Below the pieces are notes generated by a model. The model worked only from the letters and a program-made list of their open reading frames with translations. It ran no database searches and was not told where the DNA came from. The translations under genes were made by a program, and so were the position numbers. A stretch of 64,000 bases of DNA from Myxococcota bacterium (GTDB taxonomy: Bacteria > Myxococcota_A > UBA9160 > JAFDDA01), in assembly GCA_965228475.1 (NCBI GenBank), contig OZ245817.1, forward strand, positions 32,001 to 96,000, given 5' to 3'. Below, piece after piece: positions 1-64,000 of this stretch. Each line of letters opens with the position of its first letter. The first letter of the stretch is position 1.

Positions 1-1890
1 CGGGCCGGTCGCCGCGAGCACGGCGCGATAGGTCAGGAAGCTCGCGCCGTAGGCCAGGGCGAGCAGGTAGCCGAAGGCGAAGGCCGGCCAGCGCCAGGAG
101 GCCGTCTCGCGCCGCATGATGGCGAGGGTCGACATGCACTGGAGCGCGAAGACGAAGAACACGAGGAGCGATGCGACCGCCGCGGGCGTGAAGACCTTCT
201 GGCCGGTCCGCGGGTCGACGTCGGCGCGGATCGCCTCGCGCAGGCTCGCCTCCTCGTCGGTGGCCGCGTAGATCTGGGCCAGCGTCGCGACGATCACCTC
301 GCGCGCCGCCAGGCTCGCGACGAGCCCGACGCCGATCTTCCAATCGAAGCCGAGCGGCGCGATGGCCGGCTCGATGGCGTGGCCGAGCCGCCCCGCGGCG
401 CTCTGCTCGAGGGCGTAGCGCGCGGCCTCGGCCTCGCTGGCTCCGGCCGGCGCCTCGACGCGCGGGAAGGTCAGGAGCACCCAGAGCACCATGGTCACGA
501 GCAGGATGATCGTCCCCGCCCGGCGCAGGAAAGCCCAGGCGCGGTCCCAGACCTGCCAGAGGACGAGCCGGACGGTCGGCACGCGATAGGGCGGGAGCTC
601 CATGTAGAACGGCAGGCCGTCGCTCGGCGCGACCGTCTTCTTGAGCAGGGCGGCGACGGCGAAGGCCGAGAGCGAGCCGAGCAGGTACAGGCCGAAGAGC
701 ACCAGCCCCTGGAGTCCGAAGGGCCCGACCTGGCTCGCGGGTACGAAGGCCGCGATCAGCAGCGCGTAGACCGGGAGCCGTGCCGAGCAGGTCATGAGCG
801 GGGAGACGAGGATCGTGACGAGGCGGTCGCGCGCGGAGGGCACGCTGCGCGTGGCCATGATGCCCGGGATCGCGCAGGCGAACGAGGAGAGCAGCGCCAC
901 GAAGGAGCGCCCTTCGAGCCCGATGCGTCCCATGGCGCGGTCGACGACGAAGGCGGCGCGCGCCATGTAGCCCAGGTTCTCGAGCGTCGAGAGCAGCACG
1001 AACAGCAGCATGATCTGCGGCAGGAAGATCACGACGCCGCCGACCCCGGCGATCAGGCCGTCGACGAGGAAGTCCCGGAGGAGGCCTTCCGGGAGCGCGC
1101 CGCCGACCGCCTCGCCGAGGCTCCCGACGCCCGCGTCGATGGCGTCCATGGCCGGCGCGGCCCAGGCGAAGATCGCCTGGAAGAAGAGGATCATCACCGC
1201 GATGAACAGGAGCGTCCCGCCGACGGGGTGGAGGACGACGCGGTCGATGGCTTCGGTCAGGGCGTGCTGGCCGGGCCGCTCCTCGAGCACGCTCGCGAGG
1301 ATCGAATCCACCCAGGCCGCGCGCTCCTCGACGCTGCGGGGCGCCGGGACGACCGGGCGCTCCCAGCTCTCGGGCTCCCCGATCCGGGCCCGGAGCGCAT
1401 CGAGGCCGACGCCGCGGTGCCCGACCACGGGCACGACCGGGATGCCGAGGGCGGCTTCGAGCCGCTCGCGGTCGAGGCGGCCGCCCCGGGCCGCGAGCTC
1501 GTCGATCATGGTGAGTACGAGGCAGGTCGGCCGGCCGAGGGCGAGCACCTCGCCGACCAGGAGCAGCGAGCGCTCGAGGGCGCAGGCGTCGGCCACCACC
1601 ATGAGGGCGTCGGGGGCCGGGACGTCCGGGACGTCCCCCGCCAGGGAGGCGGCCACGACGGCCTCGTCGGGGCTTACCGGAGAGAGGCCGTAGGTCCCGG
1701 GGAGATCGACGACGCGGATGCGCCGGCCCCCGGACTCGGTCTCCCCTTCCCGGTGCTCGACGGTCACGCCGGGGTAGTTCCCGACCTTCGCCCGCAGGCC
1801 GGTCAGGGCGTTGAACAGCGTGGTCTTGCCGCAGTTCGGGCTGCCGACCAGCCCGACGCGGATCTCCGCCGCATCCGCCGCCGCAGTCAC
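1..1890 (-). CDS. feoB: Ferrous iron transporter B (3' end runs off the window)
   Basis: Manual minus-strand translation from GTG at 1890 (GTGA overlap with the feoA stop) gives the G1 motif GSPNCGKTTLFNALT, then GNYPGVT, DLPG and the membrane domain with CSARLPVY. Confidence 0.95.
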   Translation of the reverse strand, partial: MTAAADAAEIRVGLVGSPNCGKTTLFNALTGLRAKVGNYPGVTVEHREGETESGGRRIRVVDLPGTYGLSPVSPDEAVVAASLAGDVPDVPAPDALMVVADACALERSLLLVGEVLALGRPTCLVLTMIDELAARGGRLDRERLEAALGIPVVPVVGHRGVGLDALRARIGEPESWERPVVPAPRSVEERAAWVDSILASVLEERPGQHALTEAIDRVVLHPVGGTLLFIAVMILFFQAIFAWAAPAMDAIDAGVGSLGEAVGGALPEGLLRDFLVDGLIAGVGGVVIFLPQIMLLFVLLSTLENLGYMARAAFVVDRAMGRIGLEGRSFVALLSSFACAIPGIMATRSVPSARDRLVTILVSPLMTCSARLPVYALLIAAFVPASQVGPFGLQGLVLFGLYLLGSLSAFAVAALLKKTVAPSDGLPFYMELPPYRVPTVRLVLWQVWDRAWAFLRRAGTIILLVTMVLWVLLTFPRVEAPAGASEAEAARYALEQSAAGRLGHAIEPAIAPLGFDWKIGVGLVASLAAREVIVATLAQIYAATDEEASLREAIRADVDPRTGQKVFTPAAVASLLVFFVFALQCMSTLAIMRRETASWRWPAFAFGYLLALAYGASFLTYRAVLAATGP

Positions 1891-2111
1891 GAAGCGTGCA
1901 CCTCGACGAGGCTCGCTTCGCCCCGCCGGAGCGCGATCCGATAGCCCCGCAGCTCGTAGAGGGTCGGGTCGCCGAGCGGCGCCCGCCGCACGACCCGGAC
2001 CTCGGTGCCGGGGCAGAAGCCCAGGTCCGCGAGCCGGGTGGCCAGGGGTTCGGCGGCCGCGATCGCGCGGACGCGCGCGGCAGCGCCGGGCTCGAGCCGG
2101 TCGAGACTCAT
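1887..2111 (-). CDS. feoA: FeoA SH3-like protein
   Basis: RLADLGFCPGTEVRVVRRAPLGDP...IALRR signature; sits directly upstream of feoB. ATG at 2111 chosen as start. Confidence 0.93.
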   Translation of the reverse strand: MSLDRLEPGAAARVRAIAAAEPLATRLADLGFCPGTEVRVVRRAPLGDPTLYELRGYRIALRRGEASLVEVHAS

Positions 2112-2160
2112 GGCATCGCTCTTCAAGGACGGGGGCCTCCGCGGGCGGGCGGCGGAGCGT

Positions 2161-2180
2161 AATTGAAAATCGTTTTCAAA
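2161..2180. promoter_or_regulatory. Fur-box-like palindrome upstream of feoAB
   Basis: AATTGAAAATCGTTTTCAAA contains the inverted repeat TTGAAAA-N3-TTTTCAA. It resembles the 7-1-7 Fur box, is AT-rich in a GC-rich context and lies 50 bp upstream of feoA. Confidence 0.75.
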
Positions 2181-2250
2181 ACCAGGGGTTCCCGCCTATG
2201 GGAACGCGTTCGCAAACCGCGGCCGGTGGGGCGCAAGTGACCGACGTTGC

Positions 2251-3267
2251 TCACGTTCCGTCGAAGTCGTGCTCCGTGGTCAGCTGCCGTGTCATGAGCA
2301 GGCTGCGCGCCTGCTCCGGCCGGACCTCGCCGTCGAGCAGGGCCCGGACCATCTGGGTGATGGGCATGTCGACGCCGAGCGCATTGGCCAGGCCGCAGGC
2401 GGCGCGGGTCGTGCGGATGCCCTCGGCCACCTCGTTCATGTCCGCGACGATCTCCGCGAGCGATCGGCCGCGGCCGAGCTCGAGCCCGACCTTCCGGTTG
2501 CGGGAGAGGTCGCCGGTGCAGGTGAGGACCAGGTCGCCCATGCCCGAGAGGCCCAGGAAGGTGGTCGGTTTGGCGCCCATCCGGGTGCCGAGGCGGGTGA
2601 TCTCGTTCAAGCCGCGGGTCATCAGCCCGGCCCGCGCGTTCAGTCCGAGTTCGAGGCCGTCGCAGATGCCGACGGCGATGGCGACGACGTTCTTGAGCGC
2701 CCCGCCGAGCTCCACGCCCACCACGTCGTCGTGGGAGTAGCAGCGGAACCAGTCGCAGGAGAGCGTGGTCTGGACCGCGATGGCGTAGGCCTCCTCCTCG
2801 CAGGCCAGGGTCACCGAGGTCGGCTTGCCGTCGGCGATCTCGCGGGCGAAGGACGGCCCGGAGAGGAACACCAGCCGGGCGTGATGCTCCTCGGGCAGGC
2901 AATCGCGCAGGACCTCGTCCATGCGCGCGCCGGTCTCGACCTCGATCCCCTTCACGGTGGAGACGAGGATGGCGTCCTCGGGCAGGAGCGGCGCGGCGCG
3001 CTTCATCAGCTCCCGGACGCCGTGGCTCGGGACGGCGAGGATCACCATCTCGCGGCCCGCGAGGGCCGTGGCGAGATCCGCGGTGGCGCGGACGTTCTCC
3101 GAGAGCGGGACGTCGCTCAGATAGTTCGGGTTGTGACGGTCGCGCTCGATGGCCTCGGCCGTTGCCGGGTCGCGCGCCCAGAGCGTCACGTCGTGCTCGC
3201 GTGCGGCGAGCATCGCCAGGCAGGTGCCGAAACTGCCGGCGCCGAGCACCGCGACGGGAGTGGTCAC
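2251..3267 (-). CDS. gpsA: NAD(P)H-dependent glycerol-3-phosphate dehydrogenase
   Basis: GAGSFG Rossmann motif, SGPSFA, GGALKNVVAIA, GDLVLTC, SRN. Confidence 0.97.
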   Translation of the reverse strand: MTTPVAVLGAGSFGTCLAMLAAREHDVTLWARDPATAEAIERDRHNPNYLSDVPLSENVRATADLATALAGREMVILAVPSHGVRELMKRAAPLLPEDAILVSTVKGIEVETGARMDEVLRDCLPEEHHARLVFLSGPSFAREIADGKPTSVTLACEEEAYAIAVQTTLSCDWFRCYSHDDVVGVELGGALKNVVAIAVGICDGLELGLNARAGLMTRGLNEITRLGTRMGAKPTTFLGLSGMGDLVLTCTGDLSRNRKVGLELGRGRSLAEIVADMNEVAEGIRTTRAACGLANALGVDMPITQMVRALLDGEVRPEQARSLLMTRQLTTEHDFDGT

Positions 3268-3274
3268 GGCGGGC

Positions 3275-3283
3275 AGTGTATCA
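3275..3283 (-). promoter_or_regulatory. Extended -10 promoter (TGnTACACT) for gpsA, probably leaderless
   Basis: Minus strand reads TGA-TACACT, 7 nt, then the GTG start; no SD sequence. Confidence 0.5.
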
Positions 3284-3438
3284 GCCTGGCACGAAGCATC
3301 GGGCCGCTCGTGCCCCCGGGGGCCGCGAATCGGGTGCGGTCGCCCGGCCCGTGGAGGGAGTCAATTCGACGACTGTACGCCCGCGTTGCTCCCGGGGTAG
3401 TCTCAGCAGGCTCGTGCTGAGCTTGGAGCAAGGATGGA

Positions 3439-3636
3439 ATGTTCAGGAGGGTCGTGCAGAACGTCGGCATCATGATCGCGACGGCTGCACTCGTGGCCGG
3501 ATGGGGGCTCCTGGATCGGGAGTCAGGCCTCGAGAGCTGGTTCGAGCTACGCGAGCAAGTGAGAACCGCGACCGAGAATCTCGATCGCTACAAGCTCGAG
3601 GCAAGAAGTCTTGACCGAGAGTCGAGAGGGCCCTGA
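3439..3636 (+). CDS. FtsB/septum-formation-initiator-like small membrane protein (short, possibly truncated or frameshifted)
   Basis: N-terminal TM helix, then LLDRESGLESWFELREQV... heptad coiled coil, as in FtsB/DivIC. The -1 frame continues PRVERALTLAR, resembling the FtsB C-terminal motif. Confidence 0.6.
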   Translation: MFRRVVQNVGIMIATAALVAGWGLLDRESGLESWFELREQVRTATENLDRYKLEARSLDRESRGP

Positions 3637-3638
3637 CC

Positions 3639-5000
3639 CTGGCGCGCAGTTCCCCTTCAGATGCCGCTCGAGTCTTCATCTCTTCCACGTCCGAGGATCT
3701 TCGCGAGGACCGCGCCAGTACGATCCGGATGCTCCGGCAGCTCGGGTGCAATCCTATTGCGATGGAGGATTTTGCGCCGGGTGGTTCGCCCCCACTACAG
3801 CGTTGTGTCCAGGAAGTCCGCGCGTGTGATGCCTACGTCGGGATATTCGCCTGGCGTTACGGCTACGTGCCAGAGGGGCACGAGAAGAGTATCACCGAGC
3901 TCGAGTACGAGGCCGCTCTCGCGGCAGGGCTGGAAGTGTTTATCTTCCTCATCGACGAAGATTCTCATAGCCCAGACGATGAGATCGGCACGCGCTTCGA
4001 GGCTGTTAGAGACCTCCGTGCCAAGCTGATGAAGAATCACGTTGTCGCTTTCTTTCGGGGTGCCAACGACTTGGCGCCCAAGGTAGTTACGTCGGTTGCG
4101 AAGTGGTTGGCCGGGTCCCGGCGCGAAGATCGCTCGCCGAGTGTTCCTGGCCTGCTCCCCTACCTGAGCGACAGAGATCGGCAAGTCCTCGAGGTCTTTA
4201 GGCTCTTGGAGCAGCGCTCAGCGGGTCAACGCCGCCCCACCTTCATCCTGATGCATGGTGGTTTGGAGCAAGCACACGACACGTTCGTGGATCGACTCAT
4301 TCATCAGGAGCTACCACGGCTTCTCAGGCTGGACCCCACGACCGAGCGAGTGACGCACTTGCCATTGCGATGGCGCGGGGGCGGCACGAGAACAGATCGG
4401 CTCGATTCGCTGGAGCTGCAGCTTGCGCAGGCGCTGGCGAGTCCTTCGCTGGAAGTCCAAGCGCCGAGCACCCTCGGATCGGAGTGGCGGGAGATCGCTT
4501 CCGCCGGGTCCGGGGTACTACTGATCACTTCGATGATCGGTAGCCACGAGTGGCACCACGACGAGGAGGATCTCATCGACTCTTGGATGGGACTCTGGCG
4601 AGGCTTCCCCGATTTGGCACCGGCGAGGTACATCGTTGTGATTGTTGGGGTCCAGTACCGTTCCTCCCCCGAATCTGGGTGGTTGTTTCGAAGAAGGAGC
4701 CGTCGTCAACACGCTGAGATTCGTCGCAGCCTTCGGGCCCTGACTGCCCGAGGGATGGATCGACTTGTCGTCGGCCTGCTGCCGGAACTCTCCAGCGTGA
4801 CCGAAGGGGATGTCGAGGAGTGGATGAAGGATCGGGTCCCAGAATTCTGTGAAGCAACTGGGCGTGACCCCGTGTTGATTCGGGAGCATCTGCTTCCCAA
4901 GGTGAGGGATCTGTTTCGTGATACCCGGGCTCCGATCCCGATGGCGACATTGGGCCCGCAGCTTCGTATGTTGCTCGCGGAAGAGGGCAAGAAGATATGA
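3639..5000 (+). CDS. DUF4062 (TIR/NDT-like) domain fused to an iSTAND (inactive STAND) domain
   Basis: The frame is open from 3615. RVFISSTSEDLREDR lies upstream of the ATG at 3729, followed by MEDF, DAYVGIFAWRYGYVP and SITELEY (DUF4062). The C-terminal half starts LLPYLSDRDRQ...ILMHG...HDTFVDRL, typical of iSTAND. Start uncertain (CTG at 3639 assumed). Confidence 0.78.
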   Translation: MARSSPSDAARVFISSTSEDLREDRASTIRMLRQLGCNPIAMEDFAPGGSPPLQRCVQEVRACDAYVGIFAWRYGYVPEGHEKSITELEYEAALAAGLEVFIFLIDEDSHSPDDEIGTRFEAVRDLRAKLMKNHVVAFFRGANDLAPKVVTSVAKWLAGSRREDRSPSVPGLLPYLSDRDRQVLEVFRLLEQRSAGQRRPTFILMHGGLEQAHDTFVDRLIHQELPRLLRLDPTTERVTHLPLRWRGGGTRTDRLDSLELQLAQALASPSLEVQAPSTLGSEWREIASAGSGVLLITSMIGSHEWHHDEEDLIDSWMGLWRGFPDLAPARYIVVIVGVQYRSSPESGWLFRRRSRRQHAEIRRSLRALTARGMDRLVVGLLPELSSVTEGDVEEWMKDRVPEFCEATGRDPVLIREHLLPKVRDLFRDTRAPIPMATLGPQLRMLLAEEGKKI

Positions 5001-5965
5001 ACAGACGGATCTTCACGACCGCTGACTCGCCGGATGGTTCTTGGGGCTCGTCGATCGATCGTCGACCTCTGGTAGCGCCTGAGGGATACCAAGCTGACGA
5101 TCGACTAAGGGATGCGGTCAGCGTATCCCTTCATCTCGGCCAGCCGCTTCTATTGACCGGAGAACCGGGAACCGGGAAGACGCAGCTGGCCTTCTCACTC
5201 GCTTGGGAGCTTGGCCTTGGGACTCCGCTGGGGTTTGATACGAAATCAACCAGCACGTCACGAGATCTATTCTACTCCTACGATTCTTTGGGTCGCTTTC
5301 ACGCTGCTCAGGCCGGGGGTGGAACCGCGAATCCGATCGACTATCTCCACTTCAACGCCCTCGGTCTCGCTGTCCTTCGCGCGACGCCACCCGAGAGCTA
5401 CTCCGATCTCAAGGATGCCCTGGGCGAGACTGCGCATCGGAAGCGGTCGGTGGTTTTGATCGACGAGATCGATAAGGCGCCCCGTGATTTCTCGAATGAT
5501 CTCCTCGCCGAACTCGAGGAGATGTATTTTAGGATTCCCGAACTGGCGAATCTCGTGGTCGCGGCAGACCCGGAGTATCGCCCCATCGTTGTCGTCACTA
5601 GCAACTCCGAGCGAAATCTTCCGGACGCGTTCCTGCGTCGCTGCGCCTACCACCACATCGAGTTCCCGGATCGAGATCGCATGCAGAGAATCGTCGCAGC
5701 TCGCCTCGGTGAACGAGTCGCTAAGGACCGGGAGTCGCTGGATCTAGCTCTTGATTTCTTTGAGGCCCTACGTGACCCAGCAACGACGCTCGCAAAGAAG
5801 CCCTCGACCGGCGAGTTCCTAGTTTGGTTGCGAATTCTGTCGGACCGAGGCGTTGGGCGAAACCCGCGGGAATGGGGGGCGACCCTGAGCGCCCTCGTGA
5901 AGACATCCGATGATTCGAGGCGGGCTCTGGGCCTTCTAGCCCGTTTCCGCACCCTGTCCGAGTAG
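4997..5965 (+). CDS. MoxR-family AAA+ ATPase (ternary conflict-system type)
   Basis: Walker A GEPGTGKT, Walker B VVLIDEIDKA, TSNSERNLPDAFLRRC, DLFYSYDSLGRF; ATGA overlap with the upstream gene. Confidence 0.93.
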   Translation: MNRRIFTTADSPDGSWGSSIDRRPLVAPEGYQADDRLRDAVSVSLHLGQPLLLTGEPGTGKTQLAFSLAWELGLGTPLGFDTKSTSTSRDLFYSYDSLGRFHAAQAGGGTANPIDYLHFNALGLAVLRATPPESYSDLKDALGETAHRKRSVVLIDEIDKAPRDFSNDLLAELEEMYFRIPELANLVVAADPEYRPIVVVTSNSERNLPDAFLRRCAYHHIEFPDRDRMQRIVAARLGERVAKDRESLDLALDFFEALRDPATTLAKKPSTGEFLVWLRILSDRGVGRNPREWGATLSALVKTSDDSRRALGLLARFRTLSE

Positions 5966-5970
5966 ATTCC

Positions 5971-8900
5971 TTGCTCCCGTCCGAAGAGTCACTCTTCGAC
6001 CTGCTCGACGAGCTGCGCTCCGCGGGACTTGGGATCGGGACAGAACACTACATTCAGGCGCAAGAGCTGCGTGTCTCCTTCGAGCAAGGCGCGCGATCGC
6101 AGAGCGACTTGTTGTCGTGGCTTGCACCTTTGTTGTGCTCGAGCCCTTCCGATCTGGAGACATTCTCAGAGGTTGCGGAATCCTGGAGCTCTCGAAGCGT
6201 CAATCGTGGCCGTCGCGAGTTTCCGTGGAGCCTCGGCCTCGGAAAGCTCCGTCGAGGGTTCTACGGCTGGCTAGGTCGCTGCCTCGGGAGATCGATTGGG
6301 CGTTGGTCGGGTGGCGCCCGCCTACTTACCGAGCTCAGGAAGCCAGACCGTCTTGGGGCCGTCACCGTAGGGTTGGTCGTTGGGGGCCTGGGCGTTCTCT
6401 TCGTCAGGAACGAGATCCTCGATCTCCGCTACGAGCTAGGCGAGATCTCCCAACAGGTCCTGGCGTTGGACGCCGAGGTTCGAAGTGTTCGAGGGCTGAC
6501 GGGCGGGGACGTCGTGCTTGATTCACCAGACCCGAGTTCCGTTTCCGTGACCGGCGTGATTGTCGACGAGGATGGACAGCCACTAGAAGGCGCGCAGGTC
6601 GAGATCCTAGGCGCACTCGGGGAGACTCGGTCTCTCGAACTCCATCTCGGCCCGCCCTTGGGGGTCGGTTTTCAGGGAAGCAACATCGTTGCGGTGGGCT
6701 CCGAAGAGGGGCGCCCGAAGGTGGTTCGCTGGAACCCAGAGCGTGCAGAGCCAGAGACTTGGTACCTGGAAGCTGATGCACCGAGGCATGCGGAGCTCTT
6801 TCCCGACGCCAGCTCGGTCATTCTGTCGTCTGAGCAGGGAGAGATTTCTCTCTTCGACATCGGGTCCAGCCAAAGCCGTTGGCGAAAGGTGATCCGGGGA
6901 CAAGTGCTTCGAGTGGCATCGTCTCCCCTCTCGACCGGCAGAGCATTCCTTGTTGTGTCCTGGAATCGAGGAATTCTCAGTGCCGAATGGTTCACGATCA
7001 ACGGCAACGGAGAGTCAGCGTCCCTCGTACGGACCATCGAGTCGGATCTCCCAAAGCTGATCGAGACCGAAGTATCCGAGGTCGACTTCCGAGTTCTCGC
7101 TTTGGTCGAGAGTTCCTCAGAGGTCATTGCCTTGGGAATGAGCCGGGCGGGTTCAGAACGGTGGTCACTGCCGGTGGTGGGGGCAGTGGACCTGGGAATG
7201 TCGGGTCAACGCTGGGTGGTCGCTCGAGAGGACTCGATCGAGCTCTACTCGCGAGGGTCGTTGGTCTTGGAGCTCGACGAGGTTGCCGGCGTCAGTGACG
7301 TCGACCTGCGCGAGGACGCTCTGGTCATCGAGACGTCCGAAAGGAGCCTAGCAGTCGTTGATCCGGAGTCTGGAACTCTGAACGTGGATTCTCGAGGGCC
7401 CCCGGACGGCCCGGTCGCGTGGCTCATAACCCAAACGACGATGCATGGTGAAGACCCAGTCTTGCGACGATGGGTTCACGGTCGTCCGACAGAAGCGACG
7501 CTTTCGATCAACAGTCAGAGCGGCGGCCCGAGCCCCGGGAGAGACGGTCACGGCGCGCAGTATCAAGTCGCCCCTGTGACCGCGCTGACTTCCGCGGTCC
7601 GACCCGATGGGCTCGGGGTTGCGACTCTCGGCCTTGGCGGGGTCCTTAGATTTCATGGAGTGCCCCTCGTGAGGACGACGAATCCTCTCGGGCGTTTCCG
7701 TGCCAAGTATCGTTCTCTTGGCGCCTTGACGTTGGTGCGAGCCGAGGCTGCGCCGTACGAATCGCGGACACTTCTGCTACCCGTCGAATCGTCGAGGGCA
7801 GACGTTCAGATTTCCCTCGACGTCGCACAGGTCTCCTCCGGGAAGCCGCTGGTAGAGTCGGTCTTCCTCGGTGTAGCTGTTGCGGTTGCAACGACGCTGG
7901 GCGTCTTCCTGTTGGCTCTGGGACGCCCGCGGGCCGTTGCTGAGCGGGCAGACTCTACGGCGCAGGACGATGCTCCTTCGCTCGCCCTGGCTCAGGGCGG
8001 AGAAAGGGAGCTGATCGATCCGCATGTGATCGACCGAATCAGCCAAGTAGGGGGCGTAGGCGGATCGTCGTTGCAGGCTCGCCTGGACGTTGAAGCGACG
8101 GTCAGGGCAACGGCTGAAGCAGCGGGCCACTTCAAGCCCATCCACGAGGAGATCAGTAGCGATGAGAGGTACCTCGCGCTCATAGATGCGCGCGGGGCGG
8201 GAGACCATCAAGCGCTACTGGTCCTCCATCTGCTCGAGACGCTCGCGAGCCGAGGCTTCCAGGCCACGTGTTTCACATTCCACTCCGATCCGAGGGTCTG
8301 TCGATCGGTTGATTCAGAATCGGATCTTTGGTCGTTGAGTCGCCTTGCCGCGAAGTACTCTGAGCATTCGCTGCTGATCTTTTGCAATCCGGAACAGTGC
8401 TGCGATCTCACGGCTGGAGGCTTGCAGCCCTGGGTTAAGGGGCTGGAGAGTTTCCGCTCCCGCGCAATCCTCGATCCACAGCCGGGAATGCTCTCTGGGG
8501 AGCTGGTGGACTCCCTCACCTCCGCGAACATCTCGGTCGTTCCCTCAACGCCGGAGGGCGTCGAGAGGTTGCTAGCAGGGGCTCGGCATCCGGAACGGGA
8601 GCCTCGCGAACCTCACTCCCCCATCCTTCTGGAACGGCCCCTTCGATGGCTCGACGAAGCCCCTCCACCCGAAGCCGATCAGGACCGTCTCTGTGTGGAG
8701 CTCATTGCGAGCCTTGGCTTCGATGACTTCAATCTGCTTGCAGCATGCGCCGTTTACCCGATCCTCGACTGGCCCCTCACGATCCTGCTTCTGAGGGCAC
8801 TCGACGCCTCGAAGCCCCTGGAGGCGCGTTTTGGGCAGCTACTCAGGTTCTCCCGGCTCCCTTGGTTTCGTGTGGGTTGGATGCCGGACTGGTTGCGCAG

Positions 8901-10812
8901 TCGGCTCCTCCGGGAGCTCCCCGTAGAAACGGAGCGGTCGATCCGTTCGGCCCTGCGGCTTCACATTGGAGCTGCAGGCGACGACGCCCTGAGAGCGACG
9001 GTTCGGCCACGAGGATTGCGTTGGCGGGCAGCAGGGTCTGGGGTGAGCCGGGAGATCGGAGAGGACCGGGTCTTTGTCGGTTTCATGATGGGGAGCCGCG
9101 GTCGTGGCCTCGACGTCGAGCTGAGGAGCGCTCCAGTGTTGCGCTTGATGCTAGGAGCGGGCGTCCAGAGGCTATTCGGGATCTGGCGGGTCCTCCGCGG
9201 GAGAGCGGTGCGGCTGATCGACGTCAGGGTAGGTCGCCTGCGCGACAAGGCGCTGGCTCCGGGCATCTCGTTGATGAGCAGCGCAACGGATCGACGAACG
9301 TTGTCCCGGGTGTATGCCCTGGGCCTGCTAGGCGTTGCGATAGCCGCCGTTCTGGGGGGGCGAGCGATCTATCTGGCTCAGCCTCGCCAAGGTCGCGACA
9401 ACGTTCGGGCCTCGACGATAGTTGTACCGCCGGTAAGGGGAGAGATTCTGGATCGCGATGGTCGTCGTCTCGCGGTTTCCGTAGAGGCGCCCTCTGTCTA
9501 CATAGACAGCGGCTTCGAAGAATCATCGATTCTATCGCTTTCTCGGGCGCTCGAGCTGGACGAGGGCTTCGTGCGCGGTCGGTTCGAGTCGATGAAGAAC
9601 TTCAGTTTCATCCAGCGGTGGGCGTCCGAGGAGGCGGCTGAGCGGGTGCAGAGTCTCGGTATCCCTGGTGTTGGGGTTCTGCGGGAGCCGAGGAGAATGT
9701 ACCCGGAAGGGACTCTGGCTGGTTCACTGGTCGGTTTCGCGAACATCGATGGCGATGGAGTTCGTGGTATCGAACAGGCAGAGGACAATTGGCTCAGGGG
9801 CAGAGAAAGACGAGTCCTGTTTGAACGCGACGCTCGAGGCAAAGTCATGGCCGACGAGATGCTCGACCCCCGCCAGTGGGCCGGCGGAGACGTGCAGCTG
9901 ACACTTGACCTCGCGACACAACGCCGCGTGGTCGGCGAGTTGTCCAAGCTTCTCACCTCTACTCGATCCGGCGGGGCGGTCGGTGTGGTCTTGGGCAGTC
10001 GGAGCGAGGTTACGGCACTCGCGCAGGCTCCCTCGTTCGATCCGAACCGCTTCCGATCGACCTCCTTTGCGGATACTCGGGCGAAGCCGTTCCTCGACTC
10101 TCACCAACCGGGGATGTCGCTTCTCCCGGTATTCCTGGCGATTGGACTGGAGAAGGGCGTGCTAGGCATCGATGCCTTGGAATCGTTCGACCCGGAGGAT
10201 CCGAGAACCCGCAGCACTGCGAGAGTATTGGCGAGAAGGCTCGGTCCGCGCGGGACTTCCGAAGGCCTTCGTGAGGCCGGGTTCGGGCGGGTGTCAGGAA
10301 GCGGCTTCCCTGGTGAGTCCGCGGGAATTCTGCGGCCCTGGGAACAGTGGCGTCCGATCGACCTCGACGCGATCTCGGCTGGATTCGGGATCAACGTGAC
10401 TCCGATCCAGCTCGCATCCGCGCTCTCGGCCCTTGTGGGCGGCGGAGTCCAGAGGTCGCCCGAACTCGTGCTCACACGCCGAAGGCCTGGAGGGCAATGG
10501 CAGGCCCTTCCTCAATCAGATTCTCGACGCGTCGTCTCTGAGGGTACGTCTCAAGCGATCACCCGCTGGTTCGAGTCGCGCTCCATTGAGCTGATCGGAG
10601 GACGATATTCGAGCTTCGAGGTCCGGGCCGAAGCGTTGAGTTCCAGTACGGGCGAGTTCGACGATCAGATCTTCTGGAGCCTCGGCGTGGTATTTGGGCC
10701 GAGTCCTACCGTGATCGTTCTCCAAGTAACGGACCCAGGTACCGGCGTAGAAGACGCTCTCGGAGCGGCCTTCCGGGGAGTCGCCTCTAGGATCCTCGAG
10801 TCTTCTCCATGA
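5971..10812 (+). CDS. Multidomain vWA-type partner of MoxR, fused to an FtsL-like segment, a beta-rich extracellular region and a C-terminal FtsI/PBP3-like module with a degenerate transpeptidase
   Basis: N-terminal LRSAGLGIG...LAPLLC helical cap; LDVEATVRATA...YLALID...DHQ vWA-like core; ACAVYP and RLPWFRVGWMPDWLR motifs; PBP motifs RGEILDRDG, RMYPEG, GIE, GGDVQLTLD and GINVTPIQLA. Confidence 0.85.
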   Translation: MLPSEESLFDLLDELRSAGLGIGTEHYIQAQELRVSFEQGARSQSDLLSWLAPLLCSSPSDLETFSEVAESWSSRSVNRGRREFPWSLGLGKLRRGFYGWLGRCLGRSIGRWSGGARLLTELRKPDRLGAVTVGLVVGGLGVLFVRNEILDLRYELGEISQQVLALDAEVRSVRGLTGGDVVLDSPDPSSVSVTGVIVDEDGQPLEGAQVEILGALGETRSLELHLGPPLGVGFQGSNIVAVGSEEGRPKVVRWNPERAEPETWYLEADAPRHAELFPDASSVILSSEQGEISLFDIGSSQSRWRKVIRGQVLRVASSPLSTGRAFLVVSWNRGILSAEWFTINGNGESASLVRTIESDLPKLIETEVSEVDFRVLALVESSSEVIALGMSRAGSERWSLPVVGAVDLGMSGQRWVVAREDSIELYSRGSLVLELDEVAGVSDVDLREDALVIETSERSLAVVDPESGTLNVDSRGPPDGPVAWLITQTTMHGEDPVLRRWVHGRPTEATLSINSQSGGPSPGRDGHGAQYQVAPVTALTSAVRPDGLGVATLGLGGVLRFHGVPLVRTTNPLGRFRAKYRSLGALTLVRAEAAPYESRTLLLPVESSRADVQISLDVAQVSSGKPLVESVFLGVAVAVATTLGVFLLALGRPRAVAERADSTAQDDAPSLALAQGGERELIDPHVIDRISQVGGVGGSSLQARLDVEATVRATAEAAGHFKPIHEEISSDERYLALIDARGAGDHQALLVLHLLETLASRGFQATCFTFHSDPRVCRSVDSESDLWSLSRLAAKYSEHSLLIFCNPEQCCDLTAGGLQPWVKGLESFRSRAILDPQPGMLSGELVDSLTSANISVVPSTPEGVERLLAGARHPEREPREPHSPILLERPLRWLDEAPPPEADQDRLCVELIASLGFDDFNLLAACAVYPILDWPLTILLLRALDASKPLEARFGQLLRFSRLPWFRVGWMPDWLRSRLLRELPVETERSIRSALRLHIGAAGDDALRATVRPRGLRWRAAGSGVSREIGEDRVFVGFMMGSRGRGLDVELRSAPVLRLMLGAGVQRLFGIWRVLRGRAVRLIDVRVGRLRDKALAPGISLMSSATDRRTLSRVYALGLLGVAIAAVLGGRAIYLAQPRQGRDNVRASTIVVPPVRGEILDRDGRRLAVSVEAPSVYIDSGFEESSILSLSRALELDEGFVRGRFESMKNFSFIQRWASEEAAERVQSLGIPGVGVLREPRRMYPEGTLAGSLVGFANIDGDGVRGIEQAEDNWLRGRERRVLFERDARGKVMADEMLDPRQWAGGDVQLTLDLATQRRVVGELSKLLTSTRSGGAVGVVLGSRSEVTALAQAPSFDPNRFRSTSFADTRAKPFLDSHQPGMSLLPVFLAIGLEKGVLGIDALESFDPEDPRTRSTARVLARRLGPRGTSEGLREAGFGRVSGSGFPGESAGILRPWEQWRPIDLDAISAGFGINVTPIQLASALSALVGGGVQRSPELVLTRRRPGGQWQALPQSDSRRVVSEGTSQAITRWFESRSIELIGGRYSSFEVRAEALSSSTGEFDDQIFWSLGVVFGPSPTVIVLQVTDPGTGVEDALGAAFRGVASRILESSP

Positions 10813-11885
10813 GGAACTCCGCACCCATCGCTCCGTGCCTATTGCTGTCTGGTCTCGGCATCTTGATGGCATATAGCCTCGGCGCTCCACACGGCGTTGA
10901 AAGAGAGCGGTTGCTCGCGCAGCTAGCGGGAGTCGTGGCGGGTGCCATCGCGGGTTTCTTGGTGTACAGGGTGCCGATACGTCTCCTGCACGACGCCAGC
11001 CCGCTCCTGCTCGTAGTGAGCATCTCTCTTACCATCGCAGGGCTGTTGTTTGGCCGTGAGGTGAACGGTGCCAACCTCTATCTCCATCTGTACGTGTCAG
11101 ACCTCGGATTCGGAATCCGGCACGGGTACCTCAGTGTCCTCCTTGCAATGGTATGGATTGCTAGGAGCGTTCGTGACGCTCGCACAGGCCCCGGGATTCC
11201 GTGGCCCCTCTTGCTCGTCCTCTTCCCGGGAGGAGCAATGCTCGCTGCTGGGGACCGAGTGTCGTTTGTACTCCTCACTACGATCGTGGTTCTCGCCCTG
11301 TTCGTGACCGGAGTTCGGATTCGTTGGCTCGTAGGGGCAATGACGATCTCGCTCTCGGTGATGGCTCTCTGGTTGGCGAACAACCCCTATCTTTGGACCC
11401 GCTTTGCTGGGTTTCTTGCACCGTGGGATCGTCGAGAGTACGAGGCCTACTCCCTGGTGCAATCGTTCGTTGCATTCGAGCGTGGAGGCCTCTTGGGGGT
11501 TGGCTTGGGAGACAGTCGCCAGAAACTGTTCTATCTCCCCGAAGCCCACTCTGATTTCGTGCTGGCTGTCTTGGCCGAGGAGCTAGGTGCGGTGGCCGTC
11601 TTGGTGGTGATCCTCTGTTTCGTGTGGATCGGGAGGTATGGATGGCAGGCAGCGATCCGATCGCACACGCTTTTTTCGAGGGCTCTTGCCACAATCACCA
11701 CCGCTTTCCTCGTGGTCCCTGTCACGTTGCACGCCGCGTCCGTTATGGGATTGATCCCGACGTCGACTTTTCCTTTGCCACTGGTCTCCTACGGCCGCAA
11801 CCATCTGCTTGTCTTTGGCGCCGCCATGGGAGTCCTTTGCCGCATCGACAGAGAATCGGCCCGAATGGACGGAATGGACGAGTAG
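10809..11885 (+). CDS. FtsW/RodA SEDS-family protein (divergent FtsW-like)
   Basis: Polytopic membrane protein with YSLVQSFVAF, GGLLGVGLGDSRQKLFYLPEAHSDF...EELG and LPLVSYG; ATGA overlap with the upstream gene. Confidence 0.9.
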   Translation: MRNSAPIAPCLLLSGLGILMAYSLGAPHGVERERLLAQLAGVVAGAIAGFLVYRVPIRLLHDASPLLLVVSISLTIAGLLFGREVNGANLYLHLYVSDLGFGIRHGYLSVLLAMVWIARSVRDARTGPGIPWPLLLVLFPGGAMLAAGDRVSFVLLTTIVVLALFVTGVRIRWLVGAMTISLSVMALWLANNPYLWTRFAGFLAPWDRREYEAYSLVQSFVAFERGGLLGVGLGDSRQKLFYLPEAHSDFVLAVLAEELGAVAVLVVILCFVWIGRYGWQAAIRSHTLFSRALATITTAFLVVPVTLHAASVMGLIPTSTFPLPLVSYGRNHLLVFGAAMGVLCRIDRESARMDGMDE

Positions 11886-11955
11886 GGTCCTATGTGCCCT
11901 GCGCAATAAGCCGTCTTCGTGTCGCAGCGGCTTGCCTACTGGGCGGCTCGATGCG

Positions 11956-11984
11956 TTGACGGGCATTTTGCTCGCGGCTAGCTT
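11956..11984 (+). promoter_or_regulatory. Sigma70-type promoter for the nuo operon
   Basis: TTGACG-N17-TAGCTT, about 110 bp upstream of nuoA. Confidence 0.55.
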
Positions 11985-12091
11985 CCCCGAGATCCCTAGA
12001 TCTATCGCGGAGTTCCGCCACAGTCCGCACACCAGTCCGCACGCGTCTTGGCGCGCCTTCGCCGCCCGCCAGAAGCTGGAGGGGCTCCTCG

Positions 12092-12445
12092 ATGCTGGCC
12101 GAGTTCACCGGCGTGCTGCTGATGCTTGGGGTCGCCCTGGCCGTGGCCGGCGGCATGCTGCTCGTGCAGCAGCTCCTCTCGCCCCGCCGCGAATTCCCCG
12201 AGAAGCAGGAACCCTTCGAGTGCGGCGAGAGCCCCGTCGTCTCCCCCCGCCAGCGCTTCAGCGTGAAGTTCTATCTCGTCGCGATGCTCTTCCTCGTGTT
12301 CGATCTCGAGGCGGTGTTCTTCTACCCCTGGGCCGCGCTCTTCACGGACCTCGGCTGGTACGGCTACGGGATCATGACGGTCTTCGCCGTGCCGCTGGTC
12401 GTGGGCCTCGCCTACGAGTGGATGAAGGGCGCGCTCGAGTGGTGA
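12092..12445 (+). CDS. nuoA: NADH-quinone oxidoreductase subunit A
   Basis: K.EPFECG, FYLVAMLFLVFDLE, YEWMKGALEW. Confidence 0.96.
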   Translation: MLAEFTGVLLMLGVALAVAGGMLLVQQLLSPRREFPEKQEPFECGESPVVSPRQRFSVKFYLVAMLFLVFDLEAVFFYPWAALFTDLGWYGYGIMTVFAVPLVVGLAYEWMKGALEW

Positions 12446-12906
12446 TCTCCGAGGCCACCCGCTCGGCCATCGACGCACAGGTCGCGCGCTACCCGAGGCC
12501 GCGCGGCGCGCTGCTGCCGGCCCTGCACCTCGTCCAGAAGGAGCACGGCCACGTCTCGCCCGACGCGGCGCGCGAGCTCGCGGAGATCTTCGCGCTCGAG
12601 CCCATCGAAGTGTTCGAGGTGATCTCCTTCTACAACATGTTCCGCAGCCGGCCCGAGGGCCGCCACCACGTCTACGTCTGCACGAATCTGCCCTGCTCCC
12701 TGCGCGGCGCGCGGGGCCTGCTCGGCCAGCTCGAGGCACACCTCGGCATCCGGGCCGGGGAGACCACGGAGGACGGACGCATCACCCTCGGCCACGAGGA
12801 ATGCCTCGGCGCCTGCGGCTACGCCTCGATGCTGCGCGTCGACGAGACCTATCACGAAGACCTCGACCCGGCCCGCGCCAAGGAGATCCTCGACGCCCTC
12901 GAATAG
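12442..12906 (+). CDS. nuoE: NADH-quinone oxidoreductase subunit E
   Basis: GTG start overlapping the nuoA stop; ALLPALH, SFYNMF, CTNLPC and ECLGAC 2Fe-2S ligands. Confidence 0.95.
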   Translation: MISEATRSAIDAQVARYPRPRGALLPALHLVQKEHGHVSPDAARELAEIFALEPIEVFEVISFYNMFRSRPEGRHHVYVCTNLPCSLRGARGLLGQLEAHLGIRAGETTEDGRITLGHEECLGACGYASMLRVDETYHEDLDPARAKEILDALE

Positions 12907-12921
12907 GGCGCCCACGCTCGC

Positions 12922-14220
<1,299 letters not shown>

Positions 14221-14228
14221 GCGGGGCG

Positions 14229-15698
14229 ATGGCGAAGATCACCGTCGACGGCACCGTGTACGAGGTGAAGGCAGGCCGGACGATCCTCCAGGCGCTCGAC
14301 GAACTCGGCGTGCTCGGCCGGGACGTCGAGGTTCCCCACTACTGCTGGCACCCGAAGCTCTCGATCGACGGCTCGTGCCGGCTGTGCCAGGTCGAGGTCG
14401 AGGGTTTTCCGAAGCTCCAGATCGCGTGCAACACCCCGGTGAAGGACGGGATGGAGATCCGCACCCGGACGGAGGCGGTGCAGAGTGCGCGCGAGGGCGT
14501 GATGGAGCTCCTGCTCGTGAACCATCCGCTCGACTGCCCGATCTGCGACCAGGCCGGTGAGTGCAAGCTCCAGGACTACGCCTTCGAGTACGGCGTCGAA
14601 CACGCGCGGACGCGCGAGCCGCGCCGGGCCGCCAAGAAGAACGTGAGCCTCGGCCCGACCATCGTCTTCGACCAGGAGCGCTGCATCCTGTGCCGGCGCT
14701 GCGTCCGCTTCTGCCGGGAAGTACCCGGCACCGGGGAGCTCGGCGTCGTCGGCCGCGGCGATCACTCCCTGATCGAGACCTTTCCCGGCATGGAGCTCGA
14801 CAACCCGTACTCGATGAACGTCGCCGACATCTGTCCCGTCGGCGCGCTCACGACGAAGGACTTCCGCTTCAAGATCCGCGTCTGGTTCCTCGAGGACGTG
14901 CCCGGCGTCTGCACCGGTTGCGCCAAGGGCTGCAACGTCTGGATGGGGACGTCGAAGGGAGAGGTCCATCGCTACACGCCCCGCCGCAACGACGAGGTGA
15001 ACGAGACCTGGCTCTGCGACGCCGGGCGCATGACGTACAAGGAGATCGGCTCGCCCGCGCGGCTCGGGCATGCGCTCGTGCGCGGCGAGCTCGGCGTTCC
15101 GGAGACGGCGCCGACGAAGACCGCGCTCGCCGCGGCCGCCGAGCGCCTGACCGCCCTCGCTGCGGCCAAGGGCCCCGGGGTGATCGGCGCGGTCGCCTCC
15201 GGCCACGGGACCAACGAGGACCTCGCGGCCTTCGCGCGCTGGCTCGATGCCGCGGGGATCGAGAACCGCGGGCTGGCCACCGCCGCGGGCGAGAGCGACG
15301 ACCTGCTCGTCCAGGCCGAGAAGGCGGCCAACGGAGAGGGCGCGCGCCAGGCGGGCTTCGGCCCGGTCGCGCCGCTGCTCGACCGCCTGCGCGGCGGCGG
15401 GCTCGAGGCGCTCGTCGTCTGGGGCCACGATCTGCTCGCGCCCGAGCATCTCGGAGGCATCGAGCCGCTCGCGGGTCTCGAGACGCTCGTCGTCTTCGAC
15501 ACGCATCACTCGGCCCTCGAACGGCTGGCCCACGTCGTCGTCCCGACGCGCCACCTCGCCGAGAAATCCGGCCACGTCACCAACCACGAGGGCATCGTCC
15601 AGGCGGTCTCGCGCGCCGTGCCGGCGCCGGGCGATGCCATCGACGACGCCGAAGCCTTCGACGCGCTCGCCGCCGCGATGCGGAGCGAAGCGCCGTGA
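14229..15698 (+). CDS. nuoG: NADH-quinone oxidoreductase subunit G (short form, 489 aa)
   Basis: ATG at 14229; CWHP..CRLC, HPLDCPICD, CILCRRCVRFC, CPVGAL, CTGCAKGC. Confidence 0.93.
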   Translation: MAKITVDGTVYEVKAGRTILQALDELGVLGRDVEVPHYCWHPKLSIDGSCRLCQVEVEGFPKLQIACNTPVKDGMEIRTRTEAVQSAREGVMELLLVNHPLDCPICDQAGECKLQDYAFEYGVEHARTREPRRAAKKNVSLGPTIVFDQERCILCRRCVRFCREVPGTGELGVVGRGDHSLIETFPGMELDNPYSMNVADICPVGALTTKDFRFKIRVWFLEDVPGVCTGCAKGCNVWMGTSKGEVHRYTPRRNDEVNETWLCDAGRMTYKEIGSPARLGHALVRGELGVPETAPTKTALAAAAERLTALAAAKGPGVIGAVASGHGTNEDLAAFARWLDAAGIENRGLATAAGESDDLLVQAEKAANGEGARQAGFGPVAPLLDRLRGGGLEALVVWGHDLLAPEHLGGIEPLAGLETLVVFDTHHSALERLAHVVVPTRHLAEKSGHVTNHEGIVQAVSRAVPAPGDAIDDAEAFDALAAAMRSEAP

Positions 15699-16855
15699 CC
15701 TTCGAGGTCGTCGCGAAGGCGCTCTTCATCCTGCTCGTCGTGATGGCGGGTTTCCTCCCGATCATCACGTGGATCGAGCGCAAGCAGTCGGCCGTGATGC
15801 AGGACCGCATCGGGGCGAACCGCGCCGACATCGCCGGCATCACCGTGCTCGGCCTGCTCCATCCGCTGACCGACGTGCTGAAGCTCTTCGCCAAGGAGGA
15901 CTTCGTCCCCGAAGGCGCGAACCGGTTCATGCACCTGCTCGCGCCGGTGATCTCGCTCGTACCCGCGATCATGATGCTCGCGGTCGTCCCCTTCGGCGGC
16001 GTCTACGACTTCGGCGGCGAGCGTCCGCTCTCCCTCGTCGTGGCGGACATCGATTGGGGCATGCTCTTCGTCTTCGCCGTCGGCTCAATCGCGGCCTATG
16101 GCTCGGTCATCTCCGGCTGGGCGAGCAACAACAACTGGGCGTTGCTCGGGAGCCTGCGCGCCTCGGCCCAGATCATCTCCTACGAAGTCACGATGGGGCT
16201 CTCCATCGCGGGCATCTTCATGTGCTTCCAGACGCTCTCGCTCCAGGAGATGGCCCTCGCCCAGGACCAGAGCTTCCGCGTGTTCGGGTTCCTCGAACAC
16301 CTGGGCCTCGTCGCCACGCTGCCCGCGGCCCTCGCCTGGGTGAAGCTCCCTCTCTGGGGGATCTTCCTGCAGCCGCTCGGCTTCGTGCTCTTCCTCACCT
16401 GCATCATGGCCGAGAACAAGCGCCCGCCCTTCGGCCTGCCCGAAGGCGAGACCGAGATCGTCGCCGGCTACCACCTCGAGTACTCGGGCATGCGCTGGGG
16501 CCTCTTCTACACTGCCGAGTTTCTCGAAGTTCCGGTGATCGGCTGCATCGTCACCGCCGCCTTCCTCGGCGGCTGGACGATCCCGTTCCTCGACACCCAG
16601 ACGCTCGTCGGCGCGGTCGCGCCCTTCTTCGGCGAAGGCTTCGCGAACGGCGTCGCCATGGTGGCGCAAGTGACGGCCTTCTTCGCCAAGGTCGTCTTCA
16701 TGATCTGGCTCCAGATGCTGATCCGCTGGAGCCTTCCGCAGTTCCGCTACGACCAGGTCATGGACCTGTGCTGGAAGATCATGCTCCCGCTCTCGCTCGC
16801 GAACATCTTCGTGACGGGGCTCGTGATCCTCTGGCTGAAGGACCTCGGCGTATGA
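15695..16855 (+). CDS. nuoH: NADH-quinone oxidoreductase subunit H
   Basis: GTG at 15695; ERK..A.MQDRIG, DVLKLFAKE, AQIISYE, RYDQ.M..CWK. Confidence 0.96.
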   Translation: MTFEVVAKALFILLVVMAGFLPIITWIERKQSAVMQDRIGANRADIAGITVLGLLHPLTDVLKLFAKEDFVPEGANRFMHLLAPVISLVPAIMMLAVVPFGGVYDFGGERPLSLVVADIDWGMLFVFAVGSIAAYGSVISGWASNNNWALLGSLRASAQIISYEVTMGLSIAGIFMCFQTLSLQEMALAQDQSFRVFGFLEHLGLVATLPAALAWVKLPLWGIFLQPLGFVLFLTCIMAENKRPPFGLPEGETEIVAGYHLEYSGMRWGLFYTAEFLEVPVIGCIVTAAFLGGWTIPFLDTQTLVGAVAPFFGEGFANGVAMVAQVTAFFAKVVFMIWLQMLIRWSLPQFRYDQVMDLCWKIMLPLSLANIFVTGLVILWLKDLGV

Positions 16856-16874
16856 GACTCCGGGACCTCGACGT

Positions 16875-17381
16875 ATGAGCGCCGAACTCGTCCTCTTCTA
16901 CGTGTTCGCAGCGCTCACGGGTGGCTCCGCGCTGGCGATGGTGCTCTCGGCGCGCAACACCGTCGCCGCAGCGATGTTCCTCGTGGTGACGATGGTCTCG
17001 CTGGCGGCGATCTACGTCCTGCTCGAGGCCTACCTGATCGCGGTGCTGCAGATCATGGTGTACGGCGGCGCGATCGTCGTGCTGTTCGTCTTCGTCGTGA
17101 TGCTCCTGAACCTGCGTCAGGACGAGTTCCCGCCCGCGAAGCAGTGGCTCGCCAAGGGCGCCGGAATCCTGCTGGCCGGATTCGCCCTGGTGAAGTTCGT
17201 GATGGTGCTCCCCGCAGCCCTGCCCGAAGCGGCGGCGACCCTGCCCGAGGGGTTCGGGGGCTACCGCCAGGTCGGAACGGCGCTCTTCACGCGCTACGTG
17301 CTCGCCTTCGAGGCGACGTCGCTCGTGCTGCTCGCGGCGCTCGTCGGCGCCGTGGTCCTCGCCAAGCGGAGGATCGACTGA
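16875..17381 (+). CDS. nuoJ: NADH-quinone oxidoreductase subunit J
   Basis: [24 protein letters not shown]. Confidence 0.95.
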
Positions 17382-17403
17382 TGCCGGCCCGGGGGATCGT
17401 CTG

Positions 17404-17712
17404 ATGTCCGCCATCCCGATCGACCTGGTGATCGCCCTTTCGGCGTTCCTGTTCGCCGTCGGCGTCGTCGGGGCGCTCGTGCGCCGGAACATCATCGTGA
17501 TCCTGATGTCGATCGAGCTGATGCTGAACGCCGTGAACCTGGCCTTCGTCGGCTTCGCCCGGCTGCACGGCAACACGGATGGGCACGTCTTCGCCCTGAT
17601 GGTCACCACGGTCGCCGCGGCCGAGGTGGCCGTCGGCCTCGGGATCGTGATCGCCCTGTTCCGCAACCGCGACACCGTGAACATCGACGACGTGAGCCTG
17701 CTGAAATGGTGA
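17404..17712 (+). CDS. nuoK: NADH-quinone oxidoreductase subunit K
   Basis: [26 protein letters not shown]. Confidence 0.97.
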
Positions 17713-17731
17713 GCGGCGAGGCGGGCGCGCG

Positions 17732-19756
17732 ATGCTGAACGGCGACGGACAGTCGAGCGAGCTGCTGCGCTGGATCCCGGCCCTGCCGCTGCTGGGTGCG
17801 CTGGTCCACGGCGTCTCCCTCGCCGTGCTGCGGCGCCCGCTCCCGCGCGCGGGAGTGATCGGCGTCTCCTGCGGCGTCGTGCTGCTCTCCTTCCTGGCCT
17901 CGGTGCTGGCCGTGGCCGAGCTGCTCGCCCATCCGGCCGAGAGCCGCGTTCTCACGGACGGCCTCTTCACCTGGATCGGCGCGGGCCGCTTCCATGCGGA
18001 AGCCGCGCTGCTCCTCGACCCCCTCTCGGCGACGATGATCCTCATCGTCACCGGCGTCGGCTTCCTGATCCACGTCTACTCGATCGGGTACATGGACGAG
18101 GACCATCGCGACGACGCCGGCTTCCAGCGCTTCTTCGCCTACCTGAACCTGTTCACCTTCTCGATGCTCGTGCTGGTGCTCGGCGACAACCTGCTCCTGC
18201 TCTTCCTCGGCTGGGAAGGCGTGGGCCTCTGTTCCTACCTGTTGATCGGGTTCTGGTACGCCGACCGCTACAACGCCTACTGCGGGAGCAAGGCCTTCCT
18301 CGTGAACCGCGTGGGCGACTTCGGCTTCCTCGTCGGGATCTTCCTGCTGTTCGCGTCGCTCGCGGAGGCCGGCCAGGCGACGGTGGCCTTCCGCGACATC
18401 GGCGCCCAGATCGGCCTGCTCGCGGACCGCACCGTCGCCGTCCCCTTCTTCGGGGAGTGGAAGCTCCTGACGGTGATCGGCCTGTGCTTCTTCGTCGGCG
18501 CGATGGGCAAGAGCGCCCAGCTCCCGCTCTACGTCTGGCTGCCCGACGCGATGGCGGGCCCGACGCCCGTCTCGGCCCTCATCCACGCCGCGACGATGGT
18601 GACCGCCGGCGTCTACATGATCTGCCGGATGAGCTTCCTCTACGCCGAGGCGCCGGGCGCCTCCGCGGTGATCGCCTGGACGGGAGCGCTGACGGCGCTG
18701 TTCGCGGCGACGATCGCCGTGGTCCAGACCGACATCAAGAAGGTCCTCGCCTACTCGACGGTGAGCCAGCTCGGGTACATGTTCCTCGCGGCCGGCTGCG
18801 GCGGCTACGCGGCCGCGGTCTTCCACCTCGGGACCCACGCCTTCTTCAAGGCGCTGCTCTTCCTCGGCGCCGGCGCCGTGATCCTCGCCCTGCACCACGA
18901 GCAGGACACGGACAAGATGGGCGGTCTGAAGAGCTACCTGCCGAGGACCCAGGCCCTGTTCGGCGTCGGCGTGCTCGCGATCGCGGGGTTCCCGTTCCTT
19001 TCGGGCTTCTTCTCGAAGGACGAGGTCCTGCTCTCGGTGTTCGCCGCCGAGCACATTCCGGGCCACGGTGTGCTCTACGGCATCGGCCTCGGCACCGCCG
19101 TTCTGACCGCCTTCTACATGTTCCGGCTCCACCTGCGAACGTTCTACGGGCGGTGCCGCGCGAGCTACGAGGTCCGTTCGAAGATCGAGGAGCCCGGCGA
19201 GACCGTGCTCTACCCGCTCTACGTGCTGGCCTTCCTGTCCCTCGTGGCGGGAGCGCTCTCCCCGCCGCAGCTCTGGGGCGACCTGCTCGGCGTCGAGAAC
19301 TCGAACAGCCTGCACCACTTCCTCGAGCCCGTCCTCGCCCACGCCCCGGCCCACGCGGTGAGCCACGCGACCGAGTGGCTGCTCGTCCTGGCCGCCGTCA
19401 CGGCCTTCGCGCTCGGCGCCGGCGCCGCCGTCCACCTCTACCACCAGCATCCCGAGCGGCCGGCCCGCATCCGCGCCCGCCTCGCCGGGCTCCACCGCCT
19501 CGTCGTGAACAAGTACTGGGTGGACGAGCTCTACGACGCGGTGCTCGTGCGCCCGCTCGTCGCCGTCTCGGACCGCGTGCTCTTCCGCATCGTCGACGTG
19601 CGCGGCATCGACGGCCTCGCGAACGGCAGCGCCGCCTTCCTGCGCGGGCTCGCCGCACGCGGCTTGAAGCACGCCCAGGGCGGCTTTGCCCAGGGCTACC
19701 TCTTCCTCATGATCGCGGGCACGCTCGCGGTCCTCGGCTACCTGGCGGGCTCCTGA
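17732..19756 (+). CDS. nuoL: NADH-quinone oxidoreductase subunit L
   Basis: GWEGVGLCSYLLIGFW, KSAQLPL..WLPDAMAGPTPVSALIHAATMV. Confidence 0.97.
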   Translation: MLNGDGQSSELLRWIPALPLLGALVHGVSLAVLRRPLPRAGVIGVSCGVVLLSFLASVLAVAELLAHPAESRVLTDGLFTWIGAGRFHAEAALLLDPLSATMILIVTGVGFLIHVYSIGYMDEDHRDDAGFQRFFAYLNLFTFSMLVLVLGDNLLLLFLGWEGVGLCSYLLIGFWYADRYNAYCGSKAFLVNRVGDFGFLVGIFLLFASLAEAGQATVAFRDIGAQIGLLADRTVAVPFFGEWKLLTVIGLCFFVGAMGKSAQLPLYVWLPDAMAGPTPVSALIHAATMVTAGVYMICRMSFLYAEAPGASAVIAWTGALTALFAATIAVVQTDIKKVLAYSTVSQLGYMFLAAGCGGYAAAVFHLGTHAFFKALLFLGAGAVILALHHEQDTDKMGGLKSYLPRTQALFGVGVLAIAGFPFLSGFFSKDEVLLSVFAAEHIPGHGVLYGIGLGTAVLTAFYMFRLHLRTFYGRCRASYEVRSKIEEPGETVLYPLYVLAFLSLVAGALSPPQLWGDLLGVENSNSLHHFLEPVLAHAPAHAVSHATEWLLVLAAVTAFALGAGAAVHLYHQHPERPARIRARLAGLHRLVVNKYWVDELYDAVLVRPLVAVSDRVLFRIVDVRGIDGLANGSAAFLRGLAARGLKHAQGGFAQGYLFLMIAGTLAVLGYLAGS

Positions 19757-21432
19757 TGCATCTCGACGCCCACCTGCTCGCCCTCGTGACCTTCCTGCCC
19801 CTCGGCGTCGGGCTCGCGATGATGGCGCTCTCGGCGTTCCTGCACGTGCCGGCGGAGCTCTGGCGCGCGGCGGGCCTCTCGGTGACCGTGCTCGTCTTCC
19901 TGCTCTCGCTCCGCCTCTGGGTGCTCTTCGATCCCACCGAGACGGGCTACCAGTTCGTCGAGTACTTCCCGTGGCTCCCGGATCTCGGCATCCACTACTT
20001 CGTCGGGCTCGATGGGATCAGCCTGCTGCTGGTCCTGCTGACGACCTTCCTGATGCCGATCGTCCTGCTCGCCTCCTGGAACGACGTCCAGAAGTCGACT
20101 CCGGCCTTCGTCTTCCACAACCTGTTCCTGCAGACCGGGATGATCGGCGCCTTCGTCTCGCTGAACCTCTTCCAGTTCTATCTGTTCTGGGAGCTGATGC
20201 TCGTCCCGATGTACTTCATCATCGGCGTGTGGGGCGGCCCGCGGCGCGTCTACGCGGCCGTGAAGTTCTTCCTCTTCACCATGGCGGGCTCGCTCTTGAT
20301 GCTCGTGGCGGCGCTGGTGCTCTACGCGCTCCACGCCGAGCAGTTCGGCAGCCCGAACCTCGACCTCGTCGCAATCCCGGGGGTGAACGACGGCGTTCCG
20401 GGCCTGCTCGACGTCGCGGTGCCCCTGGCCGGCGAGGCCGTCTGGTGGAAGACCCAGCCCTGGCTGTTCGGCGCCTTCGCCCTGGCCTTCGCGGTGAAGG
20501 TGCCGATCTGGCCGTTCCATACCTGGCTGCCCGATGCCCACGTCGAAGCGCCGACGGCCGGCTCGGCGATCCTCGCCGGCGTTCTCCTCAAGATGGGGAT
20601 CTACGGGTTCCTGCGTTTCGCCCTGCCGCTCTTCCCGGTGGCGGCGGTCTCCTTCGTTCCGGTGTTCTTCGCCCTCGCGATCGTCGGCGTCGTCTACGGC
20701 TCGCTCGTGGCGATGGTGCAGCAAGACGTGAAGAAGCTCGTCGCCTACTCCTCGGTGGCCCATCTCGGCTTCGTCGTGCTCGGGACCTTCGCGCTGAACC
20801 TCGAGGGTCTCGAGGGCGCGGTGCTCCAGATGGTGAACCACGGGCTCTCGACCGGCGCCCTCTTCCTGCTGATCGGGATGCTCTACGAGCGCCGGCACAC
20901 GCGGCAGATCGCGGACTTCGGCGGACTCACCCAGGTGATGCCGGTCTTCGCCGCGGCCTTCGTGCTGGTGACGATGTCGAGCATCGGCCTGCCGATGCTG
21001 AACGGGTTCGTCGGCGAGTTCCTGATCCTGCTCGGCGTCTTCCTCGCCGACCCGTGGGTCGCCGTGGTGGCCGCGAGCGGCGTCGTGCTCGCGGCGGCCT
21101 ACATGCTCTGGATGGTTCGCCGGGTCTTCTTCGGTCCGCTCGAGAATCCGGAGAACCGGGCGCTCTCGGACCTCAGCCTGCGCGAGAGCTTCATCGCCCT
21201 CGCGCTCATCGTTCCGATCGTGTGGATCGGCGTCCAGCCGGGTCCGTTCCTGCGGCGCCTCGACGCCTCGGTGATCGAGCTCGTGCGCACGATGGAGGTG
21301 CGTGGCGCAGACCTGGCCTCGCGCAACGGCGGCTTCAGCGCGCTCCGCCCGGCCGGGGACGGCGCCGAGGAAAGCCCCGCCCCTCTGCCTTCCTCGCCTG
21401 CGGTGCGCCTGGCCGCGGAGCCGCCGCGATGA
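19756..21432 (+). CDS. nuoM: NADH-quinone oxidoreductase subunit M
   Basis: ATG at 19756 (TGATG overlap); FWELMLVPM, KVPIWPFHTWLPDAHVEAPT. Confidence 0.96.
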   Translation: MHLDAHLLALVTFLPLGVGLAMMALSAFLHVPAELWRAAGLSVTVLVFLLSLRLWVLFDPTETGYQFVEYFPWLPDLGIHYFVGLDGISLLLVLLTTFLMPIVLLASWNDVQKSTPAFVFHNLFLQTGMIGAFVSLNLFQFYLFWELMLVPMYFIIGVWGGPRRVYAAVKFFLFTMAGSLLMLVAALVLYALHAEQFGSPNLDLVAIPGVNDGVPGLLDVAVPLAGEAVWWKTQPWLFGAFALAFAVKVPIWPFHTWLPDAHVEAPTAGSAILAGVLLKMGIYGFLRFALPLFPVAAVSFVPVFFALAIVGVVYGSLVAMVQQDVKKLVAYSSVAHLGFVVLGTFALNLEGLEGAVLQMVNHGLSTGALFLLIGMLYERRHTRQIADFGGLTQVMPVFAAAFVLVTMSSIGLPMLNGFVGEFLILLGVFLADPWVAVVAASGVVLAAAYMLWMVRRVFFGPLENPENRALSDLSLRESFIALALIVPIVWIGVQPGPFLRRLDASVIELVRTMEVRGADLASRNGGFSALRPAGDGAEESPAPLPSSPAVRLAAEPPR

Positions 21433-22937
21433 TCGAAGCCCCGAACCTGCGGCTCGACGCCCTCGCTCCGCTGGCCTTCATCGGCTTCGGAGCCCTGGCC
21501 GTGCTCATCGGAGAGGTCCTCCTCACCCGCGCGAAGTCCGTGCGCGAGCGCTCCTCGCCGGAGGTCTTCGTCGGCACGATGCTCTCCCTCGGAGCGGCGG
21601 CGACCCTGGCCTTGACCCTCGTCGTCGCGGCCCAGGCGTTCATGTCGAACACCGCGTGGTCCTTCAACCTCGACCACCCCATGCTCCAGTTCGACCGCTT
21701 CGCGAACTTCGGCATCGGGCTCCTCGCCATGGCCGGCATCCTGATCTGTTCGATCTCCGCGGACTACCTGAACGGCCTCCGCATCCACCACGGCGAGTAC
21801 TATGCCTTCCTGCTGATCGCCCTGGCCGGGATGGTGATCATGATCGCGGCCGTCGATCTGATGACCGTCTTCCTCGGCCTCGAGATCATGAGCCTGCCCG
21901 TCTACGTGCTCGCCGGCTTCGACCGCCGAAAGCTCCGCAGCAACGAGTCTTCGCTCAAGTACTTCGTGATCGGCGCCTTCGCCTCGGGCCTCTTGCTGTA
22001 CGGGATGGCGCTGCTCTACGGCGCGACGGGCAGCACCCAGTTCGATCTGATCCGCGCCCGCTTCGATCCGGAGAGCCCCCTGGCCATGGCGGGGCTCGGT
22101 CTCCTGGTGGTGGGCTTCGCCTTCAAGATCGCCTCGGTCCCGTTCCACCAGTGGGCGCCCGACGTCTACGAAGGCGCGCCCACCTCGGTGACGGCGTTCA
22201 TGGCCGTGGCCGTGAAGGTGGCCGCGTTCATGACGCTCACGCGCATGCTGCTCACGGCCTTCGAGTCCGTCGCGGGGCTCGAGAACGTGCTCCTGGCGAT
22301 GGCGGCCGCGAGCATGATCGTCGGGAACCTGATGGCGGTGATCCAGGAGAACGTGAAGCGGATGCTCGCCTACTCGAGCGTCGCCCACACCGGATACCTG
22401 CTGATCGGCTTCGTCGCGGCGACGACCGAGGCCCACGCCGCGCTCCTCTTCTACCTCTTCGTCTACGTCTTCATGACGCTCGGCGCCTTCACCGCGATCA
22501 TCGTGCTGGCCCAGCGCGGCCGGGAGGCCGAGACCTTCGACGACTTCGCCGGCCTGGCCCAGCAGCGGCCGGCGCTCGCCTGGGCCATGGTGCTCTTCAT
22601 GCTCTCCCTGGCGGGAATCCCGGGGACGGCCGGGTTCATGGCGAAGTTCAGCCTCTTCAGCGCGGCGGCCGCCGCGGGCCAGGTGCCCCTCGTCCTGCTG
22701 GCGGTCTTCGCGAGCCTCGTCTCGGTCTTCTACTACCTGCGCCTGCCGGTGGTGATGTTCATGCGCGAGCCCGCCGAGGAGCCGCGCCAGTCGACCGCGA
22801 GCGGCGAGGGGTTCGCCCTCTTCGTGTGCGTCGCGCTGGTTCTGGTGCTCGGCTTCTTCCCGAGCGGCGGACCCTTCTGGCTCGAGCATCTGCGCGTCCT
22901 CGACTGGGCGCGCGAGTCGGTGGCTTTCCTGCCCTAG
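21429..22937 (+). CDS. nuoN: NADH-quinone oxidoreductase subunit N
   Basis: ATG at 21429; KYFVIGA, FKIASVPFHQWAPDVYEGAP, KRMLAYSS. Confidence 0.96.
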   Translation: MIEAPNLRLDALAPLAFIGFGALAVLIGEVLLTRAKSVRERSSPEVFVGTMLSLGAAATLALTLVVAAQAFMSNTAWSFNLDHPMLQFDRFANFGIGLLAMAGILICSISADYLNGLRIHHGEYYAFLLIALAGMVIMIAAVDLMTVFLGLEIMSLPVYVLAGFDRRKLRSNESSLKYFVIGAFASGLLLYGMALLYGATGSTQFDLIRARFDPESPLAMAGLGLLVVGFAFKIASVPFHQWAPDVYEGAPTSVTAFMAVAVKVAAFMTLTRMLLTAFESVAGLENVLLAMAAASMIVGNLMAVIQENVKRMLAYSSVAHTGYLLIGFVAATTEAHAALLFYLFVYVFMTLGAFTAIIVLAQRGREAETFDDFAGLAQQRPALAWAMVLFMLSLAGIPGTAGFMAKFSLFSAAAAAGQVPLVLLAVFASLVSVFYYLRLPVVMFMREPAEEPRQSTASGEGFALFVCVALVLVLGFFPSGGPFWLEHLRVLDWARESVAFLP

Positions 22938-24139
22938 GGCGCGGAGGTGTCGAACTCTTCCGCCGGCACGGCCTCGACCGCGACGCCGTCCTCGACCCGA
23001 TCCGAGGGGAAGACCACCACTTCTTCGCCCGCTTCCGCCCCGCCGAGAAGCTCCGCCCGCTCGGCACCGCAGGCACCGATCTCGACCCGCGCGAGCCGGG
23101 CGGCGCCGTCCCGCACGACGAAGCTCGACCAGCCCGGGCCGCGCCGGAAGAGCGCACTCGTCGGGATCGTCAGAACGTCCTCGCTCCGCCAGACGACGAT
23201 CGCGACCTCGACGCGGAATTCGGCGCCGAGCGAGGGCGGCGGGTCGGCGAGGTCGATGATCACGTTCACGCGCTGCTCTTCCACGCCCAGGGCCGAGAGC
23301 TCGGTGAAGCCCTTGGGCTCGACGTGGCGCACCGTGCCCTCGAGTTCGACGCCGCCGCCCCAGCCCGTGATGCGCACGCGGTCTCCGGAGGAGACGCGGA
23401 CCGCCTGCTCGGTGACGAGATCCGCGACGATCTCGAGCCCCGCGGAATCGCTCAGCTCGAACAGCGGCGTGCCGGCCGGAACCACGCGCTCGCTCTCTTC
23501 GAAGACCGAGAGCACCGTGCCCGAGGCCGGCGCGCGGACGGGCTCCTCGCGCCCGGAGCCCTCCGCCCCGGCGCCGCTCTCGGACAGGCGCGCCGCGACC
23601 CGTTCGATCTCGGCCTGGGCCGCGCGCACCGAGGCGCGCACGGCGCCGAGGTGGGCGCTCGCCGCTCGGGCGGCCTGCTCGTAGCGCTCGAGCGTTTCCG
23701 TGCTGACCGCTCCGCGCTCGAACAGTTCGCGCCTCCGCTCGGCTTCCCGCTTCGCCCGGGCGTTCGCGCTGCGTGCCTCGCCGAGCGTCGCCTCGGCTTC
23801 CTTCTCGCGCGCTTCGGCCACGGCGAGCTCGGCGCGTAGCGAGGCGAGCTCGCGCGGATCCACCGGGGGCGGGAGCATCATCGCGAGGACGTCTCCGGCC
23901 GAAACGCGGTGCCCTTCCTCCACTCCGGTGCGCAGGAGCCGCCCCGTGATCGGTGCGGCGACGACGAAGCGCTCGCGGGCCCGGGTCCGGCCCTGCTCCT
24001 CCACCGTCACTTCGAGCGCCTGGCGGCGCACCGGCGCGGTCTCCACGGGCACGCGTTCGGGCCGAAGCGCCTGGAACACGAAGGCCGCGAGCACGAGGAG
24101 CCCGATGGCGATGAACACACGTCGTCTGCCTTGGCCCAC
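22934..24139 (-). CDS. Efflux membrane-fusion protein (HlyD/MacA-like)
   Basis: N-terminal TM, lipoyl and coiled-coil hairpin, SALGVEEQRV motif. Confidence 0.9.
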   Translation of the reverse strand: MGQGRRRVFIAIGLLVLAAFVFQALRPERVPVETAPVRRQALEVTVEEQGRTRARERFVVAAPITGRLLRTGVEEGHRVSAGDVLAMMLPPPVDPRELASLRAELAVAEAREKEAEATLGEARSANARAKREAERRRELFERGAVSTETLERYEQAARAASAHLGAVRASVRAAQAEIERVAARLSESGAGAEGSGREEPVRAPASGTVLSVFEESERVVPAGTPLFELSDSAGLEIVADLVTEQAVRVSSGDRVRITGWGGGVELEGTVRHVEPKGFTELSALGVEEQRVNVIIDLADPPPSLGAEFRVEVAIVVWRSEDVLTIPTSALFRRGPGWSSFVVRDGAARLARVEIGACGAERAELLGGAEAGEEVVVFPSDRVEDGVAVEAVPAEEFDTSAP

Positions 24140-24145
24140 GGCGTT

Positions 24146-26509
24146 TCACTCCCGCGTCTTCAAGACCGCGATCAGGTCGAGGTGGTCGATGCGGCGGCGC
24201 ACGATCCAGGCGCTCGCTGCGGCAGCGACCACGATCGCCGCTGCGGAGAACGCATAGGTCCGCCCGCTCACCAGGAGCGGCACGCGGAAGGCTTCCGTCG
24301 CCATGGCCTCGACGACCGCGAAGGAAAGGGCATAGCCGATGAGCCAGCCGAGCGGAATCGCCGCGAGGGTCACGACGGCCTGCTCGCCGAGCAGTAGCGC
24401 GGAGACCTCGCTCCTCCGGAAGCCGATCACGCGCAGGCTCGCGAGCTCCCGGCCGCGCTCCGAGAGGGCGATCCGCGCCCCGTTGTAGACCACCGCCACG
24501 GCGATCACCCCCGCAAAGCCGAGCAGGAAGGCGACGGAGACGAACAGGCTCTCGGCCATCTGCTTCTCGAAGGTCGCGAGCATCGATGCGGGGGCGGCCA
24601 CCGACGCGACGGCCGGGACTTCCTTCAGCGAATGGCTGAGGGCCGCCCTTCGTTCGTCTTCGACGAGCAGGTGTGCGCCCGTGACGCGGCCGGGCTCGCG
24701 GGAGAGGCGTTCGAGCGCGTCCCGGTTCATCGTGGCGGAGAGCCCCATGAAGTCGTCGACGGTTCCGGCCACCCGGACCGTGCCGTGTTCGCGGCGGCCC
24801 TCGAGCAGCTCGACGATCAGCTCGTCGCCCGGCCCGACGGCGAGCTTCTCCGCGAGGTAACTCGAGAGCACGACGCCCTCGCTCGGGAGCGGGTGCACGC
24901 GGCGGTCCAGGGAAACGATCCGGCGCAGGCGGCCCTCCGGCTCACGGCCCTCGAGGCCGACCTCGCGCTCGCGGTGCCCGGAGCGGAGCCGCGCCGGAAT
25001 CACGCGGAACGTCTCGACCCGCGTCACGCCCTCCATGCGCCGCAGGTCGTTGTGGACGCGCGAGGGCCGGTCCTGCTCGAAGGTCACGGTCATGTCTTCC
25101 CGTTGGATCTCGTTGAACTGGAGATCCATCATGTAGGCCACGCCGTCGAACATGAAGAACCCGATCAGCAGGATGGCGACGGAGAAGGCCACGCCCACCG
25201 AGGAAAGGATGGCGCGCACCGGACGCCGCTCGAAGTTCCGCAGGGTCATGCGGCTCGCGGGGGAGAGCCAGCCGCCGGCGCCGAGGCGCTCGAGCGGGCC
25301 GGCGTGGAAGCGGGCCGGGGGTTCCGGGCGCATGGCTTCGGCCGGCGGCAGGTTCACGGCCTTGCGGACCGCGCCGAGCGCCCCGCCCACCGCCGCGAGC
25401 AGGCTGACCGCGGTGGCCCCCGCCAGGAGCGAAGGGCTCAGCCGGTACACGAGGCTCGGGAAGTCGAAGTACTGGCCGTAGAAGCCGAGGTAGCCGCGGC
25501 CGAGCCACGCGCCTCCGGCCGCGCCGAGCACCACGCCCGCGACGACGGCCACCAGGGCGAAGCTCAGGTAGTGGAAGCCGACCTGTCGGTCCGTGTACCC
25601 GAACGCCTTCAGCACGGCGATCTCCGAACGCTGGGTTGCGATCAAACGGCCGAGCACGAGGTTCAGGAGGAAGGCCGCGATCCCGAGGAACACGGCGGGG
25701 ATCACGCTTCCCGTCACGCGGTTCTGATCGAGTTCGCCTTCGAGGATGCGGTGGGAGGGCTGGTCCGCGCGGTCGTAGGCGCCGAGCCCGCCGTAGGGCG
25801 CGAGCAGATCGTCGACGCGATCGATCACGGCGTTCGGGTCCGCGCCGGGGCTGATCCGCAGGAGCGCTTCGTTGAAGGCGCCGTCCATGTCGTAGGCCGG
25901 GCCGAGGTCCGCGCGGCTCATCCACAGCACGCCGTAGCGGTCGTCCTCCGGGAGGAGCCCGCCGGGCGGGGTGGCGTAGGCGTGCTCCGGCGAGAGGGCG
26001 ATCCCCACGATGGAAAGCTCCCGGGCACGGCCGTTGATCACGGCGCGGACCGTATCTCCGGGTTCGTAGCCCCGGGCGTCGGCGAACTTCTTGCTCACGA
26101 GGACTTCGTCGCGCGCGCCCGGCGCGAGGTAGCGTCCGCGGGAGACGTGGACGTCGTTCAGGACGGCGCGCCCGCGCTCCGGCAGCGAGACGAACTGGCC
26201 CTGGGCGGGGACGTCGAGCCCCGGCAGGTCGAGCGTCGCGAGCAGCGTCACGCGCGTGTCGACCGCGGCGACGCCCGGCAGCCGGGCCAGCTTCTCGCGC
26301 ACGGATTCCGGCGCGCGCTTGAGCGGCGCCCACACGTCCGCGAAGCGCATGTCCCGGTAGTAGGCCTGCTGCGTCTCGACCAGACACTCGTAGCTGCCGC
26401 GCATGGTGGCGACGGTCATGATGCCGCTCGCCACCACGAGCCCGATCGAGATCATCTGGCTGCGCAGCCGCCAGAGCTCGCGGAAGAGCTTCCGGTCTAG
26501 CGCCCGCAC
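24146..26509 (-). CDS. ABC transporter permease (MacB/FtsX-like, two repeats)
   Basis: GTG at 26509 ([14 protein letters not shown]); [12 protein letters not shown] and [13 protein letters not shown] motifs. Confidence 0.92.
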
Positions 26510-26528
26510 GCCGTCCGCCCGGTTCGGC

Positions 26529-27266
26529 TCACCACGCGATCTCCTCGATGCCGGCGCGGCGTTCGTTGCGGGTGCGTTCGGCGATCTCACCGCTTCGCAT
26601 GCGCAGGACCGAGTCTCCGAGCCCGGCGATGGCGGCGTTGTGGGTGATGATCGCGGTGGTGGTTCCCGTTTCCCGGTTCACGCGCTCGAGCACGGAGAGG
26701 ACGAGCTTTCCGGTCTCGGCGTCGAGCGCCCCGGTGGGCTCGTCGCACAGCAGGACGTCGGGCTGCTTCGCCACGGCGCGAGCGATGGCGACGCGCTGCT
26801 GCTCGCCGCCCGAGAGCTGCGCGGGGAAATGGTTCAGACGCTCTTCGAGGCCGACCATGGCGAGCGCTTCTTCGGGCGGCATCGGCCGCGGGGCGACGTC
26901 GGTCACCAGGGCGACGTTCTCCCGGGCCGTGAGGCTCGGGATCAGGTTGTAGAACTGGAAGACGAAGCCCACGTGCTGGCGGCGGTACTCGGTCAAGCCG
27001 TCGTCGTCGAGGGCGGAGAGTTCTTCGTCGCGGTAGTGGAGGGTGCCGCTCGTCGGGAGGTCGAGGCCGCCGAGGATGTTCAGCAGGGTCGACTTGCCGC
27101 TCCCGGAGGCGCCGAGCAGGACGAGGAGTTCGCCGGCGAAGAGGTCGACGTCGACGGAGCGCAGGGCGTGCACCGTGACTTCGCCCATTTCGTAGATCTT
27201 CGAGACGCCGCGCGCCCGGAGGACGGACGGGCCGGACGGCTCTCGGCTCGGCTCGGACATCGTCAC
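26529..27266 (-). CDS. ABC transporter ATP-binding protein (LolD/MacB-like)
   Basis: [30 protein letters not shown]. Confidence 0.96.
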
Positions 27267-27303
27267 ACCGGGAAGGTACCGAAAGGGGTCTGCGCGCGTC
27301 GGG

Positions 27304-29223
27304 TCAGGGCTTGCGCAGGACGCGCACGTCGCCGCGCCGCGCGGTCAGCTTCTCTTCGTCGAAGAGTTCCATCAGCGGGACGACGTGCTTGCGGGTCGCC
27401 CCGATCAGGCCCTTGTAGGTGGCGGTGTCGATCTCGCCCGTCTCGGCGAGATGGGCCCGCACGCGGTCGCGCAGGCCGTCGACGGCGCCGGCATGGAAGA
27501 AGAGGTCCCCGGGCGCGCGCACGATCTCGCCCGTGCGTTCGAGCCAGGCCAGGAGGTCGCGCAGGCGCGGTTCCGCGATGCCGAGCTGCTCGCACCAATC
27601 CCGGAGGGTCGGCGGAGTGAGCGCCGTCGCCTCCATCTGCTGGCGAAGTGTGGCAACGAGTCCCTCGTCTTCGGTCGAGAGCTGCGGCTCGTGGGAGGCG
27701 AGCCGAACGAGCTTGCCTTCGAGACGAACCCGATCGGCTTCGGCGAGCCGGGCGAGCGCCGCGTCGGCGACCTCCGGTGGGACGTTCTCGGGGAGCGCGC
27801 CGCGCAGCGAAGCGAGCGGCATGCCGGGGAGCAGCGGCTCTGCTTCGTGAAAGCGCGCGAGCACCGACTCGAGGATCGGCGCGAGCTTCTCGGGGACGCT
27901 CTCCGAGAGCCAAAGGGCACCGCGCGTGCGCGTGGCACCGGGGAGGGTCTCGAGTTCGGCTTCGACCGTCTTGGCGTCGAGCCCGGTCCGGTGCGCGAGG
28001 GTCTCGGCGGCGACCCCCGCGAGGCCGGCGCGTTCGACCTGGAGCCGAAGCGTCTCCGCGGGAATTCCCTTCCTGAGGATGGCGAGCTCTTCCGCGAGCC
28101 GCGGCGAGGAGAGCCGGCGGTGGGGCGGTGCGACGTCGAGCACCTCGCCGCCGCCGAGCGTGCGCCCGCCGTCGGCGCCGGGCGAGAAGCCCCGAAGGAC
28201 GAAGCGGTCGCCCGGCAGGAGCGGAAGCCCGGTGTGCTCGAGATGGATCCGGACGAAGCCGTCGCCGCCCGCGGCGATCCCGCCGCCGACCGGGGCGATG
28301 CGGGCGGCGCGTTCCGCCGTTCCGGCGAGGAAGAGCACGGAGGTCGGCCCGTCGAGCGCGGGCGCCTCCCGCAGCCAGGCGACGTGGGCGTCGATCACCC
28401 GGGTCACGCCGACGCGGCCGGACGGTGCGACGGTGGCGCCGCGCGGCGCATCGGCGAGCTCGATGCCCTGGAGGTTCAGCGCGCAGCGCACGCCCGGCTC
28501 CGTGCGCGCGACGGATTCGCTGTGACACTCGATGCCGCGGATACGGCCGCGGGCTCCCCCCGGCAGGACCTCGACGGCGTCGCCCTCGGCGACCGCGCCC
28601 CCGACGAGGGTCCCCGTCACGACCGTGCCGAAGCCCTTCATGACGAAGCTCCGGTCGATGGCGAGGCGTGGCGTTCCGCTGCGGACCGTTCGCGCGGGCG
28701 CCGCGTCCACCGCGGCGAGGAGCTCGGCGCGAAGCGCGTCGATCCCGAGCCCGGACGTCGAGGACGTGTGGACGATCGGCGCGTCGGCGAGCGCGCTGCC
28801 GGCCAGGAGGTCGCGGGCCTCTTCCTCGGCGAGCTCGGCGGTTTCCTCGTCCGCGGCGTCGCACTTGGTGAGGGCGACCACGCCCGAGGTGATGCCGAGC
28901 AGCCGCGCGATGGCGGCGTGCTCGCGGGTCTGGGGCATCACGCCTTCGTCGGCCGCGACCACGAGCAGGAGCACGTCGATCCCCATGGCGCCCGCGACCA
29001 TGGTGCGCACGAGCCCTTCGTGGCCCGGGACGTCGATCACCGAGAGCCGGGTGCCGTCCCCGAGGTCGAGCGGTGCGAAGCCGAGCTCGACCGTGATCCC
29101 GCGCTCCTTCTCCTCGGGCAGGCGATCGCAGTCGATCCCGGTGAGCGCGCGCACGAGCGCGGTCTTCCCGTGGTCGATGTGGCCGGCGGTGCCGAGGATT
29201 CGGTGGCGATGGGGGGCGGGCAT
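27304..29223 (-). CDS. selB: Selenocysteine-specific elongation factor
   Basis: [29 protein letters not shown]-terminal winged helices with [12 protein letters not shown]. Confidence 0.96.
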
Positions 29224-29233
29224 GCCGCGGCCG

Positions 29234-30514
29234 CTAGCGGAGCGGTTCGAACGCCTCGCGTCCGACGTAGGGCTGGAGGGCCTTCGGCACGGCGATGCTG
29301 CCGTCGGCGCGCTGGTGGTTCTCGAGCAGCGCGATCAGCCCGCGGGAGTTCGCGACGGCGGTCCCGTTCAGCATGTGGACGATCTCGTTCTTCCCGTTGT
29401 CGCTTCGGCGGTAGCGCACGCGCAGGCGGCGGGCCTGGTAGTCCGTGCAGTTCGAGGCGCTCGTCACCTCGCCCCACTCGCCGCCATCGCCGCGCCCGGG
29501 CATCCAGGCTTCGATGTCGAACTTGCGGTACGCCGGCGCGCCGAGGTCGCCCGAGGCCACGTCGATCACGCGGTAGGGAATCTCGAGCCCCTGGAAGATC
29601 TTCTCTTCGATGCCAAGCAGGTGCTCGTGCATGGCGTCCGATTCGTCGGGCCGCACGAGCGCGAACATCTCGACCTTCGTGAATTGATGCACGCGGTAGA
29701 GGCCCTTGCTCTCGCGTCCGTGAGAACCGGCCTCGGTCCGGAAGCAGTGGGAGATGCCGGCGAGTTTCAGCGGGAGCTCTTCCTCGGGGATGATCTGGTC
29801 TGCGTAGAGACCGCCGAGCGTGATCTCGGCGGTGCCGACGAGGCACAGGTCCGCGTTCGCGATCGAGTAGATCTGGGTCTCCGGGCCGCGGGGCGCGTAG
29901 CCGAGGCCGGCGACGATCTCCGGCCGCGCGACGTCCGGCGTGATGAAGGGCGTGAAGCCGTCGGCGAGCAGGACGTCGAGGGCGTAGCGCTGGAGTCCGA
30001 GCTCGAGCAGCACCGCGGCGTTCTTCAGGTAGTAGAACTTCTGGCCGGCCACGCGCGCGCCCGCTTCGAAGTCGATGCAGTCGTGGCGCTCGGCCAGGCC
30101 GAGGTGGTCGAGGGCGTCGAAGCCGAACTGCGCCGGCTCGCCGACGCGCCGGATCTCGCGGAAGTCCTCCTCGCCGCCGACGGGAACCTCCGGGTGGATG
30201 AAGTTCGGCAGGCCGTCCATGCGTTCTTCGAGCTCGGCGCGGGCCGTGTCGAGCGCGGCTTCGAGCCGCGCCACCTCGTCCTTCAGGCGGCGACCCTCGG
30301 CGGTGTGGGCCTCGCGCTCTTCGGGCTCCATCTTCCGCTTGCCACCCTTCTGGTGGTCGTTGCGGGCGCGGTTGGCCTCGTTCACCGCGGTCTGGGCGCT
30401 GGCCAGCGCCTCCTGGGCGGCGATCGCCGCATCGACGTCGGCATCGACGCCGCGGCGGCGGCAGCTCTCGAGGATGTCCTCGCGGCGTTCCTTCAGATGG
30501 CGGGCGTCGAGCAT
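29234..30514 (-). CDS. serS: Serine--tRNA ligase
   Basis: ATG at 30514 (MLDAR); [36 protein letters not shown]. Confidence 0.97.
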
Positions 30515-30585
30515 GGGGCGCCAAGCATAGCGGGCCGTTCCGCGCCCGGGGCGGGCTCCGGCGGCACCCGGGCGGCCCAGCCGGG

Positions 30586-31644
30586 CTAGCGCCCGACCAG
30601 CCCCCGGCCCGTGATCATGGGCAGGTCGAGCGCCGTCAGGAACCCGGGCCCGGCCTCGCACACCGCCGGGATCGCGTTCACGATCTTCGTCGCGGTGAGC
30701 AGCACGCCGCCGACGGCGTGGTCGCCGTGTTCGTCCGCCATGTCGAGGGACACCTCGAGCTGGGGGACGCCCTTCATGATGACCTTGTAGCCGCCCTCGC
30801 TCTGGGGCCAGTCCGGCGCGATGTCGTCGTGGAGCCGGGTCACGTGCTCGACCACGATGCGGGCCACGCCGTCGACCCTACCGCGCACCTCGAAGCGCAG
30901 GCCGGCCATGGTGCCCTCGGGCACGTGGCCGATCGGCACGTCGAAGGCCTTCTCGGCGGGCCGGCGCTCGTGCCAGGCCTCGATGCCGTCGAGCTCCAGG
31001 CCGAGACCTTCGGCGATCAGCCGGACCGATCCGCCCCAGGCCATCTCGAGGATGCCGGGGGTCAGCAGCATGGGCGTCGTATCGAGCGGCTTGCCGAAGC
31101 CCATGGTTTCGAAGACCACTTCGGGTTGGTTGTACGTGGCGTAGTTCACGATCTCCTGGACGCGGATCTCGTCGCAGCGTTCGGCGAGGCCCGAGAGCAC
31201 GAGCGGCAGCACGTCGTTCGCGAAGCCCGGGTCGATCCCGTTGGTGAGGAAGGAGGCGTCGCCCTCGCGGCAGGCGTCTTCGATCTTGCGACGGATCTCC
31301 GGCCCCATCCCGTCCGGGTGGACGAGGCTCACGATCGAGGAGGCCACGACGTTCTTGCCCGCGCGCAGGATGCGGCAGACGTCCTCGATCGCCTCCATGA
31401 TGCGGAGGTCCGCGGTGGCCGTGTAGACGACGCAGTCGGCGTCGCTCGCGAGGAGGGCGTCCGCATCGTTCGTCGCGGCGACGCCGCAGGGCTCGAGCCC
31501 GGCCAGCTCGCCGGCATCGCGCCCGGCCTTCTTCTCCGAGTGGACCCAGAGCCCCGCGAGCTCGAGCTCGGGGTGTCCGAGAATGCAGCGAAGGGCGTAG
31601 TGCCCGACGTTTCCGGTACTCCACTGAATCACACGAAGCGGCAC
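30586..31644 (-). CDS. DapB-like NAD(P)-dependent oxidoreductase (diaminopentanoate/amine dehydrogenase-like)
   Basis: GTG with an [35 protein letters not shown]. Confidence 0.85.
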
Positions 31645-31802
31645 GAGTTCTCCTGTCCCATCGGGGGGTAGGGGTTCGGGCAACAAGGTGGCACGCAGCC
31701 GCCAGGTGACAAGGAGTGCCGCCCAGGGCGGCCGTCACGCCCCGCCTTCGCGCGCAAAACGCCCGCGGCCTTAGGGTAGAATGGCCGCCACGAGGAGACC
31801 CC

Positions 31803-33029
31803 ATGGCCATCGACTTCAGCTTCACCCCGGAAATCGAGCAGGTCCGCCACCAGGTCCAGCGCTTCTGCGCCGAGGTGGTGCGGCCGGCCGAGGCCGCCAT
31901 CGCCGAGAAGGAAGGCGACCGCGAGACGCTGGTGGAGCAGGTGATCAAGATGCGAAAGGCCGCGCTCGAGTGGGGGCTCTGGCTGCCGCACATGCCCGAG
32001 GAGTGGGGCGGCATGGGGCTCGGCCACGTGGCCATGGCCGCCGTCTCCGCGGAAGCGGCGAAGACGCGTTTCGGCCCGTTTGCGCTGAACGCCCAGGCGC
32101 CCGACGAGGGCAACATGCACACGCTCCTGCACTGGGCGACGGACGACCAGAAGGAGCGTTACCTGAAGCCGCTCTGCCAGGGCAAGGCGCGCTCATGCTT
32201 CGCGATGACGGAGCCCGAGGTCGCGGGCTCGGACCCGACGCTCATCCAGACCAAGGCCACCGAGCGCGACGACCACTGGGAGATCCACGGCCACAAGTGG
32301 TTCATCTCGGGCGCCAAGGGCGCACAGTTCGCGATCCTGATCGCGCGCACCGAGGACGATCCGGATCTTCCCCAGGCCGCGAACTCCGCCTTCCTCGTCG
32401 ACCTGCCGTCCGAAGGGTGGGAGATCGTGCGCGACGTGCACACGATGAGCGGCAGCCACAACCACTGCGAGATCAAGATCGACGGCCTGAAGGTGCCGAA
32501 GGAGAACATGCTCGGCGGCCGCGGCCAGGGGCACCTGCTCGGCCAGGCGCGGCTCGGGCCGGCGCGCCTCGCCCACTGCATGCGTTGGGTCGGTCAGGCG
32601 GAGGTCGCCCTCGAGATGATGGTCGACCGCGCCCAGAAGCGGTACGCGCACGGCTCCTACCTCGCGGAGAAGCAGGGCATCCAGTGGATGATCGCCGACA
32701 GCTCCATGGAGCTCTACCAGTGCAAGCTGATGATCCTCCACGCCGCCTACAAGATCGATCGCAAGGAGGACTTCAAGAGCGAGGTCTCCATGGCGAAGCA
32801 CTTCGTGGCGAACTCGCTGAACCGCATCATCGACCGTGCGATCCAGGTGCACGGGGCGCTCGGCTACAGCACGGACACGCCGCTCGCGGACATGCTGAAG
32901 CAGGCGCGCTGGGCCCGCTTCGCCGACGGCGCCGACGAGGTGCACCAGTGGCGCATCGCCATGCGCACGATCGAGGCCTACACCAAGACCGGAAGCGTGA
33001 ACGCCGCGACCGGCGGACTCCCTCTCTAG
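31803..33029 (+). CDS. Acyl-CoA dehydrogenase family protein
   Basis: APDEGNM, FAMTEP, GHKWFISG, AIQVHG, DGADEVH; GAGGAG SD and upstream TAGAAT. Confidence 0.95.
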   Translation: MAIDFSFTPEIEQVRHQVQRFCAEVVRPAEAAIAEKEGDRETLVEQVIKMRKAALEWGLWLPHMPEEWGGMGLGHVAMAAVSAEAAKTRFGPFALNAQAPDEGNMHTLLHWATDDQKERYLKPLCQGKARSCFAMTEPEVAGSDPTLIQTKATERDDHWEIHGHKWFISGAKGAQFAILIARTEDDPDLPQAANSAFLVDLPSEGWEIVRDVHTMSGSHNHCEIKIDGLKVPKENMLGGRGQGHLLGQARLGPARLAHCMRWVGQAEVALEMMVDRAQKRYAHGSYLAEKQGIQWMIADSSMELYQCKLMILHAAYKIDRKEDFKSEVSMAKHFVANSLNRIIDRAIQVHGALGYSTDTPLADMLKQARWARFADGADEVHQWRIAMRTIEAYTKTGSVNAATGGLPL

Positions 33030-33030
33030 G

Positions 33031-33219
33031 ATGGGCGACGAAGAAGTCACGCTGGAAGGTGAAGTCGGTACGCCCTACGCCTCGGCCGAGACGCCCGAGG
33101 GCGGGGGCTTCGACTTCATCGTGTTCGGCCTGATCGTCGCGGTCGTCGTCCTCGTCGCGATCCAGAACGTGTGGCTACGGCGCAAGGCCGAGCGCGAGAA
33201 CACCGAGGGCTCGGACTGA
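33031..33219 (+). CDS. Small single-pass membrane protein
   Basis: 62 aa with an acidic N-terminus, one TM helix and a basic tail; fills the gap within the operon. Confidence 0.6.
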   Translation: MGDEEVTLEGEVGTPYASAETPEGGGFDFIVFGLIVAVVVLVAIQNVWLRRKAERENTEGSD

Positions 33220-33278
33220 GCCCGTCCCTGCACCCGTGATGCAAGAGTCCCCGTGATCCAGGAGTCCGAGACCCCGCC

Positions 33279-34967
33279 ATGACCCAGCGCGCCCCCGAGA
33301 TGTCCTTCGAAGAAGCCTGCGCCGCGGCCTGCGGGCCCGACGGCATGTTCCCGATCGTCGAGCACGAGGTGCGCGGGAACGTCGTGCCCGTCTTCAAGAA
33401 CGCGCCGCCCTCGCTGCGGCACCTGTTCGGCGTGGCGCGCACGCGGCCGGACGAGGATTTCCTCGTCTACGAGGACGAGCGCTGGACCTTCGGCGACGCC
33501 ATGGCCAAGGTCGACGCGACGGCGGCGATGCTCGTCGAGCGCTACGGGATCGAGCGCGGGGACCGCGTGGCGATCGCCATGCGGAACTATCCGGAGTTCA
33601 TCACCACCTTCGCGGCCGTCACCTCCGTCGGCGGCATCGCCGTCCTGATGAACGCGTGGTGGACGCCCGAGGAGATGGCCTACGGCCTCGAAGACTCCGG
33701 CGCGAAGCTGCTCGTCGCGGACGCGGAGCGCATCGCGCGCGCCCTGCCCTGCCAGGCGAAGCTCGGCTTCCGGATCGTGGCCGTTCGTGCGGAGGAGCCC
33801 CAGGAGGGGATCGATCGCCTCGAGGAGACCTGGCAGCTCGGCGCGGTGCTTCCCGAGGTGGAGGTCGGCCCCGAGGACGACGCGACCATCCTCTATACCT
33901 CGGGAACCACGGGCTTCCCCAAGGGCGCCGTCTCGACCCACCGCGCCGTGGTGAACTCGCTTGCCGGCTTCGCCGCGCGCACCGCCATCAACCGCATGAT
34001 GTTCCCGCCGAGCGAGGCCCCGGCCCACCCGACGAGCTTCATCCTGGTCGTGCCGCTCTTCCACGTGACCGGGCTCGTACCCGTGATGATGAGCTGCTTC
34101 GCCGGCGGCTACAAACTCGTGATGATGTATAAGTGGAACGCCGAGCGCGCCCTCGAGCTGATCGAGCGCGAGCGCGTCACGCAGTTCGTCGGCGTCCCGA
34201 CCCAGAGCTTCGACCTGCTCGAATCGCCGAACTTCGCGAAACACGACACGTCGAGCCTCACCAACGTCGGCGGCGGCGGTGCGCCCGCGCCGCCCGAGCT
34301 CGTGCGCAAGATCGACAAGGGCTTCAAGCGCGGCGCGCCCGGCATCGGCTACGGCATGACCGAGACCAACGCCTACGGCCCCGGCAACACCGGCGCCGAG
34401 TACCTGGCCAAGCCCCGCAGCACCGGCCGCACCATCCCGATCATGCGCATCGAGGTGCGCGACGAAGCCGGCAAGGAAGTGCCGCGCGGGGAGATTGGGG
34501 AGATCTGGTTCTACGGCCCGATGCTGATCCGCGGCTACTGGAACAAGCCCGAAGCCACGGCCGAGACCATCGTCGACGGCTGGCTGCGCAGCGGCGACCT
34601 CGGCCGCATGGACGAGGAGGGCTTCCTGTTCGTGGAAGACCGCGCGAAGGACATGGTCCTGCGCGGCGGCGAGAACATCTACTGCGCCGAGGTCGAGGCG
34701 GCCATCTACGAGTTCCCCGCCGTGCACGAAGCGGCCGTCTTCGGCATGCCCCACGACCGTCTCGGCGAAGAGGTCGCCTGCGCCCTCGTCGCCAAGCGCG
34801 GCGAGACGATCGACGTGAACGCCCTCGGCACCCACCTGAAGGAGCACATCGCCGGCTTCAAGATCCCCACGATCTGGGAAGTCCGCGACGAGCCCCTGCC
34901 GAGAAACGCCTCCGGCAAGATCCTGAAGCGCGACCTCCGCGACGAGCTTCTGGCCCGGGAGGGCTAG
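33279..34967 (+). CDS. Long-chain acyl-CoA synthetase (AMP-binding)
   Basis: YTSGTTGFPKG, GYGMTE, SGDLG, GGENIY, SGKILKR. Confidence 0.95.
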   Translation: MTQRAPEMSFEEACAAACGPDGMFPIVEHEVRGNVVPVFKNAPPSLRHLFGVARTRPDEDFLVYEDERWTFGDAMAKVDATAAMLVERYGIERGDRVAIAMRNYPEFITTFAAVTSVGGIAVLMNAWWTPEEMAYGLEDSGAKLLVADAERIARALPCQAKLGFRIVAVRAEEPQEGIDRLEETWQLGAVLPEVEVGPEDDATILYTSGTTGFPKGAVSTHRAVVNSLAGFAARTAINRMMFPPSEAPAHPTSFILVVPLFHVTGLVPVMMSCFAGGYKLVMMYKWNAERALELIERERVTQFVGVPTQSFDLLESPNFAKHDTSSLTNVGGGGAPAPPELVRKIDKGFKRGAPGIGYGMTETNAYGPGNTGAEYLAKPRSTGRTIPIMRIEVRDEAGKEVPRGEIGEIWFYGPMLIRGYWNKPEATAETIVDGWLRSGDLGRMDEEGFLFVEDRAKDMVLRGGENIYCAEVEAAIYEFPAVHEAAVFGMPHDRLGEEVACALVAKRGETIDVNALGTHLKEHIAGFKIPTIWEVRDEPLPRNASGKILKRDLRDELLAREG

Positions 34968-35148
34968 GGGTGGGCCTCCAGGTTTCTCTCACGGATGGCG
35001 TTTCTCGAGCCGTGATTCTTCAGCCACTCGGCCACCGTCGAAGGGTCTTCAGGAGCAGGGTCGAGGTCGCCTCAGGGGGGCTCTTCTCGGCACGCAAGAG
35101 GGCGAGCTTCCTCAAAATCCACCATGGTTTGCGGGGATACTTGCGAGT

Positions 35149-35204
35149 AGGCCGTGGGGAACGTTACGCTCGGCTTCGCCGGAGCGTAACGTTCCCCACG
35201 GCCT
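35149..35204. repeat. Perfect 23-bp inverted repeat (hairpin)
   Basis: AGGCCGTGGGGAACGTTACGCTC-N10-GAGCGTAACGTTCCCCACGGCCT. Confidence 0.9.
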
Positions 35205-35232
35205 GGGCGCGGGCAAACGCTACCTGCCGGGG

Positions 35233-35260
35233 TTGACAAATCGTCGGATGCTCTAAGAAT
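35233..35260 (+). promoter_or_regulatory. Possible sigma70 promoter for the two-gene islet
   Basis: TTGACA-N16-AAGAAT. Confidence 0.4.
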
Positions 35261-35374
35261 GACCCAGCCCTCGCACTCGCTACCCCCCTCCGGGGTATTG
35301 CTCTAGTGGCTCGGGGGCGAGCTTCATCGGATCGGGCTTCCCCCCCCATCCGTTCGGCTGGGGCAGGGGGAGGA

Positions 35375-35563
35375 ATGATGGCGCATAGCGTGTCTTTGCG
35401 AGCGACTACCAAGAAGGCTCCTGCCTACAAGCTTCCTTCTGAGACTCTGAGGCAGATCGTTAGTAGGTATGCCCGAGGCAATGTGCGTTTGAAGCTGCGT
35501 CGGTATGTGACTGAGGCGGAGCTAAGGGCGCGCCGAGAGAAAGTGCTAGCAGAAGACTTCTAG
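35375..35563 (+). CDS. Small basic hypothetical protein
   Basis: GGAGG SD then ATG ATG; RYARGNVRLKLRRYVTEAEL; lower-GC codon usage. Confidence 0.6.
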   Translation: MMAHSVSLRATTKKAPAYKLPSETLRQIVSRYARGNVRLKLRRYVTEAELRARREKVLAEDF

Positions 35564-35605
35564 CACTGCCTTGACGACTCCGGGCTCGATGAATATGAAG
35601 ACTGC

Positions 35606-36241
35606 ATGTCGCCCGAAGAGACCCTCGAAAAGCTTGCTGACCTAAAAGCGGACTACGCAGCGGCAGAAGAGATCGCCAAGAAGTGCGAGACGTACTTTGG
35701 TGAGGCGGTGATTCCTGCGTTCAATGAGTTGCGCTACGCGGGTTTTCACTCACTTCAAGCCGCAGACGCCGCAAGGCTCGGCGATGGGGGCAAGACCGAT
35801 GAGCAACTCGGCAAGGCCGCATCTCATTGCCACCGTGCGAGATACGATGCCGCTGAGGCGGGGGTAGTTTGTTGTATCGAGGCTTTCAACCAGTTTCGCG
35901 CTGACTACGACCTCATCCCGATCACCGACATCGTCGCGAACTATCCGCACTCGATGTCGGCATTCCGAGACGCAAAGGCACTCATCGCTACGGCCCGCCG
36001 AGATGATGAGACACGAGAAGAGTATGCGGAGAGGTGCGAGAAGCTATTCGATCAGCTCTACGCCATCCTGCAGGGTCTTAACGACCACCGCGAGGAGCTC
36101 AACAAGCGAGTTCGGAGTACCAAAGAAGAAGAGGCTCGCCGCGAGGCGAGCAGGCAGCGGTGGCAGCTCGCAACGGGTATCGCAGTTTGGGGAGCAATCG
36201 TCTCTACGATCGCTCTAGGGTTCTCTCTAGGGGCTGGCTGA
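35606..36241 (+). CDS. Helical hypothetical protein with C-terminal TM
   Basis: 211-aa ORF with NELRYAGFH and HCHRARYD motifs, a coiled coil and a terminal hydrophobic helix. Confidence 0.8.
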   Translation: MSPEETLEKLADLKADYAAAEEIAKKCETYFGEAVIPAFNELRYAGFHSLQAADAARLGDGGKTDEQLGKAASHCHRARYDAAEAGVVCCIEAFNQFRADYDLIPITDIVANYPHSMSAFRDAKALIATARRDDETREEYAERCEKLFDQLYAILQGLNDHREELNKRVRSTKEEEARREASRQRWQLATGIAVWGAIVSTIALGFSLGAG

Positions 36242-36444
36242 TCTTGCTGGTTGTAGCTGAAGCAGGCCGCCCCAGTCCGAACGAATGAACGTTACGAGTC
36301 GGGGACTCTCTTAGCCGGACAACGTATCCCGCAACATCCGGCATCTGATCTTGGCCGAAGTCGGGTAAGACCGTCCCGTTCCCCGACTGGCCGTCCCCGC
36401 AGGCCCGGCTAGATGTACGGTTCCAGCCAGCGGGAGCGTGCCGT

Positions 36445-37413
36445 ATGGGCCGATTGATCGAAGGGGTCTGGAGCGAGGAGTGGTACGACACGAAGTCGTC
36501 CGGTGGCCGCTTCGTTCGCAAGGACAGTAGTTTCCGCGAGCACGTCCGGGCCGACGGCTCGACGCCGTTCAAGCCCGAGGCCGGGCGCTACCACCTCTAC
36601 GTCTCCCTGGCCTGCCCCTGGGCGCATCGGACGCTGATCCTGCGCCGCCTGAAGGGGCTCGAGGCGGCGATCTCGCTCTCGGTCGTGGATCCGTTCATGG
36701 GGAAGAACGGCTGGGAGTTCGGGGAGAGCCCGGGCTGCATTCCGGACCCGATCCACGGCGCCGAGTTCCTGCACCAGGTCTACACGCAGGCGGATCCGAA
36801 GTACACGGGGCGCGTGACGGTGCCGGTGCTCTGGGATCGCGAGCGGGCGACGATCGTGAACAACGAGTCTTCGGACATCCTGCGCATGTTCAACGCGGAG
36901 TTCGCTGCGATCGCGGAGCATCCGGAGCCGGACTACTACCCGGAGGCGCTGCGGGCGGCGATCGACGAGGCCAATGCGCTCGTCTATCCGAACGTGAACA
37001 ACGGCGTCTATCGCTGCGGCTTCGCGACGACCCAGGAGGCCTACGAGGAGGCGTTCGCCGAGCTCTTCGGGACGCTCGACACCCTCGAGAAGCGGCTCGG
37101 GCGCCAGCGCTACCTGGTCGGGGATGCGATCACCGAAGCGGACTGGCGGCTCTTCACGACCCTCGTTCGCTTCGACGCCGTCTACGTCGGCCACTTCAAG
37201 TGCAACCTGCGCCGCATCGCGGACATGCCGAACCTGCACGGCTACCTGCGCGAGCTCTACCAGGTGCCCGGCGTCGCGGAGACCGTCGACATGACCCACA
37301 TCAAGCGCCACTACTACGAGAGCCACGGGACGATCAATCCGACGGGCGTGGTCCCCGTCGGCCCCGCGCTCGAACTCGACGCGCCCCACGGACGAGAGGG
37401 AGTTTCCTCATGA
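36445..37413 (+). CDS. Glutathionyl-hydroquinone reductase / GST omega-like (YqjG family)
   Basis: YHLYVSLACPWAHR, TVPVLWD, IVNNES, NNGVY.CGFA. Confidence 0.95.
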   Translation: MGRLIEGVWSEEWYDTKSSGGRFVRKDSSFREHVRADGSTPFKPEAGRYHLYVSLACPWAHRTLILRRLKGLEAAISLSVVDPFMGKNGWEFGESPGCIPDPIHGAEFLHQVYTQADPKYTGRVTVPVLWDRERATIVNNESSDILRMFNAEFAAIAEHPEPDYYPEALRAAIDEANALVYPNVNNGVYRCGFATTQEAYEEAFAELFGTLDTLEKRLGRQRYLVGDAITEADWRLFTTLVRFDAVYVGHFKCNLRRIADMPNLHGYLRELYQVPGVAETVDMTHIKRHYYESHGTINPTGVVPVGPALELDAPHGREGVSS

Positions 37414-37754
37414 GCCTCCGAGAAAACGTGCAGGCCGTGATCGACGGCATCCTCGCCGGGGACGTCCTCGGCACCTTCGATGCCTGGTACGCGGACGACG
37501 TGGTGATGAGCGAGAACGGCACGGACGAGCGTGTCGGGAAGGCGGCGAACCGCGCCTACGAGGAGGCCTTCGTGAACGGCGTCGAGTTCCACGGCGCCGA
37601 AGTCGGCGCCGTGATCGTCGATGGGGACCAGGCCGCCGTCGAGTGGACCTTCGATCTGACGCCGAAGGGCGGCGAGCGCATGCTGCAGCGGCAGGTGGCC
37701 GTCCAGACCTGGCGCGACGGCCGCGTCGTGCGCGAGGTCTTCTACCACGGCTGA
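37410..37754 (+). CDS. SnoaL/NTF2-like protein
   Basis: ATGA overlap; YADDVVM.EN, VQTWRDGRVVREVFY. Confidence 0.85.
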   Translation: MSLRENVQAVIDGILAGDVLGTFDAWYADDVVMSENGTDERVGKAANRAYEEAFVNGVEFHGAEVGAVIVDGDQAAVEWTFDLTPKGGERMLQRQVAVQTWRDGRVVREVFYHG

Positions 37755-37762
37755 GCCGCGGC

Positions 37763-38401
37763 CTAGTCCTCGCCTTCGATCTCGCTCCGGTCGAAGGTCA
37801 CGGTCCAGAACTTCCAGAACATGTAGATCTGGGCGCCGAGCCCGGTGAGGGCGCCGCCCAGTGCGAGCAGGGTCAGCGGAGAGCCCGGCCCGGCCCAGGC
37901 CGAGAGCGGCGTGGCGATGACGAGCCACACGACCGTGAGCGCCGAGGGCAGATAGCCGTCGTCGACGTTCGAGAGCTGGTCCTGTCCGTCGATCTGATGG
38001 GCGAGGACCGCCCGGTAGATCCCGAAGTTCGTCCCCGCGGCGACCACGAACAGCACCGCCAGCAGCCCGAGGAACCACGGCACGCGATCCGGGCCGAGCG
38101 TGCTGATCAGGCCGAACTCGAGCAGCCCGATCACGAAGGGTGCGACGAGGTCCTGGAAGCGCGGCACCCAGCTGAAGCGCAGCACGAGCGACGCGTACAT
38201 CAGCCAGATGACGACGATGCCGAGGAAGACGGCGGCGATCTGGACGAGCCCCGCAGCCCGCGCGCCGAAGGCGTCCCAGCGCCCGAGGCCGCCAACGCCC
38301 TGGTTCCAGAGGAGCTCGAGCACCAGGGCCTGCAGGATGCCGAGGACGCCGAGCAGCACCTGCGGGAGCTGCTCCCGCGCCCGTTCGTGTTGGCTGCGCA
38401 C
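37763..38401 (-). CDS. Hypothetical multi-pass membrane protein
   Basis: About 6 hydrophobic helices; GC3-biased frame. Confidence 0.75.
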   Translation of the reverse strand: MRSQHERAREQLPQVLLGVLGILQALVLELLWNQGVGGLGRWDAFGARAAGLVQIAAVFLGIVVIWLMYASLVLRFSWVPRFQDLVAPFVIGLLEFGLISTLGPDRVPWFLGLLAVLFVVAAGTNFGIYRAVLAHQIDGQDQLSNVDDGYLPSALTVVWLVIATPLSAWAGPGSPLTLLALGGALTGLGAQIYMFWKFWTVTFDRSEIEGED

Positions 38402-38448
38402 GCCGCGACGTTATCGACCCGGCGCGGCGGGCGCCCGCTTCTTCGGCG

Positions 38449-39534
38449 CTAGCCCGTCGACTCGATCCACTCGTCGAGGTTCTCCGGGAACTGGACGTGG
38501 AGGTCGAGCTGCCTCGCTCGCTCCTCGCCGAGGTTCGCCTCGAACATCTCCCGGAAGTGGCCCTCGATCCGCTCGCTGAACAGGCCGATCTTGCGCAGCG
38601 TCGGGATCACGAAGCCGCGCACGGGGCCGCTCGTCCCGCCCTGCTTCGCCATCGCTTCCATGACGGCGCTGCGTTCGGTGAGGATCTGCTGGAAGGCTTC
38701 CTCCGGGTCGAGGCCGGCCTCGCGCCAGATGCCGAGGGCGCTCTGGCGCATGGTCTTGCCCGCGCGCGAATCGATCAGCAGGCGCGCGGCCTCGAAGGCG
38801 AAGTCCTCGAGCTCGGCCTTCTTCTCGTCGCTCTGCTCGGCCACGACGTGGCCCAGGTACTTCACGCCGAAACCCGTGTGGCGCGCTTCATCGCGCGAGA
38901 CGTAGGTGAGGAGCTGCTTCAGCAGCGGCTCGCTCGTGGTGTTGCGCATGTCGCGGAAGGTGAAGAGTGCGAGGCCCTCGATCACGATGTTCATGCCGAC
39001 GGCTTTGTGCATCCAGTCGTCGTGGCCGAGGGTCTGGTCGAGGATGTCCTTCAGCGCGGGCATGATCGGGTAGACGTCGTCGATCTGCTTGATGAAGGTG
39101 GCGAAGACCTCGACGTGGCGCGCTTCGTCCAGGGTCTGGGTCGAGGCGTAGAACTTGCCGTCCATGTGGGGGACGGCGTTCACGAGCTGCGAGGCGACCA
39201 TCAGCGCGCCCTGCTCGCCGTGCAGGAAGTTCGAGAGCATGAAGGCGGCGGTGCGGCGGGAGACCTCCCAGCGCGTGTCGTCGTCGAGTCCCTTCCAGAA
39301 GTTCGTCTCCTGGATGGGGAAACCGGCCAGCGAGAAGGTCTTCGCGAACTTCTCCTTGTCGACGCCCTGCTCCCAGTCGAGGTCGCGCATGGCGATCCAC
39401 TGGCGGTCGAGGGCGTTCGCGTAGAGCGTGCGTAGCTCGTCGATCTCGGGCTCGTAGTTCCAGTTGTAGACGGCGTCCATCGCGGCGTGGGTCGCGTCGC
39501 TCTGGGGGTGGGAAACGGGAAGCGGGTGGGCCAT
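38449..39534 (-). CDS. Ferritin-like diiron protein (AurF/N-oxygenase-like)
   Basis: FLHGEQGAL and two DEARH diiron motifs. Confidence 0.88.
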   Translation of the reverse strand: MAHPLPVSHPQSDATHAAMDAVYNWNYEPEIDELRTLYANALDRQWIAMRDLDWEQGVDKEKFAKTFSLAGFPIQETNFWKGLDDDTRWEVSRRTAAFMLSNFLHGEQGALMVASQLVNAVPHMDGKFYASTQTLDEARHVEVFATFIKQIDDVYPIMPALKDILDQTLGHDDWMHKAVGMNIVIEGLALFTFRDMRNTTSEPLLKQLLTYVSRDEARHTGFGVKYLGHVVAEQSDEKKAELEDFAFEAARLLIDSRAGKTMRQSALGIWREAGLDPEEAFQQILTERSAVMEAMAKQGGTSGPVRGFVIPTLRKIGLFSERIEGHFREMFEANLGEERARQLDLHVQFPENLDEWIESTG

Positions 39535-39566
39535 GGGTCTGCTCCGTGGGCGCGGGAGTTCGTTCG

Positions 39567-40295
39567 TTATTTCGTTCGCGCGCGTCGGGCTTCGACGCGC
39601 TTCAAGAAGACTTCGCGGCCGGCCCGCACGAAGCGGCGCACGGCGTCGACGGCCGCGTCGACGTCGCGGGCGTCGAGGGCGGTGCGGAGATCCTTGGCGA
39701 TCGGGATGACGGCCTCGCGCGGCGGGCGCAGGCGTCCGCGCCGCCCGCGTCGGCCGACGTCGTTCTGGATCGATCGCAGGCCGTTTCGCATGAGGCGCAG
39801 CACGAGGTGACCGCTCGCCTCGGCCATGAGCTGCACGAGCGCCTCGGTGGCGTCGAAGAACTGGTCGTCGCCGCCGGCCGGGTCGGTCATGCGGTCGAGC
39901 AGTTCGTGGGCGCGCGCGAGCTCCTCGCCCGTGGCGCGCTCGACGGCGAAGCGCAGCAGCGAGATCAGGAGCAGCTCGTGGACGTCCATGAACTCGGAGA
40001 GGAGCTCGAGGTCCGGCTCCTCCTTCAACACCAGGAGGTGTCGCAGCACGTCGAGGTTCGCGTCCTCGACGGGGCGGACGGTCGCGCCACCGCCGTGGAC
40101 GATGGAGACGAGCCCGAGCTGGGCGAGCTTCGCCACCGCCTCGCGCACGGTGCTCCGGCCGACGCCAAGCTTCGCCGCCAGCTCGCGCTCCGCCGGCAGG
40201 CGCTCCCCGGCCGTGAAGTCGCCGCGCAGGATCGCGTCGCGCAGATCGTCGGCGACGCTGGCCGATCGGGTTTTTTCCAGAGGCGGGACGGGCAT
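39567..40295 (-). CDS. GntR/FadR-family transcriptional regulator
   Basis: ATG at 40295; GERLPAERELA..LGVGRSTVREA HTH and an FCD-like C-terminus. Confidence 0.92.
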   Translation of the reverse strand: MPVPPLEKTRSASVADDLRDAILRGDFTAGERLPAERELAAKLGVGRSTVREAVAKLAQLGLVSIVHGGGATVRPVEDANLDVLRHLLVLKEEPDLELLSEFMDVHELLLISLLRFAVERATGEELARAHELLDRMTDPAGGDDQFFDATEALVQLMAEASGHLVLRLMRNGLRSIQNDVGRRGRRGRLRPPREAVIPIAKDLRTALDARDVDAAVDAVRRFVRAGREVFLKRVEARRARTK

Positions 40296-40330
40296 TTGCG
40301 GCTCGGACTCCAGCCGGGCTCTTCCGGCAG

Positions 40331-40364
40331 ATTGGTCAGACCAATCCTGATTGGACGGACCATT
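40331..40364. promoter_or_regulatory. Tandem FadR-type operators
   Basis: Perfect palindrome ATTGGTC-A-GACCAAT (40331-40345) and a degenerate copy ATTGGACGGACCATT (40350-40364). Both match the FadR-family TGGT-N3-ACCA pattern. Confidence 0.8.
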
Positions 40365-40460
40365 AGCTCCGATCTCGCCAAGCCGCAACCCGGGCCCGCT
40401 CGGGCCGCCCCTGCGGCGGGCCGTGCCGTAGAATCGGGCCTCCGCGGCCAAGGAGACGCC

Positions 40461-41357
40461 ATGATCCCCCTCGATGAACTCGGTATGGGCCCGCGCCCGT
40501 TCCTCGACGCCCGCCGCCGCGCGCTGGCCGAGCTTCGCTTCGAGCATTTCCGCGTCCGACCGCTCGCGCCGGTGATCGGCGGCGAGGTCTCGGGCGTCGA
40601 TCTCGGCGGCCCGCTCTCGGACGCGGTCGTCGAGGAGCTCACCCGCGCCCTCGAAGAGTTCAAGGTGATCTTCTTCCGCGATCAGGAGCTCTCGCGCGAG
40701 CAGCACCGCGCCTTCGCCGCGCGCTTCGGCGAGCTCGAAGAGCACCCGTTCCTGCCCTCGCCCGACGGCGAGCCCGAGGTGATCCGCTTCGCCAAGGACG
40801 ATCAGGTCGCCGGCGTCGAGAACATCTGGCACAGCGACGTCTCCTGGCGCGAGCTGCCCTCCCTCGGCTCGGTGCTGCGCGCCCACGAAGTCCCGCCCGT
40901 CGGCGGCGACACGCTCTGGGCCGACATGGAGTCCGCCTACGAAGGCCTCGGCGACGAACTGAAGGCGAAGATCGAAGGCCGCGTCGCCATCCACGACTTC
41001 GTGAACAGCTTCGGTCTCGCCATGCCGGCGGAGAAGCGCGAGGAGATGCGCGCGAAGTTCCCGCCCGCGGAACACCCCCTCGTGCGCACCCACCCGAAGA
41101 CGGGCCGCCGCTGCATCTACGTGAACGGCATCTTCACGAGCCACGTGAAGGGGCTCTCGCCCGAGGAGAGCGACGACCTCCTGCGCCAGCTCTACCGCCA
41201 GGCGGCGGTGCCCGAATACCAAGTGCGCTTCACCTGGCAGCCGAACTCCGTGGCCTTCTGGGACAACCGCTCGACCCAGCACTACGCCTCGAACGACTAC
41301 TGGCCCCAGAACCGCGTCATGGATCGCGTCACGATCATCGGCGACCGGCCCCACTGA
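40461..41357 (+). CDS. TauD/TfdA Fe(II)/2-oxoglutarate dioxygenase
   Basis: AAGGAG SD; WHSD, GGDTLWAD, HPLVRTHP, WDNRSTQHYA. Confidence 0.95.
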   Translation: MIPLDELGMGPRPFLDARRRALAELRFEHFRVRPLAPVIGGEVSGVDLGGPLSDAVVEELTRALEEFKVIFFRDQELSREQHRAFAARFGELEEHPFLPSPDGEPEVIRFAKDDQVAGVENIWHSDVSWRELPSLGSVLRAHEVPPVGGDTLWADMESAYEGLGDELKAKIEGRVAIHDFVNSFGLAMPAEKREEMRAKFPPAEHPLVRTHPKTGRRCIYVNGIFTSHVKGLSPEESDDLLRQLYRQAAVPEYQVRFTWQPNSVAFWDNRSTQHYASNDYWPQNRVMDRVTIIGDRPH

Positions 41358-41359
41358 AC

Positions 41360-42379
41360 GTGGCGTCGCCCTCCGCGCAGCGCCGCGAACAGATCGCGCT
41401 CTACGGCGTCGGCTTCTTCGTTCTTGCGAGCGTCTTTCTCGCGCTGCTCGTGCGGCTGCCCGAGGGCGCCGGGTTCGGCTTCTCGCTCGCGCTCCACGGG
41501 CCGCGTCTGCTGCTAGGGCTGGCCGCCGGGGCGGGCCTTGGCGTGGCCGGCGCCTTCCAGACGGCCGCGGACGATACGGGCCGCGGCCACCCGCTGCTGT
41601 TCGCCGTGGCGACGGGCCTCGCCCTCGGCGGCGCGCGCGGCTCGCACTACTTCGACCTGGCGGCGCCCTCGAGCCACGTGCTCGGCGCCTTCGAGTGCGC
41701 GCTCTTCTTCACGGTGCTGGTCCTCGGCGCGCGCCGGCTGCGCGGTTTCTCGCGCCTCGCGACCGGGCTGGTCCTGCTCTTCGCCCTCGGCGCGGGGCTC
41801 GCGGCCGGGCTCGAGGGCAAGGGCGACCCGACGGGCCTGCGCCCCTGGGTCTTCTGGCTGCTCGGCGATCTCGGCTGGGCGACCTGGACGACGGCGATTC
41901 CCGCCGCCGCGGTGATCCTCGTCTTCGCGGCCGTGCTCGCGCGCCGCGTTCCGGCCGGCCGCGATCTCGCGAGCCTGTCCGAGGACGAACGCGGCGCACT
42001 GCTCGGCCTGGCTTCGCTGCTTTTCGGCTTCTGCCTCGGCGCCGTCGGCATCGTGGCGTTCTTCTCGCTGATGGTCGCCATCGCCGCGCGCTGGCTGCTC
42101 GGGCACGCTTCGCTGCGTGCCTGGGCCGGCGTGTCGGCCGTGCTCGGAGCCCTCGCCATGGTGTGGGCCGATGCGTTGCCCCGCGCGCTGTTCGGGGGGC
42201 TCGCGCCGCCGCTCGGCTTCGGGGTGATGGCCCTCGCGGTGCCGTGGTTCCTGCTGCGCAACGATGGCCGGTCGCCGCGCATCGCCCGCGCGGCGGAGGT
42301 GCTCCTCGGGCTCGCCCTCGGGATCGGGGTCGTCGGGGTCGCGATCGTCCTGAACGTCCTGGCCGGGCAGCTCGGCTAG
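41360..42379 (+). CDS. Divergent FecCD/BtuC-like permease
   Basis: PRLLLG...GAGLGVAG, FWLLGDLGWATW, GIVAFFSLMV..AR.L.G. Confidence 0.6.
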   Translation: MASPSAQRREQIALYGVGFFVLASVFLALLVRLPEGAGFGFSLALHGPRLLLGLAAGAGLGVAGAFQTAADDTGRGHPLLFAVATGLALGGARGSHYFDLAAPSSHVLGAFECALFFTVLVLGARRLRGFSRLATGLVLLFALGAGLAAGLEGKGDPTGLRPWVFWLLGDLGWATWTTAIPAAAVILVFAAVLARRVPAGRDLASLSEDERGALLGLASLLFGFCLGAVGIVAFFSLMVAIAARWLLGHASLRAWAGVSAVLGALAMVWADALPRALFGGLAPPLGFGVMALAVPWFLLRNDGRSPRIARAAEVLLGLALGIGVVGVAIVLNVLAGQLG

Positions 42380-42409
42380 CCACCGCGTGGGCGCGCCGTC
42401 GCAAGGGCG

Positions 42410-43840
42410 CTAGCCGAAGAGCGCGAGCCCCTTCCGGAAGTACGCTTCGTAGACGCCGCGCGTGCGCAGGCCGGTGCTCTCGACGTTCTCGGGCTCGCCG
42501 AAGTGCTCCGGGTCGCCGGTGAAGGTCGAGGGCATGGCGATGCGGTAGATGCGCTCGGCCTCGACGGGTTCGCCCTGGCGCTCCACCGCCGCGCGCATCG
42601 GCGCCTTCATCCGGTCGCCGCGGATCTCGAGCACGCCGACGTCCGAGTCGAAGGGGTCGAGGTTCCACACGAGGCTCGTGGTGATCGGGCCCGGGACGAA
42701 GCGCGCCTGGATCGCATCGGAGTGGTACGCGAGGCGCAGGCCCGTCGCCTGGCGGAGGGCCTCTTCGACGAGCGGGCGGAGCTCCGCGTCCTCCAGGAGC
42801 TTCGGCGTCCGCCCGAGCGCCGTTCCGACGTGCTGGTTCGCGCCGCCGTCGTCCGCGAGGTGGATGGCGGCGTGGACGTGGGGCCAGCCGCGGAAGTGCA
42901 GGAGCGTGCCCGGCCCCTCGACGCGCCAGATGTGCCAGTAGGGAGCGCCGCGGCGCGAAGCGTCCTCCGCGTCGAGGGAGTCGAGCGACGCCCCGTCGTC
43001 GTAGATGCCGCCCTTGCGCCAGGCCGCGACGTGGAGCGATTCGACGCCGCCGTTGCGGCGCAGCGTTCCCCAGGCCGCCTCGCGATCCGCTTCGTCGTAG
43101 CAGGAGAGGACCGTATCGACGAGGGCGGCCAGCTGCGCGCGCTCCGCTTCGCCGAGGGTGTTCGCGGCAAGGCCACGGAAGGTCCCGCCCGGGCCCTGGA
43201 GCTGGACGGCCGTCTCGCTCGGCGGCCTTCCCGCGACCGTGGCGGCCTCGCGCGCTTCGGGCGAGAGCCCCGCCAGGAACTCGTTCAGCGCGTCGCCGTG
43301 GTAGGCGAAGGCGTTGCCCGGGAGGCGCGGCGCGCCGTTTCCGATCTGGTGGCCGTAGGCGATCGGCCCGCCGAAGGCGGAGCCGCCCCGCGTCATGCCG
43401 CCGCCGCGGATCAGGAGGTGTCCGCCGGAGATCGCGACCTGGAAGTCCGCGGTGTCCGGGTCGCCGTACATCAGGAAGGCGCACGGATCGAGGCCGCCGC
43501 CCTCGAGGGCGACGAGCCGGCCGAACTGCCGCCGCCGCTCCTCGGAGGTCATCGTGTCGTAGAGCCGGTTCACGAGCCGGCGCTGCCCCGCCGTGAGCGC
43601 GCTGGCCACGCGCGGCGCGGAGTCCATGCAGGCGACGTGGGTGAGGAGTCCCCGGGAAGGATGGTCCCAGGGAAGCAGCAGGTGGCTGCGCTGGAGGGGG
43701 GTGAGGCTCGCGACGAGTGCGCGGGCGGCACTGCGGAAGTCGCCGGTCACGGCCTCGGGGGTCACGAGGCGGTCGAGCCCGCGGGTGGCGAGCGCGCCGG
43801 CGGCGAGGCCTCCCAGCGCCAGGAAGCTCCGCCGGTCCAT
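42410..43840 (-). CDS. Tat-exported DUF3500-like protein with a 5'-nucleotidase-C-like tail
   Basis: MDRRSFL Tat signal; SGGHL, FGGPI.YGH and WRVEGP..LLHFRG.PHVH; tail GPIT..VWNLDPFD..V.VLEIRG. Confidence 0.75.
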   Translation of the reverse strand: MDRRSFLALGGLAAGALATRGLDRLVTPEAVTGDFRSAARALVASLTPLQRSHLLLPWDHPSRGLLTHVACMDSAPRVASALTAGQRRLVNRLYDTMTSEERRRQFGRLVALEGGGLDPCAFLMYGDPDTADFQVAISGGHLLIRGGGMTRGGSAFGGPIAYGHQIGNGAPRLPGNAFAYHGDALNEFLAGLSPEAREAATVAGRPPSETAVQLQGPGGTFRGLAANTLGEAERAQLAALVDTVLSCYDEADREAAWGTLRRNGGVESLHVAAWRKGGIYDDGASLDSLDAEDASRRGAPYWHIWRVEGPGTLLHFRGWPHVHAAIHLADDGGANQHVGTALGRTPKLLEDAELRPLVEEALRQATGLRLAYHSDAIQARFVPGPITTSLVWNLDPFDSDVGVLEIRGDRMKAPMRAAVERQGEPVEAERIYRIAMPSTFTGDPEHFGEPENVESTGLRTRGVYEAYFRKGLALFG

Positions 43841-44004
43841 TCCTCCGGAGTTGCCTTCGCTCACCTCGTCCTCCACCTCTGCCTCGGAAGCGCCGGGCTT
43901 CGGCCCGCGCGGCAAACCGCCATTCTAGCGCCACCGGCGGCCCCGGGCGCAGCCCCTATACTCGGGCCGACGCCGGCGCCCTGGCGTCCTACCCGGGTCT
44001 CCTC

Positions 44005-45471
44005 ATGAGTTCTCCCAACGAGCTGCCGCCTTCCGCGGCCCAGCCGCTCGAACGCGCTGCGGCCACGCCCCCGGGCCGGGGCGGACTGCGCCAGCGCCTG
44101 CTCGCCCGCCTCGAGGGGGGCGGCCGCTATCCGCAGTGGGTGCTCTTCGCGGCGCTGGCCGGGATGTTCGCGACGACCTTCCCGATCACGATCCTGACGA
44201 TCGCGCTGAAGCAGATCGCCACCGAGTTCGCCGTCCGCGAGACGACCATCGCCTGGGTCATCACGGCGCCGATGCTGTGCTCCGCGGTGACCCTGCCCCT
44301 GCTGGGAAAGCTCGGGGACCTCTACGGCCACCGGCGGATCTTCCTGCTCGGCTTCGGCCTGGCTTCGCTGACGGCGGCGGCCACCGCCCTCGCCTGGGAC
44401 GCCCCTTCCCTGATCGGCCTGCGCACGATCGCCGCCGTCGTCGGGGGGGCGACCGGCCCGACCTCCATGGCGCTCATCTTCAGCGTCTACGCCCAGGAAG
44501 ATCGCGTCCGCGCCATGGGCTGGTGGTCGATGACGGGCGCCGCGGCGCCGGCGCTCGGCTTGATCCTCGGCGGGCCGCTGGTCGACCTGCTCGGCTGGCG
44601 CGTCGTGTTCCTCCTGCAGGCCGTCCTCTCGCTCGGTGCCCTCGCGCTGGCCGCGCTCGTGCTGCGCGAGACCGAGAAGCAGAAGGTCCGCTTCGATCTC
44701 GCTGGGGCCGGGGCGCTCATGCTCGTGGTCGCCGGCTTCATGGTCGCCCTCGCGCGGGTTCGGGACGTGGCCTTCCTCTCGTTCGACGTCGCCGGCGCGC
44801 TGGCCGTCGGGGTGCTCGCGATTCCGCTCTTCGTCCGCATCGAGCGCCGCACGGTGGAGCCGCTCCTGGCCCTCGAGTTCTTCGCGCGCCCGAACTTCAC
44901 GGCGCCGATGATCGCCAACGCCTTCCAGGGTGCGGCCTACATGGGTGCCTTCGTGCTGGCGCCGCTGGTGCTGATCAACCTGTTCGGCTTCAGCGCGTCG
45001 AAGACGGCCGGGATCATGCTGCTGCGCACCGCGACCCTCACCATGGCCTCGCCCCTCGGCGCACGGCTCGGCATGCGCGTCGGCGAGCGGAATGCGGCGA
45101 CCCTCGGCTCGGTCCTGCTCACGGCGTCGCTCGTGGTGATCGCCTTCTCCGCCTCGAGCGTGCACCTGCTCGGCTTCTGCGCGGGGCTGGTCCTCCAGGG
45201 CCTCGGGCACGGCCTGGCCCTGCCTTCGCTCTCCTCGGCCGTGGCCAACGCCGTCCCGGAAAAGGATCTCGGCATCGCCTCGGCCGGAAGCCGATTGATG
45301 GGAACCGTCGGCACGGCCTTCGGCATCACCGTCCTCACCCTGGTGTACGGTGGCGACAACACGGGCCCGGCCTTCCTGGTGGCCTACGGCGTGGGGGCGA
45401 TCTTCGCCGCGCTCTCCACCCTGGCCGCCTTCTACATGTCCGGCCCGGTGTGGGAGGAGAGTGCGTCATGA
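44005..45471 (+). CDS. MFS transporter (DHA2-like)
   Basis: GKLGDLYGHRR motif A, about 14 TM helices, GWR.VF. Confidence 0.93.
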   Translation: MSSPNELPPSAAQPLERAAATPPGRGGLRQRLLARLEGGGRYPQWVLFAALAGMFATTFPITILTIALKQIATEFAVRETTIAWVITAPMLCSAVTLPLLGKLGDLYGHRRIFLLGFGLASLTAAATALAWDAPSLIGLRTIAAVVGGATGPTSMALIFSVYAQEDRVRAMGWWSMTGAAAPALGLILGGPLVDLLGWRVVFLLQAVLSLGALALAALVLRETEKQKVRFDLAGAGALMLVVAGFMVALARVRDVAFLSFDVAGALAVGVLAIPLFVRIERRTVEPLLALEFFARPNFTAPMIANAFQGAAYMGAFVLAPLVLINLFGFSASKTAGIMLLRTATLTMASPLGARLGMRVGERNAATLGSVLLTASLVVIAFSASSVHLLGFCAGLVLQGLGHGLALPSLSSAVANAVPEKDLGIASAGSRLMGTVGTAFGITVLTLVYGGDNTGPAFLVAYGVGAIFAALSTLAAFYMSGPVWEESAS

Positions 45472-45499
45472 CCGGGAGCCGAGCCTTGGAGGGTGCGTC

Positions 45500-45970
45500 A
45501 TGAGCCGCCGCGACCAGATCCGCATGAGCGAGGACGAGCTGCGCGAGTTCCTCGCCGGCGCCCAGACGATCATCCTGAACTCGATCGACGCGGAGGGCGT
45601 CCCCCACCCGATGCCGATGTGGTTCGGCGTCGAAGAGGACGGCGCGATCGTGATGACGACCTTTCGCAAGAGCCAGAAGATCCAGAACCTGCGCCGTGAC
45701 CCGCGCGTTTCGATGCTGGTCGAGGACGGCGAGGTCTACGCCGAGCTGCGCGGGGCCGTACTCTACGGCAAGGCCGAGCTGATCGACGACACCGAGCGCG
45801 TCATCGACATCCTCTCCGCCGTGGCCACCGCCAACCAGCCCCTCGACGACGAAGCGAAGCAGGGCATGCGGACGGTCCTCGCGAAGACCGCCCCCAAGCG
45901 CATTGGCATCCGGGTGGCGCCCGAGCGCGTCGTCTCCTGGGACCACCGCAAGCTCGGCGGGAAGTACTGA
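45500..45970 (+). CDS. Pyridoxamine 5'-phosphate oxidase-like (PPOX class) protein
   Basis: SQKIQNLRRDPRVS.LVE.G, VVSWDHRKL. Confidence 0.9.
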   Translation: MSRRDQIRMSEDELREFLAGAQTIILNSIDAEGVPHPMPMWFGVEEDGAIVMTTFRKSQKIQNLRRDPRVSMLVEDGEVYAELRGAVLYGKAELIDDTERVIDILSAVATANQPLDDEAKQGMRTVLAKTAPKRIGIRVAPERVVSWDHRKLGGKY

Positions 45971-45973
45971 GCC

Positions 45974-46600
45974 GTGGCCGACGAGCTCGCCAAGCGCCGC
46001 CGCGGGCGGCCGCCGATCCCCGAGGAGGTGCAGCGCCGCCGCCTGCTGCGCGCGGCAATCGAGGTCTTCACCACGCGGAGCTACGCCGGGGCGCGCATCT
46101 CGGACATCGTGCGCGAGGCGGGCATGTCCTCGCGCTCCTTCTACGAGTTCTTCGAGTCGAAGGAAGACCTGGTCGTGGCGGTGATCCACGAGGTGGTCGG
46201 AACCTTCGTCACCCGTCTCGAGGCGATCTTCTCGGCGACGGACGATCCGATCGAGCGGATCGACCGCGGCCTCTCCGCCGCGCTCGAGATCTTCGCCGGG
46301 GCCGGGCTCGACGTGACGCGGCTCTCCGGCGCGGCCGGGAGCAGCGCCCTCGAGGTGCGCACCCACTACGTGCGGCGGATCTCGGCCATGATCACGACGG
46401 AGCTCGAGGCGGTCCACGCGTCCGGCCGGATCCCCGCCCCGCCGGACCCGGCGGCCGTGGAGCTGGTGATCACCGGCGTGGAAGGGATGGGGCTCCGGTT
46501 CATGGCCGAGGGGCGCGGGGCGGAGTTGCGGCGCCTTCACCCCGTCCTGATGGACCTCCTGGTGCGCGCTTTCGTCGGCGAACCGGCAAGTTCGGTGTAA
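45974..46600 (+). CDS. TetR-family regulator
   Basis: ISDIVREAGMSSRSFYEFFESKEDL HTH. Confidence 0.92.
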   Translation: MADELAKRRRGRPPIPEEVQRRRLLRAAIEVFTTRSYAGARISDIVREAGMSSRSFYEFFESKEDLVVAVIHEVVGTFVTRLEAIFSATDDPIERIDRGLSAALEIFAGAGLDVTRLSGAAGSSALEVRTHYVRRISAMITTELEAVHASGRIPAPPDPAAVELVITGVEGMGLRFMAEGRGAELRRLHPVLMDLLVRAFVGEPASSV

Positions 46601-46738
46601 CCAGCTGGAATCAAAAACGAAACCTCGGGTCCCGTTTTTGAAATTCCCCTTTTACTTAATTCTTCCCTTTCCGTCCTTTCTCCATTAAAAGGGGAGGACT
46701 CCGGCGCGGGTGCCGGGACACAGGGGGAAGGACGACCC

Positions 46739-47437
46739 ATGCGAACCAAGAACTACGTGAAGCTGGGGCTGATCGTGCTGCTCGGAAGTGGCGGCGTCGG
46801 CTGCGGCGACATCGACATCCCGCTCGACCTCGCGCTGGTCGGGGACAACACGATTTCCATCGAGCAGGAAGGCCAGGCGCCGCTCGCGACCACGCTGGTC
46901 GGCGGCGTCGAGACGACGATCACCGCGTCGATCGGCCTGTTCAGCCTGCTCAACCCCAACGGCATCGCCGCGGCGATCTCGGTGGACGACCTCCTGATCG
47001 CCGGCGACAGCATCGCGATCCTCGGCGGCATCGTGAACACCGGCACGCTGTGCATCGAGCAGAACACGGAGAACCCGGGCGGCGGCCTCGCGGCGCTCAA
47101 GATCTTCAAGGGCGAGGCGGACTTCATGCTCGCGCTCAACACCTTGATCCGCGGAACCGACCCGGGCTTCGTGGCGCTGCTCGAGCTCTCGGGCATCGAC
47201 AGCCTGCCCTTCGACACCGAGGTGAACACGACCGTGCCGCTCGGCTTCGCCGACCTGTTCGGGCTGTTCCTCGGCGGCGGGGGCGGCGGCGGCCTCGAGC
47301 TCTCCCAGGACATCGAGACGACCCTGCCGGCGGACATCCCGTTCTTCGGTGGCGCCACGGTCGCCGCGTCCCTGACGCTCGCGACGGTCGACGAGATTCC
47401 GGCGGATCCGCTCCTCGTCGACTGCGTCATGCCCTAG
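46739..47437 (+). CDS. Hypothetical lipoprotein
   Basis: Signal peptide ending GGVG-C; acidic, beta-rich body. Confidence 0.75.
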   Translation: MRTKNYVKLGLIVLLGSGGVGCGDIDIPLDLALVGDNTISIEQEGQAPLATTLVGGVETTITASIGLFSLLNPNGIAAAISVDDLLIAGDSIAILGGIVNTGTLCIEQNTENPGGGLAALKIFKGEADFMLALNTLIRGTDPGFVALLELSGIDSLPFDTEVNTTVPLGFADLFGLFLGGGGGGGLELSQDIETTLPADIPFFGGATVAASLTLATVDEIPADPLLVDCVMP

Positions 47438-47443
47438 GGGCGC

Positions 47444-50400
47444 ATGATCGACCCGCGCGACATTCCGAGTGGCGAGCCCCGCTGGGCTCTCGCTCTCGTG
47501 CTGCTGCTCCTGCTCTGGGGCTCGCCCTCGGTGTTCGCGCAAAACCAGCCCGATTTCTTCGGGCTGGGAGACCTCCCGGGAGGCGCCGTGGCGAGCGGCG
47601 CCAACGCCATCTCCGCCGACGGCGCCGTCGTCGTCGGCGATTCGGAGTCCGGGTCGGGGACGGAAGCCTTCCGCTGGACCTCCGGCGGCGGGATGACCGG
47701 GCTCGGCACGCTTTCGGGCGGCGACTTCTTCAGCACCGCGAACGGGGTCTCCTCGAACGGCAGCGTCGTCGCGGGGACCGCCTCGAACTCCGACGGCGGC
47801 ACCGCCTTCCGCTGGACCTCCGGCGGTGGGATGACGGGGCTCGACCAGCTCGGCTGCTCGCCCCTCTGCCCGGACCCGGCCCTCGGGGCGGGCATCTCGC
47901 CCGATGGTCAGACGGTCGTCGGGGCGGGGCTCCACAAGACGCTCTTCGGGGACCCGCACGGCGACGGCGTGCGCTGGGCTGGGGGCGGCACGAGCGATTC
48001 GCGCCTGGCGACGCCCGGAACCGGCAGCCACGCCGAGGCCGCCCAGGGCAACGACGCCAACACGGCTGGAACGATTCTCGTCGGCGAGTCTTCGGCGGGC
48101 GGGCCGATCCAGGCGGTCGTGTGGACGAGCAGCGGGAGCACCGCTTCGGTTCTCCCGGCACCTGCGGGTGCGGTCCTGAACTCGACCGCCCTCGCGATCT
48201 CCGCCGATGGCAGCACGATCGTCGGCGGCACGAACACGAGCCCGAGCATGTCGACGAGCATCGAAGCCGCGATGTGGACCGGCGGCGGCTACGGCACGCT
48301 GACCCTGCTCGGCGATCTCGGCGCGAGTTCGCCCCGCAGCCGCGCCTGGGACGTGACCTCCGACGGCGGGATCGTCGTCGGGACCGCCCGCAACGCCGAG
48401 GGCGACGACCGCGCCTTCATCTGGGACGCGGTCCACGGCATGCAGGATCTGGCCGCGGTCCTGCTCGACGACTACGGCGTCGACGTCGGCGGCTGGCAGC
48501 TCTTGGAAGCCCGCGGCGTCTCGGACCCGAACGGCCAGGGCGAGTTCGCCGTGGTCGGCCGCGGCATCAACCCGAGCGGCGACGACGAAGCCTGGTACGC
48601 CTTTCTCTCCCCCGTCGCGTGCAACGACGGCGTCGACAACGACAGCGACACGGACACCGACTTCCCCGCCGATTCCGGCTGCAACCGGAAGTCGGACCGC
48701 TCCGAGACCGCCGACTGTGGCGACGGCCTCGACAACGACGGCGACGGCCAGACCGACACCGCCGACGGCGGCTGCAACGATGCTGCCGACCCGACCGAGG
48801 AGCCCGACTGCGGCGACGGCATCGACAACGACGGGGACGGTCTCGTCGACTTCCCGGCGGACCCGGGCTGCCGGAGCGCCACCCAGGCGATCGAGAACCC
48901 GGCCTGCAACGACGGCATCGACAACGAGCCCGACGGCCAGACGGACTTCCCGGCGGACCCCGGCTGCCTCGCCGCCGACGACTTCTCCGAGGGGCGCGAC
49001 TGCAACGACGGCATCGACAACGATGGGGACGGCCTCGTCGACTACCCCGCCGACCCGGACTGCACCGGCATCAACGACCCCGCCGAAGACCCCCAGTGCA
49101 ACGACCGCGTCGACAACGACGGGGATCTCGCGACGGACTACCCCGCGGCCTACCCGGCCTGCACCTCGGCGCTCGACACCGTGGAAGCGCCGGCCTGCAG
49201 CGACGGCACCGACAACGATTCCGACGCCGCGACGGATCACCCGGCCGACGTCGATTGCCTCGCCGAAGACTTCCTCTCCGAGGCTCCGGTCTACCTCGCC
49301 ACGGGCAGCCTGCTCGCGCTCGACGAGGGTAGCGGAACCTTCTTCCGCCTCGACACGGGCACCGGGACCCAGACGGTCCTGAGCCAGTCGGCCTCCCTCA
49401 CCGCGCCCCAGGGCCTCGCCCAGCGCGCCACCGGCGAGTGGCTCGTCGCGGACCCGAGCGGGCTCTACGACGTCGTGCCGGTCGTCGGAACGCAGCAGAG
49501 TCTCGCCGGCCCCCTCACCGCAGGCGACTCCCTCCAGCTCGTGGTCGACGCCGCGGGCGACGTGCTCGTGCTCGAGAAGGAGGAGATCTCCGGCATCGAC
49601 GGCACCGGCACCAAGACCACGCGCGTGGCCATGCCCGTCGACGCCATCCTCGCCGTCTTCCGCGGCGACTCGCTCGTGCAGGAGAGCGACGGGCGGCTGC
49701 TCGTCACGGCCTTCGGCTTCCTCGGCGAGGGCATCTTCCGCATCGACCCGAGCCAGAACCCCGTGACCTACGAGATGGTCTCGCCGCAGCTCTCGACCGA
49801 TCAGTTCGAGGACCTCGCCCTCGAAGCGAACGGCACGATCCTCGCCGTCGGCACGCGCATCTCGACCGGCGAGACCGGCGTCTTCCGCGTCGTCCCGAGC
49901 GGCGGCAGCATGGGCAGCACGACCACGCTCTCGAACGACCCGGCGTGGACGGCGCCGGTCGCGGTGGCCGTCGCGGGGAACGGGGACATCTTCGTGCTCG
50001 ACGAGGGCACCTGCACCGCCGGGAGCTGCACCGGCGCGGAGATCGTCCGGGTCGACCCGGTGAGCGGCGCGCGCCTGAACGTCTTCAGCGGCGGCGCGAT
50101 CACCGGCCCGGGCGACCTGGCCTTCGTCGCCAGCCTGCCCGAGTGCCAGGACGGGGACGACGACGACGGCGACAGTTTCGTCGACTTCGCGGCCGACCCC
50201 GACTGCCGCCATCCCTGGGACCCGAGCGAGGCGCCGGATTGCAGCGACGGCCTCGACAACGATGGCGACGGCCTCGTCGACTTCCCCGCCGACCCGGGCT
50301 GCACCGACGCCATGAGCCAGGTCGAAAACCCCGAGTGCAACGACGGTCTCGACAACGACGGCGACGGCCTCGTCGATTTCGGCAGCGATCCGAACTGCCT

Positions 50401-50542
50401 GACCGCCGACGACGACCGCGAGCTCCAGAAGACGGGCTGCGGCCTGACGGGCGCCGAGGCGTTGCTCCTGCTCTGCCTGCTGCGCCGCCGCGGCCGCCTC
50501 GCTTCCGGGATCCGCCGCCGAGCCGGTTCGCTCCCCGCCTAG
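47444..50542 (+). CDS. Secreted surface protein: HAF-type repeats, acidic Cys-rich repeats, beta-propeller and C-terminal anchor
   Basis: Signal peptide; ANAISADG..VVG...AFRW repeats; ten C.DG.DND.DG..D.PAD..C repeats; GCGLTGAEALLLLCLLRRR tail. Confidence 0.88.
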   Translation: MIDPRDIPSGEPRWALALVLLLLLWGSPSVFAQNQPDFFGLGDLPGGAVASGANAISADGAVVVGDSESGSGTEAFRWTSGGGMTGLGTLSGGDFFSTANGVSSNGSVVAGTASNSDGGTAFRWTSGGGMTGLDQLGCSPLCPDPALGAGISPDGQTVVGAGLHKTLFGDPHGDGVRWAGGGTSDSRLATPGTGSHAEAAQGNDANTAGTILVGESSAGGPIQAVVWTSSGSTASVLPAPAGAVLNSTALAISADGSTIVGGTNTSPSMSTSIEAAMWTGGGYGTLTLLGDLGASSPRSRAWDVTSDGGIVVGTARNAEGDDRAFIWDAVHGMQDLAAVLLDDYGVDVGGWQLLEARGVSDPNGQGEFAVVGRGINPSGDDEAWYAFLSPVACNDGVDNDSDTDTDFPADSGCNRKSDRSETADCGDGLDNDGDGQTDTADGGCNDAADPTEEPDCGDGIDNDGDGLVDFPADPGCRSATQAIENPACNDGIDNEPDGQTDFPADPGCLAADDFSEGRDCNDGIDNDGDGLVDYPADPDCTGINDPAEDPQCNDRVDNDGDLATDYPAAYPACTSALDTVEAPACSDGTDNDSDAATDHPADVDCLAEDFLSEAPVYLATGSLLALDEGSGTFFRLDTGTGTQTVLSQSASLTAPQGLAQRATGEWLVADPSGLYDVVPVVGTQQSLAGPLTAGDSLQLVVDAAGDVLVLEKEEISGIDGTGTKTTRVAMPVDAILAVFRGDSLVQESDGRLLVTAFGFLGEGIFRIDPSQNPVTYEMVSPQLSTDQFEDLALEANGTILAVGTRISTGETGVFRVVPSGGSMGSTTTLSNDPAWTAPVAVAVAGNGDIFVLDEGTCTAGSCTGAEIVRVDPVSGARLNVFSGGAITGPGDLAFVASLPECQDGDDDDGDSFVDFAADPDCRHPWDPSEAPDCSDGLDNDGDGLVDFPADPGCTDAMSQVENPECNDGLDNDGDGLVDFGSDPNCLTADDDRELQKTGCGLTGAEALLLLCLLRRRGRLASGIRRRAGSLPA
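48620..50398 (+). repeat. Coding tandem repeats (CNDGIDNDGDGLVDFPADPGC-type; 7 + 3 copies)
   Basis: Seven copies at about 48620-49258 and three at about 50144-50398, all in frame; likely Ca2+-binding. Confidence 0.85.
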
Positions 50543-50612
50543 CCCCCTTCAAGGCCGGAGCGCATCGTTCCGATGAGGCCCCACGGGCATTGGACGCCCG
50601 AGGGGCGCCCCG

Positions 50613-52529
50613 TTGGAGTTTCGTCGTGTCCTGCGGGTGGTGCTCGCCGCAGCCTGTACCGCGGCCTTGATCGAGCTGCTCGCGGAGTCCCTTCGGGGCG
50701 GCGGCCAACGCAGCCTCTACTTCCTCGTTTCCTTCGCGATCAGTCTCGGCGTCGGCGTTCTCGTGGCCACGCTGGCGGCGGCACTGCGGCGTCCGCCGAA
50801 CCAGGCCGTCGCGGCGTGGGTGGGCGTGGCGAGTGCGATCGTCTTCGGCCCGTGGACCGGGATCGCCCTCGGAGCGGTCACCCTTGCGGCCGGTTCGCAC
50901 CCGATGGCGGCGAGCCTCCGGCCGACGCGCTTCGGGCTCGTCGCGGGAGCTGCCTTCGCAGGCTCGGCGATCCCCGTGCTCTGGTTCGCGCCGAAGCTCC
51001 CGGCGCTCCCCGGGCCGGGCTGGCTGGCCCTTCCGGCCTTCGCGTCCACCCTGGTCTTGATGGTCCTGCTCGCGGGACGTTTCTTCGGGGCCTGGCGAAC
51101 GTGGCGCTTCATCGCCCCGGCGCTCGCGATCGTCGTCCTGGTCGATGCGGTGCAGGCGGTCCGTGTGGTCGAGGCGCCGGCCCATCGCAGCCGCGGCCCG
51201 CACGTCTTCGTGCTCGTCCTCGATACGGTGCGGGCAGACGCGCTCTCGGTCTACGGCTACGCGCGCGATACGACGCCGAACCTCGCGCGTCGGGTCGCCG
51301 AGCACCCCGGCGCGTTCGTGCACCCGTGGGCGTTCTCGAACGGCGCCTGGACCGCGCCGAGCCACGCCACCCTGCTGACGGGCCGGCTTCCCTCCGAGCA
51401 CGACGTCCATCTCGGAACGGACACGGCGCGCACGATGGATTGGTCCATGCCGACGCGTTTCACGCTGCGCGCCGGCCGCACGCTGGCCGAGCGCTTCCAG
51501 GCGGCGGGCTACGCCACCCTCGCCGTCTTCGCGAACCCGTGGCTCTCGCGGATCGACGGCCTCGAGCGTGGCTTCGACCACTACGAAGAAGTGAGTCAGG
51601 CCCCGGGGCTACCGCTCGTCGCCGAGCGTCTGCGGTCCCGCTTCACGCCTTCGCTCTTCCTCGACGAGGTCGACTTCACCGCCCGGGCGCCGGCGATCGT
51701 CGAACGGCTCCTCGGCGAAGTCGATGCACGGATCGACCGCCCCGTCTTCGTGCTCGCGAACTTCCTCGACGCTCATGCCCCCTACCGACCCCCTCGCTGG
51801 GCGCGCGGACGCTATGCGCCCTGGAGCCCCTTCGAAGGGCCCCAGGACCTCTCGATCGATCTCTCCGCGCAAGAGCTCGAACGGCTGCGCGCGCGCTACG
51901 ACGAGTCGATCCACGCCCTCGACGCCGAGCTCGAGGACTTCTTCGAGGGGCTCGAAGCCCGGGAGATGCTCGGGGACTCCTGGGTCTTCGTGACCTCGGA
52001 CCACGGTGAGGCCTTCGCGGAGCACGGCGTGACGGACCACGGCACCGGGGTCTACAACGAGGCCGTCCGCGTCCCGCTCGTCGTCTTCCCGCCGCGGGGC
52101 GTCGAAGCCGCGCCGGCCGAGGGCCCGGCGAGCCTCGCGAGCGTCGCGGCCATGCTCGCGGAGATCGCGGGGGAGCCGATCGAGGGGGTGGCCGGATTCC
52201 AGGGCCCGCAGGGCACGCCCCATCGCGCGATCGTCCAGTTCTACTCGGACCCGGGGAAGGCGCGCCACAACGGGAAGCTCGGCGAGGCCCCGGCGCAGGT
52301 GATGGTCGACGGAAAGCGGAAGCTCATCCTCTACGAGACGCACCGCGAACTCTACGACCTCGCGCAGGACCCCGGCGAACGGCGGGACCTCGCCGCGTCC
52401 GAAGCCGCCGAGGCCGAGCGTCTGGCCAGGGCGCTCCCCGAGATCGATTTCTCGCGCGCCGCCTCGGCACGCGCGGAGGACGACGACGCCCTCCGCGCAC
52501 GCCTCGAGGCGCTCGGCTACGTGGAATAG
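50613..52529 (+). CDS. Membrane-anchored sulfatase/alkaline-phosphatase-superfamily protein
   Basis: N-terminal TMs; VLDTVRAD, WTAPSHATLLTG (Thr at the nucleophile position), DAHAPY, TSDHGE, ELYDL..DPGE. Confidence 0.9.
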   Translation: MEFRRVLRVVLAAACTAALIELLAESLRGGGQRSLYFLVSFAISLGVGVLVATLAAALRRPPNQAVAAWVGVASAIVFGPWTGIALGAVTLAAGSHPMAASLRPTRFGLVAGAAFAGSAIPVLWFAPKLPALPGPGWLALPAFASTLVLMVLLAGRFFGAWRTWRFIAPALAIVVLVDAVQAVRVVEAPAHRSRGPHVFVLVLDTVRADALSVYGYARDTTPNLARRVAEHPGAFVHPWAFSNGAWTAPSHATLLTGRLPSEHDVHLGTDTARTMDWSMPTRFTLRAGRTLAERFQAAGYATLAVFANPWLSRIDGLERGFDHYEEVSQAPGLPLVAERLRSRFTPSLFLDEVDFTARAPAIVERLLGEVDARIDRPVFVLANFLDAHAPYRPPRWARGRYAPWSPFEGPQDLSIDLSAQELERLRARYDESIHALDAELEDFFEGLEAREMLGDSWVFVTSDHGEAFAEHGVTDHGTGVYNEAVRVPLVVFPPRGVEAAPAEGPASLASVAAMLAEIAGEPIEGVAGFQGPQGTPHRAIVQFYSDPGKARHNGKLGEAPAQVMVDGKRKLILYETHRELYDLAQDPGERRDLAASEAAEAERLARALPEIDFSRAASARAEDDDALRARLEALGYVE

Positions 52530-52535
52530 CCCCGG

Positions 52536-55148
52536 CTAGGGCCGGATCGGAGCCAGGCAGACGTCCTCGACGGTGGCGGGGAATCCCGCCCGCGTGCCTT
52601 CGCAGACGTCGAGCACGGCGCCGTTCGTCTTCAGGAACTCCGACTTCTGGATGCGCGCGAGCGGCTGGCGCCGCGGGCACTCGTGCGGGTCTCCCCCGAA
52701 GCGCGAAGCGCACGCCGAGAGCTCCGGGTTGCCGCCGCCGGGCGTGAGGTTCGCGTTCGGCGACTGCAGGTTGCCCGAGTCCCAGACGATCATCGCCGAG
52801 CCGTCGAAGCGGTAGTCCGGGTTCGTGACGCCCGGCACCGGCGGCCCCGGGTCGCTCGCCGGAATGCCCGGGATGTTCCAGTACGGGTCGTCGCTCTGCC
52901 AGAACGGGCGCGGGTCGCCCGCGGGGTTCTGGTCCGCATACGCGGCCGGGTCGAAGCCCACGCGGTGCATCGAGGCGCCGATCGTGCGCGCCTCGACCGC
53001 GGCGGACATGTCGGAGACCTGGAAGTCACCGAAGGCCACGTGCAGCAGGATCTTCTTGGCCGGCGTGCCCGGGTAGGGGTCCCGCGTCAGGTGGTTCGCG
53101 TGGCCGTTGGTCTCGCCGCGATCCCACAGCATCTGGGCCAGGCCGAACAGGATCGGGTGCTGGCGCGCGTCCGGGTAGGCGAAGTCGAGCAGGATCAGGA
53201 AGCTGTCGAAGTCGACGCTCCGGTAGAGCAGCGTGCTGTAGTTCATGCCCGGCACGCCGAGCACGGCCCGGGTGTAGTCCTGGGCGAACGCGGCGAGCGC
53301 GCCGCCGGCGATGGCGCCCTGGCTGTTGCCGTCGTAGAAGAGCTCGGAGCCGTCGATCACGGAGTTCCCGAACTCGTCCTGGAAGGCCTCGTGGGAGCCC
53401 AGGCCGTCCGGGTGGATCATCGCGCGGCCGAGGAACAGGAAGTTCAACAGGCCCTGGTGCATGCGGTCCGCGAGGGTCGGGAAGCGCGAGAAGTCGTTCA
53501 GGATCGCGGCGACCGAGAGCTGGTCGTCCGAGCCCATGCCGATCCAGCGCGCGCCGCAGAAGACGAAGTTGTGCTCGAAGGCCATGTCTTCGACGTGGCT
53601 GGCGGTCGTTTCGCCCTGGCTCCCGAGCAGGCCGTGGCCGTAGAGGGAGGGTCGTGCCGGGTTGGCCGTGCCGTCGCCGGCGACGGTGGTGGCCGGCACC
53701 GTGCAGCGGAAGTCCGCCCAGTACGTCGGCGAATCGACGGGCGAGTCGCCCTCCTCGCAGGGCTTCTCGACGCCTTCGGCCGTTTCGCAGCGCAGGCGGG
53801 CCTGCTGCGGCAGCTCGTTGCCCTGGCAGGCGCGCGGCTGCCCGGCTTCGTCCTCGCAGTAGAGCCGCGTCAGGTCGCGGCCCGGCGGCACCGGGCCGGG
53901 CCCCGTGAGGAAGCTCTCGGCGTTGTTGTTCAGGTAGTTCGGGACCTCGATGCGGCCGTTGATGCGGAAGCGGATCTCCGGGTCCGAATCGCGCGGCTCG
54001 ACGGAGTCGATCACGAAGTTCGGGGCGGCGGCGCCGAGCTTGGCGAAGGCGTCGTCCCGCATGGCGAGCATGCGCTCGGACATGTTGCGCTTGCTGATGA
54101 CGGTGAAGTCCCAGGCCAGGTAGAGATCGTCTCGCGCGACGCCGTGGCGCTCGAGCGTGTCGAAGATCTCCTCCATCTTCTCGCGGCGGGCTTCGATCTC
54201 CGGCACGAAGGTCGGCGTGCCTTCCCGGTAGAGCTCGAAGGCGCGGTTCGGCGGGATCACCTCGCCCGCGCCGTTGCGCAGGTTGCGGAGCGCCACGACG
54301 TAGCGCTTGCCGCTCGCGAAGTTCACGGCCGGCCGGATCAGGAGCTGTCCGATCGAGGCGTCGATCCGGGAGTTGAGCTCGGCCCAGTGGGGGACACGCT
54401 CGCCGGTCTCGGCATCGAGGATCACGATGTTGGCCGCCGGGTCGAGGGAGGCGGCGAGGTCCCACTCGGGCGAATGGCCCGCGGCGGGCGTCGGCGGATC
54501 GAGCGGGTTCGCCGAGGGCGTCTGCAGGACGACGCCGGGGACGAGCACCTGGAGCGCCTGACCGGGGCTCCAGCCGTCGTTGCGGTTCCACTCGCTCGGG
54601 TCGACCTGACTCCCGAGCAGGTTCCGCGGCATGGCGGCTTCGTCCAGGAGGATGCGCCGGCCGGTGTCGGTCGTTTCATCCGCCTGGGTGAAATGGTCGT
54701 TCGGGAAGGGGTAGATGCAGATCCCCGGGTCGAGGAAGTCGCAGCCCTCCGCGATCTCGAGATCCGGTTCCCAGGAGAAGCTCGAGGAGACGATCGCCTC
54801 GGGCTCGGAATCGCCGTCGCTGCTCACCGCGGCGAAGAGCGTGTTGCGGCCGGGGCCGAGCAGGCCCGGGTCGATCTCGCCCGTCGCCGTCGTGCCCGCG
54901 ACGCCGAACTCGGCCGTCACGTCCGTGATGCTGCCGGGCGGGGAGTCGATTCCCGCGAGCAGCGTGACCCGGAAGCTCGACTCGTCGCCGTAGCCGGCGC
55001 CGAGCTCGATCGAAACGGGAACCCCGCCGACGGCGGGCGTCTGGACGACGCTCCCGTCGGCGGGGTCGAGGATCATGGGCCGAGGCGTGCAAGAAGCCGA
55101 CGCACCCAACAGCAAAAGGAGACTCAGCAGGCGCGTCGGTCGGTTCAT
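52536..55148 (-). CDS. Lipoprotein with an alpha/beta-hydrolase (lipase-like) domain
   Basis: Lipobox SAS-C; YGHGLLG; nucleophile elbow GNSQG. Confidence 0.82.
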   Translation of the reverse strand: MNRPTRLLSLLLLLGASASCTPRPMILDPADGSVVQTPAVGGVPVSIELGAGYGDESSFRVTLLAGIDSPPGSITDVTAEFGVAGTTATGEIDPGLLGPGRNTLFAAVSSDGDSEPEAIVSSSFSWEPDLEIAEGCDFLDPGICIYPFPNDHFTQADETTDTGRRILLDEAAMPRNLLGSQVDPSEWNRNDGWSPGQALQVLVPGVVLQTPSANPLDPPTPAAGHSPEWDLAASLDPAANIVILDAETGERVPHWAELNSRIDASIGQLLIRPAVNFASGKRYVVALRNLRNGAGEVIPPNRAFELYREGTPTFVPEIEARREKMEEIFDTLERHGVARDDLYLAWDFTVISKRNMSERMLAMRDDAFAKLGAAAPNFVIDSVEPRDSDPEIRFRINGRIEVPNYLNNNAESFLTGPGPVPPGRDLTRLYCEDEAGQPRACQGNELPQQARLRCETAEGVEKPCEEGDSPVDSPTYWADFRCTVPATTVAGDGTANPARPSLYGHGLLGSQGETTASHVEDMAFEHNFVFCGARWIGMGSDDQLSVAAILNDFSRFPTLADRMHQGLLNFLFLGRAMIHPDGLGSHEAFQDEFGNSVIDGSELFYDGNSQGAIAGGALAAFAQDYTRAVLGVPGMNYSTLLYRSVDFDSFLILLDFAYPDARQHPILFGLAQMLWDRGETNGHANHLTRDPYPGTPAKKILLHVAFGDFQVSDMSAAVEARTIGASMHRVGFDPAAYADQNPAGDPRPFWQSDDPYWNIPGIPASDPGPPVPGVTNPDYRFDGSAMIVWDSGNLQSPNANLTPGGGNPELSACASRFGGDPHECPRRQPLARIQKSEFLKTNGAVLDVCEGTRAGFPATVEDVCLAPIRP

Positions 55149-55831
55149 GCTCGGCGGCGTCCCATTCCAGCAAGGCCCAGCAGGGCAAAGCCCAGCATGG
55201 CCACTACGCCCGGTTCGGGCAGGATGAATTTCACGGAGTCGGCGAAGAAGAGACCCTCATCGTCGGCCACGCAGTCGGCACCGTTGCACGGACCGTCCGC
55301 CACGAACAAGCGGATTTCGTCGAAGCCCACGACGTCCTTGATCAGGAGCCGCACGGCGTCGGTCTCGGGCAGCGGGTCGCCCGCGGTCGAGAGGATCGTC
55401 TCGAGCAGGACGCCGTCCCGGAAGCCCTGGACCACGACCGGGTTGTTGCCCGGCAGGCTCAGCACGTCCACGCGGAAGAGCGTCACGTCCGTGCTGAAGT
55501 CGAGCTCGATCACCGGCACGAGGTTGTTCACGATCCCCTGGTCTCCGGTGGAGGCCCAGAAGGTCGTGTCCAGCCCGAAGGCCGTCGCGGCGTCCGCCTC
55601 CGAGAAGATCGTGGCATCGATGATGTCCACGAACGGGTAGGCCTGGGCCGAGGTCGCGGTCAGCGACAACTGATCATCGAAACAGACGAAGTAGGCACCG
55701 ATCCCGGGGTCGTTGGCCGGGCAGTCCGGCGCGGTGCCCGGATCGGTGATGGCGGCCGCGGGGCCGGCCAACAAGAGAGCGGCTCCGAGCGCAGGCAACG
55801 TTGCCCGCACGGAGCGGAGAGAAAAGAGCAT
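55145..55831 (-). CDS. PEP-CTERM-type secreted protein
   Basis: Signal peptide; C-terminal LPEPG, hydrophobic helix and RRRA. Confidence 0.85.
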   Translation of the reverse strand: MLFSLRSVRATLPALGAALLLAGPAAAITDPGTAPDCPANDPGIGAYFVCFDDQLSLTATSAQAYPFVDIIDATIFSEADAATAFGLDTTFWASTGDQGIVNNLVPVIELDFSTDVTLFRVDVLSLPGNNPVVVQGFRDGVLLETILSTAGDPLPETDAVRLLIKDVVGFDEIRLFVADGPCNGADCVADDEGLFFADSVKFILPEPGVVAMLGFALLGLAGMGRRRA

Positions 55832-56139
55832 GGGTCACACCTCCAGCTAGAGGTGGAGTGGGCGGCCGGATCAAGAAATGGCAGCGCGGGAGCAAGTTTT
55901 TTTGAGATTTTCCGCGCCGGGCGGGTACGCGGAGGAGACAAGGGCTGTCGGCCCGGCGGGTTGGGCCGGTTTTTGCCGGTTTGCCCCCGCGGGGAATTCA
56001 CTGAACGCCGGGAAAATTATTGATTCCCGGGCCCCTGGAGTTCATCCTGACGCGTCCCGTGGAGGTTCCCCTCCGTCCCGATTGGGCGGAGCGGTGCCCC
56101 TGCGCACGCACGAACACAGCTACCCCCCGAGAGGTTGCC

Positions 56140-59100
56140 ATGCCGTCGATGTCGTTCACCCGTTGGTTCCTGGTCCTGACTGCCATGTTGTTCACGGCGA
56201 GCGCGCAAGCGCAGTCGTTCCACGCTTTCGAGAGCGGGCCGGTGCGGCCGATGGCGCTCTCGCCCGACAGCGCGCGCCTCTACGTGGTGAACACGCCGGA
56301 CAACCGGCTCGAGATCTTCAACGTCGGAAACGGCGGGATCTTCCACGCCGGTTCGGTCCCTGTAGGGATGGAGCCCGTCGCGGTCGCGGCGCGAACCAAC
56401 AACGAAGTCTGGGTCGTGAACCACCTCTCGGACAGCATCAGCATCGTCGATGACGACCGCTCGAACCCGAAGGTGGGCCGCACGCTGCTCACCGGCGACG
56501 AGCCGCGCGACATCGTCTTCTCGGGCAACGGCCGCGCGTTCGTCACGACGGCGCATCGCGGTCAGCAGCGCATGCACGGCTCGATCTCCGGCGTGACGGG
56601 CGCCGGAGACCCGCAGATCACGACGGAAGGCGTCGGCCGCGCCGACGTCTGGGTGTTCGATCCGGCGAGCCTCGGCGCGACGGTCGGCGGCACGCCGCTC
56701 GAGATCATCACCCTCTTCGGCGATACGCCGCGCGCGCTCGCCGTCTCACCGGACGGCAACACCGTCTACGCTGGCGTCTTCCACTCGGGCAACCAGACGG
56801 CGGTCGTGCTCGAGACGGCGGTCTGCAACGGCTTCGCGGGTGCGGGCGCGTGCGGCGGCGACGGGATCGTCTCGCCGAACGGCCTTGCCGGCGGCAACCT
56901 GCCCGGCGGCAACCCCGGCCCGAGCGCCATCGCCACCGGCCCCGACGCCGGCGTGACCGCGCCGGAGACCGGGTTGATCGTCCAGTACGACAACGCCTCC
57001 GGCGAGTGGCGCGACGAGCTCGGCCGCAACTGGAGCAACGGCATCCGCTTCAACCTGCCGGACCACGACGTGTTCGCCATCAACGCGACCACGCTGAACC
57101 AGACCGACGACTACGAGCACGTCGGCACGATCCTCTTCAACATGGTGACCAACCCGGTGTCCGGGAAGGTCTACGTCACGAACACCGACGCCCAGAACCT
57201 GACCCGCTTCGAGGGTCCGGGCGGCGGTGGCAGCACGGTGCAGGGCAACCTGGCCCAGAGCCGGATCACGGTGATCACGCCGGGTTCGGGCCTCGTGGAG
57301 CCGCGGCACCTGAACAAGCACATCAACTACGGCGTGACGCCGGCGCCCGCGGGCACCGAGAACCACAGCCTCGCGACGCCCCTCGAGATGGCGATCAACT
57401 CGGCCGGCACCACGCTCTACGTGGCGGCCTTCGGTTCGAGCAAGGTCGGCGTCTTCGACACGGCCACCCTCGAGAACGACACCTTCGACCCGACCGTCCA
57501 GAGCGCGAGCTACGTGGACATCACGGGCGGCGGCCCCGGCGGCCTGGTGCTCGACGAGGCGCGCAACCGGCTCTACGTCTTCACGCGCTTCGACAACGGC
57601 GTCTCCGTCGTGAACACCACGACGGGCACCGAGGTCTACCACCTGAACTTCCCGAACCCGGAGCCCGCCTCGATCACGGACGGCCGCTTCATGCTCTACG
57701 ACGCGCTGGCGACGTCGAGCAACGGCGAGGCCTCCTGCTCGAGCTGCCACATCTTCGGCGACTTCGACAGCCTGGCCTGGGACCTCGGCGATCCGGACGG
57801 CGAGATCGGTTCCAACCCGAACACGATCAACCTGAACATCGCCGCGGGCGACCAGAACGGCGGCGCGGACAACGACGAGTTCCACCCCATGAAGGGGCCG
57901 ATGACGACCCAGACTCTCCGCGGCATGGCCAACTCGGGCCACATGCACTGGCGCGGCGACCGGGCCGACGGCTTCTTCGGCAACGACACGGCGAACAACA
58001 ACGACGAGGACCTCTCGTTCCGCAACTTCATCGTGGCGTTCGAGGGGCTCGTCGGCGACGACGTGCCGGCGACCAACGCCCAGCGGCAGGCCGACATGCA
58101 GGCGTTCGCGGACTTCCAGCTCCAGGTGCTGCTGCCGCCGAACCCGCTGCGCAACCTCGACAACGCGGATGCCAGCGATCAGCTGCCGGGGACGGACATC
58201 GGCTTCGCCCGTCAGATCTACGTCGGCAACGGGCCGAACGACTGCTCGGACGGCGTCTGCACCTTCCCGTTCCTGATCGGCGTCACGGGCTTCACCTGTG
58301 AGGGCTGCCACACGCTGAACCCGTCCCAGGGCTTCTTCGGGACGGACGGCACGATGTCCTTCGAGAACGAGGTGCAGATCTTCAAGATTCCGCACACGCG
58401 GAACATGTATCAGAAGGTCGGCATGTTCGGTCTGCCGGACGGCAGCTTCTTCGACATCGCCGACAACCAGCACACGGGCGACCAGGTCCGCGGCACGGGC
58501 TTCCTGCACGACGGCAGCGTGGACACGATCTTCCACTTCTTCCGGGCGGACGTGTTCGCCAACAGCGGCGGGAACAACTCCGGCTTCCAGAACGACTCGC
58601 AGCGGCGCGACATGGAGGCCTTCATGCTGGCCTTCGATACCGACCTCGCGCCGGTCGTCGGGCAGCAGGTGACCCTGAACTCGACGACGCTGCCGCTCGG
58701 CGACACGACGACGCGGCTCACCCTGCTCGAGACGCGCGCGGGGGCGGCCTTCGCCTCGCAGGTGCTCGGCGGTTCGACCACCGAGTGTGACCTGGTCGTG
58801 AAGGGTCTGGTCGGCGGCGTGATGCGCGGCTGGCTCTACGATCCGGTGGCCAACAGCTACGAGCCGGACTCGACGGGCGAGCCGGACGTGAGCCGCGCTT
58901 CCCTCGAGACCCTGGCGAACACGGCCGGCCAGGAGCTCACCTTCACCTGCGTGCCTCCGGGCGCCGGTGTCCGCGTGGCCCTCGACCGCGACGAAGACGG
59001 CGTGCTCGACTTCGACGAGCTCGCGGCGCTGACGGACCCGAACAACCCGGGCAGCGTCGCCGGCGCCTGCAACGATGGCATCGACAACGATGGGGACGGC

Positions 59101-59340
59101 GCCACCGACCTCGCCGATGGCGGCTGCGAGAACGCGGCCTCGAACATCGAGAACCCGCAGTGCGACGACGGCGTCAACAACGACACCGACGGCCTGGTGG
59201 ACTTCGGGGGCGACCCGGACTGCATCTCGTCCTTCGACAACATGGAAGCCGCGAGCTCGGGCTGCGGCCTCATGGGCGTCGAGGCCCTGCCGCTGCTCGG
59301 CCTGCTCGGCTGGCGCCGGCGCCGGGCGCGCCGCGCCTAG
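56140..59340 (+). CDS. YncE-like beta-propeller plus di-heme cytochrome c domain, acidic repeats and C-terminal anchor
   Basis: FESGPVRP propeller start; CSSCH (about 57736) and CEGCH (about 58298); KGPMTTQTLRG; two CNDG repeats; GCGLMGVE tail. Confidence 0.88.
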   Translation: MPSMSFTRWFLVLTAMLFTASAQAQSFHAFESGPVRPMALSPDSARLYVVNTPDNRLEIFNVGNGGIFHAGSVPVGMEPVAVAARTNNEVWVVNHLSDSISIVDDDRSNPKVGRTLLTGDEPRDIVFSGNGRAFVTTAHRGQQRMHGSISGVTGAGDPQITTEGVGRADVWVFDPASLGATVGGTPLEIITLFGDTPRALAVSPDGNTVYAGVFHSGNQTAVVLETAVCNGFAGAGACGGDGIVSPNGLAGGNLPGGNPGPSAIATGPDAGVTAPETGLIVQYDNASGEWRDELGRNWSNGIRFNLPDHDVFAINATTLNQTDDYEHVGTILFNMVTNPVSGKVYVTNTDAQNLTRFEGPGGGGSTVQGNLAQSRITVITPGSGLVEPRHLNKHINYGVTPAPAGTENHSLATPLEMAINSAGTTLYVAAFGSSKVGVFDTATLENDTFDPTVQSASYVDITGGGPGGLVLDEARNRLYVFTRFDNGVSVVNTTTGTEVYHLNFPNPEPASITDGRFMLYDALATSSNGEASCSSCHIFGDFDSLAWDLGDPDGEIGSNPNTINLNIAAGDQNGGADNDEFHPMKGPMTTQTLRGMANSGHMHWRGDRADGFFGNDTANNNDEDLSFRNFIVAFEGLVGDDVPATNAQRQADMQAFADFQLQVLLPPNPLRNLDNADASDQLPGTDIGFARQIYVGNGPNDCSDGVCTFPFLIGVTGFTCEGCHTLNPSQGFFGTDGTMSFENEVQIFKIPHTRNMYQKVGMFGLPDGSFFDIADNQHTGDQVRGTGFLHDGSVDTIFHFFRADVFANSGGNNSGFQNDSQRRDMEAFMLAFDTDLAPVVGQQVTLNSTTLPLGDTTTRLTLLETRAGAAFASQVLGGSTTECDLVVKGLVGGVMRGWLYDPVANSYEPDSTGEPDVSRASLETLANTAGQELTFTCVPPGAGVRVALDRDEDGVLDFDELAALTDPNNPGSVAGACNDGIDNDGDGATDLADGGCENAASNIENPQCDDGVNNDTDGLVDFGGDPDCISSFDNMEAASSGCGLMGVEALPLLGLLGWRRRRARRA

Positions 59341-59359
59341 GGCGGAGCCGCAAAGGAAG

Positions 59360-59400
59360 AACGGGGCGTCGGTCGAAAGACCGGCGCCCCGTTTCGTTTC
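59360..59400. terminator. Intrinsic terminator, probably bidirectional
   Basis: 15-bp stem AACGGGGCGTCGGTC-GAAA-GACCGGCGCCCCGTT with a T-rich tail, between convergent genes. Confidence 0.85.
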
Positions 59401-59425
59401 AGGCGTTGGGGATGCTGGCCCGCGG

Positions 59426-60130
59426 CTAGTCGCGGCGGCCGAGCAGGCCGAGCCGCGATGCCCAGTAGAGCAGGGTCATCAGCGACGTGGCGAAGGCGGC
59501 GACGTAGGTCATGGCCGCCGCGTTCAGCACCTTCCTCGCACCGTCGTGCTCCTCCTCCGTGACGTAGCGGCCGTCGAGCGCCACCAGGGCCCGGCGGCTC
59601 GCGTCGAACTCGACGGGCAGGGTGACGAGCGTGAAGAGGGTCGTGGTGGCGAACAGGCCCACGCCGGCGATGGCGAGGGTCCCGCCGAGGGCGGTCTCCA
59701 TGCCGCCCATGAAGAAGGCGGCGATGATCACGAAGATCGAGATGTTGCCGCCGGTGCTGGCGACCGGAACCCAGGCCGAGCGGAAGCGCAGCGGGGCGTA
59801 GCCCCGCGCGTGCTGGATGGCGTGGCCGACCTCGTGGGCCGCGACGCCGAAGGCCGCCATGCTGCGGCCCCCGTACACCGGCTCCGAGAGCCGGAGCATC
59901 TTGTTGCGCGGGTCGTAGTGGTCCGAGAGCTGTCCGGGGACGGGCTCGACGGTGACGTCGTGGATGTCGTTGTCGCGCAGGATCGCGCGGGCCACCTCCG
60001 CTCCGGTCATCTGGGAGCGGGTGCCGAGCTGGCTGTACTTGGCGAAGCGGCTCTTCACGAGCCAGTTCGCGCCGAGGGAGAGCACCATGCCGGCGCCCAT
60101 GACGAGCAGGTAGAGCGGGTCGAAAATCAT
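59426..60130 (-). CDS. Neutral zinc metallopeptidase (YugP family)
   Basis: LSDHYDP, AAHEVGHAIQ, TLPVEFDASRRA, AAAMTYVA. Confidence 0.93.
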   Translation of the reverse strand: MIFDPLYLLVMGAGMVLSLGANWLVKSRFAKYSQLGTRSQMTGAEVARAILRDNDIHDVTVEPVPGQLSDHYDPRNKMLRLSEPVYGGRSMAAFGVAAHEVGHAIQHARGYAPLRFRSAWVPVASTGGNISIFVIIAAFFMGGMETALGGTLAIAGVGLFATTTLFTLVTLPVEFDASRRALVALDGRYVTEEEHDGARKVLNAAAMTYVAAFATSLMTLLYWASRLGLLGRRD

Positions 60131-60137
60131 GCCGCGA

Positions 60138-60165
60138 AATATGGAGCGATCCCGGGGCGTGTCAA
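60138..60165 (-). promoter_or_regulatory. Sigma70 promoter, leaderless configuration
   Basis: TTGACA-N16-CATATT, then 7 nt to the ATG at 60130. Confidence 0.65.
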
Positions 60166-60185
60166 ATCGCCCCGGGAGGGGGGCG

Positions 60186-61055
60186 TCAGGCGCCCTGGGG
60201 GGCCGGCTCGAGCAGGAGGGTCGCCACGCCGTGGGTCGGTTCGCGCACGGTCAGCACGCGGGTTCCGGGCTTTCGCCCGGTTCTCACCTCCGAGACGTCG
60301 AAGCCGGCATCGAGGAGCCGCGTGCGGGCCGCGTCGAGGTCCCGGACGCGCCAGGAGAGTCCCCAGAAGAAGTCGGCCTCGGGGCGGGTCTTCGGGTCGA
60401 GGGGCGCGGCGACCTCCACGGTCACGCCGCCGACGCGGAAGAAGAGCAGGCGCATGCCCCACTGCTCGAAGGTCCGGTCGAGCGCCAGGCGCAGGCCGAG
60501 GGCCTCGCCGTAGAGCGCGATCATCGCCTCGGGGTCCGTGGTCTGGACGACGGCGTGGTCGAGCCCGAAGACCGTGGCGGCCTCCTCGCCGCCGGGCGCG
60601 GCTGGGGGGAGGATCTCGGGCGGCGAGAGGTGCTGGATCGGGAAGAGCAGCACGCCGCGCGTCCGCGAGAGCGGAAGGGGAACCCGGAGCCACTCGCGGA
60701 AGGCGCCGGACTCGACGTCCCGGCCGAGGCCCTTCTCGATGGCTTCGGGCTCGAGCCCGCGTGCTTCCAGGGTCTTCCTTGCCTCTTCCGCGTCGTCGGT
60801 GCCGAAGGCGAGCCCGATCGGGCCGTCGCCGCGGGCCTCGAGCACGGCCCGCAGCGCCTCGCCCGTCGGCCCCGCCCCCTCGGGCGCGAGCAGCTCGAGG
60901 TAGGTGTTCTCGAGGCGGAAGAGCGTGTTGGCCGTTCCCTCGCCGGCGTGTTCGCCGCGCCAGGAGGGCCGCCGGCCGAGTAGACTGGCGTAGCAGCGGG
61001 TGGCGGCTTCGAGGTCCGAGACCGCGACGATGACGTGGTCGAGACTCGTCAGCAT
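60186..61055 (-). CDS. VOC/glyoxalase family protein (two domains)
   Basis: [10 protein letters not shown]...YLEL and a second LDHAVV module. Confidence 0.9.
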
Positions 61056-61120
61056 GTGCGGAGCATCGCACGCCGAACACCCGTCGCGCTACGCCCGGCC
61101 ACCCACCCGAGGAGGAATCG

Positions 61121-61999
61121 ATGATCTCTGCCGAGGAACGCTACGAGAAGAAGTTCGTCACCGTGAAGGGCAAGCGCATGGCGTACGTCGAGGTCGGCGA
61201 GGGCGCGCCGATCGTGTTCCTGCACGGGAATCCGACTTCTTCTTATCTGTGGCGCAACGTGATCCCGCACCTCGCGGACCAGGGGCGCTGCATCGCGCCG
61301 GACCTGATCGGCATGGGGGATTCCGAGAAGCTCGAGGACAGCGGCCCCGACCGCTACCGCTTCGTCGAGCACCGCGAGTACCTGGACGGTCTGCTCGAGG
61401 CCGTCGGCGTCAGCGCGGACGTGACCCTCGTGGTCCACGATTGGGGCTCGGCCCTCGGCTTCGACTGGGCCAACCGGCACCGCGACGCCGTGCGCGGCAT
61501 CGCCTACATGGAAGGGATCGTGCGCCCGGTCTCGTGGTCCCAGTGGCCCGACGCCGCCCGCGACATCTTCCAGGCCTTCCGCTCCCCGGCCGGCGAAGAG
61601 ATGGTGCTCGAGAACAACGTGTTCGTGGACCGCGTCCTTCCCGGCTCGGTCCTGCGCGGGCTGACGGACGAGGAGCAGGCGGTCTACCGGCGCCCCTTCG
61701 CGGAGCCCGGCGAGAGCCGCCGTCCGACGCTCACCTGGCCGCGCCAGATCCCCATCGACGGCGAGCCGGCGGACGTGGTGAAGATCGTCTCGGACTACGC
61801 CGAGTGGCTCGCCGAGGCTCCGGTGCCGAAGCTCTTCATCAACGCCGAGCCCGGCGCGATCCTGATCGGCGAGCAGCGCGAGTTCTGCCGCTCCTGGCCG
61901 AACCAGACCGAGGTGACGGTGCCCGGCATCCACTTCATCCAGGAAGATTCGCCCGACGAGATCGGCCAGGCGATCGCGAGCTGGCGGAAGGGCCTCTAG
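61121..61999 (+). CDS. Haloalkane dehalogenase (LinB/DhaA-type)
   Basis: [41 protein letters not shown]. Confidence 0.95.
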
Positions 62000-62014
62000 A
62001 CGGCCGGCTCTGGA

Positions 62015-63523
62015 CTAGGCGAGCGCCTCGCCGAGGGCGGCGACGAGGTCTGCGACGTCCTCGGCCCGCTCGGCCACGCCGAACACGAGGTTGTCCGGCC
62101 GCGTCACGAAGGCGTGGATCCCCTGCGCCTCGAAGAAGGACTTGGCGCGCCCTTCCGCATCGACGAGCCGCCGGGCTCCGGCCGGCGCGCCACCGGTCTC
62201 GTCGCTCCACACGGCGACGGTTCCCTCGAACCCGCGCAAGGCTTCGGGTGGGACGCTCTCGTCGCGCAGGATCAGCCGGAAGCCGCCGCCCGTGGCGTCG
62301 TCCATCAGGGTCTCGCCTCCCTCGTCGCGGACGCGGTACTGCGGCGCGAGCCGTCCGACGAGCGCGTGGCTGCCCGCGCGGAAGCAGCCGGGTCCGGCGG
62401 GGGGAAGGGAGGTGTCGGGCCGCTCGCCCCGCTCCTTCTGGGCGAGCATCTGTTCGTCGCGGACGGCGGCCAGGGCCGGGTCCTGGGTGCAGATGATCTT
62501 CCCGGCCTCGACGGCGCGTTCGATGTACTCGCGCACGTGGGGCTCGCGCTCGCTGCCGTAGGCTTCGAGCAGGGCCGCGCTCGAGCGGCCGGCGAGCACG
62601 CGGTCGAGCTTCCAGGCGAGGTTCGCCGCGTCGCGGATGCCCGCGCACATGCCCTGGCCGAGGAAGGGCGGCGTCTGGTGCGCGGCGTCGCCGGCGAGCG
62701 CGACGCGTCCGCGCAGCCAGTCGCGCGCGACGATGGCGTGGAAGCGGTAGACGGCCGAGCGGATGATCTCCACGGAGTCCGGGTCGAGCCAGTTCTCGAG
62801 CAGGGCGCGCAGGGTCTCCGGCCGCCGCATCTCGTCGTCGTGCTCGTCCTCGCGGAGCATGAACTCGAAGCGGTAGAAGTCGAGCGCTCCGGGGACGAGG
62901 GTCGTCGGCCGGGCCGGGTCGCAGTGCTGGACGGCGAAGTCGGGCAGGCCGCGTGCGCCGCGGAGGTCGACGACCATCCACGGCTCGTCGAAGCCGAGGT
63001 CCTCGAGTTCCATGCCGAGCTGCGTGCGCACGCGGCTCGCGGCGCCGTCGCAGCCGACGGCGTAGCGGGCGCGCACCTCGCTGCCGTCGGCGAGGGTGAG
63101 GCTCACGCCTTCCTCGTCCGGGCGGATCGTCTCGAGGCCCGCGTAGCGGACCTCGACGCCATCGTGCTCGAGGGCCGCGGTGCGGAGCTCCTTCTCGAGA
63201 CTCGGCTGGTGGAACATGTAGTCGCTGGCCCAGCCCTGATCGTTGTCGGTGTCCATGGAGAGGTTCAGGAGGATCCGGCGGTCCGCCGTCCAGAACTCGC
63301 AGCGGCGCGGGACCCGGGTGAAGGGGAGGAGCCGCTCGGTGAGACCCATCCCCTGGAAGATGCGCATGACCTCGCAGTCGAAGTGGACCGCGCGGGGGAG
63401 CTGGTAGACCTCCTCCTCGCGCTCGAGGACCAGGATGCGGTGGCCGGCCTGGCCCAGGAGGCCCGCCAGGGCGGCTCCGGTGGGCCCGAAGCCGACGATC
63501 GCGACGTCGTAGGGTTGGGTCAT
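62015..63523 (-). CDS. FAD-dependent monooxygenase (MhpA-like hydroxylase)
   Basis: ATG at 63523; GFGPTG, LPRAVHFD, GCDG, GDAAHQTPPFLGQGMCAGIRD. Confidence 0.92.
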   Translation of the reverse strand: MTQPYDVAIVGFGPTGAALAGLLGQAGHRILVLEREEEVYQLPRAVHFDCEVMRIFQGMGLTERLLPFTRVPRRCEFWTADRRILLNLSMDTDNDQGWASDYMFHQPSLEKELRTAALEHDGVEVRYAGLETIRPDEEGVSLTLADGSEVRARYAVGCDGAASRVRTQLGMELEDLGFDEPWMVVDLRGARGLPDFAVQHCDPARPTTLVPGALDFYRFEFMLREDEHDDEMRRPETLRALLENWLDPDSVEIIRSAVYRFHAIVARDWLRGRVALAGDAAHQTPPFLGQGMCAGIRDAANLAWKLDRVLAGRSSAALLEAYGSEREPHVREYIERAVEAGKIICTQDPALAAVRDEQMLAQKERGERPDTSLPPAGPGCFRAGSHALVGRLAPQYRVRDEGGETLMDDATGGGFRLILRDESVPPEALRGFEGTVAVWSDETGGAPAGARRLVDAEGRAKSFFEAQGIHAFVTRPDNLVFGVAERAEDVADLVAALGEALA

Positions 63524-63616
63524 GGCAGTCGCCCTCCTGGGCCGGTCTGGGGGTTGCGCCGGCCGTTGGTCAGATGTATAACCTGTTTGGTCGAACGAGT
63601 AAACCCCGGAGCCGCG

Positions 63617-64000
63617 ATGCCGTCCCGAGCCCGAGCCCACCAGAGCGAAGAAGACCAGCGCGAGAGCCGGGAGCGCATCCTGGCGGCCGCCCTCGAGGCG
63701 TTCTCCGAGCGCGGCTTCGACGGGGCCACCACCCGCGACATCGCCCAGCGCGCGGACGTCAACCTGGGCCTCATCCAATACTACTTCGAGGGCAAGGAGA
63801 ACCTCTGGCACGCCGCCGTCGAGCGGGCCTTCGCCGATCTCCACCTCGGCCTCGACCGGGTGCTCGCCGAGGACAGCGATCTGGACGCCCGCGAACGCGC
63901 GCGCCGCATGATCCGCACCTTCGTCCGGTTCGTGGCCGGGAAGCCCGAGTTCGTCCGCATCATGCACGACGAAGGCAAGCGCGACGGACCGCGCATGCGC
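63617..64000 (+). CDS. TetR-family regulator (runs off the window end)
   Basis: Manual translation: RERILAAALEAFSERGFDGATTRDIAQRADVNLGLIQYYFEGKENLW. Confidence 0.92.
   Translation, partial: MPSRARAHQSEEDQRESRERILAAALEAFSERGFDGATTRDIAQRADVNLGLIQYYFEGKENLWHAAVERAFADLHLGLDRVLAEDSDLDARERARRMIRTFVRFVAGKPEFVRIMHDEGKRDGPRMR

Follow-up and report, generated by a model that had tools for sequence, protein, structure and literature searches.

A horizontally acquired iSTAND-type MoxR-vWA conflict operon in a Myxococcota bacterium, very probably with inactive paralogs of four septal peptidoglycan synthase subunits

The window, a 64,000-nucleotide stretch of a Myxococcota genome, very probably contains a horizontally acquired five-gene iSTAND-type MoxR-vWA ternary conflict operon into which inactive paralogs of four core subunits of the septal peptidoglycan synthase are built. 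This upholds the architecture first proposed for the locus, an iSTAND, MoxR, and vWA-type ternary system with FtsB-, FtsL-, FtsI-, and FtsW-like parts (here FtsB', FtsL', FtsI', and FtsW'). The operon shares its three core genes with the iSTAND-type ternary systems described by Kaur et al. (2020), whereas, among the 160 related loci compared, the four divisome paralogs are found only here. We favor, with a probability of roughly 0.4, a role as a non-catalytic decoy or sensor that would feed a DUF4062 NADase, a reading drawn from the anatomy of the locus and from published work on the family.

Results

The five co-oriented, coupled genes occupy positions 3439-11885 (+ strand). In the list of open reading frames they span 3439-3636 (65 aa), 3729-5000, 4997-5965, 5971-10812 (1613 aa), and 10809-11885, all on the + strand, and these coordinates confirm both ATGA overlaps, at 4997 and at 10809, as well as a gap of 5 nt (5966-5970). 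The start originally given for gene 2, ATG 3729, was rejected. It is the first canonical start, but it would remove the N-terminus of DUF4062, which the in-frame codons upstream encode in conserved form and without which the domain match is incomplete. From CTG 3633, Pfam DUF4062 is matched over its full length (1-82 of 82, 1e-24, 87 bits), versus profile positions 22-82 (3.5e-15, 56 bits) from ATG 3729, and homologues begin 2 to 10 residues ahead of the VFISS motif. Gene 2 (3633-5000, +) probably begins upstream with a CTG codon, either that at 3633, which overlaps the stop of FtsB' (CTGA), or else that at 3639.

The operon lies on an inserted, low-GC island of ~8.7 kb that is flanked by gpsA and the promoter region of nuoA (3275-11940, no strand assigned, boundaries approximate). 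Its GC content is 59-65%, compared with 69-74% in the flanks. In all four relatives examined, gpsA and nuoA are ~200 bp apart and the site is empty, and at the right junction a relative's intergenic region aligns from ~11940. No tRNA, integrase, or flanking repeat was found at the island. We conclude from the even GC (~60%) and the empty site in 4/4 relatives that the island was taken up as one unit; this defense-type bacterial operon is very probably horizontally acquired. An assembly artifact at the vWA-PBP junction had been raised as a concern, but independent contigs from three runs of two studies bridge it with 0 differences. Since the locus is reproduced in contigs from three runs, a chimeric assembly is excluded, and these contigs contain no indel in the start region of gene 2.

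The two cytoplasmic proteins conform to the prediction. Gene 2 matches both Pfam DUF4062, a TIR-like NADase domain, and iSTAND (PF19995, 35.7 bits versus a cut-off of 24) above cut-off. DUF4062 domains are described as NADases that depend on a catalytic Glu and take part in abortive antiphage defense (10.64898/2026.09.04.749371, 10.64898/2026.05.01.722283). In the island protein and its three closest homologues, Glu E91, a candidate for the catalytic residue, is invariant (4/4 aligned sequences). Judged from its sequence, the domain is a plausible killing enzyme of the operon; an NADase effector role was not part of the original prediction. Gene 3 (4997-5965, +) encodes an AAA+ ATPase of the MoxR clade in which the Walker A (GEPGTGKT) and Walker B (LIDEID) motifs are both intact; it matches Pfam AAA and AAA_5, and its best sequence match in the PDB is midasin.

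The 1613-aa protein begins with a cytoplasmic domain (residues 1-100; 5971-6270, +) common to 144 of its 150 best relatives; a four-helix CoxE-like N-domain is described for this family (Kaur et al. 2020). A periplasmic beta-rich region (residues ~190-630; 6538-7860, +) follows, probably composed of a CarboxypepD_reg-like domain and then a propeller. Its Pfam matches are weak, both below cut-off (CarboxypepD_reg, 4.5e-4; PQQ_2, 7.6e-4), structure-atlas leads score at most 0.82, and the single-sequence fold has a pLDDT of 33; in the corresponding place, relatives have PASTA, WD40, or PEGA domains. TM2 (7861-7917, +) precedes the conserved cytoplasmic core, which lies between TM2 and TM3 (residues 703-1008; 8077-8994, +) and is composed of a divergent vWA-like alpha/beta domain and then a helical domain. 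Pfam vWA does not match the 1613-aa protein. The top fold matches of the core are to the vWA domain of NorD bound to NorQ, although in one of two fold searches the vWA match was no better than generic Rossmann-like folds, and the second MIDAS Asp is missing (N806 stands there). Thus, the predicted iSTAND profile was found and the vWA profile was not, and the vWA label for the core comes from membership of the family plus a weak fold match.

FtsI' (9301-10809, +), the end module of this protein, comprises TM3 followed by a PBP_dimer pedestal (residues 1152-1293) and a transpeptidase-like domain. Over residues 1152-1535, the matches to PBP_dimer (40.5 bits) and to Transpeptidase (59.3 bits) exceed the Pfam cut-off, and identity to the genome's own FtsI is 39.6%. 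The module is thus of the FtsI/PBP3 type, as proposed, but degenerate: SxxK has become MSLL, and the SSN region and KTGT are deleted, whereas SxxK and KTG are retained in the other three class B PBPs of the genome. The FtsI' transpeptidase is, by its motifs, catalytically dead. Among columns invariant across five FtsI sequences, 50/67 are kept in residues 1100-1345 and 46/94 in residues 1346-1613. The pedestal is better kept than the transpeptidase part, and the four divisome-like parts as a group appear non-catalytic yet still shaped for interaction.

FtsW' (10809-11885, +; 358 codons), whose start overlaps the stop of the preceding gene (ATGA), is likewise recognizable as a SEDS protein, and likewise degenerate. 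It matches Pfam FTSW_RODA_SPOVE at 177.9 bits and TIGR02614 (ftsW) at 213.9 bits, which is under that model's cut-off of 337.5. Its best database matches are ordinary FtsW proteins (42-44% identity), and over residues 165-343 it shares 47% identity with the genome's FtsW. Of the 110 columns with a conservation of at least 90%, it retains 77 and has lost 33. The losses include Q104, E107, P148, G151, Q215, N308, and G320, among them the Q and E of the QPSE motif; Q104, E107, Q215, N308, and G320 are conserved in 99-100% of 120 relatives. The catalytic Asp, D249, is retained within PEAHSDF along with the surrounding block, and some activity is therefore possible.

FtsW'/FtsI' might bind lipid II or nascent glycan and so report the state of wall synthesis or localize the system where the wall is made, as PASTA, PEGA, and OmpA modules are thought to do in other members. 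Relatives have peptidoglycan-binding PASTA, PEGA, and CarboxypepD_reg domains in both periplasmic slots, peptidoglycan-associating modules after a TM segment are described in iSTAND systems (Kaur et al. 2020), and the substrate-side SEDS elements around D249 are kept. We nevertheless consider such a sensor or anchor unlikely, as it leaves the added FtsB- and FtsL-like parts unexplained and the SEDS has lost Q104 and E107. Some SEDS-bPBP pairs serve special processes only, and the locus might instead encode an alternative, chaperone-assisted wall synthase for a developmental process, like SpoVD/SpoVE, and not a conflict system; elsewhere, MoxR-vWA pairs serve as chaperones of assembly (Kaur et al. 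2020). With a transpeptidase unable to work, DUF4062-iSTAND (the hallmark of the conflict family) in the operon, and the island absent from the 40 related genomes searched, this is the least probable of the explanations considered.

The two small divisome-like parts were identified with custom HMMs built without the genome's own protein (from the host order, with 29 relatives for FtsB and nine for FtsL), each searched against all 44,966 six-frame open reading frames of the genome. FtsB' (3439-3636, +), a peptide of 65 aa, combines a TM helix with a coiled coil and is an FtsB paralog without the C-terminal third to half. It matches the FtsB HMM at E 1.3e-7 (positions 5-57 of 92), ranking after the genome's own FtsB (1.2e-30) and ahead of the next match (0.082); in a single-sequence search with FtsB', the best non-self match in the genome is again its own FtsB (E 0.006). 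FtsL' consists of TM1 and the juxtamembrane coiled coil of the 1613-aa protein (residues ~125-174; 6343-6492, +). The FtsL HMM finds the genome's FtsL (9.4e-19) and then the 1613-aa frame (E 4.5e-4, positions 21-70 of 111), with no other match up to E 10. The Pfam models DivIC (DivIC is the FtsB homologue) and FtsL match neither part, so that the predicted FtsB and FtsL likeness is borne out by the custom models but not by Pfam. The coiled coil of FtsL' is a ~45-aa insertion, missing in five relatives that have the CarboxypepD_reg domain that follows, and it ends ahead of the conserved LRDPxRL motif of FtsL. Both parts retain only the TM segment and coiled coil; the C-terminal halves, which bind FtsQ in the real complex, are gone.

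Loss of catalytic motifs, a singleton locus with no relative in our searches, and a gene 2 without a canonical start codon are what might be expected of divisome-like genes caught by chance beside, or fused to, a conflict system and now drifting without function. We regard such decay as improbable, given that the 1613-codon and 358-codon frames are intact with overlapping stops and starts, that loss is selective (sparing the pedestal more than the transpeptidase part), that four subunits of one complex occur together with two trimmed at matching points, and that the sequence is identical in contigs from three runs of two studies.

The locus lies away from the native dcw genes, as predicted, and its copies of ftsI and ftsW are not the only ones: the genome keeps intact ftsL-ftsI and ftsW (3.11-3.12 Mb), ftsB (1.66 Mb), and rodA-pbp2 (4.30 Mb). 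Homologues of the core domain number 2,687, and the modules that flank it vary greatly among them. Related loci share the gene order iSTAND-MoxR-core: of 160, MoxR is encoded in 132 and iSTAND in 94. MoxR is directly upstream of the core protein in 70/80 genome loci and 62/80 metagenome loci, and iSTAND is present in 51/80 and 43/80, respectively. No SEDS or FtsI-like gene occurs in any of the 160, and the divisome-carrying combination is absent from the 150 best protein relatives and the 40 related genomes. The combination, for which no described match had been known, looks unique and is seen in one genome.

Discussion

The idea that inactive copies of cellular enzymes, cell-division proteins included, serve as decoys or dominant negatives was already put forward by Kaur et al. 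(2020). The presence of active counterparts in the same genome is the situation for which those authors proposed decoys, which supports the decoy reading here. So does the fact that phages attack the division machine, as exemplified by Gp11 of phage PhiNM1, which binds both DivIC and MurG and keeps FtsW from being recruited properly (PMC11237401).

Chief among the rival readings is a "poisoned synthase" that inhibits division in a dominant-negative manner, which is possible but to us somewhat doubtful. A fired MoxR-vWA switch would release the Fts-like complex against the cell's own septal wall synthesis, and the cell would stop dividing or lyse as an abortive response. Cell-division domains in inactive form (MinD/ParA, FtsK, and rarely FtsZ) make up 7.5% of effector domains, and dominant-negative action was proposed for them (Kaur et al. 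2020). The modules after the vWA core in relatives are often effectors and can be true enzymes (TIR, caspase, and trypsin, as well as the cell-wall-degrading lysozyme and SLT); FtsI' occupies this slot, which favors the rival. The complex might titrate native partners or lipid II, or the truncated FtsB' and FtsL', which keep the pairing region but not the C-terminal halves, might form dead-end FtsB'/FtsL or FtsL'/FtsB pairs unable to reach FtsQ. If FtsW', with D249 in PEAHSDF, still polymerizes beside an FtsI' unable to cross-link, uncross-linked glycan could accumulate as with a beta-lactam-blocked synthase; however, the loss of Q104, E107, Q215, N308, and G320 argues against efficient polymerization. 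Identity of ~40% and residence on a mobile island make host-specific pairing uncertain, and the operon already has a plausible killing enzyme in the DUF4062 NADase.

Several points also weigh against the decoy reading. A decoy should track its model, and a replica at ~40% identity mimics the host proteins poorly. FtsW' keeps the catalytic Asp and its motif, and the core lacks the second MIDAS Asp and has a weak vWA fold match. Because the locus is a singleton, the comparative signals of co-variation and repeated capture are lacking.

The cytoplasmic parts are very probably the DUF4062 NADase, joined to a STAND scaffold that is inactive, and a MoxR-clade ATPase that is active. The three-pass protein very probably runs from the cytoplasmic N-domain through TM1 to the periplasmic beta-rich region and through TM2 to the cytoplasmic vWA-like core, and then through TM3 to the periplasmic end module. 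It contributes FtsL' (TM1 plus coiled coil) and FtsI' (TM3, pedestal, and dead transpeptidase), and the truncated FtsB' and the degenerate FtsW' are separate proteins. On the favored decoy or sensor reading, the four parts would come together in the inner membrane as a replica of FtsW-FtsI-FtsL-FtsB that is self-contained and non-catalytic, and that is expected to be independent of FtsQ because FtsB' and FtsL' lack their C-terminal halves. Acquisition as a unit and identity of ~40% to the host proteins suggest that this replica is portable and self-contained. It would act as bait: proteins with which phages or competitors attack the genuine septal synthase or its lipid II supply would bind or perturb it. 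The vWA-like core sits between FtsL' and FtsI' in a single polypeptide, so that altered periplasmic packing of these two could be transmitted to it across the membrane, where the MoxR ATPase may read or remodel the core and thereby set a threshold. The iSTAND scaffold would then activate the DUF4062 NADase, and depletion of NAD+ would lead to growth arrest or abortive infection.

RESULTS

The five open reading frames (3439-3636, 3729-5000, 4997-5965, 5971-10812, and 10809-11885) are all co-oriented on the plus strand, and their coordinates bear out the tight packing of the original prediction, with two ATGA overlaps and a 5-nt gap. In order, they encode an FtsB-like peptide (FtsB'), a DUF4062-iSTAND protein, a MoxR-clade ATPase, a 1613-aa vWA-type protein, and an FtsW-like protein (FtsW'). 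GC content is 59 to 65% on the island that carries them (3275..11940) versus 69 to 74% on either side; the source genome, one contig of 5.0 Mb, has a GC content of 70.5% and contains a single copy of the system. The left neighbor is gpsA (minus strand), and to the right lie nuoA and more nuo genes. As gpsA and nuoA adjoin each other, ~200 bp apart, in all four relatives examined (a congener, a member of the same family, and two members of the same order), we conclude that the five genes represent an insertion of ~8.7 kb. A recent duplication of the host's own genes is ruled out by the GC content (~60% versus 70%) and by an identity of only ~40%. No tRNA, integrase, or flanking direct repeat that accounts for the insertion was found at the island, and a promoter and terminator scan yielded nothing beyond the chance level. 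The island sits directly upstream of a segment that aligns to the gpsA-nuoA spacer of the relatives. Farther right (12092-16855), the order appears to be nuoA, a gene for a NuoE-type 2Fe-2S protein, a NuoG-type gene, and a NuoH-type gene, with no nuoB, nuoC, or nuoD between nuoA and nuoE among the ORFs scanned (ORF 12922-14220 left out).

Independent assemblies of three public runs from two studies were compared over positions 3300-12000; one of the three runs may be the source of the assembly itself. No RNA run figured among the sequencing runs listed. Two contigs span this entire interval with 0 differences, and the third run contributes pieces that cross the vWA-PBP junction (7879-9633) and the region of the gene 2 start (3300-3725), also with 0 differences. 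An assembly chimera at the vWA-PBP junction, a concern raised with the original prediction, is ruled out by these bridging contigs, which reproduce the junction in all three runs.

Gene 2 passes the Pfam cutoffs for both DUF4062 and iSTAND (PF19995, 35.7 to 35.9 bits versus a cutoff of 24), and by eye no GK[ST] P-loop was seen in its protein. From ATG 3729, the DUF4062 match begins only at profile position 22, and the in-frame codons upstream of this ATG encode RVFISSTSEDL, the conserved start of DUF4062. No ATG, GTG, or TTG precedes the motif in frame (3612-3672); an ATG at 3661 is in a different frame from gene 2. When the frame is read from CTG 3633, the DUF4062 match spans the whole profile and its score increases from 56 to 87 bits; this full-length match needs a start at CTG 3633 or 3639. 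CTG 3633 shares bases with the stop codon of the FtsB' ORF (CTGA), and the three nearest homologues begin 2 to 10 residues ahead of the RVFISSTSEDL motif. A GAGAGG stretch is present at 3624-3629, ahead of CTG 3633. The odd start is not an assembly indel, as independent contigs show the identical sequence. A glutamate, E91, is invariant in the gene 2 protein and its three closest homologues (4/4 aligned) and is a candidate catalytic residue. Two 2026 preprints (10.64898/2026.09.04.749371; 10.64898/2026.05.01.722283) present DUF4062 domains as TIR-like NADases that require a catalytic glutamate and act in abortive antiphage defense, with published positions of this residue in DUF4062/NIR NADases at E108, E98, and E103.

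Gene 3 encodes a predicted AAA+ ATPase of the AAA_5/midasin type and of the MoxR clade: the Pfam AAA_5 match scores 41.2 bits against a cutoff of 22, midasin is the best PDB match, and the Walker motifs are intact. PADLOC returned weak AAA matches for the ATPase alone and none for the other four proteins. The ATPase (4997-5965) also scores 72.9 bits against the NCBIfam "MadB family AAA-type ATPase" model, below its cutoff of 475, and weakly matches PADLOC mad8, IetA, and TRIP13.

Three segments of the gene 4 protein are strongly hydrophobic and predict TM helices at residues ~127-145 (TM1), 631-649 (TM2), and 1111-1135 (TM3). With residues 1-1110 as the query, an exhaustive HMMER search recovered 2687 homologues, 461 of them at an E value of 1e-30 or better. 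All match the cytoplasmic core between TM2 and TM3 (residues ~704-997), and 144 among the best 150 of the 2687 also match the first 100 residues. Among the matches listed, the core homologues range from 553 to 2270 aa and carry widely differing modules: PASTA, WD40, PEGA, or CarboxypepD_reg between TM1 and TM2 and LemA, Yip1, MFS, TPR, SLT, trypsin, IcmF-like, TIR, caspase, FGE-sulfatase, or lysozyme modules past the core. Ends of the IcmF/TssM type on the periplasmic side (IcmF_C, IcmF-related) occur in close relatives, namely, related locus L061 (7528-11586) and proteins P0029, P0040, and P0148. IcmF/TssM proteins belong to the membrane complex of type VI secretion, and these ends may represent another piece of a membrane machine captured by the vWA-type family. 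At another related locus (L062), a DDE_3 transposase gene (10273-11385) lies directly past the vWA-type gene.

The core, for which a vWA domain had been predicted, has no match to a Pfam or NCBIfam vWA model even at an E value of 10. A structural model built from 41 sequences has a mean pLDDT of 79, exceeding 90 across the core, and the top Foldseek matches are the vWA domains of NorD bound to the MoxR-type NorQ, with a probability of 1.0 and an E value of only 1.2e-3. The MIDAS aspartate of strand 1 is kept (D739; Asp in 34 of the 41 aligned sequences) and that of strand 4 is lost, the residue being N806 here (Asp in 33 of 41, Glu in 5, and Asn in 2), which leaves one of the two aspartates. 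That the core is a divergent vWA-like domain is supported but not proven. For the periplasmic region, a single-sequence fold reached a pLDDT of 33, and ESM Atlas scores of at most 0.82 serve as a lead only.

The core profile was used to fetch 80 genome and 80 metagenome loci, a few of which may be the same record twice. A MoxR homologue lies directly upstream in 70 of the 80 genome loci and 62 of the 80 metagenome loci (132/160 overall), and an iSTAND homologue precedes the MoxR gene in 51 and 43, respectively; in many of the negative cases, a contig end truncates the locus.

In total, the genome contains three SEDS genes and six transpeptidase-domain genes. One SEDS gene adjoins a class B PBP gene at 4.30 Mb (rodA-pbp2 type). 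A division cluster holds a class B PBP gene at 3.110 Mb, with a 119-aa FtsL-like ORF just upstream, and a SEDS gene at 3.117 Mb, and the genome's own FtsB is encoded at 1.66 Mb. Because these SEDS, class B PBP, FtsL-like, and FtsB genes are separate from the island, the island copies are extra. Separate ftsI and ftsW copies, which the original prediction proposed to look for, are thus present elsewhere in the genome, and the cluster at 3.11 Mb rules out that the island holds the only ones. At the genome's own ftsW (3115648-3118035 of the source contig, G000 C1), the frame extends ~430 codons upstream of the SEDS domain as an Arg/Pro-rich low-complexity stretch; this extension is probably an open-frame artefact of high-GC DNA.

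The Fts-like labels of the original prediction stand by Pfam for PBP_dimer, Transpeptidase, and SEDS and by custom HMMs for FtsB and FtsL, but neither Pfam nor NCBIfam offers a DivIC or FtsL match, even at an E value of 10. FtsI', the part of the gene 4 protein from TM3 onward, passes the Pfam cutoffs for PBP_dimer (40.5 bits) and Transpeptidase (59.3 bits) and scores 120 bits against the NCBIfam FtsI subfamily model, far under the cutoff of 737. Over residues 1100-1613, sequence identity amounts to 39.6% with the genome's FtsI and 27% with its PBP2. The SxxK motif reads MSLL (S1382 replaced by M and K1385 by L), and deletions take out the block that holds SSN as well as the KTGT block; SxxK and KTG are kept by the genome's other three class B PBPs. 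FtsI' keeps 96 of the 161 columns that are invariant in five FtsI sequences (the genome's own and those of 4 of the 9 relatives fetched), with 50 of 67 kept in residues 1100-1345 (tail, TM, and pedestal) versus 46 of 94 in residues 1346-1613.

FtsW' scores 177.9 bits against FTSW_RODA_SPOVE (Pfam cutoff, 26.4) and 213.9 bits against the TIGR02614 equivalog model, under the cutoff of 337.5. It is 47% identical to the genome's FtsW, in the second half only, and a search of 5.8 billion clustered proteins gives ordinary FtsW proteins as its best matches (42 to 44% identity). Compared with 120 relatives, it keeps 77 of the 110 columns that are at least 90% conserved; changed residues include Q104 and E107 of the QPSE motif, P148, G151, Q215, N308, and G320, each at least 91% conserved in those relatives. 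D249 in PEAHSDF is retained. We take both the QPSE glutamate and this aspartate to be needed for SEDS polymerase activity.

An FtsB HMM built from 29 relatives, with the genome's own FtsB left out, was searched against the 44,966 six-frame ORFs of the genome; it ranked the genome's FtsB first (1.2e-30), the 65-aa island peptide second (1.3e-7), and the next ORF at 0.082. FtsB' aligns with HMM positions 5-57 of 92, which cover the TM and coiled coil only, compared with positions 1-88 for the genome's FtsB, and Pfam DivIC has no match to FtsB' up to an E value of 10. Ending at position 57, FtsB' has no C-terminal segment, the part of FtsB that binds FtsQ. An FtsL HMM built from nine relatives and searched against the same 44,966 ORFs found the genome's FtsL (9.4e-19), the 1613-aa ORF (4.5e-4), and nothing more up to an E value of 10. 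The matching segment, FtsL' (residues ~125-174, HMM positions 21-70 of 111), had no Pfam FtsL match and stops just ahead of LRDPxRL. This motif is common to 10 of 10 aligned FtsL sequences; FtsL' reads VRSVRGLTGGD, followed by a CarboxypepD_reg-like domain. Since CarboxypepD_reg directly adjoins TM1 in five relatives of the vWA protein that have this domain, the FtsL' coiled coil is a protein-specific insertion of ~45 residues.

A PBP part or FtsL-like segment is absent from all of the best 150 of the 2687 relatives, and the 160 related loci yielded no SEDS, FtsI-like, FtsB'-like, or FtsL'-like match. In a metagenome relative (L179), a gene for a class A PBP (Transgly plus Transpeptidase; 5602-7935, minus strand) is convergent to the vWA-type gene; it looks like an ordinary neighbor, encoded on the other strand, and was left out of the count. 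No match to the first 1075 residues at an E value of 1e-10 or better was found in 40 related genomes, and pattern-based scans of genome and metagenome collections, which like shared-word searches can overlook relatives, found no close relative of the 1613-aa protein. Word-based searches among proteins of 887 to 2823 aa returned, besides the protein itself, one FGE-sulfatase protein for the full-length query and one FtsI-Mur ligase fusion for the PBP part, both of them unrelated fusions. A literature search for MoxR/vWA combined with FtsW or penicillin-binding found nothing relevant. The original observation of a conflict system with divisome-like modules is confirmed, with corrections to the start of gene 2, to the Pfam assignments for vWA, DivIC, and FtsL, and to the state of the FtsI- and FtsW-like parts, which are degenerate.

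DISCUSSION

The operon belongs to the iSTAND ternary systems (MoxR-vWA subsystem 2; Kaur, Burroughs, Iyer, Aravind, eLife 2020, PMC7159879). The three core genes and their order are those of this class. Its iSTAND protein likewise has an N-terminal nucleotide-acting domain, and its vWA-type protein combines the shared N-domain and TM segments with modules that face the cell wall and an end module that varies. Kaur et al. describe all of these features for the vWA-type proteins of iSTAND systems, with a helical N-terminal domain. In many systems covered there, as in this one, a cellular enzyme has been copied in inactive form as the end module. What sets the island apart is its set of four subunits from a single complex, of which one pair is fused into the vWA protein and the other is encoded by extra genes; penicillin-binding proteins and FtsW have 0 occurrences each in the main text of PMC7159879. 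The class is known. Within the reach of our searches, the dead divisome copy with its four built-in parts is new and confined to one genome.

The four parts are paralogs of FtsW, FtsI, FtsL, and FtsB of the FtsWIQLB core (Pseudomonas aeruginosa, PDB 8bh1); FtsW' aligns over residues 7-351 to the FtsW chain of that structure, and the TM and coiled coil are retained in FtsB' and FtsL'. In contrast to the FtsWIQLB core, the island has no FtsQ-like gene, the C-terminal halves of FtsB' and FtsL' are missing, FtsI' is devoid of its catalytic motifs, near-invariant residues of FtsW' are lost, and FtsL' and FtsI' form one polypeptide, linked via the cytoplasmic vWA-like domain. We infer that the four parts would form a noncatalytic look-alike of the FtsW-FtsI-FtsL-FtsB core that is independent of FtsQ.

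VMAP ternary systems carry inactive cell-division effectors (MinD/ParA-like, FtsK, and rarely FtsZ), as described in section 17 of PMC7159879, and like them the island shows division proteins, predicted to be inactive, captured by a MoxR-vWA conflict system. The VMAP effectors are cytoplasmic single domains, whereas the island has a membrane and periplasmic set of four late-divisome parts in an iSTAND system. The gene 2 protein, in turn, resembles the DUF4062/NIR TIR-like NADases (Avs2, Vulcan, Vesta, and Swarozyc; 2026 preprints) in its N-terminal DUF4062, a conserved, candidate catalytic glutamate, and its STAND-like scaffold. It differs from them in that its sensor part would be a separate membrane protein coupled through MoxR; iSTAND and MoxR have 0 occurrences each in those preprints.

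The dead divisome copy can be read in two ways. We favor the reading of the operon as a decoy or sensor, to which we assign a probability of roughly 40%. The operon has its own putative enzymatic effector (DUF4062, an NADase by family, with an invariant glutamate), a phage protein that targets the divisome is known, and a self-contained replica suits a mobile island. SosA is reportedly an SOS-induced small membrane inhibitor of late division. Gp11 of phage PhiNM1 binds DivIC and disturbs the recruitment of FtsW (PMC11237401). Both are unrelated small proteins, unlike the divisome copies of the island. Their level of action, that of DivIC/FtsB, FtsL, and FtsW/FtsI, marks this complex as both a phage target and a point of division arrest. 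For inactive enzyme copies with active forms in the same cell, a decoy role is proposed by Kaur et al. (PMC7159879).

The same parts could instead constitute a dominant-negative or "poisoned synthase" effector. The slot past the core is often filled by real effector enzymes in relatives, FtsW' retains its aspartate, and inactive cell-division domains are classed as effectors in PMC7159879. We consider this main rival somewhat less likely than the decoy or sensor reading; the NADase predicted in gene 2 counts against it.

If the operon acts as a decoy, division-attacking proteins of an invader would bind the FtsB'/FtsL'/FtsI'/FtsW' replica, the signal would pass the membrane via the vWA-like domain wedged between the FtsL' and FtsI' helices, the MoxR ATPase would gate it, and the TIR-like NADase would be the output. 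The placement of the vWA-like domain between these helices in one chain suggests a route for crosstalk between a cytoplasmic ATPase and a periplasmic complex under either reading. In its fullest form, that of a mobile immune system with a complete noncatalytic septal synthase replica as an integrated multisubunit decoy, gated by MoxR and with NADase output, the proposal is doubtful, and the functional argument draws on the sequence of a singleton locus from one genome. If true, and as far as our searches show, it would be the first time that an entire essential machine is found copied as bait in bacteria. The nearest analogue is found in the integrated decoys of plant NLR receptors.

MoxR-vWA ternary systems are widespread, and this locus is an unusually legible case of their inactive "effector" modules. 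As it comprises four subunits of a well-understood complex, trimmed to interaction elements, with active originals in the same genome, whether such modules serve as decoys or as dominant-negative effectors is directly testable here. Under either reading, the FtsWI-FtsLB core would be a contested target in microbial conflicts, and this natural design, with no FtsQ and with FtsL fused to FtsI, could inform how the real complex is switched.
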